Shown here in pieces: positions 1-64,000 of a stretch of 64,000 nucleotides of DNA. Under the pieces are notes generated by a model. It had not been told where the DNA came from, did no database searches, and worked only from the letters and a program-made list of their open reading frames with translations. Source of the stretch: Planctomycetota bacterium (lineage in GTDB: Bacteria > Planctomycetota > Phycisphaerae > Sedimentisphaerales > Anaerobacaceae); contig JAUWIG010000043.1 in the NCBI GenBank assembly GCA_030605475.1, forward strand, positions 20,405 to 84,404, in the 5' to 3' direction. The translations under genes and the position numbers were made by a program. Positions within the stretch are counted from its first letter, which is position 1; every line of letters starts with the position of its first letter.

Positions 1-1
1 C

Positions 2-1135
2 ACTGTCAGCGTAGGCAAAATCAGCCACAGTCCTGACGGACGCAAGCGAGGGCCATCAATTATTGAAACTGATGCTTATGATGCCGGCGATACCGGCGAG
101 CCGGAATTGCCGTTCGGCTGGGACGAAGTTTATACACCGTACGGACAATGGAAAACCGCATGGGGTGCTTTCTTCGCTTATGCAGGAGGCAAGACCCGCA
201 TACCCGGCAAAACCCCTTCCACCGAGGCAGCAGATGTGCCTGACACCGGCTATCCCGACGGGCTTATAGCCCAGGAAGCTATCAAGAAGCTTCGAGAACT
301 AAAAGGTCAACCTTTCTTTCTTGCGGTTGGCTTCTATAAACCACATTTGCCTTTCAACTCACCCAGGAAATACTGGGACGCTTACGAACGCGACAAAATT
401 AAGCTGTCAGCTACTCCGGATGCACCGAAGAACATCGACCCCAATATCAGTCTGCACAACAGTTATGAATTAACTCCAAGATATACGGGTCTGGCCACAC
501 CCGGTGTTGTTACCGGCGACGAAGCGCGAAAACTGCGCCACGGCTACTATGCCTGTGTTCATTATATTGATACCCAGGTCGGCAAGGTATTGAGTGAGTT
601 GGACCGCCTGGGGTTGCGGGACAATACTATTGTTGTTGTCTGGGGTGACCACGGCTGGCACCTCGGCGATTATAGTATCTGGGGCAAATCAACACTCTTT
701 GAGTTTGCATTGCGAAGTCCTCTTATTATTAGGGCTCCTGATGTTTCAGTTGCCGGCGGGAAAAATCCCCAATTGATAGAATCGCTCGACATCTATCCTA
801 CACTCTGCCGGTTGTGCGGCTTGGAGATACCGCAACATCTTGACGGCAAAAGCTTTGCCGCACTACTTAAAAATCCGGACTTACCCGGTAAGGGCTACGC
901 CTGCAGCTATCACAAGAAAGAAGATTTTGTCGGCGAGACTATGAGGACGAATCAATATCGGATAGTTCGCTGGACCGATTTAAATAACAAGACCATTCAA
1001 ATTGAGCTTTATAACCATAAGACCGACCCTGATGAAACAGAAAATATCGCTGATAAGCATCCTGAACTAACCAGGAAATTGTTGTCTCAAATGCGGATAA
1101 TCAATTCACAAACAGTTGGGAAAAAAGGCAAATAA
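2..1135 (+). CDS. sulfatase (iduronate-2-sulfatase-like), 5'-truncated by the window edge
   Basis: The frame is open from base 2, with no stop before the TTG at 107 used by the ORF track. The N-terminus and its active-site motif therefore lie upstream of the window. Sulfatase-family blocks are present: GQPFFLAVGFYKPHLPF and VVVWGDHGWHLGD. Confidence 0.8.
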   Translation, partial: TVSVGKISHSPDGRKRGPSIIETDAYDAGDTGEPELPFGWDEVYTPYGQWKTAWGAFFAYAGGKTRIPGKTPSTEAADVPDTGYPDGLIAQEAIKKLRELKGQPFFLAVGFYKPHLPFNSPRKYWDAYERDKIKLSATPDAPKNIDPNISLHNSYELTPRYTGLATPGVVTGDEARKLRHGYYACVHYIDTQVGKVLSELDRLGLRDNTIVVVWGDHGWHLGDYSIWGKSTLFEFALRSPLIIRAPDVSVAGGKNPQLIESLDIYPTLCRLCGLEIPQHLDGKSFAALLKNPDLPGKGYACSYHKKEDFVGETMRTNQYRIVRWTDLNNKTIQIELYNHKTDPDETENIADKHPELTRKLLSQMRIINSQTVGKKGK

Positions 1136-1140
1136 GAATA

Positions 1141-2265
1141 ATGCAAAAACCGGATTACCAGAAACTTCGAGAGCAAAAACAGTTTAGCTGGTATGTGGCC
1201 TTTTCAGGCAATGCTTTATGGACCCTGGCGGATATACCTATCAAAGATTTCTATACCAATCCCGACGCCTGTATCGAGGCATACCGCAGGGGCAGACCAT
1301 TGCTTAGAGAATTATTCGGGCCTGATGTCCCTTTGGCTCCTGTCAGTACACCTATGATTAAGTACGGCCATATAAATACGCTCGGCGCCAGGCTGAATTT
1401 CCCTGTCGGGGGTGAAGTTAGTTTTACACCGGTATTCGAATCGCCTGAGGAAGGAATTAAACATCTCCAAAAATCCGTGGATTTTGCAGCCGCCGGAATG
1501 ACACCTTTCTATTTGGACTTTTACAAGAAAATGCAGGATGCTTTTCCGGATGAGCGGGTCTATCTCGGCTGGCAATGGGAAGGACCTGTTACCACCGCCT
1601 GGGGGCTGCTGGGCGAGAGCTTTATGTACGATTTATTTGACAAGCCGGACACACTCCGTCAATTTCTGCAACTGTCAACAGCAAGTATGGTGGAGTTCTG
1701 CCGGTTTTTCTGCAAGGTTGAGAATACAGCGGTTCTCGATAGCGAGCCGGACCATGGACGGCTCTGCGATGATATTGCGGCTATGATACCGGCACGAATG
1801 TGGGAAGATTTTGTTCTGCCATACTGGGATATGTACTATGATGGCCCGGCACCGGGCAGAATCGTGCATTGTGAAGATATGATAGCAGAGCAGTTGCCGT
1901 ATCTGGAAAAAATTTCAATAATCGACTATGACCCCGGTATATCGCCTAAGTTAAACCCAAAGATTATCAATTCCACTACAGAGGTTCCATTCGGCTGGCG
2001 GTTAGGCGGATTTCATTACAGCTCTATGAGCTGTCAGGATGTCGAAGACTTTGTATACCAGGCCGTTGCCGACGGTGCCGGTTATGTCTTCACTTTTATT
2101 GAAGCGGTAATGTGCGATGAAACCACTGCCAAAAAAGTCCAGGCATTCATTGCCGCAGCGAAGGAGGCGGAGCGGTTACTTAATGAGGGGGTGGGTCGTG
2201 AGGAAATAGCAAAGCGGGTAAGTCCCACCGGCAGGAAAAAATTCTGGGACCATTGGCTCGATTAA
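1141..2265 (+). CDS. URO-D-like (uroporphyrinogen decarboxylase family fold) protein, function unknown
   Basis: 374-aa ORF starting 6 nt after the sulfatase stop. It resembles URO-D/MtaA-like TIM-barrel proteins (EGPVTTAWGLLGESFMYDLF, DDIAAMIPARMWEDFVLPYW, HCEDM). The family assignment is tentative. Confidence 0.5.
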   Translation: MQKPDYQKLREQKQFSWYVAFSGNALWTLADIPIKDFYTNPDACIEAYRRGRPLLRELFGPDVPLAPVSTPMIKYGHINTLGARLNFPVGGEVSFTPVFESPEEGIKHLQKSVDFAAAGMTPFYLDFYKKMQDAFPDERVYLGWQWEGPVTTAWGLLGESFMYDLFDKPDTLRQFLQLSTASMVEFCRFFCKVENTAVLDSEPDHGRLCDDIAAMIPARMWEDFVLPYWDMYYDGPAPGRIVHCEDMIAEQLPYLEKISIIDYDPGISPKLNPKIINSTTEVPFGWRLGGFHYSSMSCQDVEDFVYQAVADGAGYVFTFIEAVMCDETTAKKVQAFIAAAKEAERLLNEGVGREEIAKRVSPTGRKKFWDHWLD

Positions 2266-2440
2266 CAATCTCAACTGCACAATCGCAAACCTGTCCTGCC
2301 TGCCCTGAGCTTGTCGAAGGGAGCAAGGCCGATGGATCTCAATTAAAACCGCCTCTCCCCCTCTGGCCGGGGTTTCCTGCTGTTTTTTGGTTTTTGGGGA
2401 AGAAATTGATTATTTTGGTAAATAAAAAAAATCTTTTTGC

Positions 2441-2469
2441 TTGACTGGTGTGGGATTTTGGTATATATA
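2441..2469 (+). promoter_or_regulatory. sigma70-like promoter candidate (TTGACT-17 nt-TATATA) for the 1200-aa secreted protein gene
   Basis: TTGACT at 2441-2446 and TATATA at 2464-2469 with a 17-nt spacer, about 130 nt upstream of the ATG at 2598. Confidence 0.4.
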
Positions 2470-2597
2470 GCTTGTAATTGTTATATAGCTTTTAAGTAAA
2501 ATATAGGAGATGAGGGTTGAGGATGGGCGGGCACGATGTAGCGGCGCCCTTTTTAGTGCGCCGGGAGATACTAACAATTTTTTGAGAAAGAGAAAAA

Positions 2598-5500
2598 ATG
2601 AAAAAGATAATTCTGTTGAGCCTTCTGGTACTATTCGCAAGTGGAGTTTCAGCTTTAGGAACTACGCCAAAAGGTAACGGCGTTGTTATTATTACACTTG
2701 ACCCTGTAAATACAACTAATAATGGTGGCATTTTGCCACTTGCAGAATCATATGTGTGGTGGAATTGGAGTGGTTCGCTATCGATACCTGATGGCTCAAG
2801 TGGCTCCGGAACGTGGGTTGGAATAAACTGTAATACACCGAGTGGTATTCCAAGTGGTGCAGTTGTAACCAAAGTAAAAGTTCATCACGAGATCACTCAC
2901 ACCTTTATTGGAGACCTAGAGGTCAAGATATATAATGAACAAACAAGCCATGTCTGGATGGTTCGAAATAGGGAAGGGGGATCAGCAGACAATATAAACG
3001 AAACTAAAACCGAATATAGTATTTTTGATGGGGACAATCCAACACAGAAATGGTACTATCGGGTTCGGGATGTCTGGGGAGGAGATACTGGCACGTTAGA
3101 TGTTATGCAACTGTATGTATATTATGAAACAGCAGCCGAATCAGGTTATATTGTTTCAGCATCTCCATCTTCGTTTACAGGTGGTGTTGCTACTACAGTA
3201 ACTGTTCGTGTGCGTAATACCGGCGATAGCGATGATATGATTATTGAGTGGGACTCCAAGCCATCTGGTTGGAGTATCAACCCAGGATATCGAAATCCAT
3301 ATATGACATCAGGCAGCTATTATAATGCCATCTTTACGGTTACGCCCCCTGTGTCTGGTGGCAGCGGAACAATTGTATGGAAGTTTTACGACGATGATAT
3401 TCTTAGCAATGACCTTCTTGATACATATTATCAGTCTGTTAGTGCAACAGCACAAAAACCAGATTTTATAATAACAGACCTCGATACCGATCCAATCAGT
3501 CCTGTATGTGGCGAACCTTTTACTGTATCGGTTACCGTGACAAATCAAGGGCCGGTTGCTGGAAATGCAGGTTATCTGGATATGTGGATAAACAAGTCAT
3601 CCACCGCCAGTTGTGGGGAACAGGGCGATGACAGATTTTATGTTGGAACGTTGAACGCTGGGCAAAGCTACTTTATAACATTCTTTGGAGGCGCCTTATC
3701 TGCGGCACCATCGCCAGGAGGAAAGACTCTGCGGGCGTTTATTGACAGCGGATGTATCACTTCGGAGGAAATCGAGAGTAATAACCAGTCAACGCATAGT
3801 TACACAGTAATAGAGACCATATCTCCTCCTACCAGTATAAGCGGTGTTTCGTCTACTTACGTAGATAAGAATGAGAGTTATACAGCCAGTGGCGCAACGA
3901 GCAGTGGTGGTCACAGTTTGCAATATCAGTTCGATTGGGGAGACGGAAACTTTTCTGGTTGGGGTAGTGCAACGCAAAGTCATAGCTACGGTAATAGCTC
4001 GACATATAACGTAAAAGCTCGGGCAAGATGTGCTACCCATCCAACTTATGTTTCTTCATGGTCAGAGACGTTAAAATCAGTATCGGTCAGTTGGGTCCAA
4101 TTAAATACTAACGTTAACCCTATTGGGGCGGGTTCTGTTACCAAAAGTCCTGATAGGCCAGTAGGTTATTCTTATGGTGAAATTGTCCAACTTACTGCCA
4201 ACGCAAATTCAGGATATATTTTTGACTATTGGAGTGGGGATGCGTCAAGGTCATCAAATCCCATTTCCATAACAATGAACTCAAACAAAACAATTACGGC
4301 CAATTTCAGGTCAACTCCCGTTATCCGAATTGAGCCAAATTTATTGGAGTTCGAATATTCCCCCAGTATCGGCAGCTCAGCGGCAAGCTATGACCGCGAA
4401 CCTCTTCAAGTCGAGAGGTTTATGGAATCTTCCGTGAACGAGCAGGTACAGTTGCCTGCCTATGATGGGCCTCAACAAAGCAAGACCGGACCAACTCCAC
4501 CTCCAGGTGTTCCAGAAAAAATCCGTGAGATTGGTATCCTAGCTGAGGTTACACTTCCTTCAGTACCACCTTATTCTTGGAGGCATGGTTGCGGACCTAC
4601 AGCAGTAGGCATGGTTGTAGGTTATCATGATAGCCAAAGCTATAATGACCTCATCACAGGAGATGCTTCAACACAGACCGACGAAGTCAACCAGGCAATA
4701 GCTTCGGGAGGAACATCTGGGAGTCCTTATCCCTCGGGTTCAGAACAACATTATGAGGATTATTCCCGCCCCGAAGACCCACCTCCAGGGGTGATGCAAA
4801 CCGACGATTATATCACCCAAGCTCGCATACCTCATTCTGACAACTGCATTGGGGATTATATGGACACATCCAAGAGCACACGCGACAACCGTTACGGCTG
4901 GAGTTGGTCCAGTGATGTTGGGCCATCGTTTGTCTCTTATGTGGATCAGCAAAATTTAAGCTACAACCCATCCTACCAACAGTACCAAATGGGCAGCACG
5001 CTCACTTGGAACATTCTTACCACAGAAATAGACAATGGTCGACCCATGGTTTTCCTCGTTGACACTGATGCTGATGGAGGCACAGACCATTTTGTGACAG
5101 TTGTGGGATATCGAGACACGCCTTCCCAGCAATATGGATGTCTAGACACTTGGGCCCCAGCCGATATTGTCAGGTGGTGTGACTTTGCACAGATGAGTGG
5201 CGGGCAACCTTGGGGAATTTGGGGTGGATGGTCCTTTAGTCTTGCACCACTAAGCGAAGATTCTTTTACAATCTATAATGACGGAACAGCGGATCTTGAA
5301 GTAAACAGCATTTCTAAGAGGGATGGTGATGCCTGGCTGGCTTCCTGGGCTCCAGATGCACCATTCACAATAGTCCCAGGCGGAAGCCAAACTGTGGTTG
5401 TGAATATTGACGGGGCATTGGGTGCCCCGGGACTTAATGAAGAGCAATTGATTGTTTTAAGCAATGATGACGACAAGAGTCCATATCCCGGTGGTGTATA

Positions 5501-6200
5501 TGTTAATCTTACGGTAACATGTGTTTCTACAACGATTGAGCAACCGCCTCAGGATATTACTATATGCGAAGGCCAAGATGCTGTGTTTGATATTGTTGCG
5601 ACCGGGTCAGGGCCATTACATTACCAATGGAAAAAAGATAGTGTTGATGTTGGTAGTGATAGCTCGATGTTAACTTTATCCAATATGCAGTTGGCAGATG
5701 ACGGTTCAGAGGTTTGGTGCGAGGTGACTAATGCATGTGATTCTATAGTTGCTAGTACATCAGCCTTTTTAACAGTGTACCCTTGGCCAACGGTGACCAT
5801 TAATCCAAATCCTGACCAGTTAAATGCCGGTTGGATTTTGGATGGTCCTAATGGCTATACGTATAGTAATAACGGTGATGAGACAATAGCAGATCTTGAA
5901 TTTGGTAGCTATACAATAACATGGTCTAGTATACCGAGGTGGAATACTCCCTTACTTAATCCTGATACAAAGAACTTATCAGTTGGAAACTCCATCAATT
6001 TTATTGGCAATTACCAACTTATTGCAGACCTCAATAATGATTATTCTGTGGACTATGAGGATTTGGCGAGGCTGGCAAATGAGTGGCTATGGACGGGCCA
6101 GTCGGGCGGTATCCCCGAAGATATTATGCAAGATGGTATTGTAAACTTTGCTGATTTCGCTCTATTAGCTCAAAACTGGTTGGCAGGTGTTACCCCTTGA
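2598..6200 (+). CDS. giant secreted multidomain protein: signal peptide, proprotein-convertase P-domain, CARDB, PKD-like, InlB B-repeat-like, C39-like cysteine peptidase, Ig-like and dockerin-like C-terminus
   Basis: N-terminal signal peptide MKKIILLSLLVLFASGVSA. P-domain signature VKVHHEITHTFIGDLEVKIYN. CARDB-like ITDLDTDPISPVCGEPFTVSVTVTNQG. InlB-B-repeat-like VNPIGAGSVTKSP..LTANANSGYIFDYWSGD. C39-like Cys (SWRHGCGPTAVGMVVGY) and His (TDHFVTVVGY). Ig-like LHYQWKKDSVDV. C-terminal paired DLNNDYSVDYEDLARLANEWL / DGIVNFADFALLAQNWL. Confidence 0.8.
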   Translation: MKKIILLSLLVLFASGVSALGTTPKGNGVVIITLDPVNTTNNGGILPLAESYVWWNWSGSLSIPDGSSGSGTWVGINCNTPSGIPSGAVVTKVKVHHEITHTFIGDLEVKIYNEQTSHVWMVRNREGGSADNINETKTEYSIFDGDNPTQKWYYRVRDVWGGDTGTLDVMQLYVYYETAAESGYIVSASPSSFTGGVATTVTVRVRNTGDSDDMIIEWDSKPSGWSINPGYRNPYMTSGSYYNAIFTVTPPVSGGSGTIVWKFYDDDILSNDLLDTYYQSVSATAQKPDFIITDLDTDPISPVCGEPFTVSVTVTNQGPVAGNAGYLDMWINKSSTASCGEQGDDRFYVGTLNAGQSYFITFFGGALSAAPSPGGKTLRAFIDSGCITSEEIESNNQSTHSYTVIETISPPTSISGVSSTYVDKNESYTASGATSSGGHSLQYQFDWGDGNFSGWGSATQSHSYGNSSTYNVKARARCATHPTYVSSWSETLKSVSVSWVQLNTNVNPIGAGSVTKSPDRPVGYSYGEIVQLTANANSGYIFDYWSGDASRSSNPISITMNSNKTITANFRSTPVIRIEPNLLEFEYSPSIGSSAASYDREPLQVERFMESSVNEQVQLPAYDGPQQSKTGPTPPPGVPEKIREIGILAEVTLPSVPPYSWRHGCGPTAVGMVVGYHDSQSYNDLITGDASTQTDEVNQAIASGGTSGSPYPSGSEQHYEDYSRPEDPPPGVMQTDDYITQARIPHSDNCIGDYMDTSKSTRDNRYGWSWSSDVGPSFVSYVDQQNLSYNPSYQQYQMGSTLTWNILTTEIDNGRPMVFLVDTDADGGTDHFVTVVGYRDTPSQQYGCLDTWAPADIVRWCDFAQMSGGQPWGIWGGWSFSLAPLSEDSFTIYNDGTADLEVNSISKRDGDAWLASWAPDAPFTIVPGGSQTVVVNIDGALGAPGLNEEQLIVLSNDDDKSPYPGGVYVNLTVTCVSTTIEQPPQDITICEGQDAVFDIVATGSGPLHYQWKKDSVDVGSDSSMLTLSNMQLADDGSEVWCEVTNACDSIVASTSAFLTVYPWPTVTINPNPDQLNAGWILDGPNGYTYSNNGDETIADLEFGSYTITWSSIPRWNTPLLNPDTKNLSVGNSINFIGNYQLIADLNNDYSVDYEDLARLANEWLWTGQSGGIPEDIMQDGIVNFADFALLAQNWLAGVTP

Positions 6201-6235
6201 GTTCGTCAGAGTTAAAGGATAAATTAGAGGGCCGT

Positions 6236-6261
6236 GAGCGTATATCGCTTGCGCTCTTTTT
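6236..6261 (+). terminator. rho-independent terminator candidate after the 1200-aa gene
   Basis: GAGCG (6236-6240) pairs with CGCTC (6252-6256) across an 11-nt loop, followed by TTTTT. The stem is short, so confidence is moderate. Confidence 0.35.
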
Positions 6262-6547
6262 CTATGCTCTTTCCACGTTGAATCGCTTCGGATTCTCTCC
6301 AGAATTTCTCAAGCTCAGAATGAGCGCAGATCCCGCACCAATTTTGTTTTTTAAATTTGGTGCGTGGACAATCTCCGCAATCCCAAAATCAAATCCGCGT
6401 CTAATTTTTCATAGTGTTTTTTGTGCCTAAAAAAATCTGCGTTAACTTGTGCCAGTGCAAACGGGAAATCCGTGGCCAAGTTTCTCTGTGAAATCCGCGC
6501 TCTCCGCGGTTAAAAAACTATGAACCATGAACTATAAGCTATGAACT

Positions 6548-6700
6548 AAAAGTGCGCAAAAAAGCGCACTTTTTAGCATTTTTTCTCATTTTCTTGCACT
6601 TTTTGCTCACTTTCTTGCACTTTCTTGCATTTTTTACTCACTTTTTTTGCATTTTCTTGCAATTTTTTGCAGTTTTTTACCACAACTTGCGCATTTATGC
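6548..6700 (+). repeat. hairpin plus degenerate tandem array (about 11 units, 10-12 nt period, core TTKCWTGCA), copy 1 of 2
   Basis: AAAAGTGCGC-AAAAAA-GCGCACTTTT hairpin at 6548-6573. It is followed by ttctca/ttcttgca/tttgctca/ttcttgca/ttcttgca/tttactca/ttttgca/ttcttgca/ttttgca units and ends in acttgcgcattt. A homologous array lies at 44952-45098. Confidence 0.8.
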
Positions 6701-6825
6701 CGTTAGAGAAGAGTCTCTAATGGTATTTGATTGAAGATTTAATCTATTTTTGAAAGTCTCCCGAAACCTGAAAATATCTGGTTGCTGTTTTTATTAATCT
6801 ATGTAGTATATGCACTTAAACAATT

Positions 6826-7968
6826 ATGCCCGAGAAAGACAAAACATATCGGATTTTTATAAGTGCCGCTGAGCCAAGCGGCGATGCCCACTGTGCGGAT
6901 TTGATAACCACCTTAAAGCAAAGCACTTACAACATCGAATTCGTCGGCGTGGGCGGCCCAAAAATGGCCGAAGCCGGCTGCCAACTGCTCGAAACCATCG
7001 TCGGCAAAGCCGCAATGATATACAAAGCATTCACCCACATCCTCCGCTATTACAAGCTGATAAGGCGCATAACTCGTTTCTTAAAAAGCACTAAGGTCGA
7101 CTTGGTTATCGTCTGCGACTCCCCGGCTTTTAATTTTCACGTCGCAAAAGCCGCAAAAAAAGCAGGCATAAAGACTCTTTTTTATGTCGCTCCCCAGTTA
7201 TGGGCCTGGGCCGGCTGGCGAATTCGCAAACTGCGAAAATGTTGCGATAAACTCTGCTGTATACTACCTTTCGAGCAAAAATGGTTTAGTGAAAAGGGCA
7301 TTGATGTAACCTTCGTGGGCAATCCACTGCTCGATGAACTGGATACTAATTTGGGCCGTTATAGAAAAAAATATACTGATTTTGAGCCAAAAAACGTGAA
7401 AATCGCTTTTATGCCCGGCTCGCGAGCCGCAGAAATAGATTTGCTCTGGCGACCGATGCAGCAGATAGCGGTTCGGATAAAGCGAAAATACCCCAATGTC
7501 GCTTTTACCGCTGTGGCTGTGGACGACCAGAGAAAAGAAATTCTAAAAACAAGGCGAGTTCTCGGCTTCAGGTGCGAATATGTCGTCGGCTCAGTTAGCG
7601 ATATTGCCGCCGCTGCCGATTTTGCAGTTGTGGCAAGCGGAAGTGCCACTTTGCAGGTGGCAGCGGTGGGATGTCCTATGGTGATAATGTATCAATCCAG
7701 CAGAATATTATGGCACCTGATAGGGCGTTGGCTGTTAAAAACAAAATACCTGTCTTTGGTCAATATTTTAGCGAAAAGAGAGCTGGTGCCGGAGTTTATG
7801 CCGTATTTTTCTTCGATTGAACCCATTGTGCAAGCTATTGAGCAGCTTTTAGAAGACAGGGGCAGGTTAATTCGAATCAGCAGAGAGCTTACTCAACTGG
7901 CAGAGCCGTTGGGCCGGGCAAAAGCATCAGAAAAGGTCGCGCAAATCGTTAGCCAGATGTTAGATTAA
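6826..7968 (+). CDS. lpxB: lipid-A-disaccharide synthase
   Basis: N-terminal YRIFISAAEPSGDAHCADLI and FYVAPQLWAWAGWR blocks typical of LpxB. 380 aa. Confidence 0.85.
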   Translation: MPEKDKTYRIFISAAEPSGDAHCADLITTLKQSTYNIEFVGVGGPKMAEAGCQLLETIVGKAAMIYKAFTHILRYYKLIRRITRFLKSTKVDLVIVCDSPAFNFHVAKAAKKAGIKTLFYVAPQLWAWAGWRIRKLRKCCDKLCCILPFEQKWFSEKGIDVTFVGNPLLDELDTNLGRYRKKYTDFEPKNVKIAFMPGSRAAEIDLLWRPMQQIAVRIKRKYPNVAFTAVAVDDQRKEILKTRRVLGFRCEYVVGSVSDIAAAADFAVVASGSATLQVAAVGCPMVIMYQSSRILWHLIGRWLLKTKYLSLVNILAKRELVPEFMPYFSSIEPIVQAIEQLLEDRGRLIRISRELTQLAEPLGRAKASEKVAQIVSQMLD

Positions 7969-7997
7969 GTTCACTCTTTGTTAACGCTATAGAAGCT

Positions 7998-8429
7998 ATG
8001 CCGGATAAGCAAAGAGTAAAAATACTGTTTTTATGCACGGCCAATTCGTCCAGAAGCCAGATGGCTGAGGGCTGGGCTGAGCACTTAAAGAGCGATTGTA
8101 TCGACGCTTACTCTGCTGGTATCAGGCCGAGCAGGGTCAGTGAGCGGGCAATTGAGGTCATGGCTCAGGCCGGCGTGGATATCTCCGGGCACATTTGTAA
8201 GCACGTTGACGACCTTGCGGGGATTGACTTTGATTACGTAGTAACCGTCTGCGATAACGCGAAGGAACATTGCCCAACGTTTCCCGGCAGGGTCAAACTT
8301 GCTCATAAAAGTTTTGACGACCCTTCCGGCACAACAGGGACATCTGAAGAAGTTATGGCTGAGTTTAGGAGGGTCCGTGATGAAATCAGGGCTTTCGTGG
8401 AGACTTTGCCTGAGAGTCTGGCCTTATGA
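7998..8429 (+). CDS. arsC: low-molecular-weight phosphatase-family arsenate reductase
   Basis: P-loop LFLCTANSSRSQMAEGW (CX5R-S) and downstream Cys residues (VTVCDNAKEHCP) typical of thioredoxin-coupled ArsC/LMW-PTP enzymes. Confidence 0.7.
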   Translation: MPDKQRVKILFLCTANSSRSQMAEGWAEHLKSDCIDAYSAGIRPSRVSERAIEVMAQAGVDISGHICKHVDDLAGIDFDYVVTVCDNAKEHCPTFPGRVKLAHKSFDDPSGTTGTSEEVMAEFRRVRDEIRAFVETLPESLAL

Positions 8430-8464
8430 GGTGATGCGCAAGAGACTTGCAAAAGGTATTCGTT

Positions 8465-9472
8465 ATGAGTGAAAAGATATATACGCTCTCTGACGTTCCT
8501 TTCGAACAGGCTGCGCTGCTGATGTGTGCTTTTAGTGGCGTTGAGCAGCAGCCGCTCTTAAAAATGATGGGGCGAAGGCGGAAATATTCCCGCAGCAAAT
8601 TGATAAAGCTCGCGGAATATGGTGTGGGTCAAAAGGCCATCGAATCTGTGAAAGTGCGTCTGCACGATGGCAGTATTGAGACGGTTGTCAATCAGAGGAC
8701 CTTTCCCACGGAATTCTCCGCTTTCCTCGAGAAGGTTGCCGGCGGCGAGGCGGGCCTGTCCCGAACACAGGTTCGGCGTATTCTTCGCAGCGGGCGCAGC
8801 TATAAACGAGCGTTGCTCCGGTATATTCATTCGACGCCCATACTTCTGCGGATATCCGAGCGGTTCTGCCGAGATTTGGACGCGTTCATCAATCTGGTCG
8901 ATGTCAGTCGGTTTCGGGCGGTTCAGAACCATAGTGAGATACGTGGTTTGCTGGAGTTGCTTGCCGACAGGCGGCCGAAGACGCTTCTGGAAATCGGTAC
9001 TAATAAGGGCGGTAGCCTGTACCTTCTTACGAAGGTCGCCGATTCCGCTGCCGCAGTGGTCAGCGTTGATATTCATATCGAAAACAAAAAGCTGCTGAAC
9101 TCATTTGCGCGAAAACAGCAGCGTCTTATGATTATCGAGGCGGACTCAACCGCACCGGAGACGATTGTCAAGATTCGCAGCATTTTCGAGGATGGCGTGG
9201 ACTTTTTGTTCTTAGACGGCGACCACTCGTTCGAGGGGATTAAAAAGGATTTTGAGAACTACTGGCCTCTCGTTCGCCCAGGTGGATTGGTAGCCTTGCA
9301 CGACATTATTGAGGACGCCAATACACGCTATGGCGTTTGTACAGGTGGATGGGTCGGCGGCGTGCCGACCTTCTGGCGGGAACTTAAGCCACGTTTCCGG
9401 CACGTCGAGTTTATTGACCATCCGGAGCAGGACGGTCGCGGAATTGGAGTTTTGTTCAAGCCACAGGCGTGA
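8465..9472 (+). CDS. class I SAM-dependent methyltransferase (Methyltransf_24/CmcI-like) with an uncharacterised N-terminal domain
   Basis: TLLEIGTNKGGSLYLL (SAM motif I) and FLFLDGDHSFEGIKKDFENYWPLVRPGGLVALHDI. The ORF track starts at TTG 8447. The ATG at 8465 is the first ATG in frame. Confidence 0.7.
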   Translation: MSEKIYTLSDVPFEQAALLMCAFSGVEQQPLLKMMGRRRKYSRSKLIKLAEYGVGQKAIESVKVRLHDGSIETVVNQRTFPTEFSAFLEKVAGGEAGLSRTQVRRILRSGRSYKRALLRYIHSTPILLRISERFCRDLDAFINLVDVSRFRAVQNHSEIRGLLELLADRRPKTLLEIGTNKGGSLYLLTKVADSAAAVVSVDIHIENKKLLNSFARKQQRLMIIEADSTAPETIVKIRSIFEDGVDFLFLDGDHSFEGIKKDFENYWPLVRPGGLVALHDIIEDANTRYGVCTGGWVGGVPTFWRELKPRFRHVEFIDHPEQDGRGIGVLFKPQA

Positions 9473-9514
9473 GGAAGGCTCGAAAGGGCGGGAACTTGGT
9501 TTTGTTTTTAAGTC

Positions 9515-10756
9515 TTAAGTTTTGGGTTTGGACGGTGGTAAGTCAAGAATTCTTTTGCAGCGGGGACATTTGACCTTATTGCCTTTGAAATTTGGTGGTA
9601 CTTTTAATTTTAAGCCGCACAAACAAGTTAAGAAAATAAAGCCATTGACCCTTCGCATAATGTCGCCGACCTGATGAAGTTGTTTTTCGAGACGTTGTTT
9701 CTTTTTGGCCTCGGCGGGAGCTTTGCGCAAAGCGATGTCCTCTTTAGTTAAAGCGGCAGAGGGGACGACTGTTTTAGTGTGCGTTATTTTACTGTAAGAA
9801 TCTGAGTAGTCTTTGAAAGACGCTCCGTGGGTCATATTACGCAGGATTTTTATCCTTTCCGAAATCGGCGGGTGGGTGCTGGACAAGTCGGATAGTTTCA
9901 TTCGCTTGCCTTTCTTTTTGAAGGGATTGACGATGTACATCGGGGCGGTGACTTTATTGGCGGTGGCTAATTGTGGGGATTTGTCGTTGGCGATTTTTTC
10001 CAAAGCGCCGGCGAGGCCTTCGGGATAGCGGGTTAATCTGGCGGCGCCGGCGTCGGCGAGGTATTCCCGCCTTCTTGAAAGGGCAAAGTATAACAAATAC
10101 GCCATTATTGGCGCGAGGATGGCAGCAGCTATCGCGATTATGAGCATAATAAGCTGGGCCTGGCCGCCTCCTCTGCCGCCGGCTGAATATCTTCGTCGGC
10201 TGCCGGTCATTGAACTATAGAACATACCTCGCAGAAAAACCTGCGACAGTAATACAATCGAGCCGAGCATTATACCGGCGAGCGTAACGAAAAGGATGTC
10301 GCGGTGCAGGATATGGCTCATCTCGTGGGCGATGACACCCTGCAGCTCATCGCGGTTGAGCCGGCCCAAAAGGCCTGCGGTTACGGCGACCGAGGCGGTT
10401 TGGGGTTTCCGGCCGGTAGCAAAGGCGTTGGGAGCAGGGTCGGCTATGATATAAACTTTGGGCATAGGCAGGGCGGCGGAAATGGCCATTTCTTCGACGA
10501 CATTGAATAACTGCGGGTGGACATCGTGAGTAACGGGCCTTGCTTTACTTGAAGCCAGGAGGATTTGGTCGCCGCCTGAGAAGCTGATAAGTGTTAGTAT
10601 TATCCAGATTCCAGTTGCAATAATCAGGCCGATGAAACCACCATCGGGGCCGAAGAAAACCAGCCCGATGATGAAACCCAAGAGCAGCAGCACCGCTGCC
10701 ATTAGGGACATCAGTACTATAGAGTTTCTCTTGTTGGCGCGTATCAACTCCCACAT
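9515..10756 (-). CDS. M48-family (HtpX-like) membrane zinc metalloprotease with C-terminal zinc ribbon
   Basis: HEMSHILHRD (HExxH) sits between transmembrane segments. The C-terminus reads CLCGLKLKV..VKCPRCKRIL. The gene lies downstream of lemA. Confidence 0.8.
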   Translation of the reverse strand: MWELIRANKRNSIVLMSLMAAVLLLLGFIIGLVFFGPDGGFIGLIIATGIWIILTLISFSGGDQILLASSKARPVTHDVHPQLFNVVEEMAISAALPMPKVYIIADPAPNAFATGRKPQTASVAVTAGLLGRLNRDELQGVIAHEMSHILHRDILFVTLAGIMLGSIVLLSQVFLRGMFYSSMTGSRRRYSAGGRGGGQAQLIMLIIAIAAAILAPIMAYLLYFALSRRREYLADAGAARLTRYPEGLAGALEKIANDKSPQLATANKVTAPMYIVNPFKKKGKRMKLSDLSSTHPPISERIKILRNMTHGASFKDYSDSYSKITHTKTVVPSAALTKEDIALRKAPAEAKKKQRLEKQLHQVGDIMRRVNGFIFLTCLCGLKLKVPPNFKGNKVKCPRCKRILDLPPSKPKT

Positions 10757-10768
10757 AGTTTTTAGTTC

Positions 10769-11155
10769 TTAGTTCTTAGTTTTTAGTTCATAGTTTTTGG
10801 TTTCAATCATTTTAGCTGAACTCGTCTTGACTATACTGGTGAGAATCTTTATCAGTTCCTCTGAGTCTACAACAAGCACTTCCACATGGTTTCCTGGGAG
10901 TAAAGCTGAGTCCCGGATTAATCTTAACCAATAGTTTGCCTCTCTTGTTTCCTTAGAAGCAATAGACATTTTGGCAACAAAGTCTTTTCTACTTTGTCCT
11001 GCCAATGCCTCTTCAACATTAGCTCCTACGCTTGTGGCCGACTTAATAAGCTGTGCGGGTATCTCGAAGTGTTTTTCCCGTCTTAATAACTGATGTAGTT
11101 TTATGATTTGTAAAGCAAAGTCGTAGCTTTTTTGCTTTATAATACTATCTTGCAT
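10769..11155 (-). CDS. four-helix-bundle protein (23S rRNA intervening-sequence protein family)
   Basis: Matches the TIGR02436-type family pattern: SYDFALQIIKLHQLL, SATSVGANVEEALAGQSRKDFVAKMSIASKETREANYWLRL. The gene is flanked by low-complexity AACTAWGAAC-type repeats. Confidence 0.85.
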   Translation of the reverse strand: MQDSIIKQKSYDFALQIIKLHQLLRREKHFEIPAQLIKSATSVGANVEEALAGQSRKDFVAKMSIASKETREANYWLRLIRDSALLPGNHVEVLVVDSEELIKILTSIVKTSSAKMIETKNYELKTKN

Positions 11156-11178
11156 AACTCAAAACTCAACACTCAAAA

Positions 11179-11733
11179 CTAAAAACTCACTTTTGGGACT
11201 TCGCGTTCGGTGGCACTTTCAAGCTCGAAGAAATCGCGCTTGGTAAAACTGAACATACCAGCAATGATGTTGGAAGGGAACATCTGAGTCTTGTTGTTAA
11301 AGAACAAAACCTGGTCGTTGTAGCTCTGGCGGGCAAAAGAAATCTTGTTTTCGGTGCTGGTAAGCTCCTCCTGGACGGAGAGGAAGTTCTGATTGGCTTT
11401 GAGGTCGGGGTAATTCTCAACGATTAGCATAAATTTGCTGAGCGCCTCGCCGAGAGCGCCTTCAGCTTTCGAGGCTTCAGTGACGGTCTTTGCTCCCATA
11501 GCCTGGCTCCGGGCCTTGGTTATTGCCTCGAAAGTTCCGCGCTCGTGCTTCATATAGCCCTTGGCGGTTTCGACGAGGTTGGGAATCAAATCGTGACGGC
11601 GCTTCAGCTGAACGTCAATCTGCGACCAGGAATTGTCAACCTGATTGCGAAGCCGAATCAAAGCGTTGTAAATGCCGATTACAAAAATAATGAGCAAAAC
11701 AACAACAGCGGCAATGATAATTAGTGCGAGCAT
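11179..11733 (-). CDS. lemA: LemA family protein
   Basis: N-terminal TM helix followed by YNALIRLRNQVDNSWSQIDVQLKRRHDLIPNLVE and NRFPSN-like FPSNIIAGMF blocks characteristic of LemA. Confidence 0.85.
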   Translation of the reverse strand: MLALIIIAAVVVLLIIFVIGIYNALIRLRNQVDNSWSQIDVQLKRRHDLIPNLVETAKGYMKHERGTFEAITKARSQAMGAKTVTEASKAEGALGEALSKFMLIVENYPDLKANQNFLSVQEELTSTENKISFARQSYNDQVLFFNNKTQMFPSNIIAGMFSFTKRDFFELESATEREVPKVSF

Positions 11734-11778
11734 AATCGGTCTCCTAAAAGATAAGTTATTGTGTGTCCATAAAATTTT

Positions 11779-12177
11779 TTAAGGGCTCTGCTCTGAGCCG
11801 AACATATCAGCTAATAATTTTTGAATTTTATTGTCTTTATCCAGTTGTGCCCTGTTTAAGATATCCTGCAATTCACCTTTGTCAAACCATAGGCCGTCGC
11901 CTCTTGTGCATTTGTCTATGAGCAGGATGGGCTTTGATTGGCCGATGATGATTTTCTGCATTTTTTTCAGGCATATAGGGCATTTTCTCCGGTTTTCGGT
12001 GGAATCCGAGTCGATTTTGAAGGAGTCGAGCAGTTGTTTAGATTTTTCGGGGTCACCGAGCAGCAGTTCCAGCTCCCCGGCGTCGAGCCAGATACCGCCG
12101 CAGTCGGTACAATGGTCGATTTCAACGTCCGTGAGTTCGAGGGTAATCATCGCGTTTTTGCAAACCGGACAATCCAT
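11779..12177 (-). CDS. tandem TFIIB-type zinc-ribbon (zf-TFIIB) domain protein
   Basis: Two copies of CPxC...C..C(GG)(I/L)W(L/F)D.GEL. The start is set at ATG 12177, preceded by GAGGAG. The ORF-track extension to 12243 has no support. Confidence 0.7.
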   Translation of the reverse strand: MDCPVCKNAMITLELTDVEIDHCTDCGGIWLDAGELELLLGDPEKSKQLLDSFKIDSDSTENRRKCPICLKKMQKIIIGQSKPILLIDKCTRGDGLWFDKGELQDILNRAQLDKDNKIQKLLADMFGSEQSP

Positions 12178-12264
12178 AAAAATTCTCCTCTGAAAGAGTT
12201 TATACGATTGGGGTATATTACATTCGCCGGGCGTTCGGGTCAAGAAAAGCCTTAATATTTGTTC

Positions 12265-12293
12265 TTGACGGCTGCGATTGATTATTGATAATT
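12265..12293 (+). promoter_or_regulatory. sigma70-like promoter candidate (TTGACG-17 nt-ATAATT)
   Basis: Hexamers at 12265-12270 and 12288-12293, about 25 nt upstream of the amidohydrolase gene. Confidence 0.4.
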
Positions 12294-12316
12294 GAGGCGA
12301 TTAAAGGTGCGACGGA

Positions 12317-13141
12317 ATGATAGTTGATTGCCATACACATATAGATTTTTCGGCTGACGATAGTGTGTCGTCGGAGCATCTGGAGGCGGCGGAAACAGTA
12401 GATGTCTGCATAGTACTGGCCGGTGCCGAAGATTCAAGCCAGCGAGTCAATAAGAAATTGGCCGACTATGTCAGCAAGCATAAAGAAAAAATGGTTGGCT
12501 TTGCGTTTGTAGACCCAACCAAAGACGAAACAAGCGTTAAAAAACTGGCATCCACCCCTGAGAAGCTGGGGCTGGGCGGCGTGGTTCTGTATTGTTCGAA
12601 CTGCGGTTTTCATCCAGCCCACAGCAGAGCGATGCGATTTTACGAATCGGCACAAGAGCTCGGCCTGCCTGTCTTCTTCCATAACGGAGGCCATGCCCTT
12701 AGGGCTAAGGCGATATTAGATTATGCCCAGCCATACCTTTTGGATGAAGTGGCCAGAACATTTCCAAATTTGAAAATCGTCATTGGCGCTATGGGTATGC
12801 CCTTTGCCGAGCAAACATTGTCAATGATAGCGAAACACGAAAACGTCTATGCGGACCTGACAATAAAGCCCAGCAGCGTATGGCAGGTCTACAATACGGT
12901 ATTGGCGGCATACGAACGCGGGGTGATGGATAAATTGCTGTTCGGCAGCGGATTCCCGTTCGGCAACGCAGGAGAGTGTATGGAAACACTGCTTGGCTTT
13001 AATAAGCTTCTGGGCGATACAAACCTGCCGGCGGTCCCACGAGGTAACATTCGAAGTATCATCGAACGCGATACGCTGGAAGTGCTCGGAATAAAACACG
13101 AGAGCATAAAAGCACAAGAGCATAGGAGCACAATGGTGTAA
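12317..13141 (+). CDS. amidohydrolase-family (TIM-barrel metal-dependent hydrolase) protein
   Basis: MIVDCHTHIDF N-terminal HxH metal motif, and later FHNGGH and GSGFPF blocks. Confidence 0.7.
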   Translation: MIVDCHTHIDFSADDSVSSEHLEAAETVDVCIVLAGAEDSSQRVNKKLADYVSKHKEKMVGFAFVDPTKDETSVKKLASTPEKLGLGGVVLYCSNCGFHPAHSRAMRFYESAQELGLPVFFHNGGHALRAKAILDYAQPYLLDEVARTFPNLKIVIGAMGMPFAEQTLSMIAKHENVYADLTIKPSSVWQVYNTVLAAYERGVMDKLLFGSGFPFGNAGECMETLLGFNKLLGDTNLPAVPRGNIRSIIERDTLEVLGIKHESIKAQEHRSTMV

Positions 13142-13161
13142 TCGCAGGGAGATAGGCAGGG

Positions 13162-15207
13162 ATGGCTGAGCTTCTGGAAGAGCGGAGGGAAAGCTGGGGG
13201 ACGCGGGGCGGATTTATTCTTGCGGCCGTAGGCTCGGCGGTGGGTCTGGGTAATTTGTGGGGGTTCCCATATAAGCTTTACAGCTTTGGCGGAGGAGCGT
13301 TTTTGATTCCGTATATAATCGCTTTGTTTCTGGTTGGTATCCCTCTGATGATACTTGAATTCAGCCTCGGCCATTATACGCAGCGAGCGGCACCTGATGC
13401 GTTCAAGCGAGGACACAAGCGTTTTGAGATGGTTGGCTGGTGGGGAATTATTCTCGCTTTCATCATCATTACTTATTACCCCGTCATTTTAGCGTATTGC
13501 ATCAGTTTTTTAGGGTACAGCATTGTTGGAATGTTCAACGGCGGGCAGCTGCCGTGGGCCGGTGTAGGAATTGAAGGGGTGGATAACGCAAAGAACTTCT
13601 TCTTCCAGACATATCTCGGCTATCAAAAAGGCACGGAGCTTGGTGGTATTCGATGGAATATAGTGCTGCCTCTGATAATAGCCTGGGTGTCGATGTACTT
13701 TTGTATTTTCAAAGGAGTCAAACTTGTAGGCAGGATTGTGTGGCTGACTGTTCCTCTGCCGTGGTTGATGCTGCTTATACTCGCTGTACGGGGTTTGACG
13801 CTTGAAGGTAGTATGCAGGGGTTGGTTTATTATCTCGACCCGGTGTGGTCGGAGCTTGCCAAACCTGTTACGTGGCGTTACGCGTTCGGGCAGGTGTTCT
13901 TTTCATTGAGTCTTGCGTTCGGCGTAATGATTACTTATGCCAGCTTCCTGCACAGAAAAAGCGACATAAACAACAATGCAGCGATAATATGTATTGCTGA
14001 CTTTGCGACAAGTTTTGTTGCGGGGCTGGCGGTGTTTGCGACCTTAGGGGCAATGGCTTTTGCAACACAGCAGGCAGGTAACCCCGTAGCGGTTGAAAAT
14101 GTGGCCGAATCCGGGCCATCGCTGGCGTTTGTAGCGTTTCCTTATGCGCTGGCGCAGCTGCCGTATTCAGCGTACTTTAGCTTTGTTTTCTTTTTTGCGC
14201 TCATTACGCTGGGAATCGACTCGGCGTTTTCTATTACCGAGTCGGTGCTGGCAAGTATAGTTGACAAAACGGGATGGCGAAGAAGTATTGTTCTGCCTGT
14301 GATGAGCCTGGTGGGGCTTGCCTTTGGGCTGATTTATGTGACAAGAGGGGGGCTGAACTGGCTGGGAACTATTGACGGGTTTGTAAACGGAACGAGGGGC
14401 ATAGCCTTTATGGGGCTGCTGGAATGTGTGGTTCTGGGATGGCTGTGGCGGATTGGGACATTGAGACGCCATGCAAATAGTCGAAGCGACTGGAAACTCG
14501 GTAAATGGTGGGATTATCTGATTAGATTAGTGATTCCAGTGGTGCTTGGTACGCTTTTCTTCTGGCAGCTTTTTGATGATATTAGCAGCGAGGGCTTTTT
14601 GATGACGCCGGAAGGCAAATGTAACTTGCCAAACTGCGTCGGATTAGCGGTCTTGGTGCTGGCTCCTGTCACCGCTGTTGTTTTCAGTTTAGTCAGAAGC
14701 CGGCTGGGTGTTGAAACATTACAGCGTGAGGAGCGGAATTTGGAAACCAGGGGAAGATTGGGTGGAGTGATGGTTTTTGTACTGGCGTTGATTCCCGCAG
14801 GATTGTTCATTATTACCCTTGCGGTTTCAATCCCGCGAGCGGCTGAGAATGCGGTTCTTTGGGCATTGCCGACTTGTGGTATTATTGTAATGCTGCTGAG
14901 TAACTACATTGTCGATAAATATAATACTTCCGTCAGTCAGGCGTCGTGGTTTGCCAGGTGGGCGGGAATACTGGCAGTGATGGATGTGAGCGCGTTTATC
15001 GCAACAATTCTGTTTCGTCTGACGCGCACGGTGAGAGTTGAAGAGGCAGCAGCGCCTATCCGCGATAAGTTGGGTGGAGTCTCGTATTTAATCCTTGCCG
15101 TGGTATTCCTGATTATGATAGGGGGTCTGGGCTGGTGTTTCTATAAGGCTCTGGTTGCAGCAGGCAGGTCTGTCGAACTGCAGTCTCCTGATGAGGTTGG
15201 CAATTAA
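13162..15207 (+). CDS. sodium-dependent transporter, neurotransmitter:sodium symporter (SNF) family, with extra C-terminal TM extension
   Basis: Canonical GFILAAVGSAVGLGNLWGFPY motif and many TM helices. 681 aa. Confidence 0.85.
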   Translation: MAELLEERRESWGTRGGFILAAVGSAVGLGNLWGFPYKLYSFGGGAFLIPYIIALFLVGIPLMILEFSLGHYTQRAAPDAFKRGHKRFEMVGWWGIILAFIIITYYPVILAYCISFLGYSIVGMFNGGQLPWAGVGIEGVDNAKNFFFQTYLGYQKGTELGGIRWNIVLPLIIAWVSMYFCIFKGVKLVGRIVWLTVPLPWLMLLILAVRGLTLEGSMQGLVYYLDPVWSELAKPVTWRYAFGQVFFSLSLAFGVMITYASFLHRKSDINNNAAIICIADFATSFVAGLAVFATLGAMAFATQQAGNPVAVENVAESGPSLAFVAFPYALAQLPYSAYFSFVFFFALITLGIDSAFSITESVLASIVDKTGWRRSIVLPVMSLVGLAFGLIYVTRGGLNWLGTIDGFVNGTRGIAFMGLLECVVLGWLWRIGTLRRHANSRSDWKLGKWWDYLIRLVIPVVLGTLFFWQLFDDISSEGFLMTPEGKCNLPNCVGLAVLVLAPVTAVVFSLVRSRLGVETLQREERNLETRGRLGGVMVFVLALIPAGLFIITLAVSIPRAAENAVLWALPTCGIIVMLLSNYIVDKYNTSVSQASWFARWAGILAVMDVSAFIATILFRLTRTVRVEEAAAPIRDKLGGVSYLILAVVFLIMIGGLGWCFYKALVAAGRSVELQSPDEVGN

Positions 15208-15283
15208 AAAGATAGGGACAAGGCACTGCCTCTTTTAGTGTGTAGCGCGATACGATGGTTGGCCGGTTCACCGTTGCCGCCCG

Positions 15284-15553
15284 CTATTTAGGTTTGAAGC
15301 CTTCTTTCATTTCGCCCGTATATTTTTCGCAGGCCTTTTCCAAATCCACGTTGCTTATATTAGCCAGTGTACAAAGCCAGGCAAGCACATCAGCAAATTC
15401 CTCCTCTTTGTTTTTTCCGCCATTGGAAGCCAGGGTGGTAGCAAGCTCGCCGACCTCTTCAATAAACCACATAAACGTAGCGGGAGTTCCTCTTTCCCGG
15501 TCGCGCTTCTCGTATTTTCTTGAAATTAGCTGTTGAAATTCGCTAATGTGCAT
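15284..15553 (-). CDS. MazG-like nucleotide pyrophosphohydrolase domain protein
   Basis: 89 aa with FMWFIEEVGELA and EEEFADVLAWL (EExxE/D-type MazG helices). Confidence 0.7.
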   Translation of the reverse strand: MHISEFQQLISRKYEKRDRERGTPATFMWFIEEVGELATTLASNGGKNKEEEFADVLAWLCTLANISNVDLEKACEKYTGEMKEGFKPK

Positions 15554-15744
15554 TTTTAGCGTATAGTATTTAGCAGATAGCGTTTAGTTTTTCTTTCGGC
15601 GCCGAGTTCGTGGAGTTTAGTTTTAATATTTACTTTGCGTCCCCTGCCCCGTAAGTTAGTCATTGGCTCTTACGAGACTCTGCGGTCAATCTATGTATTG
15701 CTATCCGCTAAACGCCGTCCCGGCGTACCAGGATTCACCATTCT

Positions 15745-16143
15745 CTATGCTCTCGTTAAATCTGAGAGCTTGGCTTTTTGGAAAACACTTCTGGCTTGGG
15801 CGATTGCTTTTTCGTAGGTTTTTTCGGCCCTGATAGCGAAACTTTGTCTGCGTGCCTGCCGAGCCAGGTCTAATTGACTGACCATAGGTCCGTCGACCGC
15901 TTCGATAATCTGGAGCATTGTGATTCTTCTTGTTGGTTTTGCCAGCGAGAAGCCGCCGCGAGGGCCTCTTTTGCTGCGCAGCACATTTGCTCTTACCAAC
16001 TGCTGCAGTATCTTGAGCAGGTATTCCAGAGGTATCTTGTATTCTTTAGATATGGTTTGGGATAAAATAATCCCTTCCTTTTGATGCTGGGCAATATAGC
16101 CGACCGCCAGCAGCGCATAACCTGTTGACCTGCTGATTCTCAT
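15745..16143 (-). CDS. Rrf2 family transcriptional regulator
   Basis: MRISRSTGYALLAVGYIA and wHTH block ISKEYKIPLEYLLKILQQLVRANVLRSKRGPRGGFSLA. Confidence 0.85.
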   Translation of the reverse strand: MRISRSTGYALLAVGYIAQHQKEGIILSQTISKEYKIPLEYLLKILQQLVRANVLRSKRGPRGGFSLAKPTRRITMLQIIEAVDGPMVSQLDLARQARRQSFAIRAEKTYEKAIAQARSVFQKAKLSDLTRA

Positions 16144-16451
16144 TTTAATCTCCTTCCAAATATTTCAATAACGGTAAAGATTCTCTTGTCCGCCGTACCC
16201 AAACACGCGACGGTGGAAAAGCAAATTCAATGTAATAGTCGTGAACGTTGTTCTCCAGCGCTGCACATGTGGTTATTTAGGATATGTCAAGGTCGAAAAC
16301 GCGCGACAGTTCCTTATATTTTCCATCTATTATCCACAATGTATTTCAGGTTGCAAGAGTTTTCCTGTCGTAAAATACACGAAATTGCAAAAAAATTGTA
16401 TTGCTTAGAAAAACGGCGAAACCTTATAATTATTCCCAAAATGCAAAAAGC

Positions 16452-16480
16452 TTGACATGCTAATAGTTCTAATATAAGCT
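16452..16480 (+). promoter_or_regulatory. promoter candidate (TTGACA plus AT-rich -10 region)
   Basis: TTGACA at 16452-16457. TATAAG/TAAGCT lies 15-17 nt downstream, so the -10 register is ambiguous. Confidence 0.3.
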
Positions 16481-16516
16481 TTCAGTGCAATTTTGTGCTT
16501 TTTTAGGGAGATTGTT

Positions 16517-16885
16517 ATGGTGCCGGTTAAGCCGAGAATAAGTGTTGAGTATGCTGAGAACGCGGTTATTATCACTTTTACTGACGAAAAAATCCTCGAG
16601 GAGAAGGACATTCAGGCACTTCAAGAGTCAGTTATGTCTGTCGTTGAGCAAGCAGAGCGGATAAATATAATTTTGGATTTTTGTAATGTCCGGTTTTTGT
16701 CCTCCGCCGTTTTAGGACTTTTAATAAGAGTCAGCAAAAAGATTTACGAGCAGGACGGCAAATTAAAGCTTTGCAATATAAATCCAAAAATCTATGAGAT
16801 TTTTAAAATAACGCGGCTGACCAAAATTTTCGATATCTACGAAGATGTTGAAAGTGCGGCCGAAAGTTTATCTGCAGAAGATTAG
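16517..16885 (+). CDS. STAS-domain anti-sigma-factor antagonist
   Basis: STAS pattern: ILDFCNVRFLSSAVLGLLIRV, LKLCNINPKIYEIFKITRL. The start is set at ATG 16517 after AGGGAG. Confidence 0.8.
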   Translation: MVPVKPRISVEYAENAVIITFTDEKILEEKDIQALQESVMSVVEQAERINIILDFCNVRFLSSAVLGLLIRVSKKIYEQDGKLKLCNINPKIYEIFKITRLTKIFDIYEDVESAAESLSAED

Positions 16886-16972
16886 GCAGCGATTTTTTTG
16901 CTTTGCTCACAAGGGCTTGGAGCCTGGCGCGATTAAGTTCACTGCAGGTGGCTTCCGGGAAGGTATAAGTTT

Positions 16973-17407
16973 ATGGTCTCAAAGGTTGTCGAAAGCACAC
17001 CGTCGGCTATTGAGGGGGTGTGCAGGCGGATTTTATCTGAGCTCGAAGCCAAAAATTTCAACCAGGACGGTATTTTTGCTGTTCATCTTGCCGTAGAAGA
17101 AGCTTTTCTAAATGCCCTCAGGCACGGCAATAAAATGGACCCCAACAAGGAGATTAAAATCGACTATCTGGTGAGCGGGGAGAAGATAGAGATTTTTATG
17201 ACCGATGAAGGTAACGGGTTTGACCCTGATGTAGTACCGGACCCGAGATGCGGCGAAAATCTTTATAAGCCCGAGGGCAGGGGATTACTGCTTATGCGCT
17301 CGTATATGGATGTGGTCGAATTCAACGAGCGGGGCAATAGTGTGCGTATGGTCAGATATAAAGAAAGGCCGCGTTTAAAAAAGAACCTGAACCAGACACA
17401 GGTATAA
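16973..17407 (+). CDS. anti-sigma factor serine kinase (RsbW/SpoIIAB-like, HATPase_c_2)
   Basis: AVEEAFLNALRHGN (N-box) and DEGNGFD (G1 box). It lies next to the STAS gene. Confidence 0.8.
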   Translation: MVSKVVESTPSAIEGVCRRILSELEAKNFNQDGIFAVHLAVEEAFLNALRHGNKMDPNKEIKIDYLVSGEKIEIFMTDEGNGFDPDVVPDPRCGENLYKPEGRGLLLMRSYMDVVEFNERGNSVRMVRYKERPRLKKNLNQTQV

Positions 17408-17476
17408 TCGATAATAGAGCTTTGATAACGACAGCAAAGGCGGGCTCCTTAACGGATAAGAAGAAATAATTAAAAG

Positions 17477-18115
17477 ATGTTTAGCAAAGTTTCCATTGTT
17501 TGCGGTTGTTTGTTTGTTTTGGGTGGTTGTGTGTACAATGACGAGCCGATGCCCAAGATTGATTACGCCCTAAGTGGTTCAACAGCCCGGGTTGTTCAGC
17601 CGAGGGCTTTGGAGCCGAGGCAAACGTGGGAGAATGTCCCGAAAAATTGGCTGCCCCTTTCGCAGGTGGAGAGAAAATGGACAGCTATAGTAATACATCA
17701 TTCAGGAACGGAAAATGGAAATGCAGCTATATTTGACAGGTGGCACAAGGAAGGGAACTATTGGGAAGGGGTTGGCTACGATTTTGTTATAGGTAACGGT
17801 AACGGCAGCGGTGATGGTCAGGTTGAGGTAACATTTCGCTGGAAAAAGCAAAAAACAGGTGCTCATTGCGGGGGCACGCGTGGAAATTGGGCAAATAAAT
17901 ATGCAGTAGGAATTTGTCTTGTGGGTAATTTCAATCAGACCACGCCTACTGCACGGCAGATGCAGTCTCTTGTGAAATTGATTCACTTCCTTCAGGACCG
18001 CTATGGGATTGTGAAAAGCCGGATTTACGGCCATAATACCACTCCGGGAGCGCGAAAAACTGACTGTCCCGGAAAAAAGTTTCCGATGGCCAGGCTAAAA
18101 TCGATGCTTAATTAG
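17477..18115 (+). CDS. N-acetylmuramoyl-L-alanine amidase (Amidase_2/PGRP fold) lipoprotein
   Basis: Lipobox-like LGGC. Also IVIHHSGT, GYDFVIGNG, HNTTPGARKTDCPG. Confidence 0.8.
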   Translation: MFSKVSIVCGCLFVLGGCVYNDEPMPKIDYALSGSTARVVQPRALEPRQTWENVPKNWLPLSQVERKWTAIVIHHSGTENGNAAIFDRWHKEGNYWEGVGYDFVIGNGNGSGDGQVEVTFRWKKQKTGAHCGGTRGNWANKYAVGICLVGNFNQTTPTARQMQSLVKLIHFLQDRYGIVKSRIYGHNTTPGARKTDCPGKKFPMARLKSMLN

Positions 18116-18172
18116 CATGTAGCGTATAGTTTTCTTTTTCTATCTGCCATAGGCTAATGAGTAGAGGGAAAA

Positions 18173-19648
18173 ATGAAATTTCAGGTTTTTAAAAACGGCG
18201 AAGTTGTTGATAAGTTCAGATTATGCGGCGCTTATCTTTTCGGGACCGATGGAATTGCTGTTCGCCAGGCGCAAGTTAGACTGAAAAACGGCTTTATCGA
18301 GTGTGAAAAGTCGAATCTGCAAACAGCGGGATTTGCTCTATTGTGGCCTATTGATGGTTTTGGCAAGGTGCTTTTACCGACAACCTGTCTGTCTGAAAAG
18401 GCTCGCCCGTATAATTTGAACGTCGAGATAGCTCGTGCGAAACTGATGCAAATCATTGACAAGCGAGAGGACTGGTCGTTCTTTAACAGCATAGAAGGCT
18501 TAGGAGATACTTCAAAAGAGGCACAGGACTTGTTCATTCAGGCGGTTCAAAACATCTCTGTGCCGCCCTTTGCGTCTAAATCAGCGGATGAATCACTTAA
18601 AAAAGCTATAGTTTTTTCTGAAAAGCTGGCAACGAAGCAGGCAGAGTTGCTTTTCGATACAAAATGCAAAACCCATGGTTTTGGCCGTGGCTGTCTTGGC
18701 TGCAGAATAGACCCTGCGCAGATTGGTAATTCTAAATATGTCGCGAAGCTGCTTGAATTGTTCGGCTTTGTAACCATACCGATAAACTGGGCTCAGATAG
18801 AGTTGCGTAAGGGCAGTTATGATTTTTCGACGATTGACGCCTGTATTGATGTGCTCGGCAAAGAGAAGCTGGCAATCGGCGCAGGTCCGCTGCTTCGCTT
18901 CTCAAAAGAGTATCTGCCCAGATGGCTGCTTCGTGACGGGACGGAGTTTGAGAAGATTCGCGAAACTGCGTATCAATTCATTTCGCAGATGGTTGCCAGG
19001 TATTCAGGAAGCATTTGCGCGTGGCGCGTTGTAAGCGGTTTGAATGTGTTTAATCATTTTGAGTTTAGCTTCGAGCAGGTCCTGGAAGTGACACGTGCAG
19101 CTAATATGGCCGTAAAACAGGGAAGTGACAGAGCTCTGAAGATAGTAGAAGTCAGCAACCCGTGGGGCGAGTATTATGCAACAGCACATAATACCATTCC
19201 GCCGTTAGTGTATATGGATATGGTTGTGCAGAGCGGAATTAATTTTGACGCGTTTGGATTGGCTATGCAGTTTGGTAAAAATCAGGCGGGTATGCATGTC
19301 AGGGATATGATGCATATATCGACAATTCTGGATTACCTGGGCCATATCGCCAAACCATTGCATATAACCGAGGTGGAAGTTCCGAGCCAAAATGGCGATG
19401 GCTTACACGACGGCGAAGTTGCCGGCGTGTGGCATCATGAATGGGACCAATCGCGGCAGGGACAATGGATTGAGCAGTTCTATAAAATAGCACTTAGCAA
19501 ACAGTTTGTAGATAGTGTGACATATTCGAACCTCACCGATGTAAAGGACAGTACCATAGCCAACAGCGGCCTGTTGACGGACCGGCTCGAACCTAAAAAA
19601 TCGTTTAGAGTCTTGAAGCAGCTGCATAATGCTATTTTCAATCGGTAA
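18173..19648 (+). CDS. glycoside-hydrolase-like TIM-barrel protein (GH10-like, tentative)
   Basis: INWAQIELRKGSYDFSTID and LHITEVEV resemble GH10 blocks (nucleophile ITELD-like). The usual acid/base NE motif is not obvious (AWRVVSGLN). Confidence 0.4.
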   Translation: MKFQVFKNGEVVDKFRLCGAYLFGTDGIAVRQAQVRLKNGFIECEKSNLQTAGFALLWPIDGFGKVLLPTTCLSEKARPYNLNVEIARAKLMQIIDKREDWSFFNSIEGLGDTSKEAQDLFIQAVQNISVPPFASKSADESLKKAIVFSEKLATKQAELLFDTKCKTHGFGRGCLGCRIDPAQIGNSKYVAKLLELFGFVTIPINWAQIELRKGSYDFSTIDACIDVLGKEKLAIGAGPLLRFSKEYLPRWLLRDGTEFEKIRETAYQFISQMVARYSGSICAWRVVSGLNVFNHFEFSFEQVLEVTRAANMAVKQGSDRALKIVEVSNPWGEYYATAHNTIPPLVYMDMVVQSGINFDAFGLAMQFGKNQAGMHVRDMMHISTILDYLGHIAKPLHITEVEVPSQNGDGLHDGEVAGVWHHEWDQSRQGQWIEQFYKIALSKQFVDSVTYSNLTDVKDSTIANSGLLTDRLEPKKSFRVLKQLHNAIFNR

Positions 19649-19704
19649 ATAATTCGTGGCTCGGGACTCGAGGGGGCGAGGCGGTACGATATACGCAATG
19701 TGAT

Positions 19705-20055
19705 ATGACGGAAGTCACGCAAAACAAGATTCAATCATTTGCATTTGTTATCGCTGCAAGTGTGTGCGTTTTGCTTTCTATTTGTTTTGTGGTTTCAGGC
19801 CTTGTCGGGTTTGGACAATCGTGTGAAATTAGCTTAGAGAGCCGAATAAATCCAAACGATGCACCGGTAGCGAGTTTGGTAAGATTGCCCGGTATAGGCA
19901 TTGGAAGAGCCGGGGCAATAGTGGCTTATCGTGCGAATTTCGCCGGACAAAACAACGGTAGGACCGCCTTTCGAAATCGCGATGATTTGCAGAAAGTCGA
20001 AGGTATAGGGCCTAAAACAGCACAAAATATAAGCCAATGGCTAAAGTTTGAATAA
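19705..20055 (+). CDS. comEA: ComEA-like helix-hairpin-helix DNA-binding protein
   Basis: TM anchor, then NPNDAPVASLVRLPGIGIGRAGAIVAYR and LQKVEGIGPKTAQNI (two HhH motifs). Confidence 0.75.
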   Translation: MTEVTQNKIQSFAFVIAASVCVLLSICFVVSGLVGFGQSCEISLESRINPNDAPVASLVRLPGIGIGRAGAIVAYRANFAGQNNGRTAFRNRDDLQKVEGIGPKTAQNISQWLKFE

Positions 20056-20236
20056 GAATTAAGTATGTAGGCGGCTGATTTGGGTATTTTGTTGTGTGAA
20101 GGTTGTTCACGGCGGTCGTGGACGTAGCTTGTCCGGTAAGTTTCGGCTAAATTTGGAGGGGTAGGGTGTCAGATTTTTCAGCAAAATTGGCCCGGGCGCT
20201 TTGTTCATAGCCAGAGGCGAGGAAGGATACATTCGG

Positions 20237-22477
20237 ATGACGAATCAATCGCATCGCTGCGATAAGGAAGATGCCGTACCGCCGGTAGCGCAGAATGAGC
20301 TTCAGGATGCTGGGCGGCTCGGCTCGAACGGCGCCGACGCGACGGAAACTGATGGTACGAAGACCAACCTATTGTGGGGTGTTCGCGGTCTTCTTGGCTA
20401 TCTCGCTTTTACATGGCTTAGCCTGGTGTGGGTCGAGTTGCTGCTGGCGAGGATGATTTCCCGCTCGATGTTGAACGCCCTCATCCTGTCGCGTTCGGTT
20501 CGAATGACTCTGATGTCAGATGAGTTCCTTGCGTTGGCAGTTGTGGTCGCGGTGGTAGCGACGCCGCTGCTCGTTCTCAGTTACCTCGCCGGCCGTGCGT
20601 TGTCGAATCGAGCTGCCCTGTTGCGGGTAGGTTGGTGTGTGTTGTTCGCTTTGGTGTGGGTATTGCTGTTGTTGTATGCGGCCAGTTGGTTCACGTTCCG
20701 AAGCACCGGTATCTTCCTCGCTACTGAGGGGCTGGTGTTCTTCGCTACCAATTCCGTTCAGTTCCTGCAGCACGTCGCGCACATGGAACCATATCTGGTG
20801 TTAACGGCTCCGCTGGTCGTCTCGGCGGGTGCCCTGGTGCTGATGTGGCTGGTCCCAAAGCTGTTAGCGCAGCTGCGTGGTTGGTGGATGTGGATGTTTA
20901 TCGCCGGTGTCAGCGTGTTGCTGTGCGCATGCGTCTGGTTTTCCGTTGGCGGCGGTATGAGGGTAAGCGGAGAAGACGCGGGTATGCCGGTACTCGACCC
21001 GCACGTGGGTGTGGTTTACACACATGGTGAGCTCTATGCCGATTGCCGTGACGGTCGGACCGGGCCCTTACTGTACCTCTGGGCCGACGTCCGCCGTCGC
21101 TTGTGGAGCGAGGCTGAACCACTGATGGCCAGCGACGACCTGCCGGTCACGTGGCGTCCGATTATCTCAATGGATGAATACTTGCGAAGTGTCGATAGGA
21201 AGCGTATGCATCGATGGAACGTGATATTTATTTTAGTCGAGTCGCTGCGTCCCGACCAATTGCAGGTTTGCGGTGGTCGCCGGGAGGTCATGCCGGCTCT
21301 CGAGGCATTGGCACGCCAGAGCCGCGTCTTTTTGAACCACTACACTCAGTCCAGCCACTCCAATTATGCGGACGTGTGCCCGCTTTCCTCGCATTACCCA
21401 CTGCGCTCCGAGCGGACCCACGTGTACCAGGAGAATCCGACCTACCCCCGCGTCCTGATATACGATGTGCTGAAACAGCTTGGTTATCGCACCGCAATTA
21501 TCTCATCCCAGAACGAGAATTGGGGTGCGATGCTTAACTACATGCAGACCGGCTACCTCGACCACGTGTTTCATTCACGGACGTTCACCGGCCCGACGTA
21601 CGTGCCCCGTGGCGACGCAGGTTTCGAGGCGTTTGTCAAGGGCCAGAAGCGGTCGGGCAAGATTGACGACCGCTTCACCATAGCCGAGGCCATTCGGTGG
21701 ATTGACTCGGTGAAGGACGAGCCCTTTTACATCTATATGAACCTTCAGAGCAGCCACTTACCCTACGAGACGCCGGCCGATTTCCCTCGTCGCTTCGGTC
21801 GCGACAAACTGCCTTTCACCATACGATTCAACAAGTACCCACCTGAAGCAGCGGAACTGGTCAAGGACGAATACTCCAATAGTCTGGCCTATGTGGATTC
21901 GCAGTTGCAGCGACTGTTTGAGCACCTCAAGGAACGAGACCTGTGGGAACGCACCGTAATAGTGGTGAGCGGCGACACAGGCCAGGCGTTCTTCGAGCAT
22001 GGCTTCGCCGCCCACGCCAACATGTTGTTCAACGAAGTAATGCAGGTCCCGCTGGTCATCTGGGCACCAAACCTGCGTCCCGGCGTGGACAGTCGGCCGG
22101 CACAGCATATCGATGTGCCGCCATCGGTGTTCAACCTGCTGGGGCTGCCGCCGCATCCGAGCTTTCAGGGCATCAGCCTGTTCGGGCCCGACCCGAAACC
22201 CAACCGGTCGCTCTACCTGGTGGCTCAGTGTCCACCAGCCCACCAGTTCGCTGTGGTCCGCGGTGACTTCAAGCTTATCTACGATGTGCGTCGGCGACGG
22301 CGATTTCTGCTGAACTTGAAATTCGACCCCGGCGAAACCCGCGACTTCTCCAGAAGTAATCCGGACGTGTTGAAGGAGTTGTCGGTCCGGCTGGACACCT
22401 GGCGCAAACTGCAGCTCGACTACTACCGCAGGATTAATCTTCACAGCCGCTGGTATCCGCCGGCACTCGGCGACTGA
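20237..22477 (+). CDS. membrane-anchored sulfatase-like hydrolase/transferase (LTA-synthase / alkaline-phosphatase superfamily)
   Basis: The N-terminal half is multi-TM. The C-terminal half has NVIFILVESLRPDQL, SGDTGQAF and HANM blocks of the sulfatase/LtaS fold. There is no Cys-x-Pro-x-Arg motif. The start is set at ATG 20237, and 20201 is the alternative. GC content is visibly higher than in the flanks. Confidence 0.75.
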   Translation: MTNQSHRCDKEDAVPPVAQNELQDAGRLGSNGADATETDGTKTNLLWGVRGLLGYLAFTWLSLVWVELLLARMISRSMLNALILSRSVRMTLMSDEFLALAVVVAVVATPLLVLSYLAGRALSNRAALLRVGWCVLFALVWVLLLLYAASWFTFRSTGIFLATEGLVFFATNSVQFLQHVAHMEPYLVLTAPLVVSAGALVLMWLVPKLLAQLRGWWMWMFIAGVSVLLCACVWFSVGGGMRVSGEDAGMPVLDPHVGVVYTHGELYADCRDGRTGPLLYLWADVRRRLWSEAEPLMASDDLPVTWRPIISMDEYLRSVDRKRMHRWNVIFILVESLRPDQLQVCGGRREVMPALEALARQSRVFLNHYTQSSHSNYADVCPLSSHYPLRSERTHVYQENPTYPRVLIYDVLKQLGYRTAIISSQNENWGAMLNYMQTGYLDHVFHSRTFTGPTYVPRGDAGFEAFVKGQKRSGKIDDRFTIAEAIRWIDSVKDEPFYIYMNLQSSHLPYETPADFPRRFGRDKLPFTIRFNKYPPEAAELVKDEYSNSLAYVDSQLQRLFEHLKERDLWERTVIVVSGDTGQAFFEHGFAAHANMLFNEVMQVPLVIWAPNLRPGVDSRPAQHIDVPPSVFNLLGLPPHPSFQGISLFGPDPKPNRSLYLVAQCPPAHQFAVVRGDFKLIYDVRRRRRFLLNLKFDPGETRDFSRSNPDVLKELSVRLDTWRKLQLDYYRRINLHSRWYPPALGD

Positions 22478-22646
22478 ATTGTTCGACCCGGAAGTGAGAA
22501 TCCAATGCGTGAGGAACGCAAAGACGCGTTGCGGGGTACAAAAAGGGCTGGAATTGGCCCGCCGATTCAGGTATTATTCTAAAAGATGATTGGCAACTCT
22601 GGCGGTATCGCAGGGCATAGGCTATCCTGGGAATATTGGCTAAATA

Positions 22647-23150
22647 GTGGAGAAAAAACAAATGGATGAGTGGGAAATTGACAAGCCGCTTGGTCAATGC
22701 TACGGCACAGGTAAAAAAATCGAGTACGGAGAAGAATACTTTGCCGCCCTGGTAGAAACTGAAGATGGACTGCAACGGCGGGATTTCTGTGCCGATTACT
22801 GGCTGGCCGAAAAGCCAAATGTATTTTGTTATTGGAAAACCAAGCTGCCACACCCCGACCGGAAAAAGCATATATTTGTTGATGATGAGATGCTGATGGC
22901 CTTCTTTGAACGGCTGGAACGGGAGACCGAGCAGGAAAGAATAAATTTCCGTTTTGTCCTGGCACTAATCTTGATGCGAAAAAGACGTCTGAAATATGAT
23001 TCGTCCAAAATCGAAGACGATAAGGAAATCTGGCGTCTGAGAATAGTCAGCGATAAGCAGTTCGTCGATGTGGTAAATCCGCATCTTAGTGAGGAGCAAA
23101 TCGAGCAATTATCGTCGCAGCTAAGCGAGATTCTACAGGCGGATTTATAA
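22647..23150 (+). CDS. hypothetical protein
   Basis: 167-aa ORF with coding-like composition. GTG at 22647 or ATG at 22662 (GGAG 10 nt upstream). No family recognised. Confidence 0.5.
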   Translation: MEKKQMDEWEIDKPLGQCYGTGKKIEYGEEYFAALVETEDGLQRRDFCADYWLAEKPNVFCYWKTKLPHPDRKKHIFVDDEMLMAFFERLERETEQERINFRFVLALILMRKRRLKYDSSKIEDDKEIWRLRIVSDKQFVDVVNPHLSEEQIEQLSSQLSEILQADL

Positions 23151-23153
23151 AGA

Positions 23154-24098
23154 GTGAAATATCGGCAGGTAAACCCTCAATTGTTCTTTCGTTTTGTTGC
23201 AGCAGTATTGTTGGCTGCCACAATTCTTGCCGGCTGTGCCCCTCAGGTGCAAAAGCCGATGCGAATTTGTCCCGGCGCCGAATCTGTGACCGACGCGTTA
23301 TCTTTGTTGAGGTCGCGCTCACAAAATATAGTGCCGCTGAGAGCTAACGGCCAGTGCCGTTTGCAGTATTATATTGATGGAAAGCCGCATAAAGAAAACT
23401 TTCCCGTGAAACTTTGGATTAATCCCGTTAGAAGTCCCCGCAGGCAGGTGGCAGACGCCGGGCGTTTTACTTCTAACGGGGCCAATCTGTCTGCTCAAGT
23501 TTACCTGCAGGGTGACGTGGCTTTCGACCCAAAGGGGCTTGTTGCAGGCTCGAACGAACGGGAATTTTGGCTGTCAATAAAACCCAAAGAGGTCAGCAGT
23601 TACTGGTGGGGCCGGTGGTCGCAGGCTAATTTCTCTGAAAAGCTGATGTTCAGTCCTGAACTGGTGCTCGAGGCTCTCGGAATCGCTGAAGTCGGCGGTG
23701 CGGAAAATTGGTCCTTGGCAAACGAAGGCGCCTTTGATGTACTTACAAAGCGAGATGGCCGAGGTGCGGTAATCAAAAAAGTATATATCTTTAACTGTGA
23801 CCATCTGGTTTTGAAAATTGAGTATTTTGACACGAACGGCCGGGCTGTAGCTGCTATAGAATTGGGTGAATATAAAGAAGTCTCCGAATGGTTTTCCGTC
23901 CCTGCCGCCATAAAGATTATCAATCGTGTGGCTGACAGTGCGGGAGGCTTAATCAGTATTACTATCAGCTTGAAGTCTGTAAAGTCGGCGCACTTTACCG
24001 AAAAGGCACTGAGACGTCTTTTTACTCGTCCGCAGCCGCGAGGTTTCAAGAACATTTACAAAATCGTCGACGGCAAGATAATTGAACAGCCGCGTTAA
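23154..24098 (+). CDS. hypothetical lipoprotein (possibly LolA/LolB-like fold)
   Basis: Signal peptide with lipobox LAGC. GTG start 4 nt after the upstream stop. It contains an in-frame palindromic element at 23424-23480. Confidence 0.55.
   Translation: MKYRQVNPQLFFRFVAAVLLAATILAGCAPQVQKPMRICPGAESVTDALSLLRSRSQNIVPLRANGQCRLQYYIDGKPHKENFPVKLWINPVRSPRRQVADAGRFTSNGANLSAQVYLQGDVAFDPKGLVAGSNEREFWLSIKPKEVSSYWWGRWSQANFSEKLMFSPELVLEALGIAEVGGAENWSLANEGAFDVLTKRDGRGAVIKKVYIFNCDHLVLKIEYFDTNGRAVAAIELGEYKEVSEWFSVPAAIKIINRVADSAGGLISITISLKSVKSAHFTEKALRRLFTRPQPRGFKNIYKIVDGKIIEQPR
23424..23480. repeat. palindromic element (arms CCCGTTAGAAGT / ACTTCTAACGGG) inside a CDS, 57 nt, in frame
   Basis: 12-bp perfect inverted arms at 23424-23435 and 23469-23480. 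The same arms, extended to 15 bp, recur at 36133-36171. Confidence 0.8.
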
Positions 24099-24174
24099 GT
24101 AAAGCGTATAGCGTTTAGCGTTGTTATTTTTGTGCAAGCAGGTATCTATTCTCTATTTTTAATGGAGTTTATTT

Positions 24175-25098
24175 ATGACCAGAATAAATCTAAGAGAGAG
24201 AATTCAGCAGGGGTTGTTTTTGCTGGATGGTGCGATGGGGACGCAGTTGATTGCTCGCGGCCTCGAGGCCGGCAAGTGCAATGATTATCTTAATATCGAA
24301 TCGCCTGATATTATTTTTGATATTCACAAAGCCTATTTTGAAGCTGGCAGCGATGCGGTCCTTACCAACACGTTCGGGGCCAATAGATATGCTCTGGCCC
24401 GCCATGGGCTTGCCGAAGAGGCTATCAGGATAAATACCGCAGCCGGCCAAATAGCTCGCCGGGCTGCCGGCGATGAATACTATGTCTTGGGCAATATCGG
24501 GCCGACCGGCGATTTTTTACAGCCGTTAGGGAATTTGAAGCCGGAAGGGTTAAAAAATGCCTTCGCTGAGCAGGCCAGAGCACTTTTGGATGGTGGTGTG
24601 GACGCTCTTCTAATCGAGACGATGACGGCCCTTGATGAAATTGCAATCGCAATCGAAGCGGCAAAATCGGTCGGCGATTTGCCTGTGCTTGCGTCAATGG
24701 CTTTCGACAAGGCCGGCGGTGATTTTAAAACGATGATGGGCGTTGATGTCGAAACCGCAGTTTCAAAAATAGTTTCCCTGGGGGTTGACGCAGTAGGATT
24801 TAATTGCGGCACAGTTTCACTTGAGGAATATGTAGAGCTGGCGGAAAAGTTTGTTTCCACAATAAGAGCTTCGGAGCAGACACGGGTCACGGGTCACGGG
24901 TCACGGGTCACGATTTTAGCAGAGCCAAACGCCGGAAAGCCGGAACTGGTGGATGACCGCGCGGTTTACAATGTATCGCCTCAGGATTTCGCAGCGGCAG
25001 CGGAAAAGATTCATTCAGCCGGTATAAACATCATCGGCGGCTGCTGCGGAACCAGCCCCGCACATATCGAAGCTATGGCTAAAAGGCTAAAAGGATGA
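24175..25098 (+). CDS. homocysteine S-methyltransferase domain protein (MetH N-terminal-domain-like)
   Basis: LLDGAMGTQL, TNTFGAN, GFNCGT and C-terminal GGCCGTSPAHI (zinc-ligand Cys residues). Confidence 0.8.
   Translation: MTRINLRERIQQGLFLLDGAMGTQLIARGLEAGKCNDYLNIESPDIIFDIHKAYFEAGSDAVLTNTFGANRYALARHGLAEEAIRINTAAGQIARRAAGDEYYVLGNIGPTGDFLQPLGNLKPEGLKNAFAEQARALLDGGVDALLIETMTALDEIAIAIEAAKSVGDLPVLASMAFDKAGGDFKTMMGVDVETAVSKIVSLGVDAVGFNCGTVSLEEYVELAEKFVSTIRASEQTRVTGHGSRVTILAEPNAGKPELVDDRAVYNVSPQDFAAAAEKIHSAGINIIGGCCGTSPAHIEAMAKRLKG
24881..24912 (+). repeat. heptanucleotide tandem repeat (CACGGGT) x about 4.5 inside the CDS
   Basis: cacgggtcacgggtcacgggtcacgggtcacg, translated as TRVTGHGSRVT. Confidence 0.9.
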
Positions 25099-25116
25099 TG
25101 ATACGGTAAATGTTTT

Positions 25117-26439
25117 TTAGCAGCCGGCATTTAGAAATTTTGCGATTTGGTCTATGGTTTTAGCTGTGGCGCCCTGATTTTTTCTGATTACCTCTCGGCC
25201 GTTCTGGGCAATTTGCCGGGCAAAATCCGGTTCAGTGAGACATTTTTGCATTGTTTGGAGCAGGTCATCTTCGTCTTTTACCATAATAGCACCCCGACAT
25301 TCTAAAAGTGCATCGACGGTTTGTTTGAAATTGAAGGCATAAGGGCCGAATAGGGTACATTTTCCGAGAGCTGCTGCCTCGACCATATCGGAGCCGCCCA
25401 TTGGCACCAGTGACCGCCCTACAAAAATTATCGTTGCAAGTGAGTAAAATTTTCGCAAATCGCCCATAGTATCACCGAGAATTACCGCCTGCTTGTCGGT
25501 TGTCAGCGGGGCGGTTTCATCTTTTATCTGGCTGTACCGGATTAAATCAAAACCAGCCTGTTTTATTAATTGTGCAACTTCGTCAAATCTTTCGGGTTTA
25601 CGCGGCACAATCACCAAACGCAGGTCGCTGAATCGGTCTTGTTGTTTTAGATTCCGGAAAGTCTCGAGCAATATCTTTTCTTCATCGTTTCCGGTGGCGC
25701 CGGCAACCCACAACTTTTCGTTGTTAATTTTAAGTTGAGATGCCAATTCGTCTGTCCCTTCGACTTTATCGGTAATTTGAGCGGTGTCGTATTTCAGTGA
25801 GCCGGTAACGATTACTCTTTCAGCAGGAGCGCCGATTCTAACGAAACGCTGGGCATATTCATCCGTCTGCGCAAGAATGAGACTTACTTTCCGGAATATG
25901 TTTCTGGCAATCGGCTTTATTTTTTTATATCTGGAAAAACCTTTGTCGCTTATTCGGCCGTTGACTACAACAACTGGTATATTTAGCTGCTGTGCGATTT
26001 GGACGAAATTGGGCCAGACTTCCTGTTCCATTAAGAGACAGATTGCTGGCTGGATTTCACGGAAGGCGCGGTGCATTATCCAGGAAAAATCAAGCGGAAA
26101 GTAAAACACTTGCAATCTATTGCCGAATAACTCGGTTGCACGGGCAAAGCCGGTATCGGTAGTAGCGCTTATTACGATTTCAAAACTTGTCCTCGACTCC
26201 GTTCGGGGTTCGCCGAATCTGTTTTTAAGCTCTTCGATGATAGTCTTTGTTGCGTTAACCTCGCCGACGCTTACTGCGTGAAGCCAGATACATTTTTCCC
26301 CGGGATTTTTGCGAGTGATTTTGCCGAATCGCTGTGCCCAGCCGATGCGGTAGCGTTTGTACCTGACGATGCGATATAGAACCATAGGGCTTATTACTAC
26401 AAAGGCCAGCAAATATACGCAATCTACGATGAATTTCAT
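25117..26439 (-). CDS. waaA: 3-deoxy-D-manno-octulosonic acid (Kdo) transferase
   Basis: IWLHAVSVGEVNATKTIIEELK and GGSDMVEAAALGK blocks. The start is set at ATG 26439 (MKFIVDCVYLL TM anchor). The ORF-track extension to 26595 is unsupported. Confidence 0.85.
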   Translation of the reverse strand: MKFIVDCVYLLAFVVISPMVLYRIVRYKRYRIGWAQRFGKITRKNPGEKCIWLHAVSVGEVNATKTIIEELKNRFGEPRTESRTSFEIVISATTDTGFARATELFGNRLQVFYFPLDFSWIMHRAFREIQPAICLLMEQEVWPNFVQIAQQLNIPVVVVNGRISDKGFSRYKKIKPIARNIFRKVSLILAQTDEYAQRFVRIGAPAERVIVTGSLKYDTAQITDKVEGTDELASQLKINNEKLWVAGATGNDEEKILLETFRNLKQQDRFSDLRLVIVPRKPERFDEVAQLIKQAGFDLIRYSQIKDETAPLTTDKQAVILGDTMGDLRKFYSLATIIFVGRSLVPMGGSDMVEAAALGKCTLFGPYAFNFKQTVDALLECRGAIMVKDEDDLLQTMQKCLTEPDFARQIAQNGREVIRKNQGATAKTIDQIAKFLNAGC

Positions 26440-26623
26440 TTGCCTTTCCCACAAAAGACTAAACGTGTCAACGAGCGGTAAATGATATTTGTAAAGCTTC
26501 GACTTGTCAAACAATTGCCCAAGCTCCCAAATAATCAAAAATGCAGCCTTGACTTTGATATTTTTTTGCCGTAAATAGTGAATAGTCGTTAGCAATTAAC
26601 GACCGAATACTAACGGCTGTTTT

Positions 26624-26697
26624 GTCCCCGTAGCTCAATTGGATAGAGCGTTGGCCTCCGGAGCCAGAGGTTGTGCGTTCGAGTCGCACCGGGGATA
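26624..26697 (+). tRNA. tRNA-Arg (anticodon CCG)
   Basis: Cloverleaf read by eye. Acceptor GTCCCCG/CGGGGAT, D-arm AGCTCAATTGGATAGAGC, anticodon stem-loop TTGGC-CTCCGGA-GCCAG, T-arm GTGCG-TTCGAGT-CGCAC. No encoded CCA. Confidence 0.85.
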
Positions 26698-26979
26698 TTG
26701 TAAGTCGCTTTTATTAAAGGGGTTAGATTTCTGCTGGAATTTTTCGCCCCCCGAGCGGGTCGCACCGGTTATTGGGATTTTCCCTGACAAATCCGTTTGC
26801 ACACACATTGAATTGACTATTGAATATTTTCAGTATTGCCGCATCGCTGCGCTCCTTGTGGTGACATAAGGATTCCAGCTTTTACGGCAATAACAGGGGG
26901 GGTGATTAGAATAATAAAATGCTTGCATAAGTTGGTTATTTTTAATCTTATACGCTGCCTGATTGGAGAAGGTTAGTGA

Positions 26980-27945
26980 ATGGACGCTGTGAATATTCGA
27001 AAAATTGACGTCTCAGCCACTTTTGCTTGCATCGGTTCGCTGGTTTGCTGGTCGGTGGGGCCGATTTTTATAAAATTTCTGACCGGCTATCTGGACGTGT
27101 GGACGCAAAATCTGCTGCGGTACTCGACGGCCTGTCTTTTTTGGCTCCCGTTCTTGCTGTTTGCTGTTAGGAGAAAACGGATTGATAACAGGGTTTGGCG
27201 GCGAGCGGTTCTGCCGGCTGCCGCAAATACCATTATGCAATCTTTTTGGGCTGGTGCTTTTTACTATATCAACCCAGCTTTTATGGTTCTGTTGATGAAA
27301 TCGTCTATTATCTGGATAGTGGGCTTTTCGCTTATTTTCTTCGCCGAAGAAAGACCGCTGGTCAAAAGTAAACGCTTCTGGTTTGGAGTGGCGCTTTGTG
27401 TAACCGGCGTAGTCGGCGTGACGCTTTGTAAGGAGGATTTCACCGCCACTGAGACCATAATCGGCATAGCCCTTGCCCTTACGGCAGCTTTTATGTGGGG
27501 GGTTTATACGCTTTCTGCGAGGATTGCTTTCAGGAATATTGACTCTCGCAACAGCTTCTCCGTAGTAACCATTTACACGGTTGTCGGGCTTTGCATCCTT
27601 GCGTTGATATTTGGCAGGCCGGCCGATTGCATGAAAATGAACGCCTGGCCGTGGGCATGTGTTGTGATTTCGGCGCTGGTGAGTATAGCGTTTTCCCATG
27701 TGCTCTACTATGCAGCGTTGAAACGCATCGGGGCGACTATCCCGTCGCTTGTACTCTTGTCGTCGCCCTTTATCGTGCTTGCGGTTTCCAGTGTTGTCTT
27801 TGGCGAATCGTTAAACGCGCCTCAATGGCTTTTTGGCGTGGTTCTCGTGGCAGGTTCGGCCATTGCTATTTGGGCTCAGCGGCACTTAAGAGCCGAGAAG
27901 CCCGAAGCAGCCGACAGCCGACAGAAGACAGAATCTGACATCTGA
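26980..27945 (+). CDS. DMT-superfamily (EamA-like) transporter
   Basis: About 10 TM helices in two EamA-like halves. 321 aa. Confidence 0.75.
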   Translation: MDAVNIRKIDVSATFACIGSLVCWSVGPIFIKFLTGYLDVWTQNLLRYSTACLFWLPFLLFAVRRKRIDNRVWRRAVLPAAANTIMQSFWAGAFYYINPAFMVLLMKSSIIWIVGFSLIFFAEERPLVKSKRFWFGVALCVTGVVGVTLCKEDFTATETIIGIALALTAAFMWGVYTLSARIAFRNIDSRNSFSVVTIYTVVGLCILALIFGRPADCMKMNAWPWACVVISALVSIAFSHVLYYAALKRIGATIPSLVLLSSPFIVLAVSSVVFGESLNAPQWLFGVVLVAGSAIAIWAQRHLRAEKPEAADSRQKTESDI

Positions 27946-27973
27946 CCGGTTACGGAAAAACAAAATTTTTCTC

Positions 27974-28003
27974 TTGACTTTTTAAGGACAGACTGCCTAC
28001 GAT
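27974..28003 (+). promoter_or_regulatory. promoter candidate (TTGACT-18 nt-TACGAT)
   Basis: Hexamers at 27974-27979 and 27998-28003, upstream of the S8 protease gene. Confidence 0.3.
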
Positions 28004-28063
28004 GTAAAATTGTGTTGTCTACCATTCATTTCCTAACAGGACTTTAAGGAGAGGAGGTGTTCA

Positions 28064-31000
28064 ATGCGAAGGTCAAATCTTTTAATTCTCTCGATGGCTT
28101 TGGTATTTTGTCTTCCGCAGGTGCTGTTGTCAGATGATGCAAAGCAAGGCATACCCCTGCAAGGCGAATACGTTGGACCTGGGCAGCCGAGTGACAGCCG
28201 CCCTTGCGAAATTGACGTGGACAAAGCCGCCGAAGAAAGTCCCGGCTCCGTTCTGAGTTTCCAGGAACTGCCGGTTATCGAAGAGGCTTTGGCCCAAAAG
28301 GCCGTGGGAATGGGCCCCACTGAACTAATGAGGGTCATCATCTTTCTTGATTACCAGCCGCAGGATGTGATTGCACAACAGGTAACAGACCGACATGCTG
28401 AACAGCTTGAGCAAATCAGGGCTGATGCCGGGGCCATCAATGCCAAATATGCGCGAAAGCGAAATTTGCAGGCCCCAGCGGACGCCGAAAACTACCGTCA
28501 GGACATCCTGGCCCTCAGCAGCGAAGATGCCCAAACAATGCGCACCATTGCCGAACGCCACGAAGCACTTTCTCTGACCGTTAAGAATGAAATCGTGGCG
28601 GCATTATCAGTAGAAATTGGAGATTATCAGCAAAGCGTTAAGGATGCCATCGAAGACCTCGGCGGCGTAGTGGAATTCAGCACGATTGCAGGCAATGCAG
28701 TTGTGGCCCTGATTCCTGTGGGTATCCTGGACGAAGTCGGCAATCTGGATAAGATAGCCCGCGTGGTGGAAGACAAACTAATGGAAGCCCACCTGAACAT
28801 AGCTGATGACGCCACCAGGGTTGGTGATATTGGTAGTTTATGGGATAACGGTGAAACCGGCGGACTTTATGACCCAGCCGTCTTAGACAGCGGAACCGAT
28901 TTGGACCATCCGGCCCTCGAGGACAGCAACGACCGAGATAATTTCTATTCATGGTATCTCGTAGCCGCCTGGGCCAATAGGGCCACAAACGGCTGGGACG
29001 ATGAGATAAGCGAAGATGACTTAAACGGTCACGGAACCCACGTGATAGGTATAGTAGGCAGTTATGGCTCGACCGGATGGACGGACTACCTGGGAATGTC
29101 CTACGGTGTTGACAAGGCCGTTACCTTGAAAGCTGGTTATAACAAAACTAACGGCAGGGCTGGTATGTACTACTCCGACTCTATGCACCTCGTGGACAGG
29201 GCGTTGTATCACGACGAGGATTTAAGACCCGTTGATACATTCAGCGACGACGTGGACGGAATAAACTTAAGCTACGGCGGCGATGCCTACAGCGATGAGA
29301 CGGACTACAGCCGCTTCTGGGACTCGGTAGTCTCGTCGTACACTGACCTGGTGGTTACAATTAGCGCCGGCAATTCCGGTCCAGATAATGCTTATTTTTG
29401 CACTCCGGCCTGTGCGTACAACCCCATTACTGTAGCCAGTGTGGACCACGAGAATACAACGACCAGGGACGATGATGAAATATCCTGGTTTAGCACCCGC
29501 GGCCCGACAGATAGCGGCAGAAGAAAGCCCGATATCGCAGCCCCTGGAGCTGGGGATTCTAATCTCTGTTGTTGTCCTCCACCTCCATTCGATTGTCTTC
29601 CCGGCCACGGTATTCACTCGTGTAACAACGATTGGGAGACCCAAGCTGACTTTGTAGAGGCGATGGGCACCAGCATGGCCGCCCCGATGGTTCAGGGCGT
29701 GGCCATGGACCTTATGGACGCCGGTGTTACCGACGAGCTGAAAATCAAGGCCCTGCTGATAAACACCGCACAGAAAAACGAGCCGGGCATCGATTTTGAG
29801 GACGACGCCGACGGTTGGGATGAGGCCTTTGGCTGGGGATATATGAATGCCTGGGCAGCATATTACCACCGAAATGACGTTATAACGGACTCGGTAAAAG
29901 AAAAACCAAATGCCGGCTACTACCATCTTTACAAGGGGCAAATGCACGACGAAGGCTCAGGCGGAGAGGGACGCGACCGCGTTACGATGGTCTGGAACCG
30001 ACACGCAACCTATGAACCCAATGATTACCCGGGTACCTACTACAGCTTAAGTGACCTTAACCTGCGGCTTTACAGAGAAACAGACAACGTGCTTATCGAC
30101 CATGATTTCGCTGGGGATAACGTACACCAGGTCCGCATCGATTCCGGTGCAGGCTTTACGGATGTGATCGTCAAGGCATACGCGTATTCCACTAACTTTG
30201 CTCACGGTGGAGATACCGAAACGTTTGCCCTGGCCACTGAGGAAGGCTTTGTCGAGGTCGAGCTGCCCGGTGACTTTCAAGGAATAAGCAACTGGCCGAA
30301 CGAAATGGAGCCGGGTGAAGAGAGGGATTTTGAATTCTGGTTGAGCAATGATAGCAATGTTGCCTCCCATAACAATCAGTTCGACCTTATCCTGCCGGCC
30401 GGCTGGAGCAAACTCTCAGGCTCTGACCCTTATAGTGCCGGTTCCATTGCCGCTGGTGAGCATTCATCTCATATCACGTGGACATTGAAAGCACAATCGA
30501 CAGAAGAAGACGGGCTCTTGATTAAATCCCGGCACACCCACGATTCTTACGCCGAATCCTGGGGACCTTTCGACTGGCACATGGGCGTCAACGTCCGATG
30601 GGATACCACGCCGCCGTCTCCAGACCCGATGACCTGGCAAACCGAACCATACCAGACCAGCACCTTTTCCATCAGCATGGTTGCGACCACCGCAACTGAC
30701 ATCCATAAGCCTATAGACTATCACTTTTTCGTCTACGACTTGACCGATGGCGGTGTTTACTACGACGACGACTGGCAATCAAGTACCACTTACGACAGTA
30801 CCGGGTTGGCAACGAACAACTGTTATCGCTACCATGTTCGGGCGCGGGACAGTGCAACCGCTGGCAACACTACGGGCTGGTCCGATCCGAACGACGAATA
30901 TACGGACATTGAAACCCCCAGCGGTATTACCTTTGGCGCTGTCACAACCGCCACCATCCAGGCGAAATCCACCAACACGCCCACAGGTCTGACCCGCGAC

Positions 31001-31993
31001 AGCTCTGGGCTGTACATTCAAAACACAACCGCTGGCGCAGGCTCCGGATGGAAACAAAACAACAATTACTGGACCTGCAGCAAATTGATTCCCGATACGT
31101 GTTATTACTTCCGTGCCAAGGCAAGGAACGGCGATGGGGATGAAACCCCGTACTGTTCTTCAGAAGGGAAATACACCCTTGCCGACACACCCGACGCTCC
31201 CACGGTGGACAACCCAACAACTTCGTCCCTGGATATTACTATAAATCCCGGTGTAAATCCCAGTTATACCCAATATGCCATCGGGATAAGCGGTGGAGGC
31301 GACTCCTATTATCTTAACGCCAAGGGCGGTAACAACGGCACTACCCCTGTCTGGCAGAGCATTTCGTCCTGGGGCACGGTGACTGCCGCTGGGCTGCAAT
31401 CTAACACTACATACGCCGTCGAGGTCAAAGCACGCAATGTTGAAGGCTTTGAGACAGCCTTTGGCCCGCCGGGATATGGTACAACTTTGCCCGTTCAGTA
31501 CACACTGTCGGTAACCTCCAGTCCGGAAATCAATGTTCTGATAGACGTTTTCCCTGACCCAAACGGCACCACGCCTTTCACACGAGACTACGTTGAAGAA
31601 ACACTATTATCGCTGACCGCACCGCAGAGCCACGGCGACTACTGGTTCGTACGCTGGCGACTGGACGATGTGAACCAACCGCTTGGGCAGCAAGAGTTGG
31701 ACGTAACTATGGACGACGACCACGATACCCAGGCCGTCTACGCCATCTGTGGCGACGCCGACCACCCGTATCCCACGGGCGACCTGAGTCAGAATTGCTA
31801 CGTCGATTGGCCCGATGTCGATATACTCGGCGAGCACTGGCTGGACACCGGCTGCGACGACCCGAATTCGAATTGGTGTGAGGGGGCCGATTTGGATGAG
31901 AGCACCGATGTGCGCTTCCCTGATTTTGCCATATTGGCAGCACATTGGCTCGATTGCACCGCTCCCGGACCGCCGTGTGAGTACAACCCGTAG
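28064..31993 (+). CDS. secreted subtilisin-family (S8) serine protease with FN3-like repeats and dockerin-like C-terminus
   Basis: Signal peptide. Catalytic triad blocks DSGTDLDHPAL (Asp), NGHGTHVIGIV (His), GTSMAAPMVQG (Ser). Several FN3-like modules (YRYHVRARD, YYFRAKARNGDG, YAVEVKARN). C-terminal GDLSQNCYVDWPDVDILGEHWL / DVRFPDFAILAAHWL. Confidence 0.85.
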   Translation: MRRSNLLILSMALVFCLPQVLLSDDAKQGIPLQGEYVGPGQPSDSRPCEIDVDKAAEESPGSVLSFQELPVIEEALAQKAVGMGPTELMRVIIFLDYQPQDVIAQQVTDRHAEQLEQIRADAGAINAKYARKRNLQAPADAENYRQDILALSSEDAQTMRTIAERHEALSLTVKNEIVAALSVEIGDYQQSVKDAIEDLGGVVEFSTIAGNAVVALIPVGILDEVGNLDKIARVVEDKLMEAHLNIADDATRVGDIGSLWDNGETGGLYDPAVLDSGTDLDHPALEDSNDRDNFYSWYLVAAWANRATNGWDDEISEDDLNGHGTHVIGIVGSYGSTGWTDYLGMSYGVDKAVTLKAGYNKTNGRAGMYYSDSMHLVDRALYHDEDLRPVDTFSDDVDGINLSYGGDAYSDETDYSRFWDSVVSSYTDLVVTISAGNSGPDNAYFCTPACAYNPITVASVDHENTTTRDDDEISWFSTRGPTDSGRRKPDIAAPGAGDSNLCCCPPPPFDCLPGHGIHSCNNDWETQADFVEAMGTSMAAPMVQGVAMDLMDAGVTDELKIKALLINTAQKNEPGIDFEDDADGWDEAFGWGYMNAWAAYYHRNDVITDSVKEKPNAGYYHLYKGQMHDEGSGGEGRDRVTMVWNRHATYEPNDYPGTYYSLSDLNLRLYRETDNVLIDHDFAGDNVHQVRIDSGAGFTDVIVKAYAYSTNFAHGGDTETFALATEEGFVEVELPGDFQGISNWPNEMEPGEERDFEFWLSNDSNVASHNNQFDLILPAGWSKLSGSDPYSAGSIAAGEHSSHITWTLKAQSTEEDGLLIKSRHTHDSYAESWGPFDWHMGVNVRWDTTPPSPDPMTWQTEPYQTSTFSISMVATTATDIHKPIDYHFFVYDLTDGGVYYDDDWQSSTTYDSTGLATNNCYRYHVRARDSATAGNTTGWSDPNDEYTDIETPSGITFGAVTTATIQAKSTNTPTGLTRDSSGLYIQNTTAGAGSGWKQNNNYWTCSKLIPDTCYYFRAKARNGDGDETPYCSSEGKYTLADTPDAPTVDNPTTSSLDITINPGVNPSYTQYAIGISGGGDSYYLNAKGGNNGTTPVWQSISSWGTVTAAGLQSNTTYAVEVKARNVEGFETAFGPPGYGTTLPVQYTLSVTSSPEINVLIDVFPDPNGTTPFTRDYVEETLLSLTAPQSHGDYWFVRWRLDDVNQPLGQQELDVTMDDDHDTQAVYAICGDADHPYPTGDLSQNCYVDWPDVDILGEHWLDTGCDDPNSNWCEGADLDESTDVRFPDFAILAAHWLDCTAPGPPCEYNP

Positions 31994-32319
31994 GATATGT
32001 TGCAATACCGTCGAGAAAAATAGTAAAAATAGGGAACAGTTAGCAATGGCGGTTGATTAAGTGTTTCTACTCGCAATGGTATTTACGTGCGTCATCCCCG
32101 TCAGTGTCGCCGCGATACCGCCAATCCCGCTGGCATTTTTCGACCTGGACAAGGGCAGATATGTGGTAGCCAAAACCGGGCTGATAAGGCTCGATGTAGC
32201 ACCGACGAGAATATTGACCGATGCGGATTTGGGCTGCTTAACTGTCGTCCCCATTAATTGTTCTTAAGTATATTATAAGAAAGCAGGTCTTTCGGCCCAC
32301 ATTCCATTACGCCCAGCTT

Positions 32320-32751
32320 TTACGGAGTCTCGTCCCACGTACCGTCCTGGTTCAGCGTTACCACTGAAGGCCATGAAGGCTTCTCGGAGCTGCTGGAATT
32401 ACTGGCGGTTACAGTAACCGTATAAGTATCGTAGCCGGTAAACGAAATAGAATAAGCCCCATAATTTGTTCCATCGTTATTGAAGTACTTGCCGCTTAGG
32501 TCAGCGTATGTGAAGCCCAGGTCGTCCAGGTCCACATTAACCCAGGTACCACCCCAGTCCGGCCCCTTTTCAGCGCAGAAAGCACGGGCTGCCGTGCGGA
32601 GACTTCCGGCAGCGGCTTTGCCTTCCGACCACTTGGCTGAATCCACACGACCACGCATAAACGGAATTGCCGCCACGGCCAGAATGCCTATGATGAAAAT
32701 TATCACCATCAGTTCGATTAAAGTGAAGCCTTTTCTCTTTTCCGTTTTCAC
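32320..32751 (-). CDS. prepilin-type N-terminal cleavage/methylation domain protein (T2SS pseudopilin-like)
   Basis: KGFTLIELMVIIFIIGILAVAAIP motif. The start is proposed at GTG 32751, which gives a short basic leader VKTEKRKG. The ORF-track N-terminal extension to 32823 translates a REP-like hairpin (IPAFAG) and is probably not coding. Confidence 0.75.
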   Translation of the reverse strand: MKTEKRKGFTLIELMVIIFIIGILAVAAIPFMRGRVDSAKWSEGKAAAGSLRTAARAFCAEKGPDWGGTWVNVDLDDLGFTYADLSGKYFNNDGTNYGAYSISFTGYDTYTVTVTASNSSSSEKPSWPSVVTLNQDGTWDETP

Positions 32752-32779
32752 TTCTCCTAAAAAGCGTGTTGAAACTACG

Positions 32780-32806
32780 CTTGTGCCTGCGAAAGCAGGT
32801 ATCATT
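32780..32806. repeat. REP-like hairpin module (CCTGC-GAAA-GCAGG)
   Basis: tgtgcctgcgaaagcaggtatcat. It belongs to the same family as 43625-43649, 44270-44288 and 48882-48903. Confidence 0.6.
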
Positions 32807-33018
32807 TCTTCCAATGTTACCATATTTTCAATCGGTCGATTTATTAAACGGCTTTATCAGCTTTTCTCTTTGCTTCTTGTGTGTCTCAGGGTGGTAAATA
32901 TAGGGCTTAGCCGGCAGGATGATAAAAATACTTGCAGAAACGGGAGTTTTGGGTTATTCTTCTTGCTTCTTTTTGTTGGCAAAAGTGTAATTGGAAACCC
33001 TTATTTAGGAAGCTTGTG

Positions 33019-35049
33019 ATGAGTGTATCTGTAAAAAGCTCAGGTTTGTCTGAACTTGACCAGCTTGCTGTTCAAACAATTCGGTTTTTGTCTATAGAAG
33101 GTGTCCAGAAAGCCAAATCGGGCCATCCCGGTATAACGATGGGAATGGCGCCGGCGGCGTACGTGCTCTGGACCAGACACCTCAAATACAATCCCTCCAA
33201 TCCGCGGTGGCAGGCTCGTGACCGCTTTGTTCTTTCAGCCGGACACGGCAGCATGCTGCTGTATTCGCTGCTGCACCTGACAGGTTATCCTTTGAGTATG
33301 GAGGATTTGAAGAATTTCCGGCAGTGGGCGAGTAAGACGCCGGGACATCCGGAATATGAGCCGAACCACGGGATTGAGGTTACCACCGGCCCACTCGGCC
33401 AGGGGCTCGCTAATGCGGTCGGGATGGCAATAGCACAGAAAAATTTAGCCGGCTATTTCAATCGGGATGGCTTTCCCATCATTGACTATAGAGTTTATTG
33501 CATAGCTGGTGACGGCGATTTGGAGGAAGGTGTTACTTCTGAGGCCTGTTCGCTGGCAGGACACTTGGGACTGGACAACCTGATTGTGATTTACGATGAC
33601 AATCATATCACTATCGATGGTGATACGACCCTTACCTTTACCGAAGATACGGCCAAACGCTATGAGGCTTATGGCTGGTATGTGCAGATGGTGCCGGGCG
33701 ACGGCAATGATATGGCTGCTTTTGAAAAGGCTTTGCAGAAAGCAAAAAGTGAAAAGACTCGGCCCTCCATTATAAAGCTTCGCACACATATCGCTTACGG
33801 AAGCCCGAACAAGCAGGATACCGCTGAATCGCACGGTGCTCCGCTGGGCGATGACGAAATCAGGTTGATTAAGAAAAAATTCGGCTGGGACCCTGATAAA
33901 AGTTTCTATGTGCCGCAGGAAGTGTTGACTCATATGCGAAAAGCCGTCGAGAAGGGCAAAGAAGCACAAGCAGCCTGGGACAAGATGTTTGACGAATACG
34001 CCGGGGCCTATCCGAACCTTGCTAAGCAGTTCCGTGACGCCGCAGCTGGAAAGTTAAGTGTAAATCTTGACGGGCTTTTGCCGAAGTTTGACCCAGGCAG
34101 CTCTATCGCGACCCGCAAAGCCTCAGGAAAAGTTTTAGATGCCTTGATGCCTGAGCTGCCGTTTGTTTTGGGAGGCTCAGCGGATTTGACGCCCTCGAAC
34201 AATACAAAGTTCGCCGGCGCAAAGGATTTTCAAAAAGATGCAAGGGACGGCAGATACATACGCTACGGCGTCCGAGAGCACGCAATGGGGGCGGTAATGA
34301 ACGGCATTTCCGTAAGCGGCCTGACCAGGGCCTATGGTGGAACATTTCTGGTTTTCTCCGATTATATGCGGGCGGCGATTCGCGTGGCAGCTATGTCGAA
34401 GTATCCGACAATATTTGTTTTCACACACGACAGTATTGGTATCGGCGAGGATGGCCCAACCCATCAGCCGGTAGAGCACATCGCGGCCCTTCGCACGATG
34501 CCCAATTTGAGCGTGATTCGACCGGCCGATGCCAATGAGACTGCCCAGGCCTGGAAGTTTGCGTTGGAGCATCGTGATGGCCCGGTAGCTCTGCTTCTTA
34601 CTCGTCAGGGACTGCCTGTTATCGACCAGGACAAATACAATTCTGCGGTGAATCTAAGTAAAGGTGCTTACATTCTGGTCGGCGCTGATAAACCTGATGT
34701 ATTGTTATTGGCGACCGGCTCGGAAGTTAATATTGCCTTGGAGGCACGCGAGAGACTGGCTGCCGATGGAGTTAGTGCACGGGTCGTTAGTATGCCTTGC
34801 TGGGAGCTGTTTGAAAAGCAGAGCCGGGAATATAAAGACTCCGTTCTTCCGCCTGATGTAAAGGCCAGGGTTGGCATTGAGACCGGCGTCGAGCTGGGCT
34901 GGAGCAAATGGCTCGGCGACAATGGCATCTTTATTGGAATGTCATCTTTCGGCGCCTCCGCACCCGGCAAGGTCTGCTTCGAAAAATTCGGAATTACAGT
35001 TGAAAAAGCAGTTGAAGCAGCCGAAAAATCGATAGCGGATAGCGAATAA
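33019..35049 (+). CDS. tkt: transketolase
   Basis: SGHPGITMGMAPAAYVLW, GDGDLEEGV and FTHDSIGIGEDGPTHQP motifs. The start is set at ATG 33019. Confidence 0.9.
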   Translation: MSVSVKSSGLSELDQLAVQTIRFLSIEGVQKAKSGHPGITMGMAPAAYVLWTRHLKYNPSNPRWQARDRFVLSAGHGSMLLYSLLHLTGYPLSMEDLKNFRQWASKTPGHPEYEPNHGIEVTTGPLGQGLANAVGMAIAQKNLAGYFNRDGFPIIDYRVYCIAGDGDLEEGVTSEACSLAGHLGLDNLIVIYDDNHITIDGDTTLTFTEDTAKRYEAYGWYVQMVPGDGNDMAAFEKALQKAKSEKTRPSIIKLRTHIAYGSPNKQDTAESHGAPLGDDEIRLIKKKFGWDPDKSFYVPQEVLTHMRKAVEKGKEAQAAWDKMFDEYAGAYPNLAKQFRDAAAGKLSVNLDGLLPKFDPGSSIATRKASGKVLDALMPELPFVLGGSADLTPSNNTKFAGAKDFQKDARDGRYIRYGVREHAMGAVMNGISVSGLTRAYGGTFLVFSDYMRAAIRVAAMSKYPTIFVFTHDSIGIGEDGPTHQPVEHIAALRTMPNLSVIRPADANETAQAWKFALEHRDGPVALLLTRQGLPVIDQDKYNSAVNLSKGAYILVGADKPDVLLLATGSEVNIALEARERLAADGVSARVVSMPCWELFEKQSREYKDSVLPPDVKARVGIETGVELGWSKWLGDNGIFIGMSSFGASAPGKVCFEKFGITVEKAVEAAEKSIADSE

Positions 35050-35219
35050 AAAAATAGCCACAGAGATGTCATCGCGATCCGCCGCAGGCGGAGAAGCAAT
35101 CTCAAACTATGAACAATGAACTACGAACTATAAACCAAATTCCTTGACCGCAAATGCGGGTTTGGGTTTATTGAATGATTCCGCGAGTGCAAACAACTTG
35201 CACTCTCTGATGGAAAAAC

Positions 35220-35549
35220 TTAATCTAAAAGTTCTGTGATAAAGTCCCTGAATTGCGGTAGATTATTTTTGCAGGTATCCCACACCACTTTTTTATTAAC
35301 ATCAAAGTACTCATGAATCAGAATATTTCGCATATCCGTTGCATCACGAAGTGGTACATTTGAGTGCTGCTCGCGAAAATCATCGCTTAAACTCCTTGAG
35401 GCTTCCCCAATTATCTCAAGCTCACGAACCACAGCATCTACAATCATATCGCTGTTGGCAAATTCCTCAAAACTCATTTTGCCCAAATACTGCTCAATCT
35501 TATCTATGGCTTCAAGGATATGCAAAAGATAGGTTTGGTCATTTTTCAT
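35220..35549 (-). CDS. hepT: HepT-like (DUF86) ribonuclease toxin
   Basis: 109 aa with RNILIHEYFDV (Rx4HxY motif). It overlaps the upstream nucleotidyltransferase gene by 11 nt. Confidence 0.8.
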   Translation of the reverse strand: MKNDQTYLLHILEAIDKIEQYLGKMSFEEFANSDMIVDAVVRELEIIGEASRSLSDDFREQHSNVPLRDATDMRNILIHEYFDVNKKVVWDTCKNNLPQFRDFITELLD

Positions 35550-35844
35550 AGAAACATTCCGCCTGCTGAAGAACTTCGGCTCTGAAAAATTTGCTTATTG
35601 CCGGTGGAGTCAACAAGTCTACAGTCTTTCCTGAAAATGCTTCGAGATTTCTCTTAATCTGAGCCAGTTCAAAATACCCTATCTTCGCCGTAGACACGAA
35701 ATCAATAAGAACATCAATGTCGCTGTCGGCTTTGGCCTGGTCGGTTAGGTAAGAGCCGAAAAGAGCCACAGACTTGATTTCCGCGAGATGCGAATCGCTT
35801 TTAACAGCTTCCAGCAATTTGCTTTTAATTTCCTTTTTATCCAT
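35539..35844 (-). CDS. mntA: MntA-like minimal nucleotidyltransferase antitoxin
   Basis: ALFGSYLTDQAKADSDIDVLIDF (GSx10DxD motif). The start is set at ATG 35844. The upstream ORF-track extension translates a repeat module. Confidence 0.8.
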   Translation of the reverse strand: MDKKEIKSKLLEAVKSDSHLAEIKSVALFGSYLTDQAKADSDIDVLIDFVSTAKIGYFELAQIKRNLEAFSGKTVDLLTPPAISKFFRAEVLQQAECFYEK

Positions 35845-36132
35845 AACAATAAGTCTAAAGCCTGAGTTAATCCGTGTCAAAACAAATTCCCCAAAAAAGG
35901 GCATACACGCCTCGGCTGAGATCACGAAGTCAGCACACACTACAGGGATAGAATAAGCCGGGTAGGGTGGGGCTTGCCACACGCGGTTTTTCTATTTAAG
36001 AAAAGATAGAATTGTCCGGCGCTGCGATTTCGCTTACAATAGTTTTTGGTAAAGAACCGTTGTTGCGGTAATCCTGTGGACCTTGGACAAGATAAGACAG
36101 TTGCCAAGCTAATCTCCCGGCTTGAGGCCGCC

Positions 36133-36171
36133 AGCCCCGTTAGAAGTCGACGACTTACTTCTAACGGGGCT
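36133..36171. repeat. palindromic element, 15-bp perfect arms (AGCCCCGTTAGAAGT / ACTTCTAACGGGGCT), 39 nt
   Basis: Arms at 36133-36147 and 36157-36171 with a 9-nt loop. It is homologous to the element at 23424-23480. Confidence 0.85.
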
Positions 36172-36186
36172 AAGGACGGCGGGGGG

Positions 36187-39100
36187 GTGGTTAAGGCCGA
36201 GGGGACGTGGGGGTCCTTTGCGCCTATGCTGGCGGCTCACATCTCTAAAGAACTCGGCAGGCCGATTTTATACATCTCCCCGTACATCGACGATACCGAC
36301 AGGGTCGCCGATGATTTACTTGTATTTGGGGGCGAAAGAATCGAAGCTTTACCTGCATGGGAGGGCACCGAAGATTTGGCCGACGCCACCGATGAAATCA
36401 GGGCTGAAAGGTTAAGGGTCACGTTGAAAACACTTTCGCACGGGGACAAATTTATTGTCCCGGCACCGATACAGGCACTTTGTCAGCCGATACCAAAGCC
36501 GGAGATTCTGGAAGAGAGCTGCCTGCGATTGCAGGTCGAAAAAACAGTCTCACCCGAAGCGATAGTTAGATGGCTGGTTGATAACGGCTTTGAGCGAGTG
36601 GATAGAATCGACCTGCCCGGCCAGTTTGCGCGTCGCGGTGGAATCGTTGACATTTACGCACCGCTGAGCATCGGAAAAATCCTGTCAGACGACCACCAGC
36701 CGGGCCCCTCCGGCCAGGGCGGTGAGGCGGTCAGGATTGAATTTTTCGGCGACACCATAGAGAGTATCCGCCAAATCAATCTGGATACGCAGCGCTCGAC
36801 CCGGCAGATAGAAAGCATCGGAATAGTTTCGGCGGTGTGCGGGGGCACAACGGAAGAGAGGGAGCTTTTCATAAATATCCTGCCGGCCGATACCATAATT
36901 GTTCTTGAAGAGCCGGTTGACATTGAGGAAGTTGCGAAGGTGTTTCGGGAACGTATCGAGGATGCAGGTCGCCTTTATAACTGGGCCGATATTTATGCGG
37001 CTGCAAGGAAATTTACGCAGCTCCACATTTGCAGATTTGCCGCTTCGGCACCAGGTGATTTTCTTAAGCTGAATATAAAAAGCGCCCAGCGGTTCCAGCA
37101 CAGGGCCGCTTCTTTATGGGCGGGACATAAGGAGGCTTTGGAGCAGTTAGTTCAGGAAGCAGAGCAGGGAAAGACGGTTCATCTTTACTGCGAAAGCCCG
37201 GCTGAAATCAAGCGACTCGGCGAGATTGCAGCAGAGAGCAGCAAAAAGCTGCTGGCAAATTTCAAATTGCTGTTAGGCTTTATTCATCAGGGCTTTGTCA
37301 TAGATTCGCTAAATACAATTGTAATAAGTCATCACGAGTTGTTTGGCCAGTATGTGCTCAGAAGAAGGCAGCGGCCGGTCCGGCCCACCTCGCCGGTGGA
37401 TACCCTCGCCGATTTGCAGCCCGGCGACTATGTTGTCCATATCTCCTACGGCATCGGAAAGTTTTTAGGGATAAAAACCATACAAGAAAAGGGGGCACAG
37501 AGTGAGTATCTTACGATTGAATATGCCGACGGCGTAAAAATCCAGGTATCGGCACGCAATATCGCGCTGGTGCAAAAGTTCATAGGGACAAGTCCGAAAC
37601 GACCGAAGTTGAGCAAGGTAGGCTCAAAAAGGTGGCAGAGGCAGAAGGAAAAGGTTGCAAATGCTGTTCGGGACCTTGCCGACGAACTGCTTGAAATTCA
37701 GGCCAAACGCCAGAGTATGAGCGGCATTGCCTTCGGGGCCGACTCGAGCTGGCAGGCCGAATTCGAAGAATCATTCCCTTACCAGGAAACAGCGGACCAG
37801 ACCACAGCCGCAGAGCAAATCAAGACAGATATGAAAGAAGCTGTGGCGATGGATAGACTGCTCTGTGGCGATGTCGGCTACGGCAAAACAGAGATTGCAA
37901 TGCGCGCGGCCTTCAAGGCGGTTGAAAACGGAAAGCAGGTCGCTATCTTAGTGCCGACAACGGTGTTGTGTGTGCAGCACGGAAGGACTTTCACAGAACG
38001 GTTTGCCGATTTCCCGATTTGTATCGAGGTTCTAAACCGGTTCAGGACGGCAAAGCAGGCAGCCGATATCATCAAACGGACAAAACAGGGGCGGGTTGAC
38101 ATACTGATAGGGACGCATCGGCTCCTGAGCGGCGACGTGGGCTTTAAGGATTTGGGCCTTTTAATAATCGACGAAGAGCAGCGTTTTGGCGTTGAGCACA
38201 AAGAGAAACTCAAAAAGTTGCGCGTCGATGTCGATGTTCTTACAATGACGGCCACGCCGATTCCACGGACATTGCATATGTCACTATTGGGGCTGCGCGA
38301 TATAAGTTCGTTAGGGACTCCGCCATTGGACAGGAGAAGTATAGTAACAACGGTAACGGCCTACAACTCCGAGCTTATCAGAAAAGAGATAATTCGTGAA
38401 TTGAACCGACAGGGACAGGTGTTTTTCGTGCACAACAGGGTCAAGACGATTGAAAAGAAGGCCTGGGAAGTTCAAAAACTCGTTGGTGACGCAAAGGTTG
38501 CCATCGCGCACGGCCGGATGGCAAAGAGCGAGCTCGAAAAAGCGATGATAGATTTTGTGATGGGCAAAACCGACGTGCTTGTCTGCACCACGATTATCGA
38601 ATCGGGCCTGGACATTCCGAACGCAAATACGATTTTTATAGACAGTGCCGACAGGTTCGGCCTCGCAGAGCTCCATCAGCTTCGCGGAAGGGTCGGCAGG
38701 TATAAGCATCGGGCCTATGCATATATGATGCTGCCGGCCTCAAGGTCGATTACACCGGTGGCGGCCAGACGCCTAAAGGCCATTGAAGAGTATTCGCATT
38801 TAGGTGCCGGTTTTAGAATTGCTCTAAGGGATTTGGAAATCCGAGGGGCGGGCAACATATTAGGAGCTGAGCAGTCAGGCCATATTCAGCTGGTGGGCTA
38901 TCAGATGTATTGCGATTTATTGGGTGATGCCGTTAGAAAATTAAAGAATCAGCCCATCGAGCCGATACCGACAGCGAGTTTGGATTTAGGTTTTGCCACA
39001 TATATACCCAAAAATTACATACCGTCCGACAGGCACCGGATGGACGTTTACCGCAAAATTGCCGTTGCGAGAACAGGCGACGACTTAAAACAGGTCGCCG

Positions 39101-39399
39101 CCGAGTTGGCCGATGTATATGGCACGGTGCCGGATGAGGTCGAGCTGCTGATGGAATTGGCTCACCTGCGAATCGAGGCAGGCAGGTGGGACATAAAAAG
39201 TATCGTTGCCTCGGGCCAGGATTTGGTCTTTTCATTTGCAAAAGACGCAGGCGGCAAAGCTGATTCTTTATTTGCGACAGCGGCGGGCAAGGCAAGGTTC
39301 GCCGACTACAAGACAGCGTATTTGCGTTTGCCGAAGAATTATTTCGAGCCGAGAACACTCATAACCGTCTTGCAAAAAATTTTCAACACGACTTCATAG
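36187..39399 (+). CDS. mfd: transcription-repair coupling factor
   Basis: DVGYGKTEIAMRAAF (Walker A), LLIIDEEQRFGV (DEEQ), the TRG/RIG region and a helicase C-terminal block. The start is uncertain. GTG 36187 lies just after the palindromic element, and TTG 36046 is the ORF-track alternative. Confidence 0.85.
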   Translation: MVKAEGTWGSFAPMLAAHISKELGRPILYISPYIDDTDRVADDLLVFGGERIEALPAWEGTEDLADATDEIRAERLRVTLKTLSHGDKFIVPAPIQALCQPIPKPEILEESCLRLQVEKTVSPEAIVRWLVDNGFERVDRIDLPGQFARRGGIVDIYAPLSIGKILSDDHQPGPSGQGGEAVRIEFFGDTIESIRQINLDTQRSTRQIESIGIVSAVCGGTTEERELFINILPADTIIVLEEPVDIEEVAKVFRERIEDAGRLYNWADIYAAARKFTQLHICRFAASAPGDFLKLNIKSAQRFQHRAASLWAGHKEALEQLVQEAEQGKTVHLYCESPAEIKRLGEIAAESSKKLLANFKLLLGFIHQGFVIDSLNTIVISHHELFGQYVLRRRQRPVRPTSPVDTLADLQPGDYVVHISYGIGKFLGIKTIQEKGAQSEYLTIEYADGVKIQVSARNIALVQKFIGTSPKRPKLSKVGSKRWQRQKEKVANAVRDLADELLEIQAKRQSMSGIAFGADSSWQAEFEESFPYQETADQTTAAEQIKTDMKEAVAMDRLLCGDVGYGKTEIAMRAAFKAVENGKQVAILVPTTVLCVQHGRTFTERFADFPICIEVLNRFRTAKQAADIIKRTKQGRVDILIGTHRLLSGDVGFKDLGLLIIDEEQRFGVEHKEKLKKLRVDVDVLTMTATPIPRTLHMSLLGLRDISSLGTPPLDRRSIVTTVTAYNSELIRKEIIRELNRQGQVFFVHNRVKTIEKKAWEVQKLVGDAKVAIAHGRMAKSELEKAMIDFVMGKTDVLVCTTIIESGLDIPNANTIFIDSADRFGLAELHQLRGRVGRYKHRAYAYMMLPASRSITPVAARRLKAIEEYSHLGAGFRIALRDLEIRGAGNILGAEQSGHIQLVGYQMYCDLLGDAVRKLKNQPIEPIPTASLDLGFATYIPKNYIPSDRHRMDVYRKIAVARTGDDLKQVAAELADVYGTVPDEVELLMELAHLRIEAGRWDIKSIVASGQDLVFSFAKDAGGKADSLFATAAGKARFADYKTAYLRLPKNYFEPRTLITVLQKIFNTTS

Positions 39400-39410
39400 A
39401 AACATAGGTG

Positions 39411-42400
39411 TTACGGCCTCAACTTAAAGCTGTTCACAATCGAGTCAAATTCATCCTTATTGGATTCAAACTCGTCTTTTTCAATTCGGAACACGAACCA
39501 GTAGACCATCGATTTGCCGAGCAGATAAGTGCGATACTCAACCATTGCTTTTCCTTTATACAAATAGTCAGCGGCGTATTGCGCCGCGGCCAAGCCACCA
39601 ATCTCGGCCTGAGTCCAACTGTCTGCCCGCACAGCGTAATCCTTGAAGTAACCTTTGAGAATCTCCACATCCGCTTCTGCTATTTGAAGAACGGAGCTAA
39701 CCTGGGAAGCTCTCTCATTACATAATAGCATTACATCAGCTTTTAACTCCGGTGCCAGCAGCTTCAACATAAATTTATATCTCCCCACAGATGTGCTTTT
39801 GTAGCAGTGCCAGTCGGCGGGTATTGTGATAGACAGATTCAGCCCTTCATCGCTGATATTTTGCGGCCTGTTCTGTTTAACACCTACTTCCGCCAATTCC
39901 ATTATTGCCGCGCCTGAATCGTATTTAACCAGATACTGATGTTCGTCTGCCGAGAACCACAATTTATGTTCAAGGGCCTTGATAGTCCCGGAGTACGCCG
40001 CGAGAGTGGTTTTGTAACAGTCGAAGGTCCCCGCGGGGGCGGTCAATTTCTCTTTGCCCGCAACCTGAATCACACTATCGACAACCGTACCTCCCTGCAC
40101 ACTGAAAATAGGAAATTTTGCCTGGTAACCTTCTTTCAAAGGCAGCCGCCTGATAAGATAAATAGCCTGTTCATTATCATACACCACGTCCTCAATCTCA
40201 ATTTCCCGGACTGTTTCTTTGTCACCAGCAGCAAAGGTAAGCTCGACTTTGTCCGGCCTATACTTGGCCTTGAAATCACCCAATTGATTTTTGGTTCTGC
40301 CGGTTATCGGTGTGAAACTATCACGTTCAGCCTCAACGCGGGTAAACTGCTGCATATTATTGATTGGAACGGCCATGTATGACTCCACTCGCCACGCTTT
40401 TTTTTCGGCAGCCATAACCGACTCAGCGGTATAGATAATCGTGCCAATCTCCATACCGACCATAGTATTCAGGTTCAGCCGCATTACTTCACCGTCAACC
40501 CACGGCGCAGCGTTAAGATGCAAATCGGCAGTCTTCGTTGATACGGCTTGCTTGCTCTGTTCGGAACGAGAATTTATTTTCCTTGCATAAGCCAGCATAT
40601 CTTCTGGTATCGCTGTGGGTTTCCCATCGACATTTTTGGTAGCGAATACAATTACATATTCCCGTGCCGGCACTCTCGCCGTCGTCTGAAAGTTTTTATG
40701 ACTTGGCCCGTTGATGCCTATCAAATATGCTTTGCCCGGCTTCAGCTTAACCGGCATAGAACACGTCATATTGCTACTGTCATAGTAAATTGGGCCTTTT
40801 CTTTCTGGAAACGTATCGCCCCCGCCGGTCCACGACCAGCTGCCGTCCATCATCGGCTGGTCGAACGTAACCGTAATTCTTTTCAGGCTTGGCGGGACAT
40901 CATCAGCAAAGGCCGCAGGAATTGTACTTACCACAACAGGGGCCCTGCGGCCACGGCGAGCAGGTTTGGCTGGTTTGGTGAATTCGGCGGCATGTATAAT
41001 CTCGTCGGAAAGCCACTTTGACTGCTTGTCATTCTGTTCTGGCACCGCTTTTTCAACCTCAACCTGAACTTCGGATGTCTCCGGCTCACCGTACATTATC
41101 TTCAATTTCCCCATCTGTGATTTGATAGTATTAAGCATCTGCTTTCTCTCATCTCTTATATTTGCTCGCTGTTTATACTTTACGCGGGCCAAATCAAGCT
41201 CTCTCTTTTGTGCCACCGCTCCCTCTCGCATCTCTTCTAATTCTTTCAGCTTACTTCGCAGCACAATCAAACTCTCTCGTGCTTTTTTAAGGTTCTCTTG
41301 TCCTTTAGGACTCACTACCTGCTTCTCAAGATTTTTTATCTTGGGTTGGAGCTGTGCTATTTCCAGAACACAATCGTCTCTCTCTTGTTCCAAACGCATC
41401 AATCTTGAGGTGACCGGATGCGGATAACTATGCTCTTCAAGGTCGGTGAAACCAAATCTCGCACGAACCTCATCCAGTGCCCTCTCAGCTGAGTCCAAAT
41501 CTCTTTGAACACGCGCTCGCTGGTTTTGAAGATTTTCCAGCTTCGCAGCAATCTCCGCCTGCCTTGCACTTACATCCGCCCGACCCCTTTCGGGCTCCTC
41601 AGGTGTTGCTGCTTTCCCGGCCTTCTCTTCTGGTGTGAGTCCCGCACCAACCTGCACATCCGTCTTCACCCCCGGCTTTAGCGATACATTCTTAAACTCA
41701 ACCCACTCATAAGGCCGGGTCTGGAACTGAAACTCCTTGATTTGCTTCAGGCCAAGGTTTTTAAAGTGGGCTACTGTCTGACGCATTTTACCTACACCAA
41801 CCCAGGGCTTAGAGACAGCCCCAAGTACATTACCCTCAGCATCAACCGCAGCGATACGGTGCTCGAGCTCATTAAGGTCATCCGAAACAGTTATCTTTAC
41901 TCCTTTGTCTGATTCATAAGCTTCCGAAAACATCACAGCGCCCTGCTTGCGTCCTGTACCCATAATTCCTCTGCCGCTATGTGCAGCTTCGTTCTGCCAC
42001 GGCCCGCTCGCTACAGCCAAACGCAAAGTAGCACCTACTTTTTGCTCGTCAATACTAGCTTGAATCGCCTGCATACCCTTGACCTCGCGGCCTTGTTCAT
42101 CTATCACTTTTCCTTGAGCCAAGCATCTTGTATCCTGAGTCTGGCCCCACTTAAAGTTCAAATCTGTAGGCCCGTCAATTCGCACCACGAATGCGTAAGG
42201 TTTGCCTCTAAATGCATCCTCTATGTCACATGCTAACCTGCCATAAATCTTTATACCCATAGTTTCCTTAAGCAGTGAACCATCCGGCCGCCACCACTTC
42301 TTGCCTTCACTCGGATGTTCACAAACCCCAACCAGCTCAACTGTAACGCCGTTAGACAGCGTCGCTGTAAATTGTGATTGCTTTGGTGTATCATCTTCAG

Positions 42401-43529
42401 CAGCGACTTCCTTCTTGGCTGCCGCCGCCATCGGCAACAATACGCAGCCTGCGACAAAAACCACAATCAATCCAAGAATCCCAAGCTTTGCACTTTTCGG
42501 CATCGGCCGATTCAACATATGTTTAATCCTGACTTTTAACGTGCTTTTCGATTCCACAACGCCTATCAATCGCAAACTTAAAGCTGGCCGCTTAAATGCC
42601 AGCTTCGCCACGTCCACCAGCGTCTGCGGATACTGCCGTGCCTTCTCACCCATCGCCACGAGCACCATCTCATCAACTGCCTGCTCACGTACCCTGCGGA
42701 TTATCGAGTTTGCAAGCCAGAGCAGCGGATTATAGAAATAGGCAATCTGCAAAACAGTCTGCGCCAAATTGACCCACAAATCGCCTCGCTTGATATGAGC
42801 AAGCTCATGCAGCAAAACACTTCGCAGATGACTTGACCCTAAGCTCGGCCCTAAATCCGAAGGTACCAAAATCACAGGACTAAATAATCCACACACCGCC
42901 GGACTCGTCGCGTTCGCTGAAACCTTTAGCCGAACTTTACTCTTAATCCCCATCTGCCCACAGCAGAACTTAAGTGTGTCATTCATTAAACCATTTGCGT
43001 TCTTGGCTTGTGCAACAAGCCCACTTACAAACATCGCCCGCTGCAGCAGCAATAACCCCATCACTATAACGACACCTAACCAGACCAAAAACACAGCCCC
43101 TTGCCACGTTACCGGCCTCACTGATGCCGCCAGCCGAGCAATATCTTCTGCCGCTACCGGCTCAACATCCATCGTTGTCGACGCCGCTGATGGTGCTGCG
43201 CTTGCCACTTCGGTAGGCGCAACTTTTGCCATTTGCCGCATCACCGCCACTTCTACCGTAGCGGCCGTATCACTTATCTTTATACTCTGTAGTTCAGCGC
43301 CAAACCAGTATCCCAGACTCATAGGTGATGACAGCGAGGTCGGCAAAACCAGCTTTACCAGCACCAGCATCCATATACAGTACCGAAACACAGCACGCAC
43401 TTTTTTCCGCAGTACGAAATCCACCAGCAATAGAATTAATATCAGCACGCTCGACTGCACCAGCATCGGCAGGGCAAATTCCACAAACGCATATCCTGCC
43501 GAATTAATCTGCTCTAATATCGTATTCAT
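39411..43529 (-). CDS. BlaR1/MecR1-like M56 peptidase sensor with about 1000-aa extracytoplasmic extension
   Basis: N-terminal multi-TM M56 domain with HELAHIKRGD. An additional TM segment is followed by a long region including a coiled-coil stretch (AEIAAKLENLQNQRARVQRDLDSAERALDEV) and beta-rich modules. The start is at ATG 43529, preceded by GGAGG. It lies immediately downstream of blaI. Confidence 0.8.
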   Translation of the reverse strand: MNTILEQINSAGYAFVEFALPMLVQSSVLILILLLVDFVLRKKVRAVFRYCIWMLVLVKLVLPTSLSSPMSLGYWFGAELQSIKISDTAATVEVAVMRQMAKVAPTEVASAAPSAASTTMDVEPVAAEDIARLAASVRPVTWQGAVFLVWLGVVIVMGLLLLQRAMFVSGLVAQAKNANGLMNDTLKFCCGQMGIKSKVRLKVSANATSPAVCGLFSPVILVPSDLGPSLGSSHLRSVLLHELAHIKRGDLWVNLAQTVLQIAYFYNPLLWLANSIIRRVREQAVDEMVLVAMGEKARQYPQTLVDVAKLAFKRPALSLRLIGVVESKSTLKVRIKHMLNRPMPKSAKLGILGLIVVFVAGCVLLPMAAAAKKEVAAEDDTPKQSQFTATLSNGVTVELVGVCEHPSEGKKWWRPDGSLLKETMGIKIYGRLACDIEDAFRGKPYAFVVRIDGPTDLNFKWGQTQDTRCLAQGKVIDEQGREVKGMQAIQASIDEQKVGATLRLAVASGPWQNEAAHSGRGIMGTGRKQGAVMFSEAYESDKGVKITVSDDLNELEHRIAAVDAEGNVLGAVSKPWVGVGKMRQTVAHFKNLGLKQIKEFQFQTRPYEWVEFKNVSLKPGVKTDVQVGAGLTPEEKAGKAATPEEPERGRADVSARQAEIAAKLENLQNQRARVQRDLDSAERALDEVRARFGFTDLEEHSYPHPVTSRLMRLEQERDDCVLEIAQLQPKIKNLEKQVVSPKGQENLKKARESLIVLRSKLKELEEMREGAVAQKRELDLARVKYKQRANIRDERKQMLNTIKSQMGKLKIMYGEPETSEVQVEVEKAVPEQNDKQSKWLSDEIIHAAEFTKPAKPARRGRRAPVVVSTIPAAFADDVPPSLKRITVTFDQPMMDGSWSWTGGGDTFPERKGPIYYDSSNMTCSMPVKLKPGKAYLIGINGPSHKNFQTTARVPAREYVIVFATKNVDGKPTAIPEDMLAYARKINSRSEQSKQAVSTKTADLHLNAAPWVDGEVMRLNLNTMVGMEIGTIIYTAESVMAAEKKAWRVESYMAVPINNMQQFTRVEAERDSFTPITGRTKNQLGDFKAKYRPDKVELTFAAGDKETVREIEIEDVVYDNEQAIYLIRRLPLKEGYQAKFPIFSVQGGTVVDSVIQVAGKEKLTAPAGTFDCYKTTLAAYSGTIKALEHKLWFSADEHQYLVKYDSGAAIMELAEVGVKQNRPQNISDEGLNLSITIPADWHCYKSTSVGRYKFMLKLLAPELKADVMLLCNERASQVSSVLQIAEADVEILKGYFKDYAVRADSWTQAEIGGLAAAQYAADYLYKGKAMVEYRTYLLGKSMVYWFVFRIEKDEFESNKDEFDSIVNSFKLRP

Positions 43530-43624
43530 AACGAGTCCTCCATTTATTAAGACCACGTTCTCTTTTACTTCTTTCTGCGTTTTCTTTTAATCATCATTCC
43601 CAGCTCACTTAAACGAACAAAGTT

Positions 43625-43649
43625 GTCATTACCGCGCAAGCGGGAATCC
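43625..43649. repeat. REP-like hairpin module (CCGCG-CAA-GCGGG core)
   Basis: gtcattaccgcgcaagcgggaatcc, between blaI and the blaR1-like gene. Confidence 0.6.
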
Positions 43650-43656
43650 ACTGTCC

Positions 43657-44058
43657 TTATTTTTTTCTCTTGTCACCCCCTCTACTTCTCTTTTTCCTGA
43701 TTATCACTTCCAGCTCACTTAACTGTTTTTGCGATAGATTATTGTTATCGAGCAGAAATTGCATCATTGGCGTAAGGGCACCATCGAATGCCCTTTTTAC
43801 TGTCCGCATAATTTCGCCCTTTTGCGCCTCTTGTTTTGTGATAGTTGAGCGGTACAGAATAAGGTTACGGATTCGCTCTGTCCCGAGCAGCCCTTTGGCC
43901 GTCATCCGGTCCATGATTGTCTTGACGGTGCTGTAGGTCCACCCCTTTGTGGCCTCTAGCGCCTCCTGGATGGTCGGGGCTGCGCACGGCTCGTTGTCCC
44001 AGACCGCCCTGACAATCGCCCATTCAGCCTCGGTAAGTTCATAGTGTTTCTTTGCCAT
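43657..44058 (-). CDS. blaI: BlaI/MecI/CopY family transcriptional repressor
   Basis: LTEAEWAIVRAVWD and wHTH block KGWTYSTVKTIMDRMTAKGLL. It lies upstream of the M56 sensor gene. Confidence 0.85.
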   Translation of the reverse strand: MAKKHYELTEAEWAIVRAVWDNEPCAAPTIQEALEATKGWTYSTVKTIMDRMTAKGLLGTERIRNLILYRSTITKQEAQKGEIMRTVKRAFDGALTPMMQFLLDNNNLSQKQLSELEVIIRKKRSRGGDKRKK

Positions 44059-44215
44059 AATAACCTCCTTTTCCTTTAACTATGTCAATATTACTCTACA
44101 GTTGTAGAGATTACAAGAAAAAAATAAAAATTTTTTAATTTTTTTTTGCTCTGTTATCTCCCAGGAAGCTTACCCTTAGCCTCACAGCAGAAAACCCGGT
44201 TGTCGTTATTTTTAG

Positions 44216-44243
44216 CCCCGCAATTTGTTGCGGGGTTATTTTA
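44216..44243 (+). terminator. orphan rho-independent terminator-like hairpin
   Basis: CCCCGCAA-TTTG-TTGCGGGG followed by TTATTTTAT. No annotated plus-strand gene lies upstream. Confidence 0.45.
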
Positions 44244-44269
44244 TAATCTCAAACTGACCGATTCGTACC

Positions 44270-44312
44270 GTCATCCCTGCGAAAGCAGATGTAGGGTGGG
44301 GCTTGCCCCACC
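44270..44312 (+). repeat. composite REP-like module (GTCATCCCTGCGAAAGCAG plus GGTGGGGC-TT-GCCCCACC palindrome)
   Basis: The same two-part architecture occurs in inverted orientation at 48850-48903. The palindrome half occurs alone at 35962-35980. Confidence 0.65.
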
Positions 44313-44951
44313 ATCAGCATCTTTTCACCCATCCCCGCTACGGCGACGCATACGAAATCCGCACACTTGGACTTGAGCCAAGTCCTGAGCCAAGTCCTGA
44401 GCGCAGCCAGCACTGTTTACCATGAGCGAGCTTAGTGAGTCGAATGGAGCGAAGCCTGCACTGAGTGCCGAAGTGTCGAAGGAGCAGCCGAAGGCTCTCA
44501 AAAATCGTCAATAGTAAATAGCCAATAGTAAATTGAAAATGCCTCCATCCTCCGTCATCCGTCGTCTGTCGTCCCTCCTCCATCCTTCGTCTCCTACTCT
44601 CTGCGTCCTCTGTGTGCTCAGTGGCAAAGATTTCGACAAATCATATCCGCAATACCCAGTCCTCACATCGAGCCTTGTCCGCCGTAGGCGGAATCCAGCA
44701 TCCCGCAACTCGCATCCCCGTCAAAATAAAAAATTCCCACCTTCGACATTCGATATTCCTTGTTCGATATTTGATATTCCCTTCCCTCCTCCGTCGTCCA
44801 TCATCCCTCGCCCGCAACCCGTAACGAGTTTACCCTGAGTGAAAGAGTTTACCCTGAACCAAAGCGAAGGGAAGGGCAACCCGCAACAACAACTACCAAC
44901 CGAAGCAGAGCAAAGTCCTGAGCGAAGCGCAGCGTAGTCGAAGGGTTGCCC

Positions 44952-45098
44952 AGTGCGCGCAAAAAAGCGCACTTTTTCGCATTTTTTTGCACTTTCTTGC
45001 ACTTTTTTGCATTTTCCTGCAATTTCTTGCAATTTTTACTCACTTTTTTGCAATTTCCTGCAGTTTCCTGCAGTTTTTTAAACGCCACTTGCGCAAAT
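44952..45098 (+). repeat. hairpin plus degenerate tandem array (core TTKCWTGCA), copy 2 of 2
   Basis: GTGCGC-gcaaaaaa-GCGCAC followed by tttttgca/ttcttgca/ttttgca/ttcctgca/ttcttgca/tttactca/ttttgca/ttcctgca/ttcctgca units, ending in cacttgcgcaaat. It is homologous to 6548-6700. Confidence 0.8.
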
Positions 45099-45269
45099 GA
45101 TTGAATTTTCCCTCTCCTATTCCACCCAAAATCCCCACATTATCAACACCTACCAACAGCCGGATTTAACATTTTCGAAGGTTCTAAAAATCCCTCACAT
45201 TCACAGCCCCAAGCAGAAAAGCGGTTCGCTTTTGCGTAAAATCCCCCCTATCAATCCAAAATCCCTGAA

Positions 45270-45312
45270 ACAAAATAAAAAAGCCAGATTCTAAATACAA
45301 CAGAATCTGGCT
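45270..45312 (-). terminator. rho-independent terminator (minus strand)
   Basis: 11-bp perfect stem AGCCAGATTCT / AGAATCTGGCT with a 9-nt loop, followed on the minus strand by TTTTTTATTTTG. Confidence 0.6.
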
Positions 45313-45629
45313 TCGGAGGAGGGTGATGAAAAGCTAAATATAGACTAATCGCTTTCAAAAAAGCGACTGTTCGCTTTTAACTGTCCTTAATTGTGTAATC
45401 GAACAAACGGCAAAAATTTCTTTAAGAAAAATTTGCAAAACTTTACACTTTTTTTGTGGAAAATCAAACCTCTAATCGTAAAAATCTAAATTTTTTTGCT
45501 ATTTTCCCACAAAATAGCCGAATCTGGCCCCAAAAGCCACGTTATTTTACGCTCGATAAACCACCTGTGTTCTCATATTTTAACCAATAACCTGTTATTT
45601 CTTTTTATTTACTCTTCAGAAAGGCTGAT

Positions 45630-45816
45630 ATGGATACCAAAATTACGATTGCAGACTTGCTGTCAGCCAAGCGCCAAAATCGCAAAATTGTTGCGGTTAG
45701 CTGCTACGACTATATCACAGCCCAGCTTGTTTCGCAGACCGATGTACAGATGATATTGGTGGGTGATTCCGCTGCCCAGGTTGTGCTGGGCTTTGAATCG
45801 ACGCTGCCGGCGACGG
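45630..45816 (+). pseudogene. panB: 5' fragment of panB (3-methyl-2-oxobutanoate hydroxymethyltransferase), about 62 codons only
   Basis: KITIADLLSAKRQNRKIVAVSCYDYITAQLVSQTDVQMILVGDSAAQVVLGFESTLPAT matches the PanB N-terminus. Similarity stops about 18 nt before the convergent asnA stop codon. The rest of the ORF is antisense to asnA. Confidence 0.7.
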
Positions 45817-45833
45817 CTAAACATAACGACTGT

Positions 45834-46964
45834 TTATTCTATGACGTGGATGTTTTTCTTTCTGCACATATCCTTGAATATCTTCGGCCAAACGGTGGCA
45901 CTGACCTCTCCAATGTGGGCTTTTTTGAGCAGTAACATAAAGGTACGGGACTGGCCGATGCCTCCGCCGACGCTGAGCGGGATTTCGTTGTTCAGGATTG
46001 CCTGGTGGTACGGGAGCTTCAGGAAATCAAGCTGGCCGGAAATCTCCAGCTGCTTTTTGAGCGTTTCGGCATTAACGCGGATACCCATTGATGTCAGCTC
46101 GTGGCGGCGCTTTGTCACCGGGTTCCAGACAAGGATGTCACCGTTAAGGCCGTGCATAGGTCTGCCGTCGTCGGAGGTAGTCTCAGTGACCCAGTCATCG
46201 TAGTCAGCGGCCCTGAGTTCGTGGGGGTAGCCGTCCTTGAGCACCCAGCCAATCCCGTAGATGAACATCGCGCCGAGGTCTCTGGCAATTTCTGTTTCTC
46301 GCTGCTTGCGCGGCAGGTCCAGGTAGCGGTCAAGTATGCCTTCGGCGTGTATGAAAGTGAGCTTGTCGGGCAGGTCTGGGTATTTATCTGTTTTTAGCTG
46401 GGGGAAAAGTTGCTGGACGTGGGCCTCAGCGCCTTTGATGACCTTCCAGATTTTCTCTACGATTTGCCTTAGGAACTGGAGGTTTCGCTGGTCTTTTGTT
46501 ATCGCCAGCTCCCAGTCCCACTGGTCCACATAGGCGCTGTGGTCGTGGTCGAGGAAGTAGTCCTTGCGGACGGCGCGCATATCAGTGAGCAGGCCCTCTC
46601 CGATGTCCATTTCGAACTGCTTGAGGGCGATGCGCTTCCACTTGGTCGCGGCTTGCACGACCTGGGCGTCGATTGGGTTCTTGTCGTGGTCGTTTGAGAT
46701 GTGGAACCCGATTGGGGTCCGTGAGCCATCACGGTCGAGGAGGTCGTTGATGCCGCTTTCGACGTCTACGATAAGAGGAACCGTAACGCGAATGAGGTTA
46801 AGCTCTTTGCAGAGATTGGCCTCGATGTAGTCTTTCACAGCATAGATGGCATTTTGCGTTTGCTTTGGGGACAGTAGAGAAGTGTAATCCTGTGGTAGGA
46901 TTTTCTCCAGCTCGGTATAGTCGCCAATACCTGGCCCGGCCAGGTCTGCTTTCTTGTCTGCCAT
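45834..46964 (-). CDS. asnA: aspartate--ammonia ligase (asparagine synthetase A)
   Basis: HSAYVDQWDWE and class-II synthetase-like blocks. The start is set at ATG 46964 with AGGAGAC 7 nt upstream. Confidence 0.8.
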   Translation of the reverse strand: MADKKADLAGPGIGDYTELEKILPQDYTSLLSPKQTQNAIYAVKDYIEANLCKELNLIRVTVPLIVDVESGINDLLDRDGSRTPIGFHISNDHDKNPIDAQVVQAATKWKRIALKQFEMDIGEGLLTDMRAVRKDYFLDHDHSAYVDQWDWELAITKDQRNLQFLRQIVEKIWKVIKGAEAHVQQLFPQLKTDKYPDLPDKLTFIHAEGILDRYLDLPRKQRETEIARDLGAMFIYGIGWVLKDGYPHELRAADYDDWVTETTSDDGRPMHGLNGDILVWNPVTKRRHELTSMGIRVNAETLKKQLEISGQLDFLKLPYHQAILNNEIPLSVGGGIGQSRTFMLLLKKAHIGEVSATVWPKIFKDMCRKKNIHVIE

Positions 46965-47081
46965 TGTGTTGTCTCCTGAGTGTTTTGTGGATAGGCACAT
47001 TCAATATAACATAGCTGGTCATTACTTAGGTGCGTTGCAAATAATAATCCCGGTGTTGATGCTTTTCAAGATTATTTTAGT
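46902..47081 (-). repeat. direct repeat copy A (asnA first about 21 codons, RBS and promoter-proximal block)
   Basis: Block 1 at 46902-46977 and block 2 at 47037-47081 are near-identical to 48645-48720 and 48778-48822. Confidence 0.85.
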
Positions 47082-47175
47082 ACAAAATCATATTTTATCT
47101 GGTATTTACTGAATATCACAGCAAAGATACAAACATTGCTCTATCTAAGCTTGGGACTAAAGCGGTCGGACGAGT

Positions 47176-48597
47176 CTACAAGTAGCCAAGACTCTTGAGT
47201 TTGTTGATTTCTTCCGGAGTGAGTGGTGGAAGCGAAGAGCCTGCTTTGCTAATACCCATAAAACTTTTCAGTTGTGCAAACATCGAATCGACGAGTGGGG
47301 TGTGCTTAGAGACGATATCAATTTTCTCCTTCGGGTCATTCTGCAGGTCAAAAAGCCGTTTTTCTTTTGTCAATTTATTATAATGGAGCTTATAGCGAGG
47401 ATGACGGACGGCACGTTTGATGTCATGCTTTACATCGTATTCCTGGGGCACTACGCTCTCTTTGCTGCCCTCGGCAAAGATGTAGCGCCGGCCCAGTTGA
47501 GTATCACTTTTTTCCCATAACCGGCACAGGTCGATACCGTCCATCGAATAAGGTATAGCAATGCCGAGCAGAGAGAGTACGGTGGGCATAACATCTACAA
47601 GGGAAATGATGTTGCTGAGGCGTTTTGGTTGGCCAAGCCCGGGTCCCCGCATGATGAGAGGGATGTGGATGAGTTCCTGGTACTGGGTTTGGCTGTGCAG
47701 GACTCCACCGTGGTCCAGGAATTCCTCGCCGTGGTCAGAAGTGACGATGATTAGCGAATTATCAAGTAGTCCCCTGGTTTCAAGGAGCTTTAGCAGCCGG
47801 GCGATGCCGTCGTCGAGCTGGCGAATGCTCGCGTCGTAGAGGTCAATCAGGTGCTCAGCGTCCACTTGGTTTAGCGAGACCAAATTCTTACGGAAAAGGG
47901 ATAGTTGCACGGTAGTGCCGTCTGCAACTCCCTTGTATGGACGGACGAACTGCTTCTCATAACGCAGCGTTGAACTATAATCGCTGTGGACGTCGTAGTA
48001 ATGCAGGAATAGGAAAAACGGCTGACTGCTGTTTTTCGATAGCCATTTTACGGTGTGGTGCTCAACTTCCGATGGCATCCACAGGTCAGGGATTTCCTCC
48101 ACGTAGGTAAAATCATCGAATCCTCTATCAAGCCCCCATTTTCGGCTGAGATATATGGAATTGACAACCGTTGCGGTTGAGAAGTCGTGTTCCTTAAGAA
48201 CATCGGCCAAAGTTACGACGTCGGTCGGCAAGTATTTGTCGAGTGATTTTAGACCGTGCCGATTAGGGTACAATCCGGTCAGCATGGACCCATGGGAGGG
48301 CAAGGTCCAGGGCGAAGTCGCCGTAACGTCCTCAAACAGCAGGCCCTGGGAGGCCAATTTGTCGAGTGTGGGTGAAGTGGGCCTTTGGTAGCCGTAGCAG
48401 CCGAGATGGTCGGCACGTAAAGTGTCAATCGAGATGAGTATGATGTTGGTCGGTCTTATATCAGCTTGCTTTTTCCCGCAGCCTCCCAGCCAAAGGCTAC
48501 CCGGCAGACCCGCCGCCAGACCACCGTAGAGTCCGTACTTCAACATCTCGCGCCGAGTCAGACCTCTGCTGTAAGTTCGCTTTCTACTCATACCCAT
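47176..48597 (-). CDS. sulfatase-like hydrolase (alkaline-phosphatase superfamily) lipoprotein, Thr variant of the active-site motif
   Basis: Tat-like/lipoprotein leader (TRREMLKYG..WLGGCG). SIDTLRADHLGCYGY and SDHGEEF blocks. The active-site position reads T-L-P-S-H instead of C/S-x-P-x-R. Confidence 0.8.
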   Translation of the reverse strand: MGMSRKRTYSRGLTRREMLKYGLYGGLAAGLPGSLWLGGCGKKQADIRPTNIILISIDTLRADHLGCYGYQRPTSPTLDKLASQGLLFEDVTATSPWTLPSHGSMLTGLYPNRHGLKSLDKYLPTDVVTLADVLKEHDFSTATVVNSIYLSRKWGLDRGFDDFTYVEEIPDLWMPSEVEHHTVKWLSKNSSQPFFLFLHYYDVHSDYSSTLRYEKQFVRPYKGVADGTTVQLSLFRKNLVSLNQVDAEHLIDLYDASIRQLDDGIARLLKLLETRGLLDNSLIIVTSDHGEEFLDHGGVLHSQTQYQELIHIPLIMRGPGLGQPKRLSNIISLVDVMPTVLSLLGIAIPYSMDGIDLCRLWEKSDTQLGRRYIFAEGSKESVVPQEYDVKHDIKRAVRHPRYKLHYNKLTKEKRLFDLQNDPKEKIDIVSKHTPLVDSMFAQLKSFMGISKAGSSLPPLTPEEINKLKSLGYL

Positions 48598-48644
48598 TCT
48601 GCCTTACTCTCAACATTATCAAGTGCCAAGCCTGTTCTCAGGAC

Positions 48645-48822
48645 TTTCTCCAGCTCGGTATAGTCGCCAATGCCTGGCCCAGCCAGGTCTGCTTTCTTGT
48701 CTGCCATTGTGTTGTCTCCTAAATGATTCGGGGCAAGCCATCCACAAGCTTCGCTTGAGGCTGCCACCCTACCGACTGCAAATAATAATCCCAGCGTTGA
48801 TGTTTTTCAAGATTATTTTAGT
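48645..48822 (-). repeat. direct repeat copy B (duplicated asnA 5' end and promoter-proximal block) upstream of the sulfatase-like gene
   Basis: It contains the ATG at 48707 plus 21 asnA-identical codons (MADKKADLAGPGIGDYTELEK). The sequence then diverges and stops, overlapping the sulfatase-like start codon. Confidence 0.85.
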
Positions 48823-48849
48823 TAAAAACTCCTTGTAAAATCCCGAGGA

Positions 48850-48903
48850 ATCGGGGCAAGCGTGGGGCCAAATATTTTTGGGACCCGCCTTCACGGGAAT
48901 GAC
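48850..48903 (-). repeat. composite REP-like module, inverted orientation
   Basis: The reverse complement reads gtcattcccgtgaaggcggg...ggccccacgcttgccccgat, the same two-part layout as 44270-44312. Confidence 0.55.
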
Positions 48904-49004
48904 ATTTTTGTAGTGGCTAAGAGATTGGTTTTGCGATAATATATTTGCCATCTTAATCCGAGTGTCTGGATTGTACGTTATCAGGTAGCCGTTAAGGTAA
49001 ATTT

Positions 49005-50102
49005 ATGGGCGAAGAGCAAAAAGATTCAACTTCAGGGACAGTTACAAAGAAAACGGTTCGGCCGGCTTTGATTGTATCAGAGAAAACAATCTCCGAGTAT
49101 TCGATATCCTTACATCATCTATTGGTTGGGCTGGCTGATGAGTCTATTGCTGTGAATCTGGTCTGTCCGCCGGGCTGCGATGTGGATTCGGTTGTATCGC
49201 CCTCTGTTGAGGTCGTCAGGCATCCGGTTTTTCAGCTGCCTTTGATGGGGTATCAAAATAAAAAGATACTTGTTGAACGGCTTGAAAAGTTCAAGCCAAG
49301 CGTTCTACACTGCTTGTGCGAGAGCAAAGCGAAACTTACGAGACAATTGGCGAGACAATTGGATTTGCCTTATGTGTTGACGGTTAATTCGCTGCAGGGG
49401 CGATTCGGTCAGCTTTCTATTTCGTTGAAGCGCTGTGCAAAAATCATAGTGCCGGCGAAGAGCATCGCGGCTAATATCGCGGCAGTTTACCCTAAGTTTG
49501 CCGAACGGATTGAGCAGATAAATATCGGCACTTTCGCGGGAGAGACAAGCGGCTGTTTCCGTGAGCCTGGGCGACTGGCGAGTGTAGTGGTAGGCGGTCC
49601 TTTGAGAAATGAGAGTGAGTTTGAGAAATTGCTTGGGGCGGTTAAGCATCTGGCGATTGAGGGGTATGAATTTATGCTGGTGTTGATAGGCGGGGGGCGG
49701 GCGGAGAGGCAACTGCGGGAATCGCTATCAGCACAGGGCCTTTTACAGATTGTTATTAGTGTTCCGAAATCGGCGCCGTGGCGTTCGGTTCTTGCGGCGG
49801 GCGATATTTTCATTCAGCCTGCAGCCAGCAGTGCCTTTAACCCTTTACTATTAGAGGCGATGAGTGTTGGGGCGGCTGTGGCAAGCTGTAAGGGTGGTGT
49901 TGACGATTTGATTATCGAGGGCAAGACCTGCGTTGTGTTTGACCCGGATGATGAGCTTAGTATAAGAGGGAGTCTGCAGGAGCTGCTCGACAGGCGAGAA
50001 TTTGCACAGCAACTGGCCAGAGGGGCACAGGAATATTTGAGAGAAAATCATACGGTCAGTAAAATGGTTTCTTCTATTTTGCAGATATACCGTGAGGCAT
50101 AA
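49005..50102 (+). CDS. GT-B glycosyltransferase (family 4/1-like)
   Basis: C-terminal half has FIQPAASSAFNPLLLEAMSVGAAVAS (E-x7-E-type block). Confidence 0.7.
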   Translation: MGEEQKDSTSGTVTKKTVRPALIVSEKTISEYSISLHHLLVGLADESIAVNLVCPPGCDVDSVVSPSVEVVRHPVFQLPLMGYQNKKILVERLEKFKPSVLHCLCESKAKLTRQLARQLDLPYVLTVNSLQGRFGQLSISLKRCAKIIVPAKSIAANIAAVYPKFAERIEQINIGTFAGETSGCFREPGRLASVVVGGPLRNESEFEKLLGAVKHLAIEGYEFMLVLIGGGRAERQLRESLSAQGLLQIVISVPKSAPWRSVLAAGDIFIQPAASSAFNPLLLEAMSVGAAVASCKGGVDDLIIEGKTCVVFDPDDELSIRGSLQELLDRREFAQQLARGAQEYLRENHTVSKMVSSILQIYREA

Positions 50103-50178
50103 GAGCGGCTGAAACGCTAAGGGCGGTTTTGGTCGCTGTACAGTAAGTTTATTACGAAGGTTAATAGCTAAGGGGTGT

Positions 50179-51366
50179 ATGATGGAGCGGATGAACAAGG
50201 GAGAACGTTCGGTAAGTCGGATTGTCGAGATTAAAACGCCTGGAGCGATTGTTTTTGGCGTGGGTGCTTGCGAGAAATTACCTGAGCGAATCAAGGCGTT
50301 GTCGAACGGCGCTGTCTTAATTGTGACCGATGCGGGGCTGGTGAAGGCTGGGACAGCAAAAAAGATTAAAGATTTAGTTTCATCAGCAGGGCTTGAGGCT
50401 GGGGTTTTCGATGGTGTTGAGCCCGACCCTGATAAGGAAAACGTTTACAAGTGCCTGGAGATGGTCAAATCCACGGGTGCTCAAGTGCTATTGGGGCTTG
50501 GCGGAGGCAGCAGTCTTGATGTTGCTAAGACGGCCGCAGTTCTAAGTGTAAGTGAGGGTCGATTAGCTGATTACGTGGGAATCAACAAAGTAGCCAAGAA
50601 GGGTCTGCCGACTGTTTTGCTGCCGACCACTTCCGGTACCGGCAGCGAGGTAAGCCCCATAGCTGTTATCTCCGACAAGAAGCAGCATTTGAAATTAGGC
50701 ATTGTGAGTCCGTATCTTTATTGTGATTTGGCTATTGTTGACCCGGGGCTGACGGTAAGCTGTCCGGCTGGTATTACCGCCTCGGCGGGAATGGATGCCC
50801 TTACCCACGCGATAGAGATATATACCAACAAGTTCTCCGTTCCTATTATTGACGCGATAGAGCTTGAAGCAATTCGTTTGATTGGGCGGCACCTTCGCAA
50901 ATGTGTTCAGGACGGAACAGACTTAGTCGCGCGGGAGGGGATGTCTCTTGCAGCTCTTTACGGGGGATTGGGTTTGGGGCCTGTTAATACCGCTGCGGTG
51001 CACGCATTAGCTTATCCATTGGGTGGAACGTTCGATGTCGCTCACGGCCTGGCTAACTCGATACTTCTGCCGTACGTTATGGAGTTTAACCGTCCGGCCC
51101 GCGAAGAAAAATTTGCGAAGATAGCCGATGCTCTGGGGACAGCCGGGGCAGAGAGTATGTCGGATAAAGCAAGCGCTGCGGTAAAGGCGGTTGTTGATTT
51201 GTCAAGGGACGTGGGTATCCCAAAACACATGCGAGATATTAATATTCCGGCGGATGCTATACCGGAGATGGCCGCCGGTGCTATGAAGGTGACGCGGCTG
51301 CTAAACAATAATCCGCGAGAAATGACGCTTGGAGATATCGAAGGGATATATCGGCTTGCCTATTGA
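50179..51366 (+). CDS. iron-containing alcohol dehydrogenase
   Basis: GLGGGSSLDVAK, TTSGTGSEV and His-rich metal site (DALTHAIE, HALAYPLGG..HG). Confidence 0.85.
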   Translation: MMERMNKGERSVSRIVEIKTPGAIVFGVGACEKLPERIKALSNGAVLIVTDAGLVKAGTAKKIKDLVSSAGLEAGVFDGVEPDPDKENVYKCLEMVKSTGAQVLLGLGGGSSLDVAKTAAVLSVSEGRLADYVGINKVAKKGLPTVLLPTTSGTGSEVSPIAVISDKKQHLKLGIVSPYLYCDLAIVDPGLTVSCPAGITASAGMDALTHAIEIYTNKFSVPIIDAIELEAIRLIGRHLRKCVQDGTDLVAREGMSLAALYGGLGLGPVNTAAVHALAYPLGGTFDVAHGLANSILLPYVMEFNRPAREEKFAKIADALGTAGAESMSDKASAAVKAVVDLSRDVGIPKHMRDINIPADAIPEMAAGAMKVTRLLNNNPREMTLGDIEGIYRLAY

Positions 51367-51415
51367 TGTTGAGGGCAATTCCTGTTGATACTAATCATGA
51401 AATTGGAGTCTTAAG

Positions 51416-53164
51416 ATGAAGGGTTTTTTTAATAAATTGCTGAGGGTCGACCTTTCTAAGCGGAGTTTCGGTTATGAAGACATTGGCGATGAGGTTTTGC
51501 GCCAGAGCTTAGGGGGCAAGGGATTAGGCTGCTATCTTCTGATGAAAGAGAATCCGCCGGGAGTTGACCCCTTTTCACCGGAAAACATTTTTGTAATTGC
51601 TACAGGGCCGGTGACGGGGACGAAGATGTGGAGCCAATCAAGGTTTGGAGTTTATTCGAAAAGCCCGGCTACCGGGGGCTACGGTGAGTCGTATTGCGGG
51701 GGGGAACTTGCGCCAAAGATTAAAGGCTGTGGTGTTGATGCTATTATTCTGCAAGGTAAATGCGAGGGCCTTTCATTTCTTGTGATTGACGAGAATGGGG
51801 CTTCTTTTCAGGATGCTTCGGGCCTTAAAGATAAAGATACCGCCGAGAGCGAAGAATACATCCTGGCACGAGCACCTGAAGAAGCCGGAGCTATGACAAT
51901 AGGGCCTGGGGGTGAAAACAGAGTGGCATTTGCCTGTATAAAAATAGATAGATGGCGCAGCCTCGGCCGGGGCGGTATGGGTGCTATCCTCGGCTCAAAG
52001 AATGTAAAGGGGATTGTATTTGCCGGTACAAAACAATGCGAGATAGAGGACGAGCAGCTGCTGAGGAAGGTCATTAAGGACGTAGCCAAAAAAGGGAAAG
52101 AGTCACCGGTCACAAAAAAGTATCAGCAATTAGGGACACCGATGCAGGTTGCGGTGACCAATAAGCAGAATTGTTTTCCGACGAGATACTGGCAGTCCGG
52201 TCACTTTTCAAAATGGGAGAATCTGTCGGCTGACTATATGCAAAAGAATTTCGAGGTCAAGGCGAAAGGGTGTCCGAACTGCTTTTTGAACTGTACGAAG
52301 CACTCGCGCATCAAACAGGGTCGTCATAAAGGGCTGGAATTAGATGGGCCGGAGTTTGAAACGATATACGCTATCGGCGGACTTAATGCTATCGACAGCT
52401 TAGAGGAAGTGGCCTGGCTGAACGTTATTTGTGATGAGCTGGGAATCGACACGATGAGCGCGGGCAACATTTCTTCTTTTGCCATCGAGGCCTGCAAAAG
52501 AGGTAAAATTGATTTTGAGATAGATTATAACCAGCCGGACCGCGTGGCTGAGCTTTATAGACTTATCGCTAAGAATGAGGGTGTAGGGGCGTTATTAGGT
52601 AAAGGGATAAAACACGCGGCGAAGGAACTGGGGCTGGAAGATATCGCCATACACGTGAAGGGCCTGGAGCCGGCAGGTTTCGACCCGAGAGTGCTTAAAG
52701 GTATGGGGCTTACCTACGCCGTTGCCGCCCGGGGGGCGTGTCACCTGCGGGGGACATTCTACAAAGCGGAACTGTCCGGAGAGATGGACAAAAATCAAAT
52801 TGAGGGCAAAGCCAGGCTGATGGTAGATTATGAGGACCGGGCGGCACTTTTTGACTCGTTGATTTTGTGCAGGTTTTATAGAGATTTTATTCTGTGGGAC
52901 GAGCTGGCGAGTATCATCAAGGCCACAACGGGTATGGACCTTAGTAAAAGTGAGCTTGAGGTGCTGGCAAACAAAATTACGCAACAGAGCCGTGAATACA
53001 ACAGACGAGAAGGGCTGGACAGCTCGAAAGACACATTGCCGAGGAGATTTCTGACCGAGGCGACCGAGGAGGGTGCAAAGCTGTCTGGGCAGGAACTTGA
53101 GATTATGATAAAAGAATACAACGATATCCGAGAATCGAGAGAGCGAGAAATTAGAAGTGTCTAA
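51416..53164 (+). CDS. aldehyde:ferredoxin oxidoreductase (AOR) family tungsto/molybdo-pterin enzyme
   Basis: N-terminal LRVDLSKRSF..GGKGLG..ATGPVTGT pattern. 4Fe-4S ligand motif CPNCFLNC (CxxCxxxC) plus distal LILCRF. Confidence 0.85.
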   Translation: MKGFFNKLLRVDLSKRSFGYEDIGDEVLRQSLGGKGLGCYLLMKENPPGVDPFSPENIFVIATGPVTGTKMWSQSRFGVYSKSPATGGYGESYCGGELAPKIKGCGVDAIILQGKCEGLSFLVIDENGASFQDASGLKDKDTAESEEYILARAPEEAGAMTIGPGGENRVAFACIKIDRWRSLGRGGMGAILGSKNVKGIVFAGTKQCEIEDEQLLRKVIKDVAKKGKESPVTKKYQQLGTPMQVAVTNKQNCFPTRYWQSGHFSKWENLSADYMQKNFEVKAKGCPNCFLNCTKHSRIKQGRHKGLELDGPEFETIYAIGGLNAIDSLEEVAWLNVICDELGIDTMSAGNISSFAIEACKRGKIDFEIDYNQPDRVAELYRLIAKNEGVGALLGKGIKHAAKELGLEDIAIHVKGLEPAGFDPRVLKGMGLTYAVAARGACHLRGTFYKAELSGEMDKNQIEGKARLMVDYEDRAALFDSLILCRFYRDFILWDELASIIKATTGMDLSKSELEVLANKITQQSREYNRREGLDSSKDTLPRRFLTEATEEGAKLSGQELEIMIKEYNDIRESREREIRSV

Positions 53165-53243
53165 AGTGAGCTAAAGTGGCTGAAGTTAGGTGGTGGGGTA
53201 AGCCCCAGCGTACAAGTATCGAGCATCGAGAGTAAATTTTCTT

Positions 53244-54593
53244 ATGAAAACAGTTTCGCTGAAGTACGGTAAAGAGCAGATAGAAGTCAATGTTCCTGAC
53301 TCGTCTGATATTTTATGCGGGGGGAAAGTTGAACCATTACCAGAGCCGGCAAAAGAGATTTGGCGTAGTTTGAATGAGCCGATAGGGACAGCGCCTTTGT
53401 CCGGATTGGCCAAAGGCTGCAAAGACGCTGCCATTGTGGTGTCGGACAGTACGCGGCCGGTGCCCTATAGCGGAGCAAATGGTATTTTGAAGCCTATAAT
53501 AGATACGCTTAAGAAAAACGACATCGGCCATATCAAGATTATCGTTGGAACCGGCACTCATCGCCCAATGGAGGAGAGTGAACTAAGAGAGATGCTTGGC
53601 GAATCTGCTTTTCAAGCGGGGGTGGAGGTCATAAACCACGTGGGTACGGATAGCTCAATGCTTCGCTCGATAGGCCAAACTGAGCGTACGCCCGATGTGA
53701 GCGTTAACAGTTATTACTTAGATGCTGAGCTAAAGATTGCCACCGGCCTTGTGGAACATCACTACATGGCTGGTTTTTCCGGCGGGCGCAAGGCGATTTG
53801 TCCCGGCATCTGCGGCCAAAGCGTGACGTACGGCTTTCACTCCGCCCCGATATTAAATGAGAAAAATACCGCGAGCCTGGTTTTAGAAGGCAACCCCTGC
53901 CACGAAGAGGCCCTGCGTATTGCAAAAATGGCTGGCGTGGATTTTAGTGTCAATGTTACGATTGATAACAACAAGCAGCTTACGGGTGTTTTTTCCGGCG
54001 GTCTGGAAGAGGCCCACCTCGCGGCGGCAGAGCATATTCGCGGCTCTATTTGCGTTGAGCTGGACAGGTTATATGATGTGGTTATCACCCAGGCAGATAA
54101 AGTTGGCGTCAATCATTACCAGAGTCTGAAGGCTGCGTTTGAAGCCAGCAGGGCGGTGAAACCCGAGGGCCGAATCGTGCTTTTAGCCAGGCTAACCGAC
54201 CCTGACGCGGTCGGCACTGAGGATTATAAGAGAATGCTTTCTCTGCTCGTCCGCTTAGGTCCTGAGAAACTTTGCGCCAGGCTTTTGTCCGACGACTGGA
54301 CTTTTGAGCCTGAGCAGTGGCAGGTCCAGATGTGGTCAAAGGTTTTCAAAAGGATTGGCAATCCGAAAAATTTATACACGTGCGCTATGCGGTTGGCTGA
54401 AGTTCCATGCGGATTGATAGCTGAGACCAACGTAGCTGCTGAAATCAAGCGTATTGGCGGCGAAGATGAATTGGCCTATGCCGAACGAATGGTCCAGACG
54501 ACCGTCGATAAGATATTAGCTGTATGTCCGGAGAGCAAGGCGCTCGTTTTGCCCGATGGGCCTTATACAGTGCCAAGTTACTCTCGTGGCTAA
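53244..54593 (+). CDS. LarA-like nickel-pincer-cofactor-dependent racemase/epimerase (DUF2088 family)
   Basis: VSDSTRP, GTGTHRPM, HYMAGFSGGRKAICPGI (Lys tether position) and GNPCHEE blocks as in lactate racemase LarA. Confidence 0.75.
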   Translation: MKTVSLKYGKEQIEVNVPDSSDILCGGKVEPLPEPAKEIWRSLNEPIGTAPLSGLAKGCKDAAIVVSDSTRPVPYSGANGILKPIIDTLKKNDIGHIKIIVGTGTHRPMEESELREMLGESAFQAGVEVINHVGTDSSMLRSIGQTERTPDVSVNSYYLDAELKIATGLVEHHYMAGFSGGRKAICPGICGQSVTYGFHSAPILNEKNTASLVLEGNPCHEEALRIAKMAGVDFSVNVTIDNNKQLTGVFSGGLEEAHLAAAEHIRGSICVELDRLYDVVITQADKVGVNHYQSLKAAFEASRAVKPEGRIVLLARLTDPDAVGTEDYKRMLSLLVRLGPEKLCARLLSDDWTFEPEQWQVQMWSKVFKRIGNPKNLYTCAMRLAEVPCGLIAETNVAAEIKRIGGEDELAYAERMVQTTVDKILAVCPESKALVLPDGPYTVPSYSRG

Positions 54594-54618
54594 TAGCCGC
54601 TGCTGAAGAGTCAGGATA

Positions 54619-56253
54619 ATGAATAAAAAAGTGTTTGACAGGTATGGTACTGTTTGGGCCTGTGTATTTCTGGTGGTGGCGACACTTGCCGTCTTTAGTC
54701 AGGTCCATAAACATGAGTTTCTCGACTTCGACGACTCCGAATATGTTACCGAGAATGAGCATGTGCAAAGCGGATTAACCCGTGATAGTATCATCTGGGC
54801 TTTCACTACCGGTCACGCCAGTAACTGGCATCCGTTAACCTGGTTGTCGCTTATGCTGGACTATCAACTCTTCGGATTAAGGGCCGGCGCTTTTCATATA
54901 ACCAATTTACTGCTTCATACAGCAAATACCCTGCTGCTGTTTCTGGTTTTAAGGAAGATGACGAGGTCGCTGTATCGGAGCGGCTTTGTGGCATTGGTTT
55001 TTGCACTGCATCCGCTGCACGTGGAATCGGTGGCGTGGGTGGCTGAGCGCAAAGATGTCCTGAGCACCTTGTTCTGGCTGTTGACGATGTGGGTTTATAG
55101 CAGTTATGCTCAGCGGGGCGGGGGAGTGCGATATTTGATTATCCTTTTGCTCTTTGGGCTGGGTCTTATGGCCAAGCCGATGCTCGTTACACTGCCCTGC
55201 GTATTATTGCTTGTTGACTACTGGCCTTTGAGGCGTCTGGAGTCTTCCGGCCGGGACGGGGAGGGTGTGAAGAAACAGCGAACTCGACTGACAGTGGCAC
55301 GGCTGGTTCTGGAGAAAATACCTCTGTTTGTCCTTTCGGTGATTTCAAGCATTATTACAGTTATTGTGCAGCGAGGCGGAGGTGCCGTGATTTCCGCCGG
55401 GGCTTTACCAATCGGGTGGCGTGTCAGCAACGCGATTGTTTGCTATGTAGTTTATATACTAAAGATGATTGTGCCGGTGAGATTAGCAGCCTTTTATCCC
55501 AATATGTCGCCGCCTGCTTTGATAGAGACGATTGGAGCGGCGGTGGCGCTGGTCTGTATAACTATTGTTGTTGTTCGTGGCGCCAGGCGGTGGAGGTACC
55601 TTGCCACGGGATGGCTGTGGTATATAGGGACATTGGTGCCGGTAATCGGTGTCGTGCAGGTAGGGGCCCAGGCGTACGCTGACCGCTATGCGTACGTGCC
55701 GTTGATTGGACTGTTCATTATCGTCGGCTGGCTGGTTCCGGATATTCTTGCCGGCTGGCGGTATAAAAAAATTGCGATTTGGCTGTGCACGTTCTTAGCG
55801 GTGGTGCCAATGGCAATTGCTGCAACATTGCAGGTAGGGCACTGGCGTAATACGGTCGCGCTTTTTGAACATACTCTTGCCGTTACTGAAGATAACTGCG
55901 TTGCGCACAACGGCCTGGCCAATAAGTACGGCAAGCTCGGTCAAATTGATAAATCTATTGAGCACGGCAGAGAAGCGGTGCGGATTTGCCCTCAATACCG
56001 TATGGCACATTATAACCTGGGGATGGGCTATTACCACAAAGGTGAATTAGAGAAAGCGATTGAGCGTTGGCAGGAGGCCCTGCGGCTCAAGCAGGATTAC
56101 AGGGAGGTCAACTTCAATATCGGTGTTGCTTTCGAGGCCCTCGGTGAGGCTGACAAGGCTGTAGAGTATTTTCGCAGTGAGCTGGCCATCAATCCGGGGC
56201 ATAAGCGTGCACAGCAAAAGCTTGACGCTCTGCTGACGAGACATCCTCATTGA
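54619..56253 (+). CDS. PMT_2/TMTC-like membrane glycosyltransferase with C-terminal TPR repeats
   Basis: HEFLDFDDSEYVTENEHV loop motif, about 10 TM helices and C-terminal TPR repeats (AHYNLGMGYYHKGELEKAIERWQEALRL). Confidence 0.7.
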   Translation: MNKKVFDRYGTVWACVFLVVATLAVFSQVHKHEFLDFDDSEYVTENEHVQSGLTRDSIIWAFTTGHASNWHPLTWLSLMLDYQLFGLRAGAFHITNLLLHTANTLLLFLVLRKMTRSLYRSGFVALVFALHPLHVESVAWVAERKDVLSTLFWLLTMWVYSSYAQRGGGVRYLIILLLFGLGLMAKPMLVTLPCVLLLVDYWPLRRLESSGRDGEGVKKQRTRLTVARLVLEKIPLFVLSVISSIITVIVQRGGGAVISAGALPIGWRVSNAIVCYVVYILKMIVPVRLAAFYPNMSPPALIETIGAAVALVCITIVVVRGARRWRYLATGWLWYIGTLVPVIGVVQVGAQAYADRYAYVPLIGLFIIVGWLVPDILAGWRYKKIAIWLCTFLAVVPMAIAATLQVGHWRNTVALFEHTLAVTEDNCVAHNGLANKYGKLGQIDKSIEHGREAVRICPQYRMAHYNLGMGYYHKGELEKAIERWQEALRLKQDYREVNFNIGVAFEALGEADKAVEYFRSELAINPGHKRAQQKLDALLTRHPH

Positions 56254-56295
56254 ACGACGAAGCGGCTGGATGGCGGGACGTAGGGTCGTTTTTAG

Positions 56296-57171
56296 TTATA
56301 ACAGGCCGTAATTTTTCAAAGTTTGTTTGAGGATAATTTTTTTGCTTTCATCCATAGGGACCATAGGCAGACGCAACTCCTCCGAAGCCATATTCAGCAT
56401 TGCCATCGCGGCCTTGATTGGTATGGGGTTGGTTGCCAGGCCAAGCAGGTTCCTGCAGAGGACAAAGAGCTTGTTGTGCCATTTGCGGGCTGAGACCAAG
56501 TCTCCTGCGAGGATTAAATCGGTCATTGCTTTTACGTCCGCGGGGACGATGTTTGCCACTACACTAATGACGCCATTGCCGCCGACCGAAGCAATCGGCA
56601 AGGTAAGCGAATCATCACCTGAGACAATGGTTATATCGCAGCGGGTTGCGATTTCGCTGGCCTGGTCGAGCTTGCCGGAGGCCTCTTTGATTGCGACGAC
56701 GTTTTCGATTTCTTCAGCCATTCGTGCGATGGTATCCGGGGCCAGGCCGGTTCCGCCGCATCGGCCGGGGATGTTGTATAATACTATCGGCAGGTTGACC
56801 TCTTCTGCTATTGCTTTGAAATGCTGATAGAAGCCTTCCTGCGTGGGCTTGTTGTAATATGGACAAACCTGCAGCGTGGCATCGGCACCGACCTTTTTTG
56901 AGAATGCGGTCAGCTCGATTGCCTCTGCAGTTGAGTTTGAGCCGGCACCGGCAATAACGGGGACTTTTCCGCCCACGGCTTTGACGACCCTTTCGATGAC
57001 CTTTTTTTGCTCGTCGTGACTTAGTGTCGGCGATTCGCCGGTCGTGCCGCAGGGCACTATCGCATCTATACCGTTTTCCAATTGGAAGTCAATCAGCTCG
57101 TCGAGAGTTCGAAAATCTATTTCGCCATCCTGAAAGGGCGTAATCAACGCCACCATTGCACCTGTAAGCAT
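56296..57171 (-). CDS. dapA: 4-hydroxy-tetrahydrodipicolinate synthase
   Basis: GAMVALITPF, VPCGTTGESPTLS, YNIPGR and AIKEASG (Schiff-base Lys). Confidence 0.9.
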   Translation of the reverse strand: MLTGAMVALITPFQDGEIDFRTLDELIDFQLENGIDAIVPCGTTGESPTLSHDEQKKVIERVVKAVGGKVPVIAGAGSNSTAEAIELTAFSKKVGADATLQVCPYYNKPTQEGFYQHFKAIAEEVNLPIVLYNIPGRCGGTGLAPDTIARMAEEIENVVAIKEASGKLDQASEIATRCDITIVSGDDSLTLPIASVGGNGVISVVANIVPADVKAMTDLILAGDLVSARKWHNKLFVLCRNLLGLATNPIPIKAAMAMLNMASEELRLPMVPMDESKKIILKQTLKNYGLL

Positions 57172-57214
57172 TTTTAATCTCCTTGATTTAGTGACGCGCG
57201 GCCTGTGACCCGCA

Positions 57215-57949
57215 TCATGAATTTTGAATGCTGAATTTGTTTATCAACTCTATCATTTGAGCAGTTGCCTGCCTTATGCCGACGAAGACGGCCCTTGCTA
57301 CGATGCTGTGGCCGATGTTGAACTCACAGAGTCCTTTGATGCGTGCGACGGGACCGATGTTGCGATACGTCAAGCCGTGGCCGGCGTGAACGATAAGATT
57401 GTTTTCCATTGCGAAGTCGCGGGCGCGCGAGAGCTCAGCGAGTCTTTTGTTAACGGCCCTTTGAGTTTTGGCGTTTGCGTACATACCGGTGTGCAGTTCG
57501 ACGGTGTCGCAGCCGGTCCGGGCTGAGGCGGCTATCTGCGTTTTTTCAGGCGCGATGAAGGTGCTTACCAGGATACCCTTCTTGTGCATTCTTTTGACGA
57601 CTTCGGCAAGGCGTTTTTTATGTTTAGCGCAGTCGAGGCCGCCTTCGGTGGTCAGCTCTGCCCTTTTTTCGGGGACAAGAGTTATCTGGTCGGGTTTTAG
57701 TTCTTCGGCGATTTTTACTATGGGTTCGGCCATACACATTTCGAGATTTAATTTGCAGGCGACGGTTTGCTTTAGCAGTCTGACGTCGCGGTCGTTGATG
57801 TGGCGTCTGTCCTGGCGGAGGTGAATGGTAATACCATTTGCACCGGCCAGCTCGCACTGGACGGCTGCCCAGACAGGGTCTGGCTCATCGGTGAGCCGGG
57901 CCTGCCTGACCGTTGCAATGTGGTCGATATTGACATTCAGTACAGCCAT
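57215..57949 (-). CDS. pdxJ: pyridoxine 5'-phosphate synthase
   Basis: LNVNIDHIATVRQAR, ITIHLRQDRRHI, VELHTG, HAGHGL. The start is set at ATG 57949. Confidence 0.9.
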   Translation of the reverse strand: MAVLNVNIDHIATVRQARLTDEPDPVWAAVQCELAGANGITIHLRQDRRHINDRDVRLLKQTVACKLNLEMCMAEPIVKIAEELKPDQITLVPEKRAELTTEGGLDCAKHKKRLAEVVKRMHKKGILVSTFIAPEKTQIAASARTGCDTVELHTGMYANAKTQRAVNKRLAELSRARDFAMENNLIVHAGHGLTYRNIGPVARIKGLCEFNIGHSIVARAVFVGIRQATAQMIELINKFSIQNS

Positions 57950-58475
57950 ATTTTCTGCCCTCAAAAACCTCTGCAACTATATCGCGGCGTTGGTCTCTGT
58001 CAAGAAAATTAAGCTGGAGAAAAATTAGCCGCTGAGTGCGCCGAGGACGCAGAGGAGTTGAATAACCAAAGGGCAAAAGCAGAAAGGCGAAAAGGGTGAG
58101 AAGTCATCCCGGTGTGCCAGGATAACGTCGTCGCGGTGGTGGGCAATAAAACACGGCAGGGGCGGGGGCGAATATGAGATTGCGGCGTTCCGCCGTAGGC
58201 GGACTTTCAGGGCTGCACTGCTCAACGGCGGAGGAGAAGGTGTTTGCAATGGCGACAAAGGGCAAGGGCGATTCGCGAATTGCCATTACGGTTTTTATGG
58301 GAAATGTTTTTTTTGGGCAAAAGCGGCTGCTATGAAAATAGGAAAAATAGCTGTTGTAGCAAATTTTTTCTAAATAAACTTCTTGCGGAATATTTGTAAC
58401 AACCTGCAAATGCAGGGGTTACGAGCTTTCGTACAGTTTTACTGGGAAGTTTTGTAGCGTCCCATAATGTTTTTC

Positions 58476-58505
58476 TTGACGAGAAGATGGGTGGTCTGGT
58501 AGAGT
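58476..58505 (+). promoter_or_regulatory. sigma70-like promoter with extended -10 (TTGACG-18 nt-TAGAGT, TG at -15/-14)
   Basis: The same architecture and spacing occur at 63582-63611, upstream of the second PEP-CTERM gene. Confidence 0.5.
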
Positions 58506-58879
58506 GAAAGAGATGAATGCGTGCGCGCTTTGTTAGTGCAGCCTGTACGAACTCTGCGTTTTTGAGGTGAAAAAGCTATTGTATTGAGTGAGGTACAGAG
58601 TTGTAGTGAGAGTTTTGCGCTTTGGAATTAAGGTTTTTATACCTCAATAATTTCCGTCTCAGACTGGCTTCTGAAGGAAGAGGGTAAAAGGAAAGGAGGG
58701 TAAGGATAGAGGGTAAATTCGAGTTTTAAGACGTTGGAAGTTGTTTTGCCGAAGGTTGCGGGTTGTTTGAGACAAGCACGAAGCATGGTTAAGATGCTTG
58801 CCGAAAGCAGCAATGTTTTGGCGAAGAGCCAAAAAGCGTTTTGTAGTTTTAGTTTGTGAGAAGAAGAAGGAGGAATATT
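58506..58879 (+). promoter_or_regulatory. conserved long 5' leader (about 370 nt) of a PEP-CTERM gene, candidate cis-regulatory RNA
   Basis: Blocks are shared with 63612-63991, including gcttctgaaggaag..gagggtaaggatagagggtaaat and gacaagcacgaagc. A TTTTGGC-GAAGA-GCCAAAA hairpin with a U-rich tail (58816-58855) lies just before the AGGAGG RBS. Confidence 0.5.
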
Positions 58880-59737
58880 ATGTGTAGAAAATTGTTTCTT
58901 TTAATTTTGGTACTAGGTCTGGCTGCGAGTGCATCTGCTCAGATTAACTATACATGGGTCGGTGGTATATCCCCGCGGTGGACGAAAGCGGGCAACTGGG
59001 ATTTGGGCATCGTCCCGGGCGCAAGCGATACAGCCGACATCCGGCCGGGTTCAGTGGCTGACCCGATTATTCATGCGGGTACGCCTCTTCCCTATGACAC
59101 GGCTCTGAATCGCCACATTGATATATTCTTTATTAACTCGGGCATAGTGCATGTTAAGTCAGGCGGATACCTCCACTCCAGAAGGGGTTATGCCGGCAAT
59201 ACAGGAGCTACGTATGGATTTACCGGGACGGCGAGGTTACGAGTATGCGAAGGCACTGTAACAACCAATGATGACTTTCAGGTTGGCCGCAGGGAAGACG
59301 GTCTTGTTGAACTGCTGCATGAAAGTGCACTGTTTGACATTGGCGGTAAATTCAGAGTCGGCGGCAGCAAGAATAGCGAGACCTCTACCGGTTTCGTACA
59401 TCTGTATGCCGGGACTATTACCTGCGGTACGTTCTTACCGTATGATGATAACCCGGTTACTGGTGACCCAGGCGCCCGTATCGATATCAGGGCAGGTCAG
59501 TTGATAATAGACAGCGACCCGAACAATGCGGTGGGTGTAGTCTCAGACGCTGTCCTCGCAGGTCGGATTGGTGCCTACGGCCGTTACTACGGCGACTGCG
59601 GATTCGGCACTGTGTTCGATATAACCGTAGAGGAGGTCGCTGGTGTAGTGACGGTAACGGCAGTCCCGGAGCCGGCAACGATAGCTCTACTTGGTCTTGG
59701 TGGATTGGTTCTGTTTCGCAGGAAGCGACGATTATAG
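58880..59737 (+). CDS. PEP-CTERM sorting-domain secreted protein
   Basis: Signal peptide MCRKLFLLILVLGLAASASA. C-terminal VPEPATIALLGLGGLVLFRRKRRL. ATG 58880 is preceded by AGGAGG. Confidence 0.85.
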   Translation: MCRKLFLLILVLGLAASASAQINYTWVGGISPRWTKAGNWDLGIVPGASDTADIRPGSVADPIIHAGTPLPYDTALNRHIDIFFINSGIVHVKSGGYLHSRRGYAGNTGATYGFTGTARLRVCEGTVTTNDDFQVGRREDGLVELLHESALFDIGGKFRVGGSKNSETSTGFVHLYAGTITCGTFLPYDDNPVTGDPGARIDIRAGQLIIDSDPNNAVGVVSDAVLAGRIGAYGRYYGDCGFGTVFDITVEEVAGVVTVTAVPEPATIALLGLGGLVLFRRKRRL

Positions 59738-59971
59738 TCCAAAAGTAAGTTAGGTTGCTTGTACCAATTCGGGACCTATACCGATTAGCTCGATATAGGC
59801 TGTGGTTGTATGGTGTCGTGCGTATTGAGTATTACGGGACGTAGATTATCTCTTGTTGGGGGATGACAGCAAAAATCAGTTAGTTTGAGTAATTAATAAT
59901 CACTCCAATCTTTTTGTTTGACAAGTCTATTCTATTGCTAAATTTGGTTTTGTGATTTAGTATATCGGCCA

Positions 59972-60718
59972 ATGGAACTTAGGAGAAAGAGCGCTATTAT
60001 TACGGGGTCGAGCGGGCGGTTGGGGGGCGCTATTGCGTTGGCTCTGGCACGGGCCGGCTGTAGCTGTGTCTGCCACTATAACAGCAATAAACAAAAGGCA
60101 GAACAACTTGTCGAGCAGATTCGAGAAATGGGGGCTCCAAAGGCGCTGGCGATTGAAGCTGACCTTAGTAAACCTCGGAAAATAGAGGATTTGTTTGAGA
60201 AAGCAGCGGAAATTGGCACGGCGCAAGTTTTGATAAACTCGGCTGCTGTTTTTTCGAGGCAGCCGTTGGCTGAGGTGACTTTTGAAGAAGCGCAGAGGGT
60301 CTTGAATTTGAATCTGACAGCGGCGATTTTGGCCAGTCGGGCGTTCGCTAAACAGATAACCGCTAAATTCGGCGAAGCTGAGACAGTGGTCGGTAAGATA
60401 ATCAATATCTCCGATGTTGGGGGGATTCGGCCGTGGGCTGAATATGTCCTTTACTGCTCATCAAAAGCGGGGCTGAACGGCGCTACGAAGGCGCTCGCGA
60501 AAGAGTTGGCTCCTTGCGTGTGCGTGAACTCCGTGGCTGTCGGTGTGGTGAACTGGCCGAGCGATTTTGATGAGGAAGAAAAAAAACGGCAGCTTTCACT
60601 TATACCTGTAAGAAGAATTGCAGAACCAAACGAGGTCACCGAGGCGATAATTTTTCTGCTCAAGAATGATTACATAACCGGGCAGGTACTTAATGTTGAT
60701 GGCGGGCGATGTATTTAG
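59972..60718 (+). CDS. SDR-family oxidoreductase
   Basis: ITGSSGRLGGAIALALARAG (TGxxxGxG), NSAA and YCSSKAGL (YxxxK). Confidence 0.8.
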   Translation: MELRRKSAIITGSSGRLGGAIALALARAGCSCVCHYNSNKQKAEQLVEQIREMGAPKALAIEADLSKPRKIEDLFEKAAEIGTAQVLINSAAVFSRQPLAEVTFEEAQRVLNLNLTAAILASRAFAKQITAKFGEAETVVGKIINISDVGGIRPWAEYVLYCSSKAGLNGATKALAKELAPCVCVNSVAVGVVNWPSDFDEEEKKRQLSLIPVRRIAEPNEVTEAIIFLLKNDYITGQVLNVDGGRCI

Positions 60719-60764
60719 TAGCGGATAGCATATAGCGGATAGGGTATAGTGTAAGGGTGAGACT

Positions 60765-61385
60765 ATGAAGTTGAATTGGGCCAGTCGGATCACGATTATT
60801 CGGATACTGTTGATAATACCATTTGTCAGTTGTATGTTGAAGATAAACGATGCTGCGCTTAGCGAGACAATGCGCAGCGCGATGCGGTATGCTTCAATCA
60901 TTATTTTTTTGGTTATGGCGGGCAGCGACGTGGTTGACGGTTACTTAGCTCGCAAGAACAGAGAGGTTACAAGGTTTGGTTCGTTTCTGGATCCGCTGGC
61001 GGACAAGCTTCTTATGACCTGCGCGTGCCTGCTGCTGACGTCGAAGCGAGCAGGTGTCGCGGGTTTTCTACTGCCGCCAACGGTGGTGGTTTTGGTAATC
61101 GGCAAAGACATGTTTTTGCTAATTGGTTTTGTCATTGTTTATTTTGTCACTTCACAGGTTCTTATTGTTCCTGCGTTAATCGGCAAGGTAGCAACCACGC
61201 TGCAGTTGTCGATGGTGGCGGCGATTCTGCTCGCTCCAGAGATTAGTCGTTTTGTGCCGGGCTGGATTTGGTTTTTGCGGGTTCTGTGGTGGTCGGCGGC
61301 GGGAACGGCCATTTTGGCAACCCTTATTTACATTCACACCGGAAGTCGCTATATTGAAGAGTATGAACAAAATATCAGCGGATAG
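60765..61385 (+). CDS. CDP-alcohol phosphatidyltransferase family protein
   Basis: DVVDGYLARKNREVTRFGSFLDPLADK, which is the D(x)2DG(x)2AR...G(x)3D(x)3D motif. Confidence 0.8.
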   Translation: MKLNWASRITIIRILLIIPFVSCMLKINDAALSETMRSAMRYASIIIFLVMAGSDVVDGYLARKNREVTRFGSFLDPLADKLLMTCACLLLTSKRAGVAGFLLPPTVVVLVIGKDMFLLIGFVIVYFVTSQVLIVPALIGKVATTLQLSMVAAILLAPEISRFVPGWIWFLRVLWWSAAGTAILATLIYIHTGSRYIEEYEQNISG

Positions 61386-61447
61386 CGAGCAGCGTATAGC
61401 GGATAGATTGCTTCGCTTCATCCGCTCGCAAAGACTAAGGACCAAAT

Positions 61448-62689
61448 ATGGTGGTGGAATTCAGTGAAATAGCGGAGGTTTTGGAAGAGCTTCGGCGAGG
61501 CAAATTGGTCGTTCTTGTTGACGCTGAAGACCGTGAGAATGAAGGAGACCTTGTCTGCGCGGCTGAGAAGGTAACGCCGGAGATTATCAATTTTATGGCT
61601 AAATACGGTCGCGGTCTTATCTGTCTGCCGTTAGCAGGCGAGAAGTGCGATTCGCTCGGTCTCTATCCTCAGACGGTTGAGAATACGGCGCGGTTTAGGA
61701 CGGCGTTTACGGTCAGTATTGACGCGGCTGAGGGGATAGGCACGGGTATCAGCGCCGCTGACAGGGCACGGACGATTCAGGTTGTGATAGCAGACGAGTC
61801 AAAAGCCAGCGACCTTGCTCGTCCGGGGCATATATTTCCGCTGCGCGCGCGTGAAGGTGGAATATTGGTTCGAGCGGGGCAGACCGAAGGGGCGGTTGAT
61901 TTGATGCGATTGGCGGGATTGGCCCCGGCTGGGGTCATATGTGAAATTATGAACGAGGACGGCTCAATGGCACGGGTGCCGCAGTTGTTGAAATTCTGCG
62001 AAAAGCACAAGCTCAAAATCGCTTCAATCGCCAAGCTCATAGAATACCGTCTGCAGCGTGAGAGCCAAATCAAGCGTGTTGAGTGCGTGAATTTACCCAC
62101 CGACTACGGGGAATTTAAGCTGATTGGTTATGATAGCATAACATCTGCGGAGCCGCATCTGGCGTTGTGTAAAGGCAGCGTCGGCGAGCTTGATAAGGAT
62201 GGCGAGCCTGTTGAGCACAATGAGCCGGTTCTGGTGAGGGTGCATTCGGAATGCCTGACGGGCGATTTGTTTCGTTCGCAAAGGTGCGAATGCGGTTATC
62301 AAATGGTAGCGGCGATGAAGATGATTGAAGAGGCCGGTGAAGGGGCATTGATTTATCTGCGGCAGGAGGGCAGAGGTATCGGGCTGAGGAATAAACTGCG
62401 GGCTTATAAACTTCAGGAGCAAGGCCTTGATACGGTTGAGGCCAATCTGGAACTGGGGTTTATGGCTGACAAGCGGGACTACGGGATTGGGGCTCAAATC
62501 TGTCGCGACCTGGGACTGAGAAAGATACGGATACTAACCAATAATCCGAAGAAGATAAGCCGGCTCGAGGTTTATGGTATGAAAGTTGTTGAGCAGATAC
62601 CGCTAAGGGCTGAGCCCGGCAAGCACAATGTTGACTATCTGCGGACGAAAAAATACCGTCTCGGCCATATGCTGGATGAAGACTTGTAG
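61448..62689 (+). CDS. ribBA: bifunctional 3,4-dihydroxy-2-butanone-4-phosphate synthase / GTP cyclohydrolase II
   Basis: DAEDRENEGDLV and PGHIFPL (RibB half). RVHSECLTGDLFRSQRCECG (RibA zinc site). Confidence 0.9.
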   Translation: MVVEFSEIAEVLEELRRGKLVVLVDAEDRENEGDLVCAAEKVTPEIINFMAKYGRGLICLPLAGEKCDSLGLYPQTVENTARFRTAFTVSIDAAEGIGTGISAADRARTIQVVIADESKASDLARPGHIFPLRAREGGILVRAGQTEGAVDLMRLAGLAPAGVICEIMNEDGSMARVPQLLKFCEKHKLKIASIAKLIEYRLQRESQIKRVECVNLPTDYGEFKLIGYDSITSAEPHLALCKGSVGELDKDGEPVEHNEPVLVRVHSECLTGDLFRSQRCECGYQMVAAMKMIEEAGEGALIYLRQEGRGIGLRNKLRAYKLQEQGLDTVEANLELGFMADKRDYGIGAQICRDLGLRKIRILTNNPKKISRLEVYGMKVVEQIPLRAEPGKHNVDYLRTKKYRLGHMLDEDL

Positions 62690-62793
62690 TTAAATTAAAA
62701 GTTGGTTAAATGGTTAAATGGTTAAATGGTTAATTGGTAATTGACGAGTTGCTGATTGCCAATTAACCACTCACTACTCACCAATCACATTAT

Positions 62794-63318
62794 ATGAAAA
62801 CAGTCGGTGTAATATTTCAGATGTTTATCTTTGTTCTGCTTCTGGCCGGGGGGGGTTGTGAATCGATGCCGGCCACTGCTGAAGCACCGCCCAAGGCTGA
62901 CGAGAGCTTTGATGTTTCCATCTATGCTCGTTATGCTCCTGTGAAAATCGATATTATGCCGTTAACTGAACTTGTCAGCGTCGGGGACGATGAAGAGGGG
63001 TCAGAGATAAATGTCTATGTGAGTTTGCTGGACTCATCTGGTTGTCAGATAAAAACGCCGGGGGTGTTTCGGTTTGAGTTGTATGAGAAGGTTGAGCGTT
63101 CTGCTGAGCCGAAGGGCAAGAGAATTTTTATCTGGCCGGATATCGATTTGACAGGGCTGAGCGAAAATAACGGGTACTGGCGGGACTTTTTAAGAGCTTA
63201 CGAATTCAATCTGGGTTTTGGTTCTCTGGGTGGCCAGAGCTGCATATTACAAGTTACATGTCTGTGTCCCAACGGTAAGCGGCTTTCGGCTGAGTTTGGT
63301 CTTAAACAGGCGGAGTGA
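62794..63318 (+). CDS. hypothetical lipoprotein
   Basis: Signal peptide with lipobox-like LLAGGGC. No family recognised. Confidence 0.5.
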   Translation: MKTVGVIFQMFIFVLLLAGGGCESMPATAEAPPKADESFDVSIYARYAPVKIDIMPLTELVSVGDDEEGSEINVYVSLLDSSGCQIKTPGVFRFELYEKVERSAEPKGKRIFIWPDIDLTGLSENNGYWRDFLRAYEFNLGFGSLGGQSCILQVTCLCPNGKRLSAEFGLKQAE

Positions 63319-63581
63319 GGTGTTGCGGGTGCGTGATGCCCTTCGACAAGCTCAGGGTAAACTCGTTGTGAGTTGCGTATATCGTGGTTGTGGTGACTGG
63401 CGGTAAAACGCCGATAAAACCGGGGCGAAAGCGGCGGTTGCGAAAGAAAATAGCTGCTTCAAAAAAATTTTTTTAGGTGATTTTTTCTTCGTAGAGTGCT
63501 TATAACGGCTTGTAAATGCAGCAGTTACGCGTTTTCAGGCGATTTTAATGAAAAATTATCTAACATCCTATAATATTTCTC

Positions 63582-63611
63582 TTGACGAGAATATAGCTAA
63601 TTTGGTAAAGT
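63582..63611 (+). promoter_or_regulatory. sigma70-like promoter with extended -10 (TTGACG-18 nt-TAAAGT)
   Basis: Paralogous to 58476-58505. Confidence 0.5.
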
Positions 63612-63991
63612 TAAATAGATGTATGTGTGGGCTTTGCCCTTGTAGTATGGGTAACTTCCACGGTTTTTGAGGTAAAATAAGGAGAGTGAGTGAAGTGCGG
63701 AGCTGTGGTGAGGGCTCTGTGCTTCGGAGGTGCGGTTTTTAAAGTTCAATTTACATCAGAATTAGCTTCTGAAGGAAGGAGGGTAAGGATAGAGGGTAAA
63801 TTTAAGCTTTGAAGCCGCTTTGTCAAAGTTAGCATGTTGTTTTGGACAAGCACGAAGCGTGGTGAAGGTACTTTGGCGTAGGGCCAAAGAGTTTTCGAGG
63901 CCTGTAGGAAACAACAGATGTTTTGGCGAAGAGCCAAAAAGCGTTTTGTAGTTTTAGTTAGTTTGTGAGAAGAAGAAGAAGGAGGAATATT
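63612..63991 (+). promoter_or_regulatory. conserved long 5' leader, second copy
   Basis: Homologous to 58506-58879. It has the same terminal hairpin (63921-63939), U-rich tail and RBS context. Confidence 0.5.
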
Positions 63992-64000
63992 ATGTGTAGA
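63992..64000 (+). CDS. start of a second PEP-CTERM-type gene (3 codons, truncated by the window end)
   Basis: aggaggaatattATGTGTAGA is identical to the start context of the 58880 gene (MCR...). Confidence 0.5.

What the first reader, a model, noticed from the sequence alone, without database searches (positions are those of the whole stretch)
23424..23480. Palindromic element inserted in-frame in a lipoprotein CDS, with a second copy at the mfd 5' end (RPE-like behaviour)
The arms CCCGTTAGAAGT...ACTTCTAACGGG enclose 33 nt inside the 23154-24098 CDS. The whole element is 57 nt, or 19 codons, contains no stop, and adds PVRSPRRQVADAGRFTSNG to the protein. A second copy at 36133-36171 has 15-bp perfect arms and is 39 nt, or 13 codons. 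It lies either inside an N-terminal extension of mfd (PVRSRRLTSNG) or just upstream of a GTG start at 36187. Both lengths are multiples of three, and both copies translate to similar PVRS...TSNG peptides. This recalls Rickettsia palindromic elements, which colonise coding sequences in-frame.
Basis: seen in the sequence. Interest (0 to 1): 0.6.

Follow-up and report, generated by a model that had tools for sequence, protein, structure and literature searches.

The report
In-frame hairpin MITEs of GIY-YIG mini-transposon
The two palindromes are copies of a tiny mobile DNA hairpin, present about 80 times in this planctomycete genome and sitting in frame inside some 40 genes, and its full-length relatives in related genomes carry a single very small nuclease gene, which no described bacterial transposon family relies on.

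Summary
Observation confirmed. They belong to a family of about 80 copies in this 2.4-Mb Sedimentisphaerales (Planctomycetota) MAG. Each copy has 13-bp inverted ends (CCCCGTTAGAAGT or ..AAT), a loop of 3-36 nt and a 4-bp target-site duplication (perfect in 37 of 80 copies; chance 0.6%). In 64 of 80 copies, element plus duplication is a multiple of three. Of the 40 copies inside long ORFs, 38 are. Orthologues in related genera lack exactly the inserted 13-22 codons in the lipoprotein, Mfd, TrpE, TsaD, ProB and E2, and keep a single copy of the duplicated tetranucleotide where it is still readable. The RPE-like reading is therefore supported. Two corrections: the insert includes the duplication (63 and 39 nt), and the mfd copy lies inside the conserved N-terminus (start GTG 36076).

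New here: related genomes hold 268-315-bp units with the same ends and the same 4-bp duplication. Their only gene is an 85-95-residue GIY-YIG nuclease read from end to end. This genome keeps only a truncated copy. This scan has met the same element type many times, mostly in Patescibacteria. The closest thing in print is the Ssn/SRM system. Movement, the moving enzyme and translation of the inserts remain inferred.

The parts
23154..24098 (+). Host gene 1: lipoprotein (lipobox LAGC), weakly LolA-like, 314 aa
   Evidence: ORF. Pfam LolA_like match is below cut-off. 36 of 41 relatives have an orthologue.
23419..23422 (.). Left flank TTAA: diverged left copy of the duplicated target (relatives' empty site has TGAA)
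   Evidence: Empty sites read ..TGG xTG AAT CCG|CCG GCT.. in about 26 relatives.
23423..23435 (.). Copy A, left inverted end TCCCGTTAGAAGT
23436..23468 (.). Copy A, 33-nt loop; 76% identical to the loop of the copy at contig C38:34367
23469..23481 (.). Copy A, right inverted end ACTTCTAACGGGG
23482..23485 (.). Right flank CCAA: right copy of the target. Element plus one flank is 63 nt, the 21 extra codons (PVRSPRRQVADAGRFTSNGAN region).
   Evidence: Protein and DNA alignment with orthologues. In the AlphaFold model the insert is a loop with pLDDT below 50 between strands 77-91 and 114-122.
36076..39399 (+). Host gene 2: mfd (transcription-repair coupling factor), start GTG 36076
   Evidence: Translation. 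The N-terminus aligns with five orthologues.
36131..36134 (.). Left flank CCAG (diverged duplication)
36135..36147 (.). Copy B, left inverted end CCCCGTTAGAAGT
36148..36156 (.). Copy B, 9-nt loop CGACGACTT. The same loop occurs at C49:14600 and C31:50241, in the other orientation at C24:12771, and in relative G015.
36157..36169 (.). Copy B, right inverted end ACTTCTAACGGGG
36170..36173 (.). Right flank CTAA. Element plus flank is 39 nt or 13 codons (SPVRSRRLTSNGA), absent from Mfd of G015, G004, G017 and G013.
20272..20331 (+). Possible decayed third copy (peptide DAGRLGSNG); weak
   Evidence: Right arm 10/12, left arm 6/12, length 60. Not verified.

Best explanation
The two palindromes are gene-less miniature copies (MITEs) of a very small mobile element.

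Shown:
- The family has about 80 copies. Each has 13-bp terminal inverted repeats and a 4-bp target-site duplication, usually at T/C-N-N-A/G sites and most often TGAA, TAAA or TTTA.
- Element plus duplication is nearly always a multiple of three (33, 36, 39, 63 or 66 nt).
- The ends have stop codons in only one of three frames on either strand. A copy landing in a gene therefore adds 11-22 residues (PVR[S/N]...[T/I]SNG or PLE[V/I]...[L/F]LTG) without breaking it.
- Half of the copies sit this way in conserved genes, and orthologues show clean empty sites.
- In related genomes, 268-315-bp units with the same ends (CCCCGTTAGA...) and the same 4-bp duplication carry one ORF of 85-95 codons, a GIY-YIG nuclease. 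The ORF is read from the left end (NPVR) through the right end (LTG) to a stop codon supplied by the duplicated TGAA or TAAA.
- The loops of the AT-rich miniature copies look like the leader with start codon, plus the tail, of such units. This rests on inspection of printed sequences, not a scored alignment. On that reading they are internal-deletion derivatives.

Inferred:
- The nuclease makes a 4-nt staggered cut at the target and/or cuts at the hairpin ends, and host repair and ligation finish the move.
- Copies of the wrong length or frame inside genes are purged, which leaves the multiple-of-three bias.
- The inserted peptides are translated and tolerated as surface loops.
- The elements are selfish and close to neutral.

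This genome has only a truncated nuclease gene in its assembled 91%, so its copies may now be immobile or moved by an unassembled copy.
For: - Census of 80 copies and their lengths.
- Duplication: 37 of 80 perfect and 14 of 80 matching at 3 of 4 positions, at one offset only. Random expectation is 0.6% perfect.
- Multiple-of-three lengths: 64 of 80 overall; 38 of 40 in ORFs of 190 aa or more, against 26 of 40 in short ORFs.
- Hosts are conserved proteins, with Pfam domains spanning or split by the insert: S5, E2, DnaE, GDE, TrpE, HypF, TsaD, RibD, HemD and ComEC.
- Empty sites: TrpE is the clean case, with ..G TCAG C.. in relatives against TCAG[62 nt]TCAG here, in a protein 90% identical. The lipoprotein, Mfd, TsaD, ProB and E2 orthologues also lack the insert.
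- The same pattern in relatives: multiple-of-three copies lie in long ORFs, other lengths do not, and 7 of 8 duplications are perfect.
- Full-length unit in G427: TGAA|CCCCGTTAGAACC..280 bp..GGTTCTAACGGGG|TGAA with an 87-aa ORF. Pfam GIY-YIG E = 3e-15.
- Empty site for that unit in G000: a single TGAA at the orthologous gene junction.
- Ten more units in other genera, with co-varying ends.
- Catalytic-type residues invariant across 26 homologues. Many end in ..LTG, a few (4 of 26) start MNPVR, MDPVR or MNPLR, and two carry an in-frame miniature copy inside the nuclease gene itself.
- AlphaFold model: the lipoprotein insert is a low-confidence loop at a beta-hairpin turn.
Against: - No movement was observed and no enzyme activity was tested. 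A nuclease alone has no known strand-transfer chemistry.
- G000 has no intact nuclease gene. G017 has 13 exact miniature copies but no nuclease hit.
- No unit was found whose inner end sequence (..GAAGT or ..GAAAT) matches the G000 copies exactly. The nearest is ..GAACC.
- Loops of the GC-rich subfamily are only about 35% identical to each other, so descent from one unit is not demonstrable for them.
- Seven copies have TTCA on the left whatever the right flank is. The simple duplication model does not predict this.
- Translation of the inserts is inferred only from frame and length.
Confidence: 0.78

Rival explanations
1. The hairpins are moved by an ordinary DDE transposase supplied in trans and missing from these fragmented assemblies. 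The GIY-YIG units are just another passenger between the same ends.
For: A 4-bp duplication and CC-starting ends are typical of several DDE families; this is from my own knowledge of IS5, IS701 and IS1380. IS1380-type transposases occur in 27 of 61 genomes of the family. MAGs often lose IS copies.
Against: The only DDE_Tnp_1 IS in G000 has ends TGCTCTGTAGAAA. IS1380-type elements in relatives have ends CCCGCATTTCTCAC. None of about 40 transposase loci carries the CCGTTAGAA ends. No piggyBac-type domain was found in 61 genomes, although that model rang in no control genome either. The nuclease ORF is fitted to the ends and to the duplication (NPVR.. start, LTG plus TGA stop), and the ends co-vary with the protein.
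Confidence: 0.12
2. A host-serving or domesticated hairpin-plus-nuclease system like Ssn/NTS. The hairpins would be maintained because the nuclease acts on them, for example to control recombination or DNA uptake, and the coding-region copies would be a side effect.
For: Ssn proteins are single-domain GIY-YIG ssDNA nucleases whose genes are flanked by hairpin repeats present in hundreds of copies. The authors note the IS-like architecture and suggest domestication (PMC11893778). The ends are far better conserved (86%) than the loops (35%).
Against: The SRM head motif HGTCWY is absent from the consensus ends (motif, ends). NTS repeats are rarely in genes (2%), against about 50% here. G000 and G017 keep many hairpins without an intact nuclease. 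Insertion sites differ between genera. Units and copies sit at unrelated loci, each with a fresh duplication.
Confidence: 0.07
3. REP/REPIN-type palindromes spread by a RAYT (IS200-like Y1) transposase.
For: G000 encodes two weak Y1_Tnp-like proteins, at C24:17767 and C12:10735.
Against: The elements have target duplications, lack the GTAG or CGTC head, are half intragenic, and do not flank the Y1 genes.
Confidence: 0.02
4. A conserved peptide motif or a chance palindrome, not mobile DNA.
For: Both window copies translate to PVRS..TSNG.
Against: Copies occur in both orientations, in two frames and in non-coding DNA. Orthologues lack them. The flanks are duplicated.
Confidence: 0.01

Closest known systems
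Rickettsia palindromic elements (RPE; Ogata et al. 2000, 2002, as summarised in PMC10969869 and PMC3184786)
   Same: A dispersed palindromic repeat that sits in frame inside many unrelated housekeeping genes and adds a peptide without breaking the gene. Copies also occur between genes.
   Different: RPEs are about 100-150 bp, against 33-66 bp here. This family has crisp 13-bp inverted ends, a 4-bp target duplication and a coding full-length relative. It is in a different phylum (Planctomycetota). Sequence relatedness to RPEs was not tested.
Ssn nucleases with NTS/SRM hairpin repeats (Chenal et al., Nat Commun 2025, PMC11893778)
   Same: A small single-domain GIY-YIG nuclease gene bracketed by inverted hairpin-forming repeats that are also scattered through the genome. 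The authors note the IS-like layout.
   Different: Here the gene lies between the two arms of one hairpin rather than between two complete hairpins. There is a 4-bp duplication with demonstrable empty sites. The SRM consensus (HGTC head) is not met. About half of the copies are inside genes, against 2% for NTS. Membership of the cd10448 clade could not be tested.
Bacterial MITEs derived from insertion sequences (Correia/NEMIS, ERIC, RUP, Nezha; reviews PMC10969869, PMC3184786)
   Same: Short, gene-less, with inverted ends and a target duplication, many copies, and internal-deletion derivatives of a coding parent.
   Different: The parent encodes a GIY-YIG nuclease instead of a DDE transposase and is itself under 320 bp. 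The smallest copies are 29 bp. There is a strong multiple-of-three length rule.
REP/REPIN elements with RAYT transposases (PMC3733652)
   Same: Short palindromes in high copy number, linked to a single small nuclease-type gene.
   Different: REPs have GTAG or CGTC heads, make no target duplication and are mostly extragenic. The enzyme is a Y1 HUH transposase.

Membership tests
MITE (miniature inverted-repeat transposable element) | Short and without a gene of its own | tested here: met
   Cores are 29-62 bp, and a few nested or longer copies reach about 170 bp.
MITE | Terminal inverted repeats | tested here: met
   13-bp ends CCCCGTTAGAA[G/A]T with mean pairwise identity 0.84-0.92.
MITE | Target-site duplication, with empty sites in relatives | tested here: met
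   37 of 80 perfect 4-mers at one offset only. Empty sites are shown for six host genes and for one full-length unit.
MITE | Many dispersed copies | tested here: met
   80 paired copies on 40 or more contigs. Exact copies occur in 13 of 40 relatives.
MITE | Shares its ends with a coding (autonomous) element | tested here: met
   Units of 268-315 bp with CCCCGTTAGA.. ends and one GIY-YIG ORF occur in G427, G445, G012, G010, G433 and G439. G000 has only a truncated copy at C3:71537-71707. That the encoded protein moves the element is not shown.
Rickettsia palindromic elements | Palindromic repeat inserted in frame in many protein genes | tested here: met
   40 copies lie in ORFs of 190 aa or more, and 38 of them have a length that is a multiple of three.
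Rickettsia palindromic elements | Sequence family RPE-1 to RPE-10, about 100-150 bp, in Rickettsia | tested here: not met
   The size is 33-66 bp and the host is a Sedimentisphaerales MAG. No sequence comparison with RPEs was made.
Ssn / SRM system | Small single-domain GIY-YIG nuclease | tested here: met
   Pfam GIY-YIG 3e-15 over residues 1-68 of 87. Tyr, Arg, His, Glu and Asn positions are invariant or nearly so in 26 homologues.
Ssn / SRM system | Protein belongs to CDD clade cd10448 | not testable with these tools
   No CDD and no SsnA sequence were on hand. The best solved relatives are UPF0213 proteins 1zg2 and 1ywl (E = 2e-4 and 4e-3).
Ssn / SRM system | Repeat matches the SRM consensus HGTCWY.. 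| tested here: not met
   The consensus ends, CCCCGTTAGAA.. and their complement, hold no GTC head (motif, ends). One variant copy (C31:45734, CCGTCAGAAGT) does contain GTC.
Ssn / SRM system | Gene flanked on both sides by hairpin repeats | tested here: inconclusive
   The gene lies between the two arms of a single hairpin, which is a related but different layout.
REP / RAYT | GTAG or CGTC head, no target duplication, REPs flanking the Y1 gene | tested here: not met
   A duplication is present. The Y1_Tnp loci L040 and L041 hold no element.
DDE insertion sequences with 4-bp duplications (IS5, IS1380, piggyBac-like) | A transposase gene between the same inverted ends | tested here: not met

The most novel reading that the evidence does not exclude
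The 85-95-residue GIY-YIG nuclease is the only element-encoded protein needed to move these units, which would make them a new class of prokaryotic transposon and among the smallest self-contained ones (about 270 bp). Their multiple-of-three miniatures would then be a general, cross-phylum source of new surface loops in essential proteins. Homologues 57-89% identical occur in Desulfobacteraceae, Verrucomicrobiaceae and Patescibacteria. Chenal et al. list Rickettsia among repeat-rich carriers of Ssn-related motifs, so RPEs may belong to the same world.
Probability: 0.45. Interest if true: 0.9.

Novelty: new variant of a known kind. Interest (0 to 1): 0.7.

Why it matters
This is a second, much cleaner case of 'selfish DNA inside protein-coding genes', outside Rickettsia and in a free-living anaerobic planctomycete. 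Exact insertion sites, empty sites and a candidate mobilising gene are all in hand. That makes three long-standing questions testable:
- How do palindromic repeats get into genes without killing them? Here the answer would be length and frame rules built into 13-bp ends.
- Do they create new protein loops?
- Which enzyme spreads hairpin repeats?

If the GIY-YIG nuclease is the mover, it defines a transposon type that is not in the current IS classification. It also links the biochemically characterised Ssn nucleases to genome-wide repeat expansion. Practically, such copies inflate and split domain hits in automated annotation (TrpE, TsaD and HemD are split here) and should be masked as insertions.

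Tried and rejected
- **Transposases with the same ends.** PF01609 in G000 and five relatives, IS1380 PF13701 in 61 genomes, piggyBac PF13843 and Y1_Tnp. None carries the ends.
- **Long-range end pairs of 400-4000 bp in G000**. They enclose only ordinary genes.
- **End pairs of 125-420 bp in G000**. All are nested or adjacent copies.
- **Other small GIY-YIG genes in G000**. They belong to a different subfamily next to tRNA genes and lack these ends.
- **Self-BLAST of the genome for multi-copy IS at contig ends**. Nothing useful.
- **Rfam on copy A**. No family matched.
- **Loops pre-adapted to be open in all four permitted frames.** Not supported for intergenic copies: 2.17 observed against 1.89 shuffled.
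- **Remnants of the element in the variable TsaD and Mfd loops of relatives**. None; G004 holds an unrelated heptamer repeat there.
- **Shared or independent lipoprotein insertion in G013.** Left open. The site and the T-variant first base are shared, but the loop is 61% identical, less than the 76% to a paralogous copy in G000, and closer relatives lack it.
No read-level test of presence/absence polymorphism or of transcription could be made.

Full report
**1. The observation**

The 12-mer CCCGTTAGAAGT occurs exactly four times in the window, as two inverted pairs. One pair is at 23424-23435 and 23469-23480, with a 33-nt loop. The other is at 36136-36147 and 36157-36168, with a 9-nt loop and 15-bp perfect arms. 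Copy A lies in the ORF 23154-24098 and copy B in a 1118-codon open frame. The window is contig C7:20405-84404 of a 2.40-Mb, 58-contig, 47% G+C assembly that is 91% complete. Contig titles of the nearest relatives place it in Planctomycetota, class Phycisphaerae, order Sedimentisphaerales.

**2. A genome-wide family**

The 9-mer CCGTTAGAA occurs 72 and 62 times on the two strands, against about 9.5 expected. Pairing left and right ends gives 80 elements.
- The conserved part is 13 bp on each side: CCCCGTTAGAA[G/A]T ... A[C/T]TTCTAACGGGG.
- The interior is 3 to 36 nt in most copies.
- Length classes, counted from CCGTT to AACGG, are 58 (22 copies), 55 (9), 31 (8), 28 (6) and 25 (6).
- A few longer copies are elements nested in elements.
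- Ends are 84-92% identical between copies. Loops of the 58- and 55-nt classes are only about 35-38% identical. Small subgroups share loops; for example, the 9-nt loop of copy B recurs in the genome and in relative G015.
- All copies fold as strong hairpins, with mean -20 kcal/mol and median z = -4.3.
- Rfam has no match.

**3. Target-site duplication**

The four bases just outside CCCC and GGGG are identical in 37 of 80 copies and match at 3 of 4 positions in 14 more. At every other offset there are 0-1 perfect matches, and random positions give 0.6%. The target reads Y-(T/A)-(A/T)-R. TTTA, TAAA, TGAA and TTCA are the commonest flanks.

Empty sites confirm real duplication:
- **TrpE:** relatives read ..CGC G TCAG C GGA.. 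and G000 reads ..CGT G TCAG [62 nt] TCAG C GGG.., in proteins 89-92% identical that differ by exactly 22 residues.
- **Other hosts:** TsaD (+22 aa), ProB (+21), the E2 acyltransferase (+21), the lipoprotein (+21) and Mfd (+13) show the same precise insert. Only TrpE has a perfect duplication. In the others the right-hand 4-mer is the one closer to the relatives' single copy.

In seven copies the left flank is TTCA whatever the right flank is. In E2 it is TTCA..TGAA where the empty site has one TGAA. This may come from correction of the two central mismatches when the hairpin stem extends into the duplication. That is my inference and is untested.

**4. Coding-sequence behaviour**

With the duplication included, 64 of 80 inserts are multiples of three (33, 36, 39, 63 or 66 nt).
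- Of the 40 copies in ORFs of 190 aa or more, 38 are multiples of three.
- Of the 40 copies in short ORFs, 26 are.

The ends have TAG and TAA in one frame only. Only the other two frames are used in long ORFs: PVR[S/N]..[T/I]SNG 25 times and PLE[V/I]..[L/F]LTG 15 times, on either strand.

Hosts include ribosomal protein S5, DnaE, the E2 acyltransferase, a GH57 enzyme, glycogen debranching enzyme, TrpE, HypF, TsaD, RibD, a CobA/HemD fusion, ComEC, ProB, MoeA and RsmD. The insert often falls inside, or splits, a Pfam domain match.

Several copies near the 5' ends of genes sit on or beside the start codon. At C3:78139 the junction GGGA|TGAAG rebuilds ATG for a KdsB-like gene. At C53:37547, ATGAA|..|TGAAG leaves both an upstream in-frame ATG and a rebuilt GTG.

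Eight loci from relatives repeat the rule. Multiple-of-three copies lie in long ORFs and other lengths do not, and 7 of 8 duplications are perfect.

**5. The two window copies**

*Lipoprotein.* About 26 orthologues read KLWxNP|PAEIYLQGD. G000 has 21 extra residues there. An AlphaFold2 model (mean pLDDT 76) places the insert as a disordered loop (pLDDT below 50, residues 94-111) at the turn between strands 77-91 and 114-122 of a beta sheet. One relative of another genus, G013, has an element at the same site, on the same TGAA target. Whether it is inherited or a second hit is open.

*Mfd.* Orthologues begin M-[E/D/N]-L-G/R-x-D/N-K, aligned with GTG 36076. The element lies between RLEAA and GGVVKxEG and is absent from all five relatives examined.

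**6. Distribution**

The exact pattern was found in:
- 13 of 40 near relatives: 10 of 24 genomes of the same family, plus two sister families;
- 7 of 401 sampled genomes of the class, including G000; six of the seven are in the same family and none of about 336 outside the order has it.

**7. The coding relative**

DDE and Y1 transposases gave nothing. Notes from earlier in this scan suggested a small GIY-YIG parent, and I tested that here.

A pattern search for the two ends 240-300 nt apart found G427:C10:33568-33843. It reads TGAA|CCCCGTTAGAACC ... GGTTCTAACGGGG|TGAA and is 280 bp long. Its one ORF of 87 codons (95 from the flank ATG) matches Pfam GIY-YIG at 3e-15. The orthologous gene junction in G000 has a single TGAA at a GTGA stop/start overlap, so the unit itself inserted with a 4-bp duplication.

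tblastn found homologues in 52 of 101 genomes of the family. Ten further units of 268-315 bp have inverted ends CCCCGTTAGA.., CCCTGTTAGAG.. or CCCCGTGAGATA that co-vary with the protein, and T-N-A-A-type flanks.
- The ORF runs from end to end: (M)NPVR ... LTG.
- The stop is the TGA or TAA of the right flank.
- In two units the start is the ATG or GTG formed with the left TGAA.

G000 keeps only a truncated copy (residues 26-82) with a degenerate right end, at C3:71537-71707.

The loops of the AT-rich miniature copies resemble the leader and start codon (..GAGG..ATATG..) plus the tail (..AAAGGGAAG) of such units. That is what an internal deletion would leave. This comparison was made by eye, not scored.

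**8. Beyond this family of genomes**

The protein has 122 relatives of 73-128 residues (mostly 83-100), 49-100% identical. The few that carry a name are from MAGs labelled Desulfobacteraceae, Verrucomicrobiaceae, Minisyncoccia, Paceibacterota and Yanofskybacteria. In an alignment of 26:
- Tyr16, Gly18, Arg26, His30, Glu62 and a KTGMGKRY-type motif (its G-K-R-Y residues) are invariant;
- many end in ..LTG and a few (4 of 26) begin MNPVR, MDPVR or MNPLR, which means they are bounded by the same kind of ends;
- two carry an in-frame miniature copy (PVRS...TSNG) inside the nuclease gene.

One of these, on a groundwater metagenome contig, has arms identical to those of the window. A unit in a Minisyncoccia MAG sits between tmk and glyA, with TTTA/TGAA flanks and an ATG rebuilt at GGGA|TGAA.

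**9. Comparison with what is known**

In behaviour this is what Ogata and colleagues described for Rickettsia palindromic elements (PMC10969869, PMC3184786). It is much smaller, has defined ends and duplication, and is in another phylum.

In machinery the nearest published system is Ssn/NTS (PMC11893778): single-domain GIY-YIG ssDNA nucleases whose genes are bracketed by hairpin repeats, with an IS-like layout noted by the authors. The SRM consensus is not met here, the layout differs, NTS repeats avoid genes, and no duplication or empty sites were reported there. I found no paper describing a TIR/TSD element whose only gene is a GIY-YIG nuclease. The library searched is incomplete.

This scan has noted the same type of element many times, mostly in Patescibacteria. 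A later check of one such note left the 'jumping' claim at about even odds, because no move and no mover had been shown. The same caveat applies here.

**10. Verdict**

What is shown:
- a mobile-element anatomy (ends, duplication, empty sites, nesting);
- a length and frame rule that lets copies live inside genes;
- a nuclease-coding full-length relative.

What is inferred: who moves the copies, how, and whether the peptides are made.

Noticed in passing
G000 contigs C19:14539-14757, C42:3273-3455, C48:26308-26487 (outside the window): Other small GIY-YIG genes (77-104 aa) of a different subfamily, two of the three next to tRNA-like sequence. They are flanked by GTCCYGAGC...GTCGAAGGG-type repeats and not by the CCCCGTTAGAA ends. 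They may be a second small mobile family.
   Followed up: partly
L072 (G004 tsaD), same loop as G000 C9:4237: The TsaD loop that holds the element in G000 holds an unrelated palindrome of heptamer repeats, (TCGTCGC)n..(CACGAGA)n, in G004. This loop seems to accept several kinds of junk insertion.
   Followed up: no
window 20272-20331: A possible decayed copy in the N-terminal region of ORF 20201-22477. Its peptide DAGRLGSNG resembles DAGRFTSNG of copy A. The right arm matches at 10/12 and the left arm only at 6/12.
   Followed up: partly
G000 C3:24683 (E2), C55:18141 (ProB) and five other copies: The left flank is TTCA whatever the right flank is. In E2 the flanks are TTCA..TGAA, an inverted pair that extends the palindrome, although the empty site has one TGAA. 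Hairpin-templated correction is one possibility; it remains unexplained.
   Followed up: partly
G000 C3:48000-79000: A hot spot with at least 12 copies. It includes a nested cluster at 52700-53024 that runs into the first codons of dnaE, and the truncated nuclease gene at 71537-71707.
   Followed up: partly
L210:657-727 (groundwater metagenome contig) and protein P0081: The nuclease gene itself carries an in-frame miniature copy with arms CCCGTTAGAAGT/ACTTCTAACGGG, identical to the window's arms.
   Followed up: yes
L181 and L204 (G475): Two nuclease units in one genome are only 66% identical but have identical 8-nt flanks (cactttta / tgaaccct). They may be nested in another repeat.
   Followed up: no
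G000 C18:13731-14246 (L039:1422-2475): A single IS with a DDE_Tnp_1 transposase (333 aa) and 13-bp ends TGCTCTGTAGAAA. It is unrelated to the hairpin family.
   Followed up: yes

What the first reader, a model, noticed from the sequence alone, without database searches (positions are those of the whole stretch)
46902..48822. ~180-bp duplication of the asnA promoter and 5' coding end flanks a sulfatase-like gene as direct repeats
Block 1 covers the RBS, the ATG and the first 21 codons of asnA. It is 76 nt long with 2 mismatches, at 46902-46977 and again at 48645-48720. Block 2 (gcaaataataatccc.g.gttgatg.ttttcaagattattttagt) occurs at 47037-47081 and 48778-48822. The ~58 nt between the blocks are unrelated in the two copies. 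The upstream copy starts a 39-codon remnant ORF (MADKKADLAGPGIGDYTELEK...) whose stop overlaps the sulfatase-like start (GAATGGGTATGA). The sulfatase-like gene therefore appears to have captured asnA expression signals, possibly with translational coupling. Alternatively it was inserted into the asnA 5' region with a long target duplication. Together with the truncated panB, this marks a recently rearranged locus.
Basis: seen in the sequence. Interest (0 to 1): 0.6.

Follow-up and report, generated by a model that had tools for sequence, protein, structure and literature searches.

The report
asnA promoter copied before sulfatase-like gene
In an uncultured planctomycete, a 190-base copy of the asparagine synthetase (asnA) promoter, ribosome-binding site and first 22 codons sits in front of a relocated sulfatase-family gene; this is a real but ordinary natural case of one gene borrowing another's expression signals.

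Summary
All genes involved are on the minus strand. Two direct repeats of about 190 nt flank the sulfatase-family gene (47176-48597): 46897-47087 and 48640-48828.

Each repeat has two conserved modules:
- a sigma-70-like core promoter (TTGAAA-17-TATTAT; 47/52 nt identical between copies);
- the translation start region (AGGAGA, ATG and 21-22 asnA codons; 78/81 nt identical).

Between the modules lies a 56-58 nt 5'UTR that differs between the copies. In the sulfatase copy it contains a REP-like hairpin that is dispersed in this genome and in related genera.

The direction of copying is clear. The N-terminus MADKKADLAGPGIGDY..ELEK is native to AsnA: it occurs in about 80 of roughly 100 relatives' loci, always once per locus. 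Sulfatase relatives and the in-genome paralog lack it. The paralog on contig 13 holds the ancestral, syntenic position.

The asnA piece is fused to the sulfatase leader about 42 nt before its ATG. This makes a 39-codon uORF whose TGA overlaps the sulfatase start (ATGGGTATGA).

The whole asnA-sulfatase block replaces the 3' part of panB and a small gene that relatives keep between panB and the glycosyltransferase.

Promoter capture is the best reading. No same-species relative was found. This is a known kind of event, of low to moderate interest.

The parts
45834..46964 (-). asnA (aspartate-ammonia ligase), 376 aa; parent of the duplicated 5' end
   Evidence: Pfam PF03590 E = 9e-82. 82-89% identical over residues 1-376 to orthologues in related genera.
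46897..46977 (-). Repeat copy A, block 1: SD AGGAGA (46977-46972), ATG (46964-46962) and asnA codons 1-22
   Evidence: 78/81 identical to 48640-48720.
46978..47035 (-). asnA 5'UTR (58 nt, A+T-rich, weakly structured), unrelated to its counterpart in copy B and unique in the genome
   Evidence: MFE -8.2 kcal/mol.
47036..47087 (-). Repeat copy A, block 2: asnA core promoter, -35 TTGAAA 47069-47064, 17-nt spacer, -10 TATTAT 47046-47041. The similarity ends about where the transcript should start.
   Evidence: 10/12 match; 47/52 identical to copy B. Similar cTTGACA-16/17-TAnnAT sites lie upstream of asnA in relatives (sequences).
47088..47175 (-). 88-nt spacer between the sulfatase stop and the asnA promoter. 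No terminator-like site on the minus strand; unique in the genome.
47176..48597 (-). Sulfatase-family (alkaline-phosphatase superfamily) gene, 473 aa, with a Tat motif (TRREMLK) and a lipobox (LGGC). It has T-L-P-S-H where S1 sulfatases have C/S-x-P-x-R. It is a relocated paralog.
   Evidence: PF00884 E = 8e-53. Alignment to PDB sulfatases. Paralog on contig 13: 73% aa, 80% nt.
48598..48639 (-). Native sulfatase leader (42 nt) with its own SD-like AAGG, about 76% identical to the leader of the contig-13 paralog
48588..48707 (-). Hybrid 39-codon uORF: asnA codons 1-22 fused in frame to the reading frame of the sulfatase leader. Its stop TGA overlaps the sulfatase start region (ATGGGTATGA).
   Evidence: The paralog has an 18-codon uORF in the same frame with the same overlap.
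48640..48720 (-). Repeat copy B, block 1: SD AGGAGA (48720-48715), ATG (48707-48705) and 21-22 asnA-derived codons. The junction with the sulfatase leader is at 48640/48639.
48721..48776 (-). Replaced 5'UTR of copy B (56 nt). It contains a REP-like hairpin core, GGGTGGCAGCCTCAAGCGAAGCTTGTGGATGG, at 48769-48738.
   Evidence: fold -17 to -19 kcal/mol.
48777..48828 (-). Repeat copy B, block 2: copy of the asnA core promoter, -35 TTGAAA 48810-48805 and -10 TATTAT 48787-48782
45630..45822 (+). panB remnant (residues 1-61 of about 260), abutting the 3' end of asnA; one boundary of the rearranged block
   Evidence: PF02548 profile positions 1-61 only. Full-length in 30 of 40 relatives.
49005..50102 (+). 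GT4 glycosyltransferase, divergent from copy B. In relatives it lies downstream of panB and a 140-aa gene; other boundary of the rearranged block.

Best explanation
This is a real dispersed direct duplication. About 190 nt of the asnA 5' region was copied and joined by illegitimate recombination to the leader of a relocated sulfatase-family paralog, about 42 nt before its start codon. The copied piece comprises the core promoter, the 5'UTR, the Shine-Dalgarno site, the ATG and codons 1-22. The likely result is a new transcription unit: asnA-type promoter, hybrid 39-codon uORF, sulfatase gene. No terminator separates it from the second asnA promoter and asnA itself. The uORF starts at asnA's strong AGGAGA-N7-ATG site and ends in ATGGGTATGA over the sulfatase start. 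Ribosomes finishing it could therefore open the sulfatase start region or re-initiate there, and the sulfatase gene also keeps its own AAGG site. After the duplication, the UTR of at least one copy was replaced; in copy B this involved a REP-like hairpin element. Shown here: the anatomy, the direction of copying (asnA to sulfatase), the junction position, the derived position of this paralog and the locus rearrangement. Inferred: promoter activity, coupling, the adaptive value and the exact order of events. One possible order is a Cit+-type tandem duplication of sulfatase-spacer-promoter-asnA5', followed by loss of the upstream sulfatase copy in the rearrangement that also destroyed panB.
For: The repeats are real and are the only two copies in the genome. 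Block 2 is a promoter-like site with both hexamers intact; all 3 differences inside it fall in the spacer. Block 1 differs by 2 synonymous changes and one Ile-to-Val change. The AsnA N-terminus KKADLAGPGIGDY..ELEK is conserved in 14 genomes of related genera and about 65 of 80 metagenome loci, and never appears twice in a locus. The sulfatase paralog and its relatives have no such leader. Their nucleotide similarity to the window copy starts 42-51 nt upstream of the ATG, which places the junction at 48640/48639. The contig-13 paralog shares its gene neighbourhood (281-aa membrane protein, then sulfatase, then a convergent AP-superfamily gene) with a 69%-identical relative (L244), so the window copy is the displaced one. 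No minus-strand terminator-like site lies between the sulfatase gene and asnA. Relatives G010 and G011 have panB, a 140-aa gene and GT4 where this genome has a panB stub, asnA, the sulfatase gene, the repeat and GT4. Promoter capture by duplication, and promoter capture at microhomologies, are documented mechanisms (PMC5918244 for the duplication; PMC6614815 for microhomology-mediated recombination).
Against: There are no expression data, so neither promoter is shown to be active. No genome of the same species or genus exists in the collections: the best AsnA match is 89% and the best non-self sulfatase match is 70%. An 'empty site' or intermediate state therefore could not be seen. Only one sulfatase copy lies at the locus, so a simple Cit+-type tandem duplication is not the present structure. 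The uORF peptide shows no sign of selection: 9 of 10 leader differences from the paralog change the amino acid. The open frame through 17 leader codons has about a 44% chance of arising at random. The sulfatase gene keeps its own SD, so coupling is not required.
Confidence: 0.7

Rival explanations
1. Same structure, different history. A sulfatase cassette (leader, gene and 88-nt tail; 47088-48639) was inserted into the asnA 5' coding region with a roughly 190-nt target duplication, for example by fill-in of a long staggered break, by template switching during replication, or by Campbell-type integration of a circle carrying the homology. In this reading the effect on expression is a by-product.
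For: The cassette is flanked exactly by the two repeats. Removing the cassette and one repeat would restore a single intact asnA. The window paralog is the displaced copy. No relative has a sulfatase gene next to asnA.
Against: It needs two new junctions instead of one. No transposase, terminal inverted repeats or short target duplication were found. Target duplications of 190 nt are not a known property of bacterial mobile elements (my own knowledge). It does not explain the replaced UTR any better.
Confidence: 0.2
2. Neutral relic. The upstream copy is a leftover of the rearrangement with no role, and the sulfatase gene is silent or expressed by other means.
For: The locus is heavily rearranged (panB destroyed). 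The UTR of copy B was overwritten by a REP-like element. There are no expression data.
Against: In copy B the -35 and -10 hexamers, the SD, the spacing and the ATG are all intact, while substitutions fall in the promoter spacer and at synonymous sites. The sulfatase ORF is intact and full-length relative to its paralog. No other promoter-like site precedes it, except a weaker overlapping one at 48839-48812.
Confidence: 0.15
3. Assembly or binning artefact. The second copy arose by mis-joining reads from two strains or two loci in a metagenome-assembled genome.
For: The genome is a 58-contig MAG, and reads could not be inspected.
Against: Both copies are traversed completely, each with a unique UTR and unique flanks. 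The longest exact run shared by the copies is 39 nt. The asnA/sulfatase-leader junction shares no long word with either parent sequence, so a k-mer collision cannot create it. The copies differ at 8 of 133 aligned positions, so they are not a collapsed or duplicated identical repeat.
Confidence: 0.05
4. The asnA-like leader is an old, independent feature of this sulfatase family.
For: None found.
Against: It is absent from the paralog and from the G015 and G011 orthologues and L244/L245. The peptide motif occurs only at AsnA N-termini in about 100 loci. The 96% nucleotide identity includes synonymous sites.
Confidence: 0.01

Closest known systems
Promoter capture by segmental duplication, e.g. 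the rnk-citT module of Cit+ E. coli in the long-term evolution experiment (PMC5918244)
   Same: A copy of a neighbouring gene's promoter plus the 5' end of its ORF is placed in front of another gene. This makes a truncated hybrid ORF followed by the intact captured gene, while the donor gene keeps its own copy.
   Different: Here only one copy of the captured gene is present, so it is not a head-to-tail tandem array. The event is natural, older (about 6% divergence, with a replaced UTR) and in an uncultured planctomycete. Expression is not shown.
Microhomology-mediated promoter capture activating transferred or silent genes (PMC6614815)
   Same: An illegitimate junction brings a resident promoter to a promoter-less gene that retains an SD-like site of its own.
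   Different: Those events were deletions or amplifications selected in the laboratory. Here microhomology at the junction can only be guessed from the paralog's leader (asnA GAGAAAATCC / paralog AGGAAAATGC / hybrid GAGAAAGTCC).
Translationally coupled upstream ORFs with ATGA-type stop/start overlap
   Same: The uORF has a strong SD and its TGA overlaps the downstream ATG.
   Different: There is no conservation of the peptide and no evidence that downstream translation depends on it. The downstream gene has its own SD.
REP/BIME-type extragenic palindromes
   Same: The 32-nt hairpin in the UTR of copy B is dispersed, intergenic, found on both strands, sometimes in inverted doublets or with a nested second hairpin. 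Genomes that carry it also encode Y1-transposase homologues.
   Different: The core is almost identical across at least 10 genera. The link to a RAYT-type enzyme is only a co-occurrence in 5 genomes.

Membership tests
Promoter capture by duplication (Cit+ rnk-citT type) | A second copy of a resident gene's promoter-bearing 5' segment exists, and the donor gene is identifiable | tested here: met
   Two copies only. The donor is asnA, because its N-terminus is conserved in about 80 relatives.
Promoter capture by duplication (Cit+ rnk-citT type) | The copy lies upstream of, and in the same orientation as, a different intact gene, joined at a novel junction | tested here: met
   Junction at 48640/48639, 42 nt before the sulfatase ATG.
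Promoter capture by duplication (Cit+ rnk-citT type) | Head-to-tail tandem array with two copies of the captured gene | tested here: not met
   Only one sulfatase gene lies between GT4 and asnA. The other paralog is on contig 13 at 73% identity.
Promoter capture by duplication (Cit+ rnk-citT type) | The captured gene is transcribed from the copied promoter | not testable with these tools
   Only a consensus match, TTGAAA-17-TATTAT.
Transposable element insertion with target-site duplication | Short target duplication, terminal inverted repeats, transposase or other mobility gene | tested here: not met
   The repeats are 189-191 nt. There are no terminal inverted repeats. The cassette encodes only the sulfatase-family protein.
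Translationally coupled uORF | uORF with SD and start codon whose stop overlaps or abuts the downstream start | tested here: met
   AGGAGA-N7-ATG; TGA 48590-48588 overlaps ATG 48591-48589.
Translationally coupled uORF | The uORF is conserved among relatives of the downstream gene | tested here: inconclusive
   The paralog has an 18-codon uORF in the same frame with the same overlap. G015, G011 and L244 do not, and the peptide is not conserved.
S1 formylglycine-dependent sulfatases | C/S-x-P-x-R motif providing the formylglycine nucleophile | tested here: not met
   The query has T-L-P-S-H aligned to S-T-P-A-R of PDB 7oz8. The sulfatase fold (PF00884) is met, so 'sulfatase-like' is right but sulfatase activity is doubtful.
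REP-like extragenic palindromes | Short imperfect palindrome in many intergenic copies on both strands | tested here: met
   5 copies in this genome, 2 forward and 3 reverse, with no fixed orientation relative to the flanking genes. Up to 48 copies in relatives, and 0 matches for the control pattern.
REP-like extragenic palindromes | Cognate RAYT (Y1 transposase) flanked by the repeats | tested here: inconclusive
   PF01797 homologues are present in the 4 tested genomes that have the hairpin and absent in G015, which lacks it. Flanking was not examined.

The most novel reading that the evidence does not exclude
The duplicated module may be a selected regulatory graft. The asnA promoter and start region were fused in frame onto a pre-existing start-overlapping uORF of the sulfatase family. 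The relocated paralog would then be transcribed, and translationally coupled, under asnA-type (nitrogen/aspartate-linked) control, and would form an operon with asnA by read-through. That would be a fixed natural counterpart of the laboratory Cit+ event. The REP-like hairpin at the 5' end of the new mRNA might act as a stabiliser.
Probability: 0.25. Interest if true: 0.4.

Novelty: new member of a known kind. Interest (0 to 1): 0.25.

Why it matters
Promoter capture by duplication is well known from laboratory evolution, but clean natural examples with donor, recipient and junction all identifiable are less often described. This one shows how a displaced paralog in a small planctomycete genome could regain expression signals. 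It also shows which parts of a 5' region stay conserved afterwards: the core promoter and the translation start region are kept, while the UTR is freely replaced. It does not open a new question. Its value is as a tidy annotated example and as a marker of a rearranged locus that has probably lost panB.

Tried and rejected
1. Known RNA families. Rfam at E <= 10 over 45400-49100, and at E <= 1 over six relatives' asnA loci, gave nothing.

2. Hairpin in the UTR of copy B as a 5'UTR regulatory RNA. Rejected: the other copies lie downstream of genes or antisense to the flanking genes, on both strands.

3. Residual homology or inversion between the two UTRs. Not significant: 11% of shuffles score as well, and the reverse complement scores no better.

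4. Same-species comparison. Exact-protein look-ups found nothing. The genus holds only this genome. The metagenome scan gave at best 89% AsnA identity. The protein search gave at best 70% non-self sulfatase identity.

5. Conserved synteny of asnA with relatives. None of the window's neighbouring genes lies next to asnA in 92 loci. The contig-13 neighbourhood is likewise not shared with G015 or G011.

7. Mobile-element explanation. No inverted repeats or mobility genes in the cassette.
Full report
**1. What is there**

The region was read on both strands, and the relevant genes lie on the minus strand. In transcription order they are:
- a copy of a promoter and translation start region (48828-48640);
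- a sulfatase-family gene (48597-47176; PF00884 E = 8e-53);
- the second copy (47087-46897);
- asnA (46964-45834; PF03590 E = 9e-82).

A GT4 glycosyltransferase diverges from the upstream end (49005-50102, plus strand). A panB stub converges on the asnA 3' end (45630-45822, plus strand).

**2. The repeat**

- The repeat finder gives two direct families with spacings of 1743 and 1741 nt.
- Block 1 is 81 nt, 78/81 identical, and comprises AGGAGACAACACA, the ATG and codons 2-22.
- Block 2 is 52 nt, 47/52 identical.
- A BLAST of copy B against the whole 2.4-Mb assembly finds only copy A, at E = 6.6e-39. The repeat is therefore not chance and not a multi-copy element.
- The 58- and 56-nt stretches between the blocks are unrelated (alignment score within the shuffle distribution).

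**3. What the blocks are**

Block 2 matches a sigma-70-type promoter, TTGAAA-17-TATTAT, in both copies. The three differences inside it fall in the spacer. The similarity stops about where transcription should start (around 47036 and 48777).

Block 1 begins exactly at the Shine-Dalgarno sequence. Its three differences are two synonymous changes (GCC/GCT, GGT/GGC) and ATC/GTC at codon 22.

The two conserved modules are therefore the core promoter and the translation start region. The untranslated leader between them has been exchanged.

**4. Which copy is the parent**

The peptide MADKKADLAGPGIGDY(T/A)ELEKILPQDY is the native N-terminus of this AsnA subfamily.
- Orthologues from 13 related genomes align from residue 1-3 at 82-89% identity.
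- The motif stands at the AsnA start in about 65 of 80 metagenome loci.
- No locus has a second copy.

Promoter-like cTTGACA-16/17-TAnnAT sites also precede asnA in relatives (sequences).

The sulfatase family lacks the motif. This holds for the in-genome paralog on contig 13 (73% aa), two G015 orthologues, a G011 orthologue and two metagenome relatives at 69-70%.

**5. The junction**

Nucleotide similarity between the window sulfatase gene and its paralog (80%) continues 42-51 nt upstream of the ATG. The asnA similarity ends at ...GAGAAAGTCCT (48640), and the sulfatase leader starts at GAGAACAGGCTTGG (48639).

The three sequences at that point are:
- asnA: GAGAAAATCCTACC
- paralog leader: AGGAAAATGCGGAG
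- hybrid: GAGAAAGTCCTGAG

This is compatible with a short microhomology (GAAAAT) at an illegitimate junction. It cannot be proved, because the paralog is only a proxy for the true parent.

**6. The uORF**

The fusion creates a 39-codon ORF ending in TGA inside ATGGGTATGA. The stop overlaps the second Met codon and lies six bases after the first. The public gene call for this protein starts at the second ATG (471 aa).

The paralog has its own 18-codon uORF (MRSKGLTPNNVKSKAGWV*) in the same frame with the same overlap. The asnA piece is thus fused in frame to what may be an older uORF.

I do not lean on this, for three reasons:
- nine of the ten leader differences change the amino acid;
- a 17-codon open stretch has about a 44% chance of arising at random;
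- other relatives lack such a uORF.

The sulfatase leader also keeps its own AAGG site four bases before the first ATG.

**7. The replaced UTR**

The UTR of copy B contains GGGTGGCAGCCTCAAGCGAAGCTTGTGGATGG (48769-48738).
- This hairpin has four more copies in the genome.
- It lies downstream of genes, or between genes on the opposite strand, with no fixed orientation.
- It occurs in 9 of the 40 related genomes searched, with up to 48 copies per genome, about equally on both strands.
- It is sometimes present as inverted doublets or with a second hairpin nested in the loop.

It behaves as a REP-like element, not as a leader RNA. Rfam has no match. It explains 32 of the 56 nt. The asnA UTR (copy A) is unique in the genome and weakly structured. 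In both leaders the SD and ATG stay unpaired in the predicted folds.

**8. The wider locus**

- panB is present only as residues 1-61, whereas 30 of the 40 relatives searched have a full-length gene.
- In G010 and G011 the order is panB, a 140-aa gene, then GT4, all on one strand.
- That 140-aa gene is not found in this genome, which is 91% complete.
- The 3-kb block from the upstream promoter copy to the asnA stop therefore replaces the 3' part of panB plus that gene, in inverted orientation.
- None of the window's neighbouring genes accompanies asnA in 92 other loci.
- The contig-13 paralog sits in a neighbourhood shared with relative L244: a 281-aa membrane protein, the sulfatase gene, then a convergent AP-superfamily gene. 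The window copy is thus the displaced paralog, which had lost its native upstream context.

**9. Mechanism and history**

The best reading is promoter and start-site capture. A displaced, promoter-less paralog acquired a copy of the asnA expression signals. Because no terminator-like site follows the sulfatase gene, it probably also reads through into asnA.

Two histories give the same structure.
- **(a) Tandem duplication.** A Cit+-type tandem duplication of sulfatase-spacer-promoter-asnA5' needs only one novel junction. Loss of the upstream sulfatase copy would follow at the rearrangement breakpoint next to GT4.
- **(b) Insertion.** A sulfatase cassette was inserted into asnA with a 190-nt duplication.

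I slightly prefer (a), because a rearrangement at that spot is independently evident. No relative close enough to decide exists. The laboratory precedents are the rnk-citT duplication (PMC5918244) and microhomology-mediated promoter capture (PMC6614815).

**10. Artefact check**

The sequence itself argues against an artefact:
- both copies are crossed completely, each with unique flanks;
- they differ at 8 of 133 aligned bases and in the whole UTR;
- the longest shared exact run is 39 nt;
- the asnA/sulfatase junction shares no long word with either parent.

**11. The enzyme**

The protein has a Tat motif and a lipobox, and it has T-L-P-S-H where S1 sulfatases have C/S-x-P-x-R (alignment to PDB 7oz8). 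'Sulfatase-like' is correct for the fold. A formylglycine-dependent sulfatase activity is unlikely, and a phosphoester substrate is a reasonable guess from the Thr/His pattern (my own knowledge of NPP-type enzymes; not tested).

**12. Organism and verdict**

The organism is an uncultured Planctomycetota MAG. Its relatives include CP070728.1 and Pirellulales-labelled MAGs.

This is a natural member of a known class of event, of modest interest.

Noticed in passing
window 48738-48769 (-); also G000 contigs C27, C41, C44, C51 (L010-L013); relatives G007, G009, G012, G013, G016, G024: A 28-32-nt hairpin, GGGTGGCAGCCTCAAGC-GNA-GCTTGGGGATGG, is a dispersed intergenic repeat. It is almost identical across at least 10 genera of this planctomycete family, with up to 48 copies per genome on both strands. 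It is sometimes found as inverted doublets or with a second hairpin nested in the loop. There is no Rfam match. Y1-transposase (PF01797) homologues occur in the 4 tested genomes that carry it and not in G015, which lacks it.
   Followed up: partly
window 47176-48597 (-): The sulfatase-fold Tat-lipoprotein has T-L-P-S-H in place of the C/S-x-P-x-R formylglycine motif, so it is probably not a true sulfatase. The family is widespread: 670 proteins at E <= 1e-100. The public gene call starts at the second ATG (471 aa).
   Followed up: partly
window 45630-45822 (+) and 48829-49004: panB is cut after residue 61, and no other PF02548 match exists in this 91%-complete genome. The 140-aa gene that relatives keep between panB and GT4 is also missing. 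The organism may depend on external pantoate or pantothenate.
   Followed up: partly
AsnA residues 1-36 (window 46857-46964, -); L015-L128: This AsnA subfamily carries a strongly conserved N-terminal extension of about 22 residues (KKADLAGPGIGDY.ELEK.LP.DY) ahead of the Pfam AsnA core, which starts at residue 37. It occurs in about 80 loci from many environments. Its role is unknown.
   Followed up: no
L017 (G021) and L019 (G024), about 60-150 nt upstream of asnA: Some relatives have long asnA leaders with a shared CCCCCA...TGGGGGCTAA(A/T)TATTT hairpin that looks like a terminator or attenuator. Rfam has no match. This genome's asnA leader lacks it.
   Followed up: no
window 47041-47078 and 48782-48819 (-): Both promoter copies keep a 7-nt inverted repeat, AATAATC...GATTATT, that brackets the -35 hexamer and overlaps the -10. 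It could be an operator, or simply A+T-rich chance.
   Followed up: no
G000:C13:140667-144358 (L140) and L244: The ancestral sulfatase-paralog neighbourhood is conserved between this genome and a 69%-identical metagenome relative. It consists of a 281-aa membrane protein, the sulfatase-like gene and a convergent second alkaline-phosphatase-superfamily gene, and may be a functional unit.
   Followed up: no
window 48835-48905: The 176 nt between copy B and GT4 contain further short dispersed modules, with weak matches on contigs C9, C12, C13, C54 and others.
   Followed up: partly

What the first reader, a model, noticed from the sequence alone, without database searches (positions are those of the whole stretch)
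50179..54593. Fe-alcohol dehydrogenase, tungsten-type aldehyde:ferredoxin oxidoreductase and LarA-like racemase cluster
These are three consecutive same-strand genes with short gaps. The AOR has the CxxCxxxC cluster motif. The LarA homologue keeps the GTHR, GGRK (cofactor-tethering Lys) and NPCHEE blocks, but no larB/C/E genes are in the window. My hypothesis is a branch point for 2-hydroxy-aldehydes such as lactaldehyde from fucose or rhamnose, which fits the sulfatase-rich, glycan-degrading context. In it, the ADH would reduce the aldehyde to the diol, the AOR would oxidise it to the 2-hydroxy acid with ferredoxin reduction, and the LarA-like enzyme would racemise or epimerise that acid. To my knowledge AOR-LarA linkage is not a described pathway.
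Basis: inference. Interest (0 to 1): 0.6.

Follow-up and report, generated by a model that had tools for sequence, protein, structure and literature searches.

The report
Alcohol–aldehyde–hydroxyacid racemase gene module
Three adjacent genes in an uncultured anaerobic planctomycete (an iron alcohol dehydrogenase, a tungsten-type aldehyde oxidoreductase and a nickel-cofactor hydroxyacid racemase) form a real accessory module whose parts are swapped for equivalent enzymes in relatives, which points to an undescribed route from small diols or hydroxy-aldehydes to hydroxy-acids.

Summary
Three same-strand genes with 49-79 nt gaps encode a group-III Fe-ADH, an AOR-family enzyme and a LarA-superfamily racemase, each with intact catalytic motifs and under purifying selection.

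The trio is an accessory insert between a core glycosyltransferase gene (GT4) and dapA, and the AOR is rare in the family (3 of 276 genomes). The exact trio recurs only in close relatives.

In other relatives the same ADH–AOR backbone carries a different nickel-pincer (NPN) isomerase, NCBIfam "group 22". In one contig an ordinary NAD(P) aldehyde dehydrogenase replaces the AOR next to ADH and LarA. On the AOR tree the two isomerase types are interleaved. These swaps argue for a shared pathway: diol to 2-hydroxyaldehyde to 2-hydroxyacid, then inversion at C2.

The genome has tungstate uptake genes (WtpA/C), pterin synthesis, LarB and LarE, but no LarC.

The fucose/rhamnose source is not supported: no FucI or GH29 fucosidase was found. 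Glycerate is as good a candidate substrate as lactate, because LarA orthologues sit next to glycerate kinase in two places.

No paper searched describes this linkage. My verdict is a new variant of a known kind, of moderate interest.

The parts
49005..50102 (+). GT4-family glycosyltransferase. It is a single-copy core gene of the family and marks the upstream edge of the variable slot. It is probably not part of the pathway but may be co-transcribed with it.
   Evidence: Pfam Glycos_transf_1 and Glyco_transf_4. Orthologue found in 233 of 276 family genomes. dapA follows it directly in at least 6 of 29 sampled genomes.
50179..51366 (+). Group-III iron-containing NAD(P) alcohol dehydrogenase. 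Inferred role: diol or alcohol to aldehyde and back.
   Evidence: Pfam Fe-ADH plus ADH_Fe_C. Best NCBIfam hits are all below their cut-offs: GbsB 313, ErcA 313, lactaldehyde reductase 310 bits. Best PDB hits are DhaT 3BFJ (256 bits) and FucO (about 230 bits). Metal and NAD motifs are present. dN/dS against L114 is 0.17.
51416..53164 (+). Aldehyde:ferredoxin oxidoreductase family enzyme, single subunit. It carries the [4Fe-4S] and bis-pterin binding motifs and is probably a tungsten enzyme.
   Evidence: Pfam AFOR_N plus AFOR_C. Best PDB hit is P. furiosus AOR 1AOR, 318 bits. Motifs are present. Orthologues at 68-92% identity are abundant in metagenomes but occur in only 3 of 276 family genomes. 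dN/dS is 0.075. WtpA, WtpC and Moa/Moe genes lie on contig C32.
53244..54593 (+). LarA-superfamily (NPN-dependent) 2-hydroxyacid racemase of the LAR/SAR type.
   Evidence: Pfam Lar_N. NCBIfam LarA 271 bits, below the cut-off of 460. Best PDB hit is Isosphaera pallida LarA 9EID/9EIA, 207 bits, E 3.5e-60. R71, H106, H173, K183, H199, Q293 and K296 are conserved. dN/dS is 0.19.
54619..56253 (+). PMT_2 plus TPR membrane protein, a lineage-specific addition to the slot. It belongs to a multi-copy family and is probably unrelated to the pathway.
   Evidence: Pfam PMT_2 plus TPR. At least 10 paralogues at about 50% identity lie elsewhere in the genome. It is absent from the syntenic clusters L114 and L123.
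56296..57171 (-). dapA, a core gene that marks the downstream edge of the variable slot.
   Evidence: TIGR00674, 355 bits, above its cut-off. It holds the same position in L114, L119, L120 and L123.

Best explanation
The three genes form one accessory catabolic module for a small vicinal diol or 2-hydroxyaldehyde.

- The Fe-ADH interconverts the alcohol and the 2-hydroxyaldehyde. Candidates are 1,2-propanediol/lactaldehyde and glycerol/glyceraldehyde.
- The tungsten-type AOR oxidises the aldehyde to the 2-hydroxyacid (lactate or glycerate) and reduces ferredoxin.
- The NPN-dependent LarA inverts C2, so that whichever enantiomer is made is delivered to a stereospecific downstream enzyme. Candidates in this genome are the GlcD-type FAD/Fe-S dehydrogenase (contig C37) and glycerate kinase (contig C55).

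Shown: the family membership and intact catalytic residues of all three; purifying selection; co-inheritance; cofactor supply apart from LarC; and repeated exchange of equivalent parts in relatives.

Inferred: that the three act on one carbon skeleton, the direction of flux, and the identity of the substrate.
For: 1. Cluster variants in the same GT4...dapA slot:
- ADH-AOR-LarA in the window, L114 (AOR 92% identical) and L123 (78%). L128 shows AOR-LarA.
- ADH-group22-AOR in L119, L120 and L124/G489. L115 has the same order in another context.
- The 419-aa protein in those clusters scores 464 bits against NCBIfam NF052515, 'nickel pincer cofactor-dependent isomerase, group 22' (cut-off 400).
- ADH-ALDH-LarA in L137. 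A 487-aa NAD(P) aldehyde dehydrogenase sits where the AOR would be.

2. Eight of nine distinct ADH-containing clusters carry an NPN isomerase. These genomes hold only about two such genes each.

3. On the AOR tree the LarA-type and group-22-type clusters are interleaved. AU tests reject monophyly of either type (p 1e-7 and 3.5e-41). The isomerase partner was therefore exchanged at least twice.

4. The LarA specificity positions are Y/F, M, W, Q/E. This resembles the LAR signature F, F, W, E/Q, and Q at the last position goes with glycerate/lactate preference (PMC11770544).

5. LarA orthologues lie next to glycerate kinase in G022 and L135.

6. Cofactors and candidate downstream enzymes in the genome:
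- WtpA 378 bits (cut-off 355), WtpC, MoaA, MoaC, MoeA, MoaB and MobA.
- LarB 306 bits and LarE 325 bits.
- Glycerate kinase and a 959-aa GlcD-type fusion protein.

7. dN/dS is 0.075-0.19, and dS is similar for all cluster genes between the window and L114.
Against: - The exact trio is found only in close relatives.
- Among LarA orthologues at 51-69% identity with readable flanks, about 10 of 16 have no ADH or AOR nearby: L021-L023, L101, L102, L129-L131, L133 and L162.
- The slot is a variable region, so co-location could partly reflect an insertion hot spot.
- ADH-AOR occurs without any isomerase in L121/L122. The AOR stands alone in L116, G059 and G635.
- LarC is not detectable in this genome.
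- No promoter, terminator or RNA evidence for co-transcription could be obtained.
- The LarA in the ALDH variant L137 carries a frameshift.
- The AU-test groups were named after a first tree had been seen.
- The substrate is not identified. ADH scores do not separate FucO, DhaT, GbsB or ErcA types.
Confidence: 0.55

Rival explanations
1. There is no shared pathway. ADH-AOR is a general alcohol/aldehyde module (for example ethanol to acetaldehyde to acetate and back, as in many anaerobes). LarA is an independent lactate racemase. They lie together only because the GT4-dapA interval is a hot spot that collects accessory genes.
For: - ADH-AOR occurs without an isomerase in L121/L122 behind a sigma-54 two-component system.
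- GT4-LarA occurs without ADH or AOR in G032 and L129.
- The slot is empty in at least 6 of 29 sampled genomes.
- This window's slot also picked up an unrelated PMT/TPR gene, and a sulfatase was inserted nearby.
- Most LarA orthologues are not linked to an AOR.
Against: - Two different NPN isomerases and two different aldehyde-oxidising enzymes recur in the same tight cluster with the same ADH.
- Group 22 sits between ADH and AOR with gaps of about 10-240 nt, and does so also outside the GT4 slot (L115).
- The isomerase type is incongruent with the AOR tree.
- The chance that one of about two NPN isomerase genes per genome lands next to ADH-AOR repeatedly is very small. This is a rough inference, not a formal test.
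Confidence: 0.25
2. The enzymes are the same but flux runs the other way, as an electron sink. LarA equilibrates D/L-2-hydroxyacid (for example lactate). The AOR reduces it to the 2-hydroxyaldehyde with reduced ferredoxin, and the ADH reduces that to the diol (for example 1,2-propanediol), which is excreted.
For: - AOR-plus-ADH reduction of acids to alcohols is established in acetogens and in Pyrococcus (my own knowledge, not checked here).
- The organism appears to be a fermentative anaerobe with a tungsten enzyme.
- The enzymes are reversible in principle.
Against: - In L137 the AOR is replaced by an NAD(P)-dependent, non-acylating ALDH. Such enzymes are effectively irreversible towards the acid, which favours oxidation.
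- The glycerate-kinase neighbours of LarA orthologues point to catabolism of the acid.
Confidence: 0.1
3. The module is a lactaldehyde branch point fed by fucose or rhamnose from sulfated glycans.
For: - Sulfatases lie in the window and genome.
- The ADH resembles FucO (310 bits).
- A weak split RhaD-like aldolase/SDR pair lies on contig C34.
- One group-22 homologue lies near a fucose isomerase in L212.
Against: - No Fucose_iso_C and no GH29 alpha-L-fucosidase were found in the 91%-complete genome.
- The aldolase/SDR matches are far below their family cut-offs.
- No glycan or deoxy-sugar genes are in the cluster.
- The glycerate-kinase linkage of LarA orthologues suggests another substrate.
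Confidence: 0.15

Closest known systems
LarA of Isosphaera pallida (LarAH2/Sar; PDB 9EIA, 9EID, 9EIF), a broad-spectrum short-chain 2-hydroxyacid racemase
   Same: It is the best solved relative (207 bits, E 3.5e-60) and also comes from a planctomycete. All residues that bind NPN and the substrate carboxylate align: its R73, H107, H173, K183, Q295 and K298 match R71, H106, H173, K183, Q293 and K296 here. It shares M at the second specificity position and the W-Q pair.
   Different: The window's protein belongs to a distinct orthologous group. It scores below every NCBIfam equivalog cut-off (271 against 460). It has Y/F instead of L at the first specificity position. The 2020 gene-context survey found no conserved context for the Sar group, whereas this protein sits with ADH and AOR.
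Pyrococcus furiosus AOR (1AOR) and bacterial tungsten AORs paired with alcohol dehydrogenases (ethanol or acid metabolism of Desulfovibrio, Geobacter/Pelobacter and acetogens; my own knowledge)
   Same: Same two-domain family. The Cys motif, pterin motifs and Glu/His positions are nearly co-linear with 1AOR. The ADH-AOR gene pair is present, and tungstate uptake (WtpA/C) and pterin synthesis genes are in the genome.
   Different: Here the pair is joined to an NPN-dependent racemase or epimerase, which implies a chiral 2-hydroxy substrate. No such linkage was found in the literature searched. The protein is about 580 aa with no AorA/AorC-type partner genes.
E. coli lactaldehyde branch (FucO lactaldehyde reductase and AldA lactaldehyde dehydrogenase)
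   Same: The logic is the same: one 2-hydroxyaldehyde is either reduced by an Fe-ADH or oxidised to the 2-hydroxyacid. The ADH resembles FucO (about 230 bits in PDB, 310 bits in NCBIfam). The L137 variant uses an NAD(P) ALDH, like AldA.
   Different: Oxidation here is ferredoxin-linked through a tungsten-type AOR, and a racemase is added. The fucose genes (FucI, GH29) were not found. The ADH does not reach the FucO equivalog cut-off.
NCBIfam NF052515 'nickel pincer cofactor-dependent isomerase, group 22' (uncharacterised LarA homologue)
   Same: It occupies the same ADH-AOR cluster in relatives (L115, L119, L120, L124). By eye, it keeps His/His/Lys/His motifs that resemble LarA's (GSHG, KPHTDF...VKM, GNHKG).
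   Different: It is only remotely related to the window's LarA: no significant BLASTP match and only marginal Pfam Lar_N/DUF362 hits. It lies between ADH and AOR rather than after AOR. Elsewhere it sits with a DUF1537 acid-sugar kinase and PdxA, which suggests C4 sugar acids.

Membership tests
LarA superfamily (NPN-dependent 2-hydroxyacid racemases/epimerases) | LarA N-terminal domain and overall homology to solved LarA structures | tested here: met
   Pfam Lar_N E 1.6e-49. PDB 9EID 207 bits, 2YJG 157, 6D6Z 156 and 5HUQ 143.
LarA superfamily (NPN-dependent 2-hydroxyacid racemases/epimerases) | Two catalytic histidines, the Lys that tethers NPN, the Ni-ligand His, and the Arg/Gln/Lys that hold the carboxylate | tested here: met
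   H106, H173, K183, H199, R71, Q293 and K296 are invariant in 7 orthologues. They align with LarA_Ip H107, H173, K183, R73, Q295 and K298. H199 is assigned by its spacing of 16 residues after the Lys, which is an inference.
Lactate racemase proper (NCBIfam NF033504 equivalog) | Score above the curated cut-off (460 bits) | tested here: not met
   The score is 271 bits. It is the best family but lies below the cut-off, as do MAR LarAH6 (252), LarAH5 (219) and LarAH10 (201). I therefore file the protein as a LAR/SAR-like LarA homologue, not as 'the' lactate racemase.
LarA superfamily (NPN-dependent 2-hydroxyacid racemases/epimerases) | NPN biosynthesis genes LarB, LarE and LarC in the genome | tested here: inconclusive
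   LarB 306 bits (cut-off 175) and LarE 325 bits (cut-off 150) are present. LarC is not found by TIGR00299, by PF01969 or by tblastn with relatives' LarC. The genome is 91% complete. However, 171 of the 239 LarB-positive family genomes also lack LarC.
LarA superfamily (NPN-dependent 2-hydroxyacid racemases/epimerases) | Racemase or epimerase activity with bound nickel-pincer cofactor | not testable with these tools
   This needs expression with LarB/C/E and chiral assays.
Aldehyde:ferredoxin oxidoreductase (AOR) family | AFOR_N plus AFOR_C domains; four Cys for the [4Fe-4S] cluster; two DxxGxD/C pterin motifs; catalytic Glu and His | tested here: met
   Pfam E 4e-67 and 9e-102. C286, C289, C293 and C485; D340ELGID and D480SLILC; E313 and H443. 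These are nearly co-linear with 1AOR (318 bits). The residue roles come from knowledge of P. furiosus AOR.
Aldehyde:ferredoxin oxidoreductase (AOR) family | Supply of tungsten (or molybdenum) and metallopterin | tested here: met
   The contig C32 cluster holds WtpA (378 bits, cut-off 355; TIGR03730 331, cut-off 243), WtpC (366 bits, below its cut-off of 440), MoeA, MoaA, MoaC, MoaB/Mog and a MobA-like gene. The metal actually bound cannot be tested.
Group-III iron-containing alcohol dehydrogenases | Fe-ADH fold, GGGS nucleotide motif and the Asp/His/His/His metal ligands | tested here: met
   Pfam Fe-ADH plus ADH_Fe_C. GGGS 108-111, D206, H210, H275 and H289. PDB DhaT 256 bits.
Lactaldehyde reductase FucO (TIGR02638 equivalog) | Score above the curated cut-off (523 bits) | tested here: not met
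   The score is 310 bits, tied with GbsB (313), ErcA (313) and SarD (296). Substrate class cannot be assigned from sequence.
Conserved ADH-AOR-NPN isomerase gene module (proposed here) | Recurrence of the three functions in tight same-strand clusters across relatives | tested here: met
   Eight of nine distinct ADH-containing clusters include LarA or group 22. The sample is small and comes from one planctomycete lineage plus metagenome contigs.

The most novel reading that the evidence does not exclude
An undescribed anaerobic pathway in which a tungsten aldehyde:ferredoxin oxidoreductase produces a chiral 2-hydroxyacid that a nickel-pincer racemase or epimerase then inverts. The module is built in interchangeable versions (LarA or group-22 isomerase; AOR or ALDH). 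It operates in a planctomycete family that makes NPN enzymes without the only known nickel insertase, LarC, which implies an unknown way of loading nickel into the pincer cofactor.
Probability: 0.35. Interest if true: 0.75.

Novelty: new variant of a known kind. Interest (0 to 1): 0.55.

Why it matters
Physiological roles are known for very few LarA-family enzymes, and their gene contexts have rarely been informative. A recurrent link to an alcohol dehydrogenase and an aldehyde-oxidising enzyme gives a concrete, testable role: stereochemical funnelling of 2-hydroxyacids made from diols or hydroxy-aldehydes in anoxic sediments. It also offers a first substrate lead for the uncharacterised 'group 22' isomerases.

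The link also joins two rare metal cofactors, tungsten-pterin and nickel-pincer, in one short pathway.

The side observation may matter more. Most genomes of this family keep LarB and LarA homologues but lack LarC, which points to an unknown nickel-insertion step.

Tried and rejected
- **Promoter and terminator scan of 48500-56600.** Counts were at shuffle level, so it was uninformative.
- **Rfam scan of 48500-56400.** I ran it to look for a Moco/NiCo-type riboswitch. No match at E ≤ 1.
- **Literature searches.** I combined LarA or lactate racemase with AOR, tungsten, lactaldehyde, propanediol, Planctomycetota and gene neighbourhood. Nothing relevant turned up. The 2020 LarAH context table lists no AOR (COG2414), Fe-ADH (COG1454), ALDH (COG1012) or glycerate kinase (COG1929).
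- **AOR search in a 400-genome phylum sample.** There were no hits, so it gave no neighbourhood information.
- **GT4 as part of the pathway, for example a glycosyl-hydroxyacid synthase.** Rejected as the main reading. GT4 is a single-copy core gene (233 of 276 genomes) and is often followed directly by dapA.
- **G489 carrying both isomerases, since its contig ends inside the AOR.** Rejected. No LAR-type Lar_N match exists anywhere in that 94%-complete genome.
- **The 419-aa protein against LarA by BLASTP.** No similarity. Its membership came only from the NCBIfam profile.
- **No structure was predicted.** The sequence matches to solved structures were sufficient.

Full report
**1. What is there**

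The window is G000:C7:20405-84404 of a 2.4-Mb, 58-contig, 91%-complete genome. The closest loci carry titles of uncultured Planctomycetota/Pirellulales MAGs.

On the + strand lie five tightly spaced ORFs:
- a GT4 glycosyltransferase (49005-50102);
- a group-III Fe-ADH (50179-51366);
- an AOR-family protein (51416-53164);
- a LarA homologue (53244-54593);
- a PMT_2/TPR membrane protein (54619-56253).

They are followed on the - strand by dapA and pdxJ, and preceded on the - strand by a sulfatase and asnA. The gaps are 76, 49, 79 and 25 nt.

**2. The three proteins**

*ADH.* It matches Fe-ADH and ADH_Fe_C. It has the GGGS motif and the D206/H210/H275/H289 metal ligands. Its best solved relatives are 1,3-propanediol oxidoreductase (256 bits), methanol dehydrogenases and FucO (about 230 bits). 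In NCBIfam it ties between GbsB, ErcA, lactaldehyde reductase and SarD, all far below their cut-offs. Substrate class cannot be read from the sequence.

*AOR.* It is closest to P. furiosus AOR (1AOR, 318 bits). Its Cys, pterin and Glu/His motifs are nearly co-linear with 1AOR. It belongs to a very conserved clade of about 578-aa proteins: the 120 best database hits are 68-92% identical and come from several phyla.

*LarA.* Its best solved relative is the broad-spectrum LarA of Isosphaera pallida (9EID/9EIA, 207 bits). T. thermosaccharolyticum LarA, Mar2 and L. plantarum LarA follow.
- The residues that tether NPN and bind the substrate carboxylate in LarA_Ip (R73, H107, H173, K183, Q295, K298; PMC11851776) align with R71, H106, H173, K183, Q293 and K296. 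All are invariant in seven orthologues.
- At the four positions used to predict specificity (LarA1 F175, F176, W358, T359; PMC11770544) the orthologous group has Y/F, M, W, Q/E. This is close to the lactate-racemase signature F, F, W, E/Q.
- In that paper, Q at the last position goes with lactate/glycerate preference.
- The protein scores below every NCBIfam equivalog cut-off (271 against 460 for LarA). I call it a LAR/SAR-like LarA homologue.

Pairwise dN/dS against the cluster in L114 is 0.17 for ADH, 0.075 for AOR, 0.19 for LarA and 0.17 for GT4. dS is similar for all four (0.37-0.61). All are under purifying selection and appear co-inherited.

**3. Cofactor supply**

LarB (306 bits, contig C9) and LarE (325 bits, contig C47) are present.

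LarC was not found with TIGR00299, with PF01969, or by tblastn using LarC from two relatives.

A second LarA-superfamily gene lies on contig C3. It is the NF052594 putative hexonate epimerase (663 bits) and sits in a sugar-acid cluster.

Contig C32 carries, in one block, WtpA (378 bits, cut-off 355), a permease-sized ORF, WtpC, a MobA-like gene, MoeA, MoaA, MoaC and MoaB/Mog. Tungstate uptake and pterin synthesis are therefore available, which favours a tungsten enzyme.

**4. Is the neighbourhood conserved?**

- GT4 is a single-copy core gene, present in 233 of 276 family genomes. In at least 6 of 29 sampled genomes dapA follows it directly. The ADH-AOR-LarA genes are therefore an insert in a variable slot.
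- The AOR is rare in the lineage: 3 of 276 family genomes and 0 of 400 in a phylum-wide sample.
- Orthologues of LarA occur in 2 of 60 relatives, neither next to an AOR.
- Among 80 genome loci with LarA homologues at 39-61% identity, only one has an AOR nearby, and it is only 33% identical.

Contigs carrying close AOR orthologues show a richer pattern:
- L114 (AOR 92% identical): asnA(-), GT4, ADH, AOR, LarA, dapA(-).
- L123 (78%): GT4, ADH, AOR, LarA, dapA(-), pdxJ(-).
- L119 and L120 (79% and 77%): GT4, ADH, a 419-aa protein, AOR, dapA(-), pdxJ(-).
- L124 = G489 (83%): GT4, ADH, the 419-aa protein, AOR, then the contig ends.
- L115 (87%): a PLP enzyme, ADH, the 419-aa protein, AOR.
- L121/L122 (79%): a sigma-54 two-component system, ADH, AOR.
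- L116, G059 and G635: the AOR alone.

The 419-aa protein has no Pfam match above threshold. It scores 464 bits against NCBIfam NF052515, 'nickel pincer cofactor-dependent isomerase, group 22' (cut-off 400). By eye, it keeps His/His/Lys/His motifs that resemble LarA's. G489 has no LAR-type LarA anywhere, so the two isomerases are alternatives.

A metagenome scan with an alignment of LarA orthologues added:
- L128: AOR (80%) directly followed by LarA (66%).
- L129: GT4-LarA, as in G032.
- L135: LarA followed by glycerate kinase, as in G022.
- L137: GT4, ADH (72%), a 487-aa NAD(P) aldehyde dehydrogenase, then LarA (69%, with one frameshift). The aldehyde dehydrogenase is nearest to GucD/2,5-dioxovalerate dehydrogenases (561 bits, below their cut-off).

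The same ADH is therefore found with either of two unrelated aldehyde-oxidising enzymes and either of two distantly related NPN isomerases.

**5. Independence of the events**

On a maximum-likelihood tree of 12 AORs, two clades appear:
- one starred clade (95/93) contains L123 and L128 (LarA type) together with L119 and L120 (group-22 type);
- the other (84/87) contains the window and L114 (LarA type), L124 and L115 (group-22 type), L121 and L116.

AU tests reject trees that hold the LarA-type or the group-22-type AORs together (p 1e-7 and 3.5e-41). One caveat applies: I named these groups after seeing a first tree.

On the LarA tree the planctomycete orthologues form one group (100/99). The AOR-linked copies fall in two separate, fully supported pairs that match the AOR clades. 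The isomerase partner of the ADH-AOR backbone has therefore changed at least twice.

With about two LarA-superfamily genes per genome, repeated chance placement beside ADH-AOR is very unlikely. This is a rough argument, not a formal test.

**6. Mechanism proposed**

The simplest reading is a three-step module:
1. The ADH interconverts a vicinal diol or polyol and its 2-hydroxyaldehyde.
2. The AOR oxidises the aldehyde to the 2-hydroxyacid and reduces ferredoxin. In L137 the ALDH does this with NAD(P).
3. The NPN enzyme inverts C2, so the acid fits a stereospecific consumer.

Arguments for the oxidative direction are the replacement of the AOR by a non-acylating ALDH and the glycerate-kinase neighbours.

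Candidate substrates:
The genome has a 959-aa GlcD-type FAD/Fe-S fusion protein that could be a D-lactate dehydrogenase.
- *Glyceraldehyde/glycerate.* LarA orthologues are adjacent to glycerate kinase in G022 and L135, and a glycerate kinase is present in this genome.
- *C4 sugar acids*, for the group-22 version. A 64%-identical homologue sits with a DUF1537 acid-sugar kinase and PdxA. From my own knowledge, that is the threonate/erythronate pathway context.

The fucose/rhamnose source is not supported. No fucose isomerase and no GH29 fucosidase were found. There is only a weak, split RhaD-like aldolase/SDR pair.

**7. Comparison with what is known**

ADH-AOR pairs are familiar in anaerobes (my own knowledge). 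LarA homologues are abundant in Planctomycetota (PMC11770544).

I found no paper linking LarA-family enzymes to AOR, Fe-ADH or ALDH. The 2020 context survey lists none of those COGs for any LarAH group and found no conserved context for the I. pallida Sar group.

The enzymes are ordinary members of known families. The module and its interchangeable architecture appear to be new.

**8. Limits**

- The promoter, terminator and Rfam scans were uninformative.
- The set of cluster variants is small (about a dozen), comes from one lineage, and is mostly metagenome contigs.
- The L137 LarA carries a frameshift.
- LarC is missing.

**9. The LarC question across the family**

Across the family, Lar_N genes occur in 242 of 276 genomes, LarB in 239, and canonical LarC in only 68. 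Among the 111 high-quality genomes the counts are 106, 103 and 39. Whole genera are LarB+/Lar_N+/LarC-, and several single-contig genomes are among them.

The absence of LarC is therefore a trait of the lineage, not an assembly gap. The conserved LarA residues and low dN/dS argue that the enzymes are still used, so another route of nickel insertion is likely. This was not followed further.

**Verdict**

The functional-module reading has a probability of about 0.55, and the substrate is unresolved. Novelty: a new variant of a known kind. Interest: 0.55.

Noticed in passing
Own genome and 275 family genomes; LarB at G000:C9:5165-5794, LarE at G000:C47:85261-86043: LarA-superfamily genes (242 of 276 genomes) and LarB (239 of 276) are nearly universal in this family. 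Canonical LarC (PF01969) is present in only 68 of 276 genomes (39 of 111 high-quality ones). Whole genera and single-contig genomes are LarB+/LarC-. This suggests an unknown nickel-insertion route for the pincer cofactor.
   Followed up: partly
L119:4038-5297, L120:4679-5938, L115:2833-4092, L124:6559-7818; L210:5001-8598: The uncharacterised 'group 22' NPN isomerase (NF052515) sits between ADH and AOR in relatives. In another planctomycete contig it sits next to a DUF1537 acid-sugar kinase and PdxA. This is a lead that it epimerises C4 sugar acids.
   Followed up: partly
L039-L099 and L141-L188 (e.g. L087:5000-9400): In Spirochaetota and Bacillota, LarA homologues 38-47% identical to this one are preceded by a distant Fe-ADH-family gene (23-29% identical to the window's ADH). 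Often a split transketolase precedes that, and PdxA-like and TctA-type transporter genes follow. This is another recurrent LarA/Fe-ADH pairing.
   Followed up: partly
window 46902-48822 (sulfatase 47176-48597, minus strand): The sulfatase gene lies between asnA and GT4. A duplicate of the first ~33 codons of asnA lies beyond it (tblastn hit at C7:69043-69141, i.e. window ~48639-48737). In L114 asnA and GT4 are direct neighbours.
   Followed up: partly
window 54619-56253: The PMT_2 plus TPR membrane protein downstream of LarA belongs to a family with at least 10 paralogues at about 50% identity across the genome (contigs C7, C9, C15, C39, C45 and others). It is absent from the syntenic clusters of relatives.
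   Followed up: no
G000:C3:4864-13903: A second NPN-enzyme cluster: the putative hexonate epimerase (NF052594, 663 bits) with ORFs that, by N-terminal sequence only, look like 6-phosphogluconate dehydrogenase, an SDR and a UxaE-like protein. An aldehyde-dehydrogenase-sized ORF and a second distant Fe-ADH lie there too. The SDR and 6-phosphogluconate dehydrogenase neighbours match the group-18 context of the 2020 survey.
   Followed up: partly
G000:C32:40284-49304 (L126:2284-11304): A compact tungstate-uptake and pterin-cofactor cluster: WtpA, a permease-sized ORF, WtpC, a MobA-like fusion, MoeA, MoaA, MoaC, an MOSC-like ORF and MoaB/Mog. The MoaA ORF is only 269 aa and matches the first ~190 positions of the model.
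   Followed up: partly
L137:3235-4568: In the ADH-ALDH-LarA variant the LarA reading frame is split in two (3235-4155 and 4161-4568, in different frames). This is either a frameshift or an assembly error.
   Followed up: no
G000:C34:4836-7382 (L127): The two halves of a 'bifunctional aldolase/short-chain dehydrogenase' (RhaD-aldolase-ADH type) are encoded as separate adjacent genes in reversed order, SDR half first. They lie next to an LsrF-like thiolase and a ribulose-phosphate epimerase. Their scores are far below the family cut-offs.
   Followed up: no
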